The notes under the pieces: model-generated
Seen by the model: only the letters and a program-made list of their open reading frames with translations
Told to the model about the DNA's origin: nothing
Database searches by the model: none
Virus record (IMG/VR): IMGVR_UViG_2606217118_000007
Location: 1 to 13,028 of that record
DNA from: a virus
Lineage: Duplodnaviria > Heunggongvirae > Uroviricota > Caudoviricetes
Reading direction: 5' to 3' (one strand)
Length of the DNA: 13,028 nt
Part shown: positions 1-13,028 of the stretch, one piece after another
Layout: every line of letters begins with the position of its first letter
Numbering within the stretch: position 1 is the stretch's first letter
Made by a program: the position numbers and the translations under genes

Positions 1-606
1 ATGAATAGTCTGCTGCCACCGGGTTCAACTTCACTGGAGCGCCGACTGGCGCAGACCTGTAGCGGGATTTCTGATCTGCAGGTGCCGCTGCGTGACTTGT
101 GGAATCCGGCGACCTGTCCGGTCAGTTTCCTTCCTTATCTCGCCTGGGCGTTCTCTGTGGATCGCTGGGACGAGGGCTGGACAGAAAGCGTCAAGCGCCA
201 GGTGGTGAAGGATGCTTTTTATATTCATCAGCATAAAGGGACCACCAGTGCCGTGCGGCGGGTGGTGGAGCCGTTCGGCTTTCTGATCCGCATTATTGAG
301 TGGTGGCAGACCGGAGAAACACCGGGCACGTTTCGCCTGGATATCGGCGTGCAGGACCAGGGCATCACTGAAGATACCTATCTGGAACTTGAGCGGCTGA
401 TAAGCGATGCCAAACCATGTAGCCGCCATCTGATCGGCATGTCCATCAATCTGCAGACCAGCGGCCCGCATTGGGTGGGGGCTGCCAGCTATCTTGGCGA
501 AGAAATCACGATCTATCCGTATATCAACGAAACAATTATTTCCGGCGGCACCGCGCATGAAGGCGGGGCGGTCCATGTTATTGACACAATGAGAGTGAAT
601 CCATGA
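1..606 (+). CDS. P2-type baseplate assembly protein I (gpI-like); may start at or before the window edge
   Basis: 201-aa ORF with motifs recalled from the phage tail protein I family (LPYLAWAFSVDRWD, HKGT, RVVEPFGFL). Its stop overlaps the tail fiber start (ATGA at 603-606), the usual gene order upstream of H. Confidence 0.7.
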   Translation: MNSLLPPGSTSLERRLAQTCSGISDLQVPLRDLWNPATCPVSFLPYLAWAFSVDRWDEGWTESVKRQVVKDAFYIHQHKGTTSAVRRVVEPFGFLIRIIEWWQTGETPGTFRLDIGVQDQGITEDTYLELERLISDAKPCSRHLIGMSINLQTSGPHWVGAASYLGEEITIYPYINETIISGGTAHEGGAVHVIDTMRVNP

Positions 607-2108
607 GCACAAAATTTTATACCCTGCTGACGGATATTGGCGCGGCGAAACTTGCCAGCGCCGCCGCGCTCGGTGTGCCGCTAAAAATTACCCATATGGC
701 GGTGGGCGATGGCGGTGGAGTATTACCAACGCCGGACGCAAAGCAGACGGCACTGGTAAATGAGAAACGCCGGGCTGCGCTGAATATGCTTTATATCGAC
801 CCGCAGAACAGCAGCCAGATTATTGCCGAACAGGTGATCCCTGAAAACGAGGGCGGTTGGTGGATACGTGAAGTGGGCTTGTTTGATGAGTCCGGGGCAT
901 TGATTGCCGTGGGCAACTGCCCGGAAAGCTATAAGCCGCAACTGGCTGAAGGTAGCGGGCGCACTCAGACCGTGCGCATGGTGCTGATTACCAGCAGCAC
1001 GGACAATATCACCCTGAAAATCGACCCTGCTGTAGTGCTGGCAACCCGCAAGTATGTGGATGACAAGGCACTGGAGCTGAAGGTGTACGTGGATGATCAG
1101 ATGGCAAAACATCTTGCCGCACCGGACCCGCATTCACAGTACGCGCCAAAAGCCAGCCCGACATTTACCGGAACCCCCAAAGCGCCAACGCCAGCGGCGG
1201 GGAATAATACCACGCAGGTTGCGACCACTGCGTTTGTACAGGCGGCACTGACGGCCCTTATTAATGGTGCGCCAGCCACGCTGGACACGCTGAAAGAAAT
1301 AGCCGCAGCCATTAACAATGATCCGAATTTCAGTACCACCATTAACAATGCGCTGGCACTAAAAGCACCGTTGTCGAGTCCGGCACTCACCGGAACGCCA
1401 ACAGCCCCCACGGCGGCACAGTCGGTCAACAATACACAGATTGCCACTACGGCTTTTGTGAAATCAGCGATTGCAGCAATGGTGGGTTCTGCACCCGCGG
1501 CACTGGATACACTGAACGAACTGGCGGCGGCACTGGGGAATGATCCGAACTTTGCCACGACAATGCTTAATGCGCTGGCAGGTAAACAACCGCTGGACAA
1601 TACGCTTACCAATTTGAGTGGGAAGGATGTTGCCGGTCTTCTTGCATACCTTGGTTTGGGAGAAGGTGCTCCAGCTATTGGCGTTCCGTTCTTCTGGCCG
1701 TCCGCTGCAATGCCAAATACTGTAATCGACAGCTGGTCCAGTATGGTGTTTTTGAAGTTCAACGGGGCGAAATTTTCTGCCTCTGATTACCCTGTGCTGG
1801 CAAAAGTGTTTCCTTCGCTGGTATTACCTGAAGCCCGCGGTGATTTCATTCGTATCTGGGATGACGGGCGAGGTGCAGATGGTGGTCGCGAATTATTAAG
1901 CTGGCAGGCAGCAACATCTTTATCGCAATTTGGCGGTAATTATCCAGAAGGGTCCGGCCATGCGATTAATAGTCATGATGGAATTACAGGTAATCAGCCT
2001 GGCTTTTCAAGATTTCAGTTCACCAGTTCTGCTGTAGGGGATGGTGTGAATTTTATTGCCGTCAGACCGCGAAATATTGCATTTAACTTTCTGGTGAGGG
2101 CTAAATAA
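603..2108 (+). CDS. Tail fiber protein (gpH-like), constant N-terminal region plus currently expressed variable C-terminus
   Basis: 501-aa ORF with a P2 H-like N-terminus (MSTKFYTLLTDIGAAKLA), tandem tail-fiber repeats mid-protein, and a C-terminal region of lower GC. The invertase crossover site lies in-frame at codons for LGLGE. Confidence 0.85.
   Translation: MSTKFYTLLTDIGAAKLASAAALGVPLKITHMAVGDGGGVLPTPDAKQTALVNEKRRAALNMLYIDPQNSSQIIAEQVIPENEGGWWIREVGLFDESGALIAVGNCPESYKPQLAEGSGRTQTVRMVLITSSTDNITLKIDPAVVLATRKYVDDKALELKVYVDDQMAKHLAAPDPHSQYAPKASPTFTGTPKAPTPAAGNNTTQVATTAFVQAALTALINGAPATLDTLKEIAAAINNDPNFSTTINNALALKAPLSSPALTGTPTAPTAAQSVNNTQIATTAFVKSAIAAMVGSAPAALDTLNELAAALGNDPNFATTMLNALAGKQPLDNTLTNLSGKDVAGLLAYLGLGEGAPAIGVPFFWPSAAMPNTVIDSWSSMVFLKFNGAKFSASDYPVLAKVFPSLVLPEARGDFIRIWDDGRGADGGRELLSWQAATSLSQFGGNYPEGSGHAINSHDGITGNQPGFSRFQFTSSAVGDGVNFIAVRPRNIAFNFLVRAK
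1158..1592 (+). repeat. Tandem intragenic repeat of about 215 bp (x2) inside the tail fiber gene
   Basis: Two consecutive units of about 71 aa with the same pattern: P(T/A)(F/L)TGTP.AP...NNTQ(V/I)ATTAFV....GAPA.LDTL.E(I/L)AAA..NDPNF.TT..NALA.K.P. Confidence 0.7.
1639..1664. repeat. Left crossover site for the DNA invertase (gix/hix-like 26-bp site) inside the tail fiber gene
   Basis: ttcttgcatacc-tt-ggtttgggagaa has imperfect internal dyad symmetry. Its right half (ttggtttgggagaa) is an exact inverted copy of 3422-3435. Confidence 0.7.
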
Positions 2109-2701
2109 TGAAACCTGTTTTTGATGAAAATGGGCTGGCTACAGTGCCGGGCGATATGCGTTGTTTTTATTATGATGCTGAAACATCTGAGTATACGGGC
2201 TGGTCTGATGAATATATTAATACTGGCGTAAGTATGCCCGCCTGTTCCACTGGTATTGATCCTGGCGAAAACATTCCGGGAAGAGTGGCAGTATTTACAG
2301 GTAAGGGATGGAGCCATGAAGAAGACCACCGCAATGAGACTGTTTACTCAATCGAAAATGGCGCAGCTGTTACAGTGGATTATATCGGTGCCATCAAAGA
2401 CGGTTATGTCACGCTTTCACCGTTAACGCCATACGATAAATGGGATGGTGAGAAATGGGTGACAGATACTGAGGCACAGCATAGCGCCGCAGTAGATGCA
2501 GCAGAAGCACAGCGCCAGTCGCTGATTGATACTGCAATGGCTTCCATCAGTCTGATTCAACTGAAATTGCAGGCCGGACGTAAACTGACGCAGGCAGAAA
2601 CCACCCGACTTAACGCTGTGCTGGATTACATTGACGCGGTGACGGCAACAGATACCAGCACCGCGCCGGATGTCATCTGGCCTGAACTGCCGGAGGCGTA
2701 G
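2108..2701 (+). CDS. Tail fiber assembly protein (gpG/Tfa-like chaperone), currently expressed cassette
   Basis: 197-aa ORF starting 1 nt inside the H stop (TAATG). Its C-terminus ([24 protein letters not shown]) resembles the C-terminus of the reverse-strand paralog. Confidence 0.8.
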   Translation: MKPVFDENGLATVPGDMRCFYYDAETSEYTGWSDEYINTGVSMPACSTGIDPGENIPGRVAVFTGKGWSHEEDHRNETVYSIENGAAVTVDYIGAIKDGYVTLSPLTPYDKWDGEKWVTDTEAQHSAAVDAAEAQRQSLIDTAMASISLIQLKLQAGRKLTQAETTRLNAVLDYIDAVTATDTSTAPDVIWPELPEA

Positions 2702-3131
2702 GCCATTCAATATCTGGCGCACTGGAGGTATCAACCAGTTCCAGTGCGTTCAGATAATCCAGCCACAAATTATATTGCGCCAGTTCCTCACCATTCAGAC
2801 GACCAATAGCCGCTTTACCAGGCCATTGTTTACTGTTCATGTATTCGTTGGCATGGTTAATCAATAATTGCCTCTCTGATTCGGCCTGTTCAATAAGTTC
2901 CTCATGTGATGGTGGAGGTATTTCAACCCATGCAGGATTGCCATAACCGTCCGACCCTCTGATTTTTCCAGTCGGCGGGAATCCTAAAAACTCGGTTGCA
3001 TCCTCCTCGCTAATATCAGTGAATGTGGCGATTTCATCTTCGCTCAATTTATAATCGGAAATTGACGCGGCAGGATAGAATAATGCATTCTTTGGATCAA
3101 ATTTATACATTTCAATCACCCCGCTATCCAT
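2673..3131 (-). CDS. Alternative tail fiber assembly protein (Tfa'), silent-orientation cassette
   Basis: 152-aa ORF convergent with and overlapping tfa by 29 bp. Its C-terminus ([26 protein letters not shown]) parallels that of the forward Tfa, and it follows the alternative fiber C-terminus. Confidence 0.75.
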
Positions 3132-3434
3132 CTGTATGCGACTGGCATACTTCCAACCTGTGAAACAGAAAACCCCTGCCTCGATTTTCGCAACACATTT
3201 ACGGCCCCTTTATTTGCTCCTGTATCTGCTGCACAAACGATAACTTCGAAATCGTCATACGGAAATGGTATCGGGAATAAAATGTTAGTTTGACTTGATG
3301 TCATAGCAAATCCCCGCTGTATTATTCTCCCCGACGGGTCTCTATTCCATCCTGTCCCAGATGTCCATTCTGACATACTAGGTATCTGATTTTCCCCTGT
3401 TCCCACATTCCGTTTTGCCGCTTCTCCCAAACCA
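3116..3434 (-). CDS. Alternative tail-fiber C-terminal cassette (Hv'), promoterless and without its own start in this orientation
   Basis: The reverse-strand frame passes through the right crossover site in the same frame as H (NVGLGE versus YLGLGE), so inversion would fuse H codons 1 to about 354 to this roughly 106-aa tail. The tracked ORF 3116-3475 runs past the site into non-coding DNA. Confidence 0.65.
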
Positions 3435-3447
3435 ACGTTTATGAAAA
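3422..3447. repeat. Right crossover site for the DNA invertase (gix/hix-like)
   Basis: ttctcccaaacc-aa-cgtttatgaaaa is the inverted counterpart of 1639-1664 and lies about 55 bp upstream of the invertase start. Confidence 0.7.
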
Positions 3448-3502
3448 TGCAGAGATAACGGCTAACTGGCATCATCTCCGGTTTTTATTCAGGGGGATGA
3501 TC

Positions 3503-4069
3503 ATGCTTATTGGCTATGTACGCGTGTCAACAAATGACCAGAACACCGATTTGCAACGCAATGCACTGAACTGTGCGGGATGTGAGCGGATTTTTGAGGA
3601 TAAAATCAGTGGCACCAAGTCCGACAGACCGGGGCTGAAAAAGCTGCTCAGGACACTATCGGCAGGAGACACGCTGGTTGTCTGGAAGCTGGACAGACTG
3701 GGGCGCAGTATGCGGCATCTTGTTACGCTGATAGAAGAGCTGCGCCAGCGTGGCGTGAATTTCCGAAGCCTGACTGACAGTATTGATACCAGCACCCCAA
3801 TGGGCCGTTTCTTTTTTCATGTCATGGGTGCCCTGGCTGAAATGGAACGCGAACTGATAGTTGAACGTACCAGGGCGGGGCTGGCTGCAGCTCGTGCTAA
3901 AGGCAGAGTAGGTGGACGCCGTCCTAAGTTGACCAGCGAACAGTGGGCACAGATTGGGCGTTTACTCGAGGCCGGAGAATCAAGACAGCGTATTGCACTG
4001 ATTTTTGATGTAGGCGTTTCTACCATTTATCGAAAATTTCCGGCAAATAAGAACAATAAATCTCCCTGA
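3503..4069 (+). CDS. Serine-recombinase DNA invertase (Gin/Hin/Pin/Cin family)
   Basis: The N-terminus MLIGYVRVSTNDQ carries the catalytic Ser of the resolvase/invertase family, with a C-terminal HTH-like region (SRQRIALIFDVGVSTIYRKF). The GGGGGA ribosome-binding site is spaced for the ATG at 3503 rather than the ORF-track start at 3497. Confidence 0.85.
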   Translation: MLIGYVRVSTNDQNTDLQRNALNCAGCERIFEDKISGTKSDRPGLKKLLRTLSAGDTLVVWKLDRLGRSMRHLVTLIEELRQRGVNFRSLTDSIDTSTPMGRFFFHVMGALAEMERELIVERTRAGLAAARAKGRVGGRRPKLTSEQWAQIGRLLEAGESRQRIALIFDVGVSTIYRKFPANKNNKSP

Positions 4070-4117
4070 ATCAGCTTTATTTTGATTATCCCTGAAAGCA
4101 GACAAATACCGTCATTT

Positions 4118-4135
4118 TGTGTGAATAACGGTACA
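4118..4135 (+). promoter_or_regulatory. Putative Ogr-dependent late promoter element (TGT-N12-ACA) upstream of the sheath operon
   Basis: tgt-gtgaataacggt-aca lies about 80-95 bp upstream of the FI start codon, matching the P2 late-promoter activator dyad. This short motif could occur by chance. Confidence 0.45.
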
Positions 4136-4211
4136 ACTGCGCTTAGCTGTTTGTCAGGCACAATCACTTCAACATAGGGCGAAGCCTAATCCAATCAGGA
4201 GGTTCGCCACT

Positions 4212-5384
4212 ATGGCTCAGGATTACCACCACGGGGTGCGCGTTGTTGAAGTCAACGAAGGCACCCGATCCATTACCACGGTGAGCACCGCCATCGTGGG
4301 TATGGTCTGCACGGGCGATGATGCCGATGCAAAAATGTTTCCTCTTAATAAACCCGTGCTGATCACTGATGTGCTGACTGCCAGCGGTAAAGCGGGTGAG
4401 TCAGGCACGCTGGCTCGTTCGCTGGATGCCATCGCTGACCAGGCAAAACCCGTGACCGTTGTTGTGCGTGTGCCGCAGGGTGAAACGGAAGAAGAAACCA
4501 CGACCAATATCATCGGAGCAGTGACCGCTGAAGGTAAAAAAACAGGCATGAAAGCCCTGTTATCTGCCCAGTCACAGCTCGGCGTTAAACCGCGCATTCT
4601 CGGCGTGCCAGGTCACGACACGAAGGCGGTAGCTACTGAGTTGCTGAGCGTGGCGCAAAGCCTGCGTGGATTTGCTTACCTGTCAGCGTATGGTTGCAAG
4701 ACAGTGCAGGAAGCAATCACTTACCGTGAAAACTTCAGTCAGCGTGAAGGAATGCTGATCTGGCCCGACTTTACTGGCTGGGACACGGTGCTGAATGCCG
4801 AAGCAACGGCTTATGCCACCGCCCGTGCGCTTGGTCTGCGCGCCAAAATTGACGAGCAGACCGGATGGCACAAAAGCCTGTCCAACGTGGGCGTTAACGG
4901 TGTCACCGGAATTTCTGCTGATGTGTTCTGGGATCTGCAGGACCCGGCAACCGATGCGGGACTGCTGAACCAGAACGACGTCACCACCCTTATCCGCAAA
5001 GACGGTTTTCGCTTCTGGGGTTCCCGCTGCCTGAGTGATGACCCGCTCTTTGCCTTCGAAAACTACACCCGCACGGCGCAGGTGCTGACGGACACGATGG
5101 CAGAAGCGCACATGTGGGCGGTGGATAAACCGCTGAATCCGTCGCTGGCCCGCGACATTATCGAGGGTATCCGCGCCAAAATGCGCAGCCTGGTCAGTCA
5201 GGGCTATCTCATTGGTGGTGATTGCTGGCTGGATGAGTCGGTGAACGACAAAGACACGCTGAAAGCCGGAAAACTCACCATCGACTACGACTACACGCCA
5301 GTGCCGCCACTTGAAAACCTGATGCTGCGTCAGCGCATCACCGATCAGTACCTGGTGAATTTCTCCAGCCAGGTCAGCGCGTAA
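4212..5384 (+). CDS. Contractile tail sheath protein (gpFI-like)
   Basis: 390-aa ORF with a strong ribosome-binding site (AGGAGG) and a P2 FI-like N-terminus ([17 protein letters not shown]), in the conserved position before the tube gene. Confidence 0.85.
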
Positions 5385-5393
5385 GGGGACAAC

Positions 5394-5909
5394 ATGGCTT
5401 TACCACGCAAATTAAAACACCTGAACCTGTTTAATGACGGGAACAACTGGCAGGGGATCGTTGAGTCGCTGACGCTGCCGAAATTTACCCGCAAATATGA
5501 GAAGTATCGCGGCGGCGGAATGCCGGGTGCAGTGGATGTGGATCTGGGGCTGGATGACGGCGCACTGGATACGGAATTTTCCATTGGTGGTACTGAACTG
5601 CTGCTGTTTAAGCAGATGGGCAAAGCCACGGTGGATGGTATCCAGTTGCGCTTTACCGGCTCTATCCAGCGTGACGATACCGGGGAAGTGCAGGCCGTGG
5701 AGCTTGTGGTGCGTGGACGTCACAAAGAAGTGGATTCCGGCGAGTGGAAGACGGGCGAAAGCAACACCACCAAAGTGACCAGTACCAACAGCTACGCGAA
5801 GCTGACTATAAATGGTGAGGTGCTCTATGAAGTGGACCTTATCAACATGGTGGAAATTGTGGACGGTGTGGACCTGATGGAAGCGCACCGCAACGCCCTC
5901 GGCCTCTGA
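5394..5909 (+). CDS. Tail tube protein (gpFII-like)
   Basis: 171-aa ORF immediately after the sheath gene with ribosome-binding site AAGGGGA, the size and position typical of P2 FII. Confidence 0.8.
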   Translation: MALPRKLKHLNLFNDGNNWQGIVESLTLPKFTRKYEKYRGGGMPGAVDVDLGLDDGALDTEFSIGGTELLLFKQMGKATVDGIQLRFTGSIQRDDTGEVQAVELVVRGRHKEVDSGEWKTGESNTTKVTSTNSYAKLTINGEVLYEVDLINMVEIVDGVDLMEAHRNALGL

Positions 5910-5920
5910 TGTATCTGAAC

Positions 5921-5938
5921 GGCGCGGGATACCGCGCC
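5921..5938 (+). promoter_or_regulatory. GC-rich stem-loop in the FII-E intergenic region (possible attenuator or mRNA-stability element)
   Basis: Perfect 7-bp stem ggcgcgg/ccgcgcc with loop gata, but not followed by a T-run. Confidence 0.3.
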
Positions 5939-5963
5939 AGAACCCAATTTACAGGACAGCAAA

Positions 5964-6266
5964 ATGAGCGATAAGCAGACTGAAAAGACTATTCAACTGG
6001 ATACCCCCATCAAGCGCGGTAAAACAGAAATCACCGAAATTGTGCTGCGTAAACCGCAGTCCGGTGCGCTGCGCGGTACACGCCTGCAGGCCATTATGGA
6101 TATGGATGTGAACGCGATGATGACCGTGATCCCCCGCATCTCCAGTCCGGCACTGACTGCACAGGAAATTGCAGAGATGGACCCGGCAGATCTCACTGCC
6201 ATGTCGGTTGAGGTTGTCACTTTTTTGTTGAAGAAGTCGGTGCTTGCCGGTTTACCGACAGCCTGA
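5964..6266 (+). CDS. Tail assembly chaperone gpE (zero-frame product)
   Basis: 100-aa ORF between the tube and tape measure genes, containing the slippery heptamer near its 3' end. Confidence 0.75.
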   Translation: MSDKQTEKTIQLDTPIKRGKTEITEIVLRKPQSGALRGTRLQAIMDMDVNAMMTVIPRISSPALTAQEIAEMDPADLTAMSVEVVTFLLKKSVLAGLPTA

Positions 6267-6400
6267 CGGTTGACGATCTGGTGGCTGATATCGCCACCAT
6301 CTTTCACTGGCCGCCATCCGTTACTGACGTTATGCCGCTGACCGAAGTGCTGGAATGGCGGTATAAAGCGATTCAGAGAAGCGGGGCCAACGATGAGTGA
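5964..6400 (+). CDS. Tail assembly chaperone gpE+E' made by programmed -1 ribosomal frameshift at T_TTT_TTG (6221-6227)
   Basis: The heptamer t ttt ttg sits in the zero frame of E. The -1 frame is open from 6227 to a TGA at 6398-6400, which overlaps the start of the tape measure gene, as in P2 E/E'. Confidence 0.7.
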
Positions 6401-9400
6401 TAATAACCTGCGCCTGCAGGTCATTCTTAATGCGGTTGACAAACTCACCCGCCCATTCCGTGCTGCACAGGCCAGTTCGAAAGAGCTGGCTGGCGCAATT
6501 CAGAATACCCGAAACAGCCTCAAAGAACTGAATAAGCAGGCTGGCAGAATTGATGAATTTCGCAAGACGCGCTCGCAACTAGCCATAACAGCCAACAACC
6601 TGAACGCAGCCCGCGAAGAGGCGGCAAAACTCGCCACACAATTTGCTGCCACTAACAGGCCAACCGCCGCGCAGGCAAAGTTATTCAGTCAGGCCAAAAC
6701 ACGAGTACAGGAACTTCAGCAGACCTATAACGGCTTGTTGGGGGCGGTCCAGAGACAACGTCAGGCACTTAAAGAATCAGGGATTGATACCAGACAACTC
6801 AGTAGTGCCCAGCGAGAACTTAAGAAAAATGCCGAAGAAACTCGTCAGGCACTGGAGGGCCAGCAAAAAGCACTTAAACGTCTGGGTGAACAACAGGCAC
6901 GGATGAACGCTGCCAGAGAACAATACTCAAGACGGCTTGAAGTGCGCGATCGCATCGCAGGAGCCGGAGCCACCACCACGGCTGCAGGGCTGGCAATGGG
7001 CGCGCCAGTGATGGCGGCGGTAAAAAGCTATACCAGCATGGAAGATGCCATGAAAGGTGTGGCAAAGCAGGTCAATGGTCTGCGTGACGATAATGGCAAC
7101 CGCACTGCGCGTTTTTACGAAATGCAGGATGCCATCAAAGCTGCCAGTGAACAGCTGCCAATGGAAAACGGTGCTGTGGACTTCGCCGCACTGGTTGAAG
7201 GTGGTGCGCGCATGAATGTGGCAAACCCTGACGGCAGCTGGGAGGACCAGAAACGTGACCTGCTGGCCTTCGCCAGTACGGCAGCAAAGGCGGCAACAGC
7301 CTTTGAGCTGCCAGCGGATGAACTGTCAGAAAGTCTGGGGAAAATCGCCCAGCTCTACAAAATACCAACCCGCAATATTGAACAGCTCGGTGATGCGCTG
7401 AACTATCTGGATGATAACGCCATGTCGAAAGGGGCAGACATCATTGATGTCATGCAACGCCTGGGCGGTGTGGCTGATCGTCTGGATTATCGTAAAGCGG
7501 CGGCGCTGGGTTCCACCTTCCTGACACTGGGGGCTGCGCCGGAGGTCGCTGCCAGTGCTGCCAACGCGATGGTGCGTGAATTGTCCATTGCCACCATGCA
7601 AAGCAAGAGTTTCTTTGAAGGGATGAATCTGCTGAAACTCAATCCTGAAGTGATTGAAAAGCAGATGACGAAGGATGCGATGGGAACTATCCAGCGTGTG
7701 CTGGAGAAGGTGAACGCACTGCCGCAGGACAAGCGTCTGTCTGCCATGACCATGTTGTTTGGTAAAGAGTTTGGCGATGACGCGGCGAAACTGGCAAACA
7801 ACCTGCCGGAACTACAGCGCCAGCTAAAACTGACAGCGGGCAATGATGCGCTCGGTTCCATGCAGAAAGAATCCGACATCAACAAGGACTCACTTTCTGC
7901 TCAGTGGTTGCTGGTTAAAACCGGAGCGCAGAATACCTTCAGCAGCCTGGGCGAAACGCTGCGCCAGCCGCTGATGGATATTCTGTACACGGTGAAAAGC
8001 GTTACGGGAGCGTTGCGTCGCTGGGTGGAAGCTAACCCGGAACTGACGGGCACACTGATGAAAGTAGCCGCTATTGTGGCTGCGGTTACCGTAGGCCTAG
8101 GCACCCTGGCTGTGGCGCTGGCTGCAGTGCTGGGGCCGCTGGCAGTCATCCGTCTGGGATTCTCTGTGCTGGGCATCAAAACGTTACCTTCCGTTATGGC
8201 AGCAGTAACACGAACCAGCAGCGCGTTGTCCTGGCTGGCTGGCGCACCACTGGCACTGCTGCGACGCGGGCTTGCTTCATCGGGCAACGCCGCAGGTTTA
8301 CTTACTGCGCCGTTGTCGTCTTTGCGCCGTACGGCATCACTGACGGGAAATGTCCTGAAAACTGTAGCAGGTGCGCCGGTTGCACTATTGCGGTCTGGAT
8401 TATCCGCTTTACGTGCTGTTGCTGTGATGTTTATGAATCCTCTGGCGGTACTGCGCGGCGGGCTGGCTGCCGCAGGCACGGTGCTGCGAGTACTGGCATC
8501 TGGTCCACTGGCGATGTTGCGCGTTGCCCTGTATGCCGTATCTGGTCTGTTAGGTGCTTTGCTCAGTCCGATAGGTCTTGTGGTTACTGCACTGGCGGGT
8601 GTGGCACTGGTTGTCTGGAAATACTGGCAACCCATCACCGCATTTCTCGGTGGCGTGGTGGAAGGATTCAAAGCGGCGGCAGGTCCCATCAGTGCAGCGT
8701 TCGAACCGCTTAAGCCTGTGTTCCAGTGGATTGGTGACAAAGTGCAGGCGCTGTGGGGCTGGTTTACTGATCTGCTGACGCCCGTTAAGTCGACCTCTGC
8801 CGAACTGCAGAGCGCAGCGGCAATGGGGCGACGATTCGGGGAGGCACTGGCGGAAGGGCTGAATATGGTTATGCATCCGCTGGACTCCCTGAAATCTGGC
8901 GTTTCCTGGTTGCTGGATAAACTCGGCATTGTCAGTAAAGAGGCTGCAAAGGCGAAACTGCCGGAAAGCGTGACGCGTCAGCAACCTGCGACGGTGAATG
9001 CAGACGGTAAAGTGATGATGCCATCGGGTGGTTTTCCGTCATGGGGATATGGCTTTGCGGGGATGTATGACAGCGGCGGCTATATCCCGCGTGGGCAGTT
9101 TGGCATCGTCGGTGAAAACGGGCCGGAAATTGTTAACGGCCCGGCAAATGTGACCAGCCGGAGAAATACAGCTGCACTGGCTGCCGTTGTTGCCGGAATG
9201 ATGGGCGTTGCTGCCGCGCCAGCAGAGCTTCCACCGTTGCACCCTTTGGCACTTCCCGCGAAAGGTGGAGAAGCAATTGTGAGTCGCGCAGCCACTGTGC
9301 CGCTCGTTCAACGGATTGAGGCACCGACGCAGATCATCATTCAGACGCAGCCAGGACAAAGTGCGCAGGATATTGCGCGGGAGGTGGCACGCCAGCTTGA

Positions 9401-9470
9401 TGAACGTGAACGCAGGCTGAAGGCAAAAGCCAGGAGTAACTACAGCGATCAGGGGGGATACGACGCATGA
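6393..9470 (+). CDS. Tail tape measure protein (gpT-like)
   Basis: 1025-aa ORF with a coiled-coil-like N-terminal third, repeated hydrophobic LxxLR-type segments in the central region, and the conserved position after E/E'. Its stop overlaps the U start (ATGA). Confidence 0.85.
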   Translation: MSDNNLRLQVILNAVDKLTRPFRAAQASSKELAGAIQNTRNSLKELNKQAGRIDEFRKTRSQLAITANNLNAAREEAAKLATQFAATNRPTAAQAKLFSQAKTRVQELQQTYNGLLGAVQRQRQALKESGIDTRQLSSAQRELKKNAEETRQALEGQQKALKRLGEQQARMNAAREQYSRRLEVRDRIAGAGATTTAAGLAMGAPVMAAVKSYTSMEDAMKGVAKQVNGLRDDNGNRTARFYEMQDAIKAASEQLPMENGAVDFAALVEGGARMNVANPDGSWEDQKRDLLAFASTAAKAATAFELPADELSESLGKIAQLYKIPTRNIEQLGDALNYLDDNAMSKGADIIDVMQRLGGVADRLDYRKAAALGSTFLTLGAAPEVAASAANAMVRELSIATMQSKSFFEGMNLLKLNPEVIEKQMTKDAMGTIQRVLEKVNALPQDKRLSAMTMLFGKEFGDDAAKLANNLPELQRQLKLTAGNDALGSMQKESDINKDSLSAQWLLVKTGAQNTFSSLGETLRQPLMDILYTVKSVTGALRRWVEANPELTGTLMKVAAIVAAVTVGLGTLAVALAAVLGPLAVIRLGFSVLGIKTLPSVMAAVTRTSSALSWLAGAPLALLRRGLASSGNAAGLLTAPLSSLRRTASLTGNVLKTVAGAPVALLRSGLSALRAVAVMFMNPLAVLRGGLAAAGTVLRVLASGPLAMLRVALYAVSGLLGALLSPIGLVVTALAGVALVVWKYWQPITAFLGGVVEGFKAAAGPISAAFEPLKPVFQWIGDKVQALWGWFTDLLTPVKSTSAELQSAAAMGRRFGEALAEGLNMVMHPLDSLKSGVSWLLDKLGIVSKEAAKAKLPESVTRQQPATVNADGKVMMPSGGFPSWGYGFAGMYDSGGYIPRGQFGIVGENGPEIVNGPANVTSRRNTAALAAVVAGMMGVAAAPAELPPLHPLALPAKGGEAIVSRAATVPLVQRIEAPTQIIIQTQPGQSAQDIAREVARQLDERERRLKAKARSNYSDQGGYDA

Positions 9471-9952
9471 TGATGGTGCTGGGATTGTACGTGTTTATGC
9501 TGCGCACCGTTCCGTATCAGGAACTGCAGTATCAACGCAGCTGGCGACATGCGGCAAACAGCCGGGTAAACCGTCGTCCGTCCACGCAGTTTCTGGGACC
9601 GGAAAACGACATGCTGACGCTTTCCGGTGTTCTTATGCCGGAGATAACAGGCGGCAGGCTGTCGTTGCTGGCACTGGAGCAGATGGCAGAACAGGGGAAA
9701 GCATGGCCCCTGATTGAAGGCAGCGGCACGATTTACGGCATGTATGTGATTGAGGGACTGAATCAGACTAAAACGGAGTTTTTCCGCGACGGTATGCCGC
9801 GCAGGATTGAGTTCACCCTTTCGCTAAAACGGGTGGATGAATCCCTGTCCGATATGTTCGGTGATCTCAGTACTCAACTGAATAATCTGCAGGACACGGC
9901 AACGTCTGCCTTAAGCGATATCAGTAAAACGGTGGGAGGGCTGCTGTCGTGA
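9467..9952 (+). CDS. Tail protein gpU-like
   Basis: 161-aa ORF translationally coupled to T and D, with the size and position of P2 U. Confidence 0.75.
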   Translation: MMMVLGLYVFMLRTVPYQELQYQRSWRHAANSRVNRRPSTQFLGPENDMLTLSGVLMPEITGGRLSLLALEQMAEQGKAWPLIEGSGTIYGMYVIEGLNQTKTEFFRDGMPRRIEFTLSLKRVDESLSDMFGDLSTQLNNLQDTATSALSDISKTVGGLLS

Positions 9953-11049
9953 ATTTCAGCTCTGAACTGCTTAACAAAGGAAACAAAACTCCCGCATTCA
10001 GCATCAGTATTGAGGGGAAGGATATCACCACTGTGCTGGATAACCGCCTGATGAGTCTGACGCTGACGGACAATCGGGGCTTTGAAGCGGACCAGCTTGA
10101 TCTGGAGCTGGACGACGCCGACGGAAAAATCGTGCTGCCGCGCCGTGGTGCGGTCATTACGCTGGCGCTGGGCTGGAAGGGGCAGCCGCTTTTCCCGAAA
10201 GGGGCATTCACGGTGGACGAGATTGAACACACTGGCGCACCGGACCGCCTGACTATCCGGGCGCGAAGTGCTGATTTTCGGGAAACGCTGAATACCCGCC
10301 GTGAAAAATCGTGGCATAACACCACCATCGGGGAAGTGGTGAAGGAAATAGCCGCGCGGCACAAGCTGAAGATGGCACTGGGTAAAGACCTGTCGGATAA
10401 GCCCGTGGAGCATATAGACCAGACTAATGAGAGTGACGGCAGTTTTTTGATGCGGCTGGCGCGCCAGTACGGTGCCATTGCATCGGTGAAAAATGGCAAT
10501 CTGTTATTCATCCGGCAGGGACAGGGCAAAAGCGCCAGCGGTAAACCACTGCCGGTGATTACTATCACACGTAAGGACGGCGACAGTCACCGCTTTACCC
10601 TGGCAGATCGCGGAGCTTACACGGGGGTAATTGCCAGCTGGTTGCATACCCGCGAACCCGCGAAGAAAGAAAGCACTACGGTGAAGCGTAAGCGCAGGAC
10701 TAAGAAGCAGAAGAAAGAGCCGGAAGCGAAGCAGGGCGATTACCTGGTGGGGACGGATGAAAACGTGCTGGTACTTAATCGCACTTATGCCAACCGGAGC
10801 AACGCTGAACGGGCAGCGAAAATGCAGTGGGAACGCCTGCAACGTGGCGTTGCGTCATTCTCGCTACAACTGGCGGAAGGGCGGGCAGATCTCTACACGG
10901 AAATGCCTGTGAAGGTCAGTGGTTTTAAACAGCCGATAGATGATGCGGAATGGACCATTACGACTCTGACACATACCGTCAGCCCGGATAACGGTTTTAC
11001 AACCAGTATTGAACTCGAAGTGAAGATTGATGATCTTGAAATGGAATAA
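9949..11049 (+). CDS. Tail protein / late control protein gpD-like (GTG start)
   Basis: 366-aa ORF with a GTG start overlapping the U stop (GTGA), at the conserved position before ogr. It contains a lysine/arginine-rich stretch (KRKRRTKKQKKEPE). Confidence 0.8.
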   Translation: MNFSSELLNKGNKTPAFSISIEGKDITTVLDNRLMSLTLTDNRGFEADQLDLELDDADGKIVLPRRGAVITLALGWKGQPLFPKGAFTVDEIEHTGAPDRLTIRARSADFRETLNTRREKSWHNTTIGEVVKEIAARHKLKMALGKDLSDKPVEHIDQTNESDGSFLMRLARQYGAIASVKNGNLLFIRQGQGKSASGKPLPVITITRKDGDSHRFTLADRGAYTGVIASWLHTREPAKKESTTVKRKRRTKKQKKEPEAKQGDYLVGTDENVLVLNRTYANRSNAERAAKMQWERLQRGVASFSLQLAEGRADLYTEMPVKVSGFKQPIDDAEWTITTLTHTVSPDNGFTTSIELEVKIDDLEME

Positions 11050-11053
11050 AGTG

Positions 11054-11087
11054 TTCTCAATATTGATATTTTGTGTATCATTACAAT
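11054..11087 (+). promoter_or_regulatory. Possible sigma70-type promoter for ogr
   Basis: The hexamers ttgata (11063-11068) and tacaat (11082-11087) are present, but the 13-bp spacing is suboptimal; the alternative pair ttctca / tatcat is also possible. Confidence 0.25.
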
Positions 11088-11117
11088 GATTCTGATAGCA
11101 AAGGTAGGGATCTGGAT

Positions 11118-11336
11118 ATGATGAATTGTCCAAAGTGTGGTCATGCGGCACACACAAGGAGCAGTTTTCAAGTAACTGAAAGCACTAAAGAGCGTTACTG
11201 CCAGTGCCAAAATATTAACTGCGGGAGTACTTTTGTTACCCATGAAACAGTGGTCCGGTTTATTGTGACACCCGCACTGATTGCTACTGCTCCTCCACAT
11301 CCATTGCCAGGTGGTCAGGGGCATATGAATTTTTGA
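11118..11336 (+). CDS. ogr: Ogr/Delta-family zinc-finger late transcription activator
   Basis: MMNCPKCGHAAHTRSS...KERYCQCQNINCGSTF has the Cys4 pattern and KERY.QCQN.NC motif of P2 Ogr. The ribosome-binding site aaggtaggg lies 8 nt upstream of the ATG at 11118, so the ORF-track start at 11073 is probably a non-translated in-frame extension. Confidence 0.8.
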   Translation: MMNCPKCGHAAHTRSSFQVTESTKERYCQCQNINCGSTFVTHETVVRFIVTPALIATAPPHPLPGGQGHMNF

Positions 11337-11343
11337 GAAAGAG

Positions 11344-11368
11344 AACCTGCTACGGCAGGTTTTTATTC
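11344..11368. terminator. Intrinsic terminator between convergent ogr and the cargo gene
   Basis: Stem aacctgc / gcaggtt with loop tacg, followed by tttttatt on the + strand. It overlaps the stop codon of the reverse gene. Confidence 0.6.
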
Positions 11369-11845
11369 ATCTGGGATCTCACCCGTTTCAAGAAAATGTA
11401 TAAAGCCAGGCTCATCTATGATGATTGTGCCTTTCATCCTGGCTGCCGATACTTTTGATGGGCCTGCATTGTAACCGCAACAGAGCATCTGAAGGCTTTG
11501 GGTTACAGAGGTTCTTACCGTTAATCCTTGTTCATTCGCCTTATCAACCAATCTTTCTTTATCTGCTTTCTTAAATCCGGTGAAACACACATCGAATGTA
11601 TTTTTTTTCGGACCAGACTGCTTGGTGAGATGTGAGTAGTTTTCGGGGAGGAATGACGCGCACTCCTGAATGGCTTGTTCTGGTGAATCGTACTGTTTAA
11701 GAATGCGGTCTTTTCGGAAGGTTTTTATTCGATCGGTGTTCTTACAAATGCCCTGTATATGATTTTCGCTATAACTGATGCTCTGTATAGAGTGAACACC
11801 GATACGACCATTTGCATTGATGTAAACAAAGTGAAGTTCTTCCAT
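11363..11845 (-). CDS. Hypothetical accessory (moron-like) protein with WYL-like N-terminal motif and BRCT-like C-terminal domain
   Basis: 160-aa ORF with ribosome-binding site aaagagg 6 nt before the ATG. The N-terminus YINANGRIGVHSIQSISY...ICKNTDRIKTFRKDRIL fits the WYL-domain hallmark (R.FR.DRI). The C-terminus VCFTGF...ERL...GL.V...V....L.CGYNAGPSK...A...G..IIDE..F fits a BRCT fold. It is oriented opposite to the phage late genes and is AT-richer than them. Confidence 0.6.
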   Translation of the reverse strand: MEELHFVYINANGRIGVHSIQSISYSENHIQGICKNTDRIKTFRKDRILKQYDSPEQAIQECASFLPENYSHLTKQSGPKKNTFDVCFTGFKKADKERLVDKANEQGLTVRTSVTQSLQMLCCGYNAGPSKVSAARMKGTIIIDEPGFIHFLETGEIPDE

Positions 11846-11871
11846 GTGAAACCTCTTTGCATGATTTCAAG

Positions 11872-11910
11872 ATGGCGACAGGCAAGATGGACGCAAAAGT
11901 CTGTCGCCAT
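11872..11910. promoter_or_regulatory. Inverted repeat (possible operator or recombinase arm site) upstream of the WYL/BRCT gene
   Basis: atggcgacag ... ctgtcgccat is a 10-bp perfect inverted repeat separated by 19 bp, 27-65 bp upstream of the cargo gene start. A caagatgg motif occurs twice. Confidence 0.3.
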
Positions 11911-11924
11911 TTTGCCGCCACTAC

Positions 11925-11958
11925 TAAAGAAAAAGGGGCTACGCTTTCACGTAACCCC
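11925..11958 (-). terminator. Intrinsic terminator downstream of ssrA
   Basis: On the minus strand, a 9-bp stem ggggttacg / cgtagcccc (one G-U pair) is followed by a U-run, immediately 3' of the tmRNA CCA end. Confidence 0.55.
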
Positions 11959-11968
11959 TTGATTTATT

Positions 11969-12331
11969 TGGTGGAGCTGGCGGGAGTTGAACCCGCGTCC
12001 GAAATTCCTACATCCTCGGTACTACATGCTTAGTCAGTCTTTACATTCGCTTGCCAGCTGCGGACGGACACGCCACTAACAAACTAGCCTGATTAAGTTT
12101 TAACGCTTCAACCCCAGGCAGGGCTTCCACGCGATCTCTTTTGGGTTTGACCTCTCTTGATCCCCGTCCTAAGAGCGGAGGCTAGGGAGAGAGGGCTCTA
12201 AGCAGGTTATTAAGCTGCTAAAGCGTAGTTTTCGTCGTTTGCGACTATTTTTTGCGGCTTTTTACGAGGCCAACCGCCCCTCGGCATGCACCTTGGGTTT
12301 CGCAAATCCCGTCGAATCCAGAATCAGCCCC
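11969..12331 (-). ncRNA. ssrA: tmRNA (transfer-messenger RNA, SsrA), 363 nt
   Basis: The reverse complement begins GGGGCTGATTCTGGATTCGACGGG, includes the tag reading-frame region (GCAAACGACGAAAACTACGCTTTAGCAGCTTAA), and ends GGTTCAACTCCCGCCAGCTCCACCA. This matches my memory of E. coli ssrA and its position downstream of smpB. Confidence 0.9.
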
Positions 12332-12345
12332 AATGTGTAACGGTA

Positions 12346-12351
12346 AGTATA
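12346..12351 (-). promoter_or_regulatory. Possible -10 element (TATACT) of the ssrA precursor promoter
   Basis: TATACT on the minus strand lies about 15 nt upstream of the mature tmRNA 5' end; tmRNA is made as a precursor with a processed leader. No clear -35 was found. Confidence 0.3.
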
Positions 12352-12545
12352 CCAGATTCATGAGTGCCATGACCAGCCTCAATGGCGTTATCGTTAAAGA
12401 TTTAGCACCCATGTAGCCTGATTTTTATTCGATTAAGCAATGGGATGGCAACATTTGGGTCGGATGTGATAGCCAATAAGATGTGCATTCGCGCCGCCGG
12501 AGAGGGAGGCGCGGTGAGGAGCGGATCAATAATTGCAGTGCAGGT

Positions 12546-13028
12546 TTAACGGTGGGCGTTTTTCATGATACGCGCTTTATCCACCTGCCATTCGCGTTCT
12601 TTGATATCTGAACGTTTATCATGCTGTTTCTTACCTTTGGCGACGCCGATTTTCACTTTGCACCAGGCATTTTTCCAGTACAGGGAGAGCGCCACTACGG
12701 TATAGCCTTCTCGATTGACGCGACCGTACAATGAGTCCAGTTCGCGCTGGTTGAGAAGTAACTTGCGGGTACGGGTAGGATCGCACACCACATGCGTGGA
12801 GGCCACAGCCATTGGCGTGATGTTAGCGCCAAACAGAAATGCCTCTCCGTCACGCAGAAGGACGTAGCTGTCGCTGATATTGGCTTTTCCTGCACGCAGG
12901 GATTTAACCTCCCAGCCTTGCAGGGCAAGTCCCGCCTCGAACTCTTCTTCGATAAAGTATTCGTGCCGGGCGCGCTTGTTAAGCGCGATGGTCGCTGAAC
13001 CAGGTTTATGTGCTTTTTTCTTCGTCAT
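12546..13028 (-). CDS. smpB: SsrA-binding protein SmpB
   Basis: Complete 160-aa ORF ([30 protein letters not shown]...) matching enterobacterial SmpB as I recall it. Its start codon is at the last bases of the window, upstream of and co-oriented with ssrA. Confidence 0.9.

Follow-up and report, generated by a model that had tools for sequence, protein, structure and literature searches.

Results

Organization of the locus

The window, by which we mean the whole 13,028-nt stretch of DNA that was analysed, derives from a P2-like prophage located at ssrA of E. coli. The P2-type tail module is complete and intact (I, H, tfa, FI, FII, E, T, U, D and ogr), and morphogenesis genes are seen upstream of it in identical contigs. 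Positions 1-6108 of the window are 100% identical to sequence in GCA_964038245.1 and GCA_036606155.1. Within the tail module, the tail fibre gene H and the region that follows it contain two crossover sites in inverted orientation, two pairs of fibre tip and chaperone genes on opposite strands, and a serine DNA invertase gene (Table 1).

Table 1 Coordinates of the features of the tail fibre locus within the window
Feature	Position	Strand	Remarks
H, constant N-terminal part	603..1650	+	About 349-350 residues; ORF 603-2108; common to both orientations
Left 26-bp crossover site, pixL-like	1639..1664	+	TTCTTGCATACC TT GGTTTGGGAGAA; central dinucleotide 1651-1652
Invertible segment	1652..3434	.	1783 bp between central dinucleotides
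Tip A, H variable C-terminus now expressed	1653..2108	+	About 150 aa, tail-collar-fibre type
tfa (A), chaperone for tip A	2108..2701	+	197 aa; PF02413 Caudo_TAP 3.5e-27; phrog_105 8.6e-85
tfa' (B), silent chaperone for tip B	2673..3110	-	145 aa; PF02413 4.9e-31; phrog_188 6e-53
Tip B, silent alternative H C-terminus	3116..3433	-	About 105 aa, gp53-like; PF21882 Gp53-like_C 1.5e-08
Right 26-bp crossover site, pixR-like	3422..3447	-	TTTTCATAAACG TT GGTTTGGGAGAA; central dinucleotide 3434-3435
Serine DNA invertase, Pin family	3503..4069	+	188 aa; longest ORF from 3497
Putative recombinational (Fis) enhancer	3521..3592	.	Within the 5' end of the invertase gene; by homology

Two exact copies of the 14-mer TTGGTTTGGGAGAA are present in the 13-kb window, one at 1651-1664 (+) and the other at 3422-3435 (-), and a search of the window that allowed up to two mismatches returned no further copies. 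Two or more matches were found in 0 of 200 dinucleotide-preserving shuffles (mean 0.09), and the inverted 14-bp core greatly exceeds what chance would give. In a repeat search the inverted repeat extended to 18 nt at 94% identity (1648-1665 and 3421-3438, with 1755 nt between the arms). Both sites are imperfect palindromes with the same central dinucleotide (TT/AA) and identical inner half-sites. The left site lies within the 501-aa H ORF and the right site 56-62 nt 5' of the invertase start (the range reflecting the start of the longest ORF), where it runs 12 bp into non-coding DNA that is identical in sequence to that of e14. The right site is also identical at 26/26 positions to a site of Salmonella phage MET_P1_103_31. 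A third site, as in the shufflon of one EPEC P2-like prophage, was sought with the 14-mer (two mismatches) and with ACCNNGGTTT-type scans; these gave the two sites and otherwise chance-level matches. Given the absence of a third site, we consider this to be a two-state switch.

The gene beside the right site encodes an intact Pin-family invertase with the PF00239 Resolvase (2.3e-53) and PF02796 HTH_7 (5.8e-16) domains, and it matches the DNA invertase family phrog_125 (1e-100). The protein is 87% identical to PinE, 79% to Cin and 75% to Gin. It has the motifs YVRVSTNDQ, which includes the catalytic serine (Ser9), and DRLGRS, and the basic helix-B residues PGLKKLLR are conserved. The residues altered in Fis-independent mutants of related invertases, in the FFFHVMGALAEMERE region, are wild-type. 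The original prediction of two inverted 26-bp sites with a perfect 14-bp core was thus upheld by the 14-mer scan and the shuffles, and the ORF coordinates agree with the predicted placement of one site in H and the other just 5' of a serine invertase gene.

The putative enhancer is homologous to the stretch annotated in the P1 record as the enhancer of Cin-mediated C-segment inversion (cin nt 19-90), with 55/72 identical positions to P1 and 63/72 to pinE. The same stretch also codes for the catalytic N-terminus, and because coding constraint confounds the comparison, its conservation is not independent evidence for an enhancer. The distance from its start to the centre of the right site, about 86 bp, is similar to that in the hin arrangement (about 100 bp; PMC3798978). 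A consensus scan of positions 1500-4300 for promoters and terminators gave matches at or below the shuffle expectation, and no sigma-70-like promoter was found upstream of the invertase. A terminator-like hairpin at 3464-3483 in the same scanned region was weak and not above chance.

Two fibre tips and their chaperones

A PF12571 Phage_tail_fib N-terminal domain is present in the constant part of H (E=2.9e-65). The matches of tip A are to the C-terminal ends of phrog_3100 (3e-50) and of phrog_523, a tail collar fiber protein (1e-43). Tip B, which lacks its own start as the segment now lies, matches the tail fibre family phrog_1396 (3e-17). The tfa and tfa' genes converge with a 29-nt overlap. 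The start of tfa' is an ATG at 3110, with the longest ORF reaching 3131, and its product is annotated as the 145-aa WP_032252818.1 in the E. coli genomes 22AR0750, E7 and 13P477T. The two chaperones are 33% identical to each other, across the C-terminal 87 aa only, and sequence comparison of tip A with tip B gave no significant similarity. The tips show no sequence relationship and come from separate fibre-tip families, which makes a difference in host range or receptor plausible, and homology with known switches suggests that the two orientations would differ in host range. In searches against solved structures each tip had a weak match only (tip A to the short tail fibre 9cuy, E=0.04; tip B to gp53 4mtm, E=0.12), and no conclusion about receptor type is drawn from them.

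Across the left site the present reading frame is YLGLGE-GAPA.... Inversion of the segment in silico produces a 455-aa H protein that stays in frame through the site, followed by tfa', which then begins 5 nt past the H(B) stop codon. Both fibres (501 and 455 aa) are open and have ...LLAYLGLGE in common. The gene content predicted for the segment of about 1.8 kb, with a tip and tfa on one strand and an alternative tip and tfa' on the other, is therefore correct, as is the claim that the frame is kept in both orientations. Both cassettes proved to be intact.

Both orientations in public genomes

The same prophage is present in E. coli 22AR0750, at 100% identity over window positions 1-1665 and 99.975% over 3421-7435. 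Positions 1648-3435 are inverted at 99.94% identity, and the constant part of H, itself 100% identical, is joined there to the other tip. The natural breakpoints (left 1648-1665, right 3421-3435) coincide with the repeats. The homologous segment is also inverted between the related prophages of E7 and E5, which occupy the same chromosomal place, and between 13P477T-1 and 13P477T-2, two records of one assembly. The breakpoints are the same in all three independent genome pairs, which are complete long-read assemblies.

A protein cluster look-up found 14 public contigs that encode the exact H(B) protein (455 aa) and 35 that encode the exact H(A) protein. Among 5426 complete E. coli genomes, 43 have the junction of the H constant part with tip A and 7 the junction with tip B. 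An 18-mer site scan of species-representative genomes recovered a short-read contig of a related element (L066, 1860 bp) with H-constant sequence at both segment ends, and a metagenome scaffold ends exactly at 3435, the last repeat base. Both point to mixed orientations among the reads. The same scan gave chance matches in unrelated phyla together with true matches in Escherichia/Shigella, and candidate single-site matches in other Enterobacterales. Many partial H proteins of 345-348 aa, encoded on contigs that end just before the left site, suggested assembly forks; several prophages with a common constant part could equally account for them, so they were not used.

The natural evidence for flipping is strong. 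The original prediction had called for both orientations to be detectable, and comparative data supplied them in 22AR0750, where the inverted segment lies between flanks of 99.98-100% identity. The further claim that inversion would swap the receptor-binding tip together with its chaperone gains support from the in-silico inversion and from the occurrence of the exact H(B) protein on public contigs.

Discussion

We consider it very probable that this locus, in a P2-like prophage of E. coli, is a Pin/Gin/Cin-type inversion switch that swaps the fibre tip and its chaperone. In this scenario, invertase dimers would bind both 26-bp sites and cleave at the identical central TT/AA dinucleotide, and strand exchange by subunit rotation would flip the 1783-bp segment. 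With the segment as it now lies, the late operon would make the 501-aa H(1-350)::tip A fusion and Tfa; after inversion the same constant part would be in frame with the gp53-like tip B (455 aa), followed by Tfa'. Because inversion swaps the fused tip and chaperone, progeny phage could carry either of two unrelated receptor-binding tips, and the switch may serve as a host-range bet-hedging device. Catalysis by the adjacent invertase, and a dependence on Fis, the enhancer and supercoiling, are inferred by homology.

The switch is an ordinary one. Its class has been known since Mu G and P1 C, and there is no mechanistic novelty here; the original comparison with Mu G, P1 C and the e14 P segment holds for the sites, the invertase and the layout alike. 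We assign it to this textbook class because tail-fibre inversion has already been demonstrated experimentally in P2-like prophages, namely those of E. coli E2348/69, where inversion of the tail-fibre segment was seen by sequencing and PCR (PMC4272514).

A possible, though unlikely, variant is that inversion is mainly driven in trans by resident Pin-family invertases (e14 PinE, Qin PinQ, Rac PinR, or those of other P2-like prophages), and that the adjacent invertase is dispensable. The one assembly of 13P477T contains both orientations even though its adjacent invertase is broken by an 8-bp deletion and a stop codon. Inversion can thus occur without a functional adjacent gene, and relatives acting in trans may be responsible for the flipping there. 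In addition, the right site is identical to that of e14, and Qin PinQ is reported to invert the e14 P segment in trans (PMC12529663). However, the adjacent invertase is intact and conserved in the prophage studied here, and the two 13P477T records may represent a redundant assembly or an older event. Inversion in trans would also amount to a variant form of this mechanism, not to a separate mechanism.

Expression of H in the lysogen is not expected, given that H of P2 is a late-operon gene. This bears on an improbable reading in which the lysogen, and not the phage, benefits from the switch: a fibre or fibre fragment made from one orientation, possibly set in trans by resident Pin-family invertases, would mask a surface receptor and exclude unrelated superinfecting phages. 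The precedent is StfE2, the product of the inverted e14 P segment, for which receptor masking against superinfecting phages has been reported, and PinQ-driven inversion of e14 blocks T2 adsorption (PMC12529663). The identity between tip A and e14 StfE is 41%, and that between Tfa(A) and TfaE 64.5%. However, e14 is a defective remnant, whereas the P2-type tail module here is complete. With the tail module intact, morphogenesis genes present in identical contigs and H in the late operon, the canonical phage function suffices.

It is very improbable that the switch is a fossil, i.e., that the segment no longer flips in the present lysogen, for instance through lack of invertase expression or a weak enhancer, and that the orientations in the databases are old fixed states. 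A locked switch would fit with an invertase gene that lacks a detectable sigma-70-like promoter upstream, and with the predominance of one orientation in most assemblies (junctions 43 vs 7). On the other hand, prophages that differ by the flip are 99.9-100% identical over the roughly 7.4 kb compared, and this identity indicates that the flip was recent. The invertase, of which the 22AR0750 copy is identical, and both sites are intact and the same in the two states. The related element assembled with H-constant sequence at both segment ends implies that both states existed within one culture, and close relatives are known to flip in culture (PMC4272514).

RecA recombination is inefficient at 14-18 bp of homology. 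That the repeats reflect nothing but conservation of the LGLGE peptide, which the 14-bp core encodes in both cassettes and which has the relatives LGLRE and LGLQE at the P1 and Mu sites, with RecA recombination or assembly error creating the orientation differences, is exceedingly improbable, given repeats far below the efficient length, a right site whose 12 non-coding bp are also identical to those of e14, the same breakpoints in three independent pairs of complete long-read assemblies, and a dedicated invertase adjoining the segment.

The relevance of an inversion switch of this kind is mainly to annotation and to practical work with phages. RefSeq wrongly labels the silent cassette a free-standing gp53-like domain-containing protein or an incomplete phage tail protein, and assemblies break or duplicate at the switch locus. 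Induction of such a lysogen would yield P2-like phage with two kinds of tail fibre in one population, a point to consider in host-range assays, in phage typing, and in the engineering of tailocins or phages.

Comparison with known inversion systems

The resemblance is close to the e14 P segment and PinE of K-12, as seen in the 87% identity of the invertases, the 26/26 match of the right sites, and the homologous region between site and invertase (81% over window positions 3421-3964). The left site of e14 (CTCTCGAAAACC TT GGTTTGGGAGAA) has the same core and inner half-site as the left site here. The two loci share the tip+tfa / tfa'+tip' layout, including the 29-nt convergent overlap of the chaperone genes, and are similar in segment size (1783 bp vs 1797 bp in e14; PMC12529663). 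The likeness extends to tip A and StfE and to Tfa(A) and TfaE, at the identities given above. In contrast, e14 is a lambdoid, defective remnant, and the element studied here, which lies at ssrA, appears to be a complete prophage of a P2-like myovirus, with a constant fibre part of the P2 H type (PF12571) and a gp53-like tip B that has no counterpart in e14.

Mu G/Gin and P1 C/Cin likewise combine a constant N-terminus with two C-termini that each have their own chaperone. In both, the invertase lies outside the segment, and the annotated records place an enhancer in the 5' coding region of the invertase, where the one described here is putative. Mu gix (TTATCCAAAACC TC GGTTTACAGGAA) and P1 cix (..ACC TT GGTTTAAGAGAA) resemble the present sites, cix being close to the left one; the identity of the invertase is 79% to Cin and 75% to Gin. 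However, the segment, at 1.8 kb, is shorter than those of Mu (3.0 kb) and P1 (4.2 kb). Neither the tips nor the chaperones have detectable similarity to S/U of Mu or P1, and the fibre backbone is different.

The P2-like loci of E2348/69 match in phage type and in the position of the locus between G and FI (PMC4272514). There, a two-variant switch was found with both genotypes together in clonal cultures (Goldberg et al. 2014, PMC4272514), although one EPEC locus has three repeats and forms a four-state shufflon, compared with the two sites here. More generally, a DNA invertase is often present at the Z/fun hotspot of P2, with inversion of neighbouring genes (bioRxiv 10.1101/2024.10.15.618418).

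Hin/hix of Salmonella is alike in invertase subfamily and in its 26-bp sites, and it operates by subunit rotation with an enhancer, bound by Fis, that lies about 100 bp away from one of the sites (PMC3798978). Unlike the present system, Hin flips a promoter and lies inside its segment; the switch described here changes a coding fusion, and its invertase is encoded outside the segment.

Prophage setting

The window carries the tail half of a P2-like prophage, with the expected Pfam families in all of the genes named (gpI, H, tfa, FI, FII, E, T, U, D and ogr). Because ssrA and smpB lie directly beside the prophage end, we place the prophage in an Escherichia chromosome, integrated at the 3' end of ssrA. 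Window 1-6108 has 100% identical counterparts among the contigs of two E. coli assemblies in public data. The dyad, ~85 nt before FI begins, has the form of an Ogr-dependent P2 late-promoter element. The invertase module would thus be inserted between the H-G operon and an intact PF-type promoter.

The cargo ORF sits in a P2 cargo hotspot, with ogr on one side and the ssrA attachment side on the other, and has no Pfam family. It strongly matches phrog_2561 (labelled 'DNA ligase', E=2e-77). Its BRCT-like similarity to LigA, a DEDDh exonuclease and the PADLOC candidate PDC-S48, in each case to the C-terminus, is weak. A stretch inside the tape-measure gene (6505-6935) has no megablast match in the E. 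coli 13P477T prophage, which is elsewhere 96-99.7% identical, and is a local mosaic patch.

Features of the prophage tail region and its invertible segment
Feature	Position	Strand	Description
gpI	1-606		
H	603-2108	+	tail fibre
Left site	1639-1664		26 bp, TTCTTGCATACC-TT-GGTTTGGGAGAA
Tip A			last ~150 codons of current H; C-terminal ends of tail-fibre PHROGs
tfa	2108-2701	+	197 aa; Caudo_TAP match
tfa'	ATG at 3110	-	145 aa; Caudo_TAP match
Tip B		-	promoterless ~105-aa fibre tip; gp53-like family
Right site	3422-3447		26 bp, read on - strand TTTTCATAAACG-TT-GGTTTGGGAGAA
Terminator-like hairpin	3464-3483		weak, then TTTTATT
Putative enhancer	3521-3592		
Dyad	4118-4135		TGT-N12-ACA
FI	4212-5384		sheath
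FII, E	between FI and T		FII, tube
T	6393-9470		tape measure
U, D	between T and ogr		
ogr	11073-11336		
Cargo ORF	11363-11845	-	160 aa
ssrA	11969-12331	-	tmRNA gene; tag peptide ANDENYALAA
smpB	12546-13028	-	

Crossover sites and exchange of the fibre tip

The inverted repeat on which the original prediction rested is present: the 14-mer TTGGTTTGGGAGAA occurs once per strand, at 1651-1664 and 3422-3435, and two matches were reached in 0/200 shuffles. No further copies with up to two mismatches were found in the window. At 94% identity, the repeat is 18 nt long. The two 26-bp sites share the central dinucleotide and the inner half-sites, whereas their outer half-sites differ. No third crossover site was found in the window, and thus the device is two-state.

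Four coding pieces lie between the sites (tip A, tfa, tfa' and tip B). Tips A and B are unrelated, and Tfa and Tfa' are only 33% identical, within the C-terminal 87 aa. Given that there is no terminator between the cassettes, late transcription must cross the silent one in the antisense direction. The convergent tfa and tfa' overlap by 29 nt (2673-2701), and an identical overlap is annotated in e14 (tfaP/tfaE), Salmonella phage MET_P1_103_31 and E. coli E7, E5 and 13P477T.

When 1652-3434 was reversed in silico, with cuts at the central dinucleotides, H residues 1-350 were fused in frame with tip B into a 455-aa protein, H(B), with tfa' beginning 5 nt past its stop codon. This agrees with the predicted in-frame swap of the H C-terminus, and neither cassette carries the frame-disrupting mutations that were to be checked for (no frameshift or stop in either). 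Exact H(B) is found on 14 public contigs, and the exact 501-aa fibre of the window's orientation, H(A), on 35. In the window's orientation, silent tip B forms a 119-aa ORF (3116-3475, - strand) by using a chance ATG that lies past the right site. RefSeq calls its equivalent a free-standing 'gp53-like domain-containing protein' and, where the segment lies the other way round, lists tip A as an 'incomplete phage tail protein'; the two labels are annotation artefacts caused by the switch.

Both orientations in public genomes

Public assemblies show both orientations, which was the check proposed for the original prediction. The complete genome of E. coli 22AR0750 has the same prophage, matching window 1-1665 (100%) and 3421-7435 (99.975%) on one strand and 1648-3435 (99.94%) on the opposite strand, so that the inversion breakpoints are the repeats. 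Its annotation has the 455-aa fibre, with tip A as an 'incomplete' fragment beside the invertase. The same inversion separates poultry isolates E7 and E5; at a shared chromosomal position, both carry a related prophage that is ~90% identical. Of 5426 complete E. coli genomes, 43 have the H constant region joined to tip A and seven have it joined to tip B.

A metagenome scaffold ends at window 3435, the final repeat base, and a short-read contig of Escherichia sp. MOD1-EC7003 (NZ_PTRE01000296.1, 1860 bp), consists of a related invertible segment (1-1860) that carries one ~56-nt H-constant sequence at both of its ends, in inverted orientation. These two assembly artefacts point to mixed orientations within sequenced cultures, and the contig is a read-level signature of both orientations in one culture.

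Two records within the single 13P477T assembly also differ by this inversion. The assembly holds four redundant P2-like prophage copies (the chromosome start and three 'plasmids'), and a 1848-bp tail-fibre segment is inverted between the two compared. In the adjacent invertase (p13P477T-2 8106-8676), 8 bp are deleted and AGA>TGA creates a stop; the annotation marks the gene as frameshifted in all four copies. This suggests either that another invertase acted in trans or that a mixed population led to redundant assembly.

Invertase and putative enhancer

The predicted serine invertase beside the right site is intact: it has a Resolvase and an HTH_7 domain and conserves both the catalytic-serine motif and the basic residues of helix B. 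Its identity is 87% with e14 PinE, 79% with P1 Cin and 75% with Mu Gin. A start at 3503 (188 aa) follows from homologues and from how RefSeq annotates the identical gene. The enhancer annotated for P1 (cin nt 19-90) has its homologous stretch at window 3521-3592, with 55/72 identities to P1 and 63/72 to pinE. Because this stretch also encodes the conserved invertase N-terminus, we regard it as a putative recombinational enhancer. It starts ~86 bp from the right site, a spacing that resembles the ~100 bp of the hin system (PMC3798978). The hairpin between the right site and the invertase start might stop late-operon read-through ahead of the invertase; the regional hit count is not above shuffle expectation.

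Proposed mechanism and comparison with known systems

The original observation is confirmed, and its reading as an invertible tail-fibre switch is supported by the two sites, the genes, the preserved frame and natural inversion at the sites in 22AR0750, E7/E5 and 13P477T. Canonical Pin-type inversion is the best explanation. In this scenario, dimers of the adjacent invertase would bind both sites, synapsis would occur at a Fis-bound enhancer, and cleavage at the central dinucleotide followed by rotation would flip the segment. The late operon would then express either fibre tip together with the chaperone that belongs to it, and induced phage would be a mixture with two adsorption specificities. 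From homology we infer the host-range effect, catalysis by the adjacent enzyme and dependence on Fis and the enhancer. Inversion of this kind is an established mechanism in the Hin, Gin, Cin and Pin systems (PMC3798978).

It is plausible that other resident Pin-family invertases contribute in trans, given that 13P477T has both orientations despite its damaged adjacent gene, and the e14 segment is reportedly flipped by PinQ acting in trans (PMC12529663). A lysogen-level defence role, as suggested for the inversion product StfE2 (PMC12529663), has low probability here: tip A and Tfa(A) are homologous to StfE and TfaE (41% and 64.5% identical), but the fibre here is part of a tail module that is expressed late and seems complete. 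A locked fossil switch is unlikely, since every part of the switch is intact and the prophages that differ in state are otherwise 99.9-100% identical. Coding conservation with RecA recombination does not explain the right site, which runs on into non-coding DNA identical there to that of e14.

The cassette pair is uncharacterised, in a textbook system already documented in this phage group, and the finding is chiefly of use in annotation and in practical work with phages. Flipping has been demonstrated, by sequencing and PCR, in the P2-like prophages that E. coli E2348/69 carries (PMC4272514), and a survey of P2-like hotspots reported invertases at this locus with adjacent tail-fibre genes inverted (bioRxiv 10.1101/2024.10.15.618418). 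The right site is identical to that of the e14 P segment (26/26), and the left site has the core and inner half-site in common with the e14 left site. The architecture of the sites recurs in P1 cix (…ACC TT GGTTTAAGAGAA) and in Mu gix (…ACC TC GGTTTACAGGAA).

Follow-up and report, generated by a model that had tools for sequence, protein, structure and literature searches.

The convergent gene between ogr and ssrA

The window, by which we mean the whole stretch of 13,028 nt that was analysed, includes gene D of the P2/186-like late region (9949-11049, + strand), the gene of an ogr/Delta-type late activator (11118..11336, +) and, towards its other end and on the opposite strand, ssrA (tmRNA; 11969..12331, -) and smpB (12546-13028, -). 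Between ogr and ssrA lies a gene at 11363..11845 (-), with an ATG start and a TAA stop at 11363-11365, which encodes a protein of 160 aa and which, as an earlier sequence-only reading of this DNA had stated, is convergent with ogr; ssrA is co-oriented with it and upstream. The stop codons of the two convergent genes have 26 bp between them, and the hairpin found there (11344-11361) is used by both: on the - strand it passed the terminator-like scan, and on the + strand its stem is followed by TTTTATT. The gene has, as had likewise been proposed, a ribosome-binding site of its own, read from the sequence as AAGAGG (11852-11857, -) with a 6-nt spacer to the ATG. The AT-richness relative to the tail genes, formerly judged by eye, was borne out by computation, the GC content being 41.8% (GC3, 41%) as against 53.6% for the late genes (window positions 1-11049) and a GC3 of 61% for gene D; the neighbouring ogr, with 45.7%, is likewise poor in GC.

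The predicted protein matches PHROG 2561 from end to end (2e-77). The dN/dS ratio of the gene is about 0.06—0.055 in comparison with the copy of phage Cartapus and 0.061 in comparison with that of Plesiomonas—and orthologues at approximately 70% identity keep exactly 160 codons despite saturation of the synonymous sites; the open reading frame is thus a real gene under strong purifying selection.

The position of the gene relative to the prophage end was established by alignment of the window with the attP regions of phage Cartapus and Yersinia phage MLG42, both of which contain the last ~45 nt of ssrA and present, in the same order, the ssrA 3' end, the same terminator hairpin, the same leader and a WYL-BRCT gene of their own (the domain names being accounted for below). 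The crossover at attR can therefore be placed at 11969-~12013, and the gene considered here is the last one in the prophage before the tmRNA junction, in agreement with the original proposal; the attR core, located inside the ssrA 3' end (11969..12013, -, the end being approximate), is identical to the attP of the related phages. Directly after ssrA, on the P' arm of the phage, a strong hairpin with a T-run forms a terminator (11933..11960, -) that was also found in the attP of both Cartapus and MLG42. The 5' leader of the gene furthermore contains the repeat TGGCGRCA three times, at 11873-80 (+), 11902-09 (-) and 11913-20 (-). These repeats are conserved in the same two phages, and prophages of this type have two further copies on the opposite arm, at their attL end; the three in the leader probably serve Int as arm-type sites on the P' arm of attP.

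This arrangement bears on when the gene would be transcribed. In the integrated state the cI-int promoter is separated from the gene, a strong terminator stands between ssrA and the gene, and the search for a sigma-70 consensus promoter in the 123-bp leader found none, so that expression in the lysogen is a presumption. Candidate sources of a transcript would be read-through from ssrA, a promoter in the P' arm that is weak or subject to regulation, or else mainly the circular form of the phage genome.

Within Escherichia coli the gene proved to be accessory, being present in 176 of the 5426 complete genomes, compared with 1312 genomes that carry a related gene D (gpD) and 182 that carry an ogr of the window's type. 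Among the matches listed, those without the window-type ogr lose homology at the end of D, and in the two ybjL-site prophages that we examined ogr is the final gene, with nothing further behind it. This distribution indicates that ogr, the WYL-BRCT gene and the ssrA-type attP constitute an AT-rich variable segment. The best explanation is that we are dealing with a functional accessory gene which a 186/P2-like prophage, inserted in ssrA, has on its lysogeny side.

Domain composition of the predicted protein

An N-terminal WYL segment and a C-terminal BRCT segment had been suggested for the gene product. The Pfam scan of the query gave, for BRCT (PF00533), a match below threshold (19.5 bits against a cut-off of 21.3, E 1e-3) and, for WYL (PF13280), no match at E<=10, for which reason 120 homologues were gathered, 47 of them aligned, and the query modelled with AlphaFold2. 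The model of the whole protein had a mean pLDDT of 92.2 and a pTM of 0.53, which latter value leaves the orientation of the two domains relative to each other not fixed. In that model, residues 1-54 (11684..11845, -) adopt the WYL fold, a five-stranded Sm/SH3-like beta-barrel bearing the motif K-T-F-R-K-D-R-I; residues 55-84 (11594..11683, -) comprise two short helices (55-62 and 67-73) and a linker of lower confidence, with a mean pLDDT of 70 for the block of residues 71-80; and residues 85-155 (11381..11593, -) adopt the BRCT order of beta-alpha-beta-beta-alpha-beta-alpha, in which T89, G90 and K131 are invariant, and are accompanied by a conserved LETGEIP tail.

When residues 1-76 were modelled on their own (pLDDT 92.5) and the result used in a fold search over 48,164 chains, WYL-domain proteins made up 7 of the 12 best matches—with values of 6.3 for PafBC, 6.0 for the ssDNA-bound CapW, 5.8 and 5.7 for BrxR and 5.4-5.2 for DriD—and generic Sm/Hfq barrels ranked after them. 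Pfam recognised a BRCT domain in 35 and a WYL domain in 4 of the 47 aligned relatives (best WYL value, 1.5e-5), and did so in 45 and 23, respectively, of 55 longer relatives (best WYL value, 1.2e-8). Since a direct HMM match is lacking, the membership of the query in the WYL class rests on transitive homology and on fold; searches of the N-terminal domain against the PDB with the single sequence and with a profile gave nothing significant (PafBC appearing at E 2.4), so that it is the fold search and the Pfam hits of the relatives that carry the assignment. For the C-terminal domain, the family profile matched the BRCT of RFC1 (3e-5) and that of the Thermus filiformis LigA (4.7e-5) in the PDB. 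Between them, the profile and structure searches that had been recommended as a check recovered both folds.

Neither Pfam nor the model revealed a helix-turn-helix (HTH) or a catalytic domain within the 160 aa, as had been anticipated; the WYL barrel begins at residue 3, and the place of a WCX domain, which was likewise sought and is absent, is taken by the BRCT. Judging from the models, the product is best explained as a small, cytoplasmic, non-catalytic protein of two domains. Characterised WYL domains are mainly ssDNA-sensing switches on HTH regulators, and a few are accessory parts of helicases or partners of Cas13d. With the wHTH-WYL-WCX regulators—DriD, PafBC, CapW and BrxR—the protein shares the WYL fold, but it possesses neither their HTH nor their WCX dimerisation domain, and instead has a BRCT; because of the missing HTH, it would not be a DNA-sequence-specific regulator. 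The BRCTs of LigA and RFC1, for their part, are the best profile matches and have the same fold as the C-terminal domain, that of the B subunit of the T5-like split ligase also being among the closest; in contrast to LigA and RFC1, the domain is here accompanied by no ligase or clamp-loader AAA+ module, its sole partner being the WYL.

These similarities account for the names under which the family figures in public records, in which PHROG 2561 and the RefSeq phages 500465-1 and PHL101 are labelled "DNA ligase", and the Cartapus copy "putative exonuclease". That the gene should encode a ligase or an exonuclease, or represent a decayed ligA fragment, has nevertheless practically no likelihood: the likeness to LigA is confined to the BRCT (1dgs residues ~596-660), and the protein is without the adenylation, OB, Zn and HhH domains, the KxDG motif or a nuclease fold; the N-terminus is instead a WYL barrel; and the unit is conserved intact under the purifying selection already described. 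The "DNA ligase" label of PHROG 2561 is an annotation carried over from BRCT similarity.

Membership in PDC-S48, a candidate defence system of PADLOC, was also considered and rejected: the C-terminal ~70 residues (the BRCT) match the end of its 411-aa profile at 1.8e-7, and in the query as well as in the longer relatives only the BRCT at profile positions 335-406 was matched, the rest being unrelated. No PADLOC family covers the WYL-BRCT protein.

The sequence-only reading had held the fusion to be uncharacterised, which opinion stands with respect to function—our search of the literature on WYL together with BRCT, on BRCT in prophages or anti-phage defence, and on P2-like phages found no functional study—but not with respect to the architecture itself, which had been listed already by Makarova et al. 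(2014) and is represented by PHROG 2561. Both have the same domain combination and are catalogue entries only. A look-up of terms in P2-focused papers, among them PMC13586616 and PMC9122126, turned up no discussion of WYL or BRCT.

Gene neighbourhood and spread of the family

A comparison of gene content across P2-like prophages, which had also been recommended, confirmed the accessory nature of the gene and revealed that in other genera it is adjacent to cI. In the lineage of E. coli and Yersinia the circular genome reads cI, int, variable cargo, attP and WYL-BRCT, a co-oriented series that runs up against ogr/D. In Xenorhabdus and in a metagenomic prophage (DRR386106) the gene follows cI and is itself followed by int, the gaps measuring 2-35 nt; Mannheimia PHL101 and Vibrio PV94 have it right after cI; and in Burkholderia phages a regulator and a hypothetical gene precede it, the series ending against gene D. 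A location directly after cI, and often before int, was seen in P2-like phages of Pseudomonas and other genera as well. The gene thus belongs to the lysogeny context of P2-like phages, and this synteny with the repressor-integrase (lysogeny) operon is the main addition to what had been read from the window.

We then quantified the neighbourhood in 48 loci, each from a different species. A CI-type repressor was co-oriented one or two genes upstream in 16 of them, a convergent gpD was downstream in 11, and an integrase lay within three genes in 7, in five of which it was downstream. All-against-all BLAST of the three neighbours on either side at these 48 loci, in search of a conserved partner gene, yielded only the clusters of CI, gpD, gpU, Int and Ogr. 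The repressors encoded upstream fall into two classes, namely the 186-type (Phage_CI_repr, mostly with Phage_CI_C) and an HTH coupled to an S24 peptidase, so that what is conserved is the transcriptional context rather than one repressor partner.

The tight adjacency to cI and int in many phages, together with the overlap of the E. coli leader with the probable Int arm sites, might suggest a DNA-damage sensor that tunes the lysogeny switch. In such a scheme the WYL domain would sense ssDNA and the BRCT would contact CI, Int or a host repair factor, by which means induction, excision or the lysis-lysogeny decision would be modulated apart from, or besides, the SOS response; the characterised WYL regulators of this fold class, DriD, PafBC and CapW, do all answer ssDNA derived from damage. 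We regard this explanation as rather unlikely, however, for the two repressor types are unrelated and include self-cleaving S24 repressors that already sense RecA*, which speaks against CI as a dedicated partner; lysogeny is conducted without any WYL-BRCT protein in P2, in 186 and in most of the P2-like prophages of E. coli; and homologues occur also in non-phage islands and, with the same architecture, in Vibrio phage SSP002.

The last-mentioned occurrence, along with the nearness of the BRCT to those of LigA, RFC1 and the B subunit of the T5-like split ligase, would fit a helper of phage DNA metabolism by which cos ends or nicks are protected or aligned and the host LigA or the clamp machinery is recruited, so as to close the genome or process replication intermediates. 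Yet in P2-like phages the gene is located in the leftward lysogeny transcript and not among the genes for early functions or replication, most relatives can dispense with it, and a function required before any transcription from the phage, such as the joining of cos, cannot come from a newly infecting genome; we deem that role very unlikely.

The family has many members: of the 50%-identity clusters recovered in an exhaustive search with its profile, 2721 had E<=1e-3 and 205 had E<=1e-30. Most of the best 150 hits are stand-alone proteins of ~155-185 aa, the majority of these matching nearly the entire profile; other relatives among the same 150 have extra copies of the WYL or the BRCT, or an N-terminal hydrophobic segment that, judged by eye, probably spans the membrane. 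Some of the non-phage homologues reside in integrase-bearing islands beside Mrr, McrB-N/HNH or AbiGi-like genes. Some relatives have, in addition, a domain of ~200 aa (DGYAAGW...WTQG), either fused or encoded adjacently, which had no match in Pfam or the PDB; neither the window nor the full E. coli prophage contains it.

In being non-essential, variably present and situated on the lysogenic side of a P2-like genome, the gene resembles old and tin of P2 and glo of K139, but its product has no relation in sequence or fold to Old (a nuclease/ATPase), Tin or the periplasmic Glo. Of these, old and tin are non-essential, prophage-expressed P2 genes that exclude other phages, according to PMC9122126, and glo has been described as an immunity or exclusion gene of the control region. 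A 2026 survey of P2-like prophages describes gpA-gpQ, the tail-gene Z/fun, int-att and int-primase as hotspots, the last two being minor hotspots of defence (PMC13586616). That survey does not give the interval from ogr to attR, which the gene occupies in E. coli, as a hotspot, whereas the position between cI and int found in other phages falls inside the survey's int-primase interval.

A possible role at DNA junctions and ends

The 47 aligned sequences show no variation at Y8, T42, T89, G90, F91, L99, L121, G124 and K131, and hardly any at F43, R44 and D46. The phosphate pocket of BRCT domains is marked by a Ser/Thr-Gly pair and a Lys (PMC10386641), which residues are matched here by T89-G90, after the first BRCT strand, and by K131, at the start of the second helix. 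The motifs F-T-G and A-G-P-x-K of the family moreover align with the yeast RFC1, K131 falling one residue past the RFC1 Lys-208. The isolated BRCT of RFC1 binds DNA with a recessed 5'-phosphate at a Kd of ~10 nM, Lys-208 lining the cavity that receives this end; within the complete RFC assembly, however, the contacts of the BRCT with DNA differ from those in the isolated-domain model, and there 5'-phosphate and 5'-hydroxyl ends make no measurable difference (PMC9293004).

With respect to the WYL domain, DriD, CapW and PafBC bind ssDNA through Tyr and Arg residues on the barrel. By motif and spacing, though not by superposition, the invariant Y8 would correspond to Y168 of DriD, H/Y29 to Y192, K/R41 to R204, F43 to W206 and R44 to R207, and on this basis we infer that residues of the WYL-BRCT family map onto those with which DriD contacts ssDNA. 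The enterobacterial clade does not conserve the equivalents of R176 and R178, two of the DriD/CapW arginines; there, as in the query, H18 is found at a place at which some other relatives have Arg. The ssDNA crevice of DriD and CapW is, furthermore, completed by the WCX domain, in whose absence the manner of binding ssDNA, if there is any, must differ.

From these features a scheme can be put together in which the protein would be made in the lysogen and/or while lysogeny is being established, the WYL domain would probably bind a few nucleotides of ssDNA in the manner of DriD, CapW and PafBC, and the BRCT would probably bind a 5'-phosphorylated duplex end or a nick in that of the isolated RFC1 domain. 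Jointly, the two domains would recognise junctions between single- and double-stranded DNA, gaps or nicks, for which resected breaks, replication intermediates, and the cos ends, whether free or annealed, of phage DNA entering the cell would be candidates. A lysogen would gain by having such intermediates on superinfecting or competing DNA occupied, or reported; exclusion or defence would then act through binding and not through cleavage, and a host partner might be recruited by way of the BRCT or the conserved LETGEIP tail.

Tentatively, and with rather less than even confidence, we thus read the protein by analogy as one that the lysogen would express and that would bind ssDNA/5'-phosphate DNA junctions without catalysis, in the service of exclusion, defence or damage sensing. 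A binder is consistent with the folds, the putative BRCT pocket and WYL ligand residues, the adjacency to cI and attP, the accessory status and the purifying selection; as to exclusion or defence in particular, we count in favour the precedent of old and tin, the minor hotspots, and the Mrr, McrB-N/HNH and AbiGi-like neighbours of some non-phage homologues. Against this reading we count the sub-threshold BRCT score and the missing WYL match of the query in Pfam, the two arginines and the WCX domain that it does not share with DriD and CapW, the behaviour of the BRCT in the complete RFC assembly, the obstacles to transcription after integration, the absence of a PADLOC family covering the protein, and the consideration that constitutive binding of nicks or gaps could be toxic to the host.

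That part of the WYL ligand platform is kept and the usual output domain is absent could also be reconciled with a counter-defence decoy that soaks up the ssDNA signal or covers resected ends, as a result of which host WYL repressors of the kind of CapW and BrxR would fail to derepress CBASS, BREX and comparable systems at induction, and production of the protein before induction would suit the position in the lysogeny operon. This proposal, to which we assign but a slight likelihood, is purely inferential, and known sponges are usually early lytic genes, which circumstance we likewise count against it. CBASS under the control of CapW, once activated by ssDNA, does cut prophage induction about 100-fold (PMC11662680), but the Kd of CapW for ssDNA is micromolar, so that stoichiometric sequestration would need high expression, and the BRCT would be left unexplained unless it targeted the protein to ends.

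If the preferred reading of a junction binder were extended to the family as a whole, the WYL-BRCT proteins would be widespread, HTH-less, stand-alone sensors of DNA lesions or ends, kept in the repressor operons of temperate phages; recognising an ssDNA/5'-phosphate junction and acting without catalysis, they would either exclude incoming cos-ended or replicating phage DNA by occupation of its nicks or gaps or, when the prophage is induced, blunt the ssDNA-triggered derepression of host immunity of the CapW/BrxR type; this generalisation we consider distinctly unlikely as it stands. The names "DNA ligase" and "exonuclease", which public records of phages give to members of the WYL-BRCT family, are mistaken, and a correction is due. 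What the temperate phages of many proteobacterial genera keep beside their repressor is a WYL sensor paired only with a BRCT of the ligase/RFC1 type; if intermediates of damage or invasion were bound by it, the protein would provide a simple two-domain model of how a prophage reads signals from DNA ends, and its study could reveal a non-enzymatic mechanism of exclusion or of counter-defence. Such a mechanism, if true, would be a new one in the conflict among prophage, host and phage, in which a WYL domain would do the sensing and a BRCT provide the output.

Variable gene positions in the prophage lineage

In addition to the position held by the WYL-BRCT gene, we found that the interval between int and attL constitutes a second variable cargo slot, located across attP from that gene, in the E. 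coli USMARC-51688 prophage (L012) as well as in phage Cartapus (L003). The slot encodes a hypothetical protein of 343 aa in the former (33303-34334) and a 401-aa protein annotated as RES/NAD+-binding in the latter (3508-4713), neither of which matched any of the Pfam or PADLOC models. The gpA-gpQ interval, where this prophage lineage has its classical old/tin hotspot, is occupied in L012 by a gene for a DUF6236 protein (24600-25457) that had no PADLOC match, and a DinI-family gene adjoins it.

Within the window, a serine recombinase gene (3497-4069, plus strand; Resolvase and HTH_7, 2e-53) adjoins the tail-fibre and fibre-assembly genes, the associated ORFs, with opposed assembly ORFs among them, lying at 603-2108, 2108-2701, and 2673-3131 (minus strand). 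The GC content falls to 41-47% in this region, which looks like a candidate invertible host-range segment of the Cin/Hin type.

Genes and domains accompanying the WYL-BRCT relatives

Some of the WYL-BRCT relatives are joined, at either the N- or the C-terminal side, to a domain of about 200 aa and of unknown fold (P0151, residues 166-405; P0128, residues 176-380; P0122, residues 1-186), while for other relatives that domain is encoded by an adjacent gene instead of being fused (L025, 5502-6095; L058, 3545-4033; both on the plus strand). The domain carries the motifs DGYAAGW, ALDIK, and WTQG along with a C-terminal Q-x-E/D-F...LQTG. Searches of Pfam and PDB gave no match for it, and neither the window nor L012 contains it; it may function as a partner of WYL-BRCT.

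In Acerihabitans and Rahnella prophages a repressor of about 300 aa is encoded just upstream of WYL-BRCT (L019, 4096-4992; L021, 4042-4980). The L019 protein, with two Phage_CI_repr HTH matches followed by a single CI_C domain, is by its predicted domain composition a duplicated 186-type CI, and its L021 counterpart shares 57% identity with it.

The attachment-site arms and the end of ssrA

The RefSeq record NC_049342.1 ('Escherichia phage 500465-1') extends beyond attR into the host genes smpB, ratA, rnfH, bamE, and recN and therefore represents a mis-delimited prophage, not a packaged genome; the label 'DNA ligase' given there to the WYL-BRCT gene is without foundation.

Repeats of TGGCGRCA are clustered on both att arms: three on the attR side within the leader of the WYL-BRCT gene (window 11873-11920), the nearest being 28 bp from the start codon, and two on the attL side (L012, 34338-34356). 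L012 contains 14 such sites versus 4.3 expected, a count reached by no shuffle, and the repeats probably represent arm-type sites for Int.

In the lysogen, ssrA ends in a terminator (window 11933-11960, minus strand) that lies on the phage P' arm and is phage-supplied, since the attP of the free phage contains the same terminator; the host tmRNA gene thus receives both its 3' end and its terminator from the prophage.
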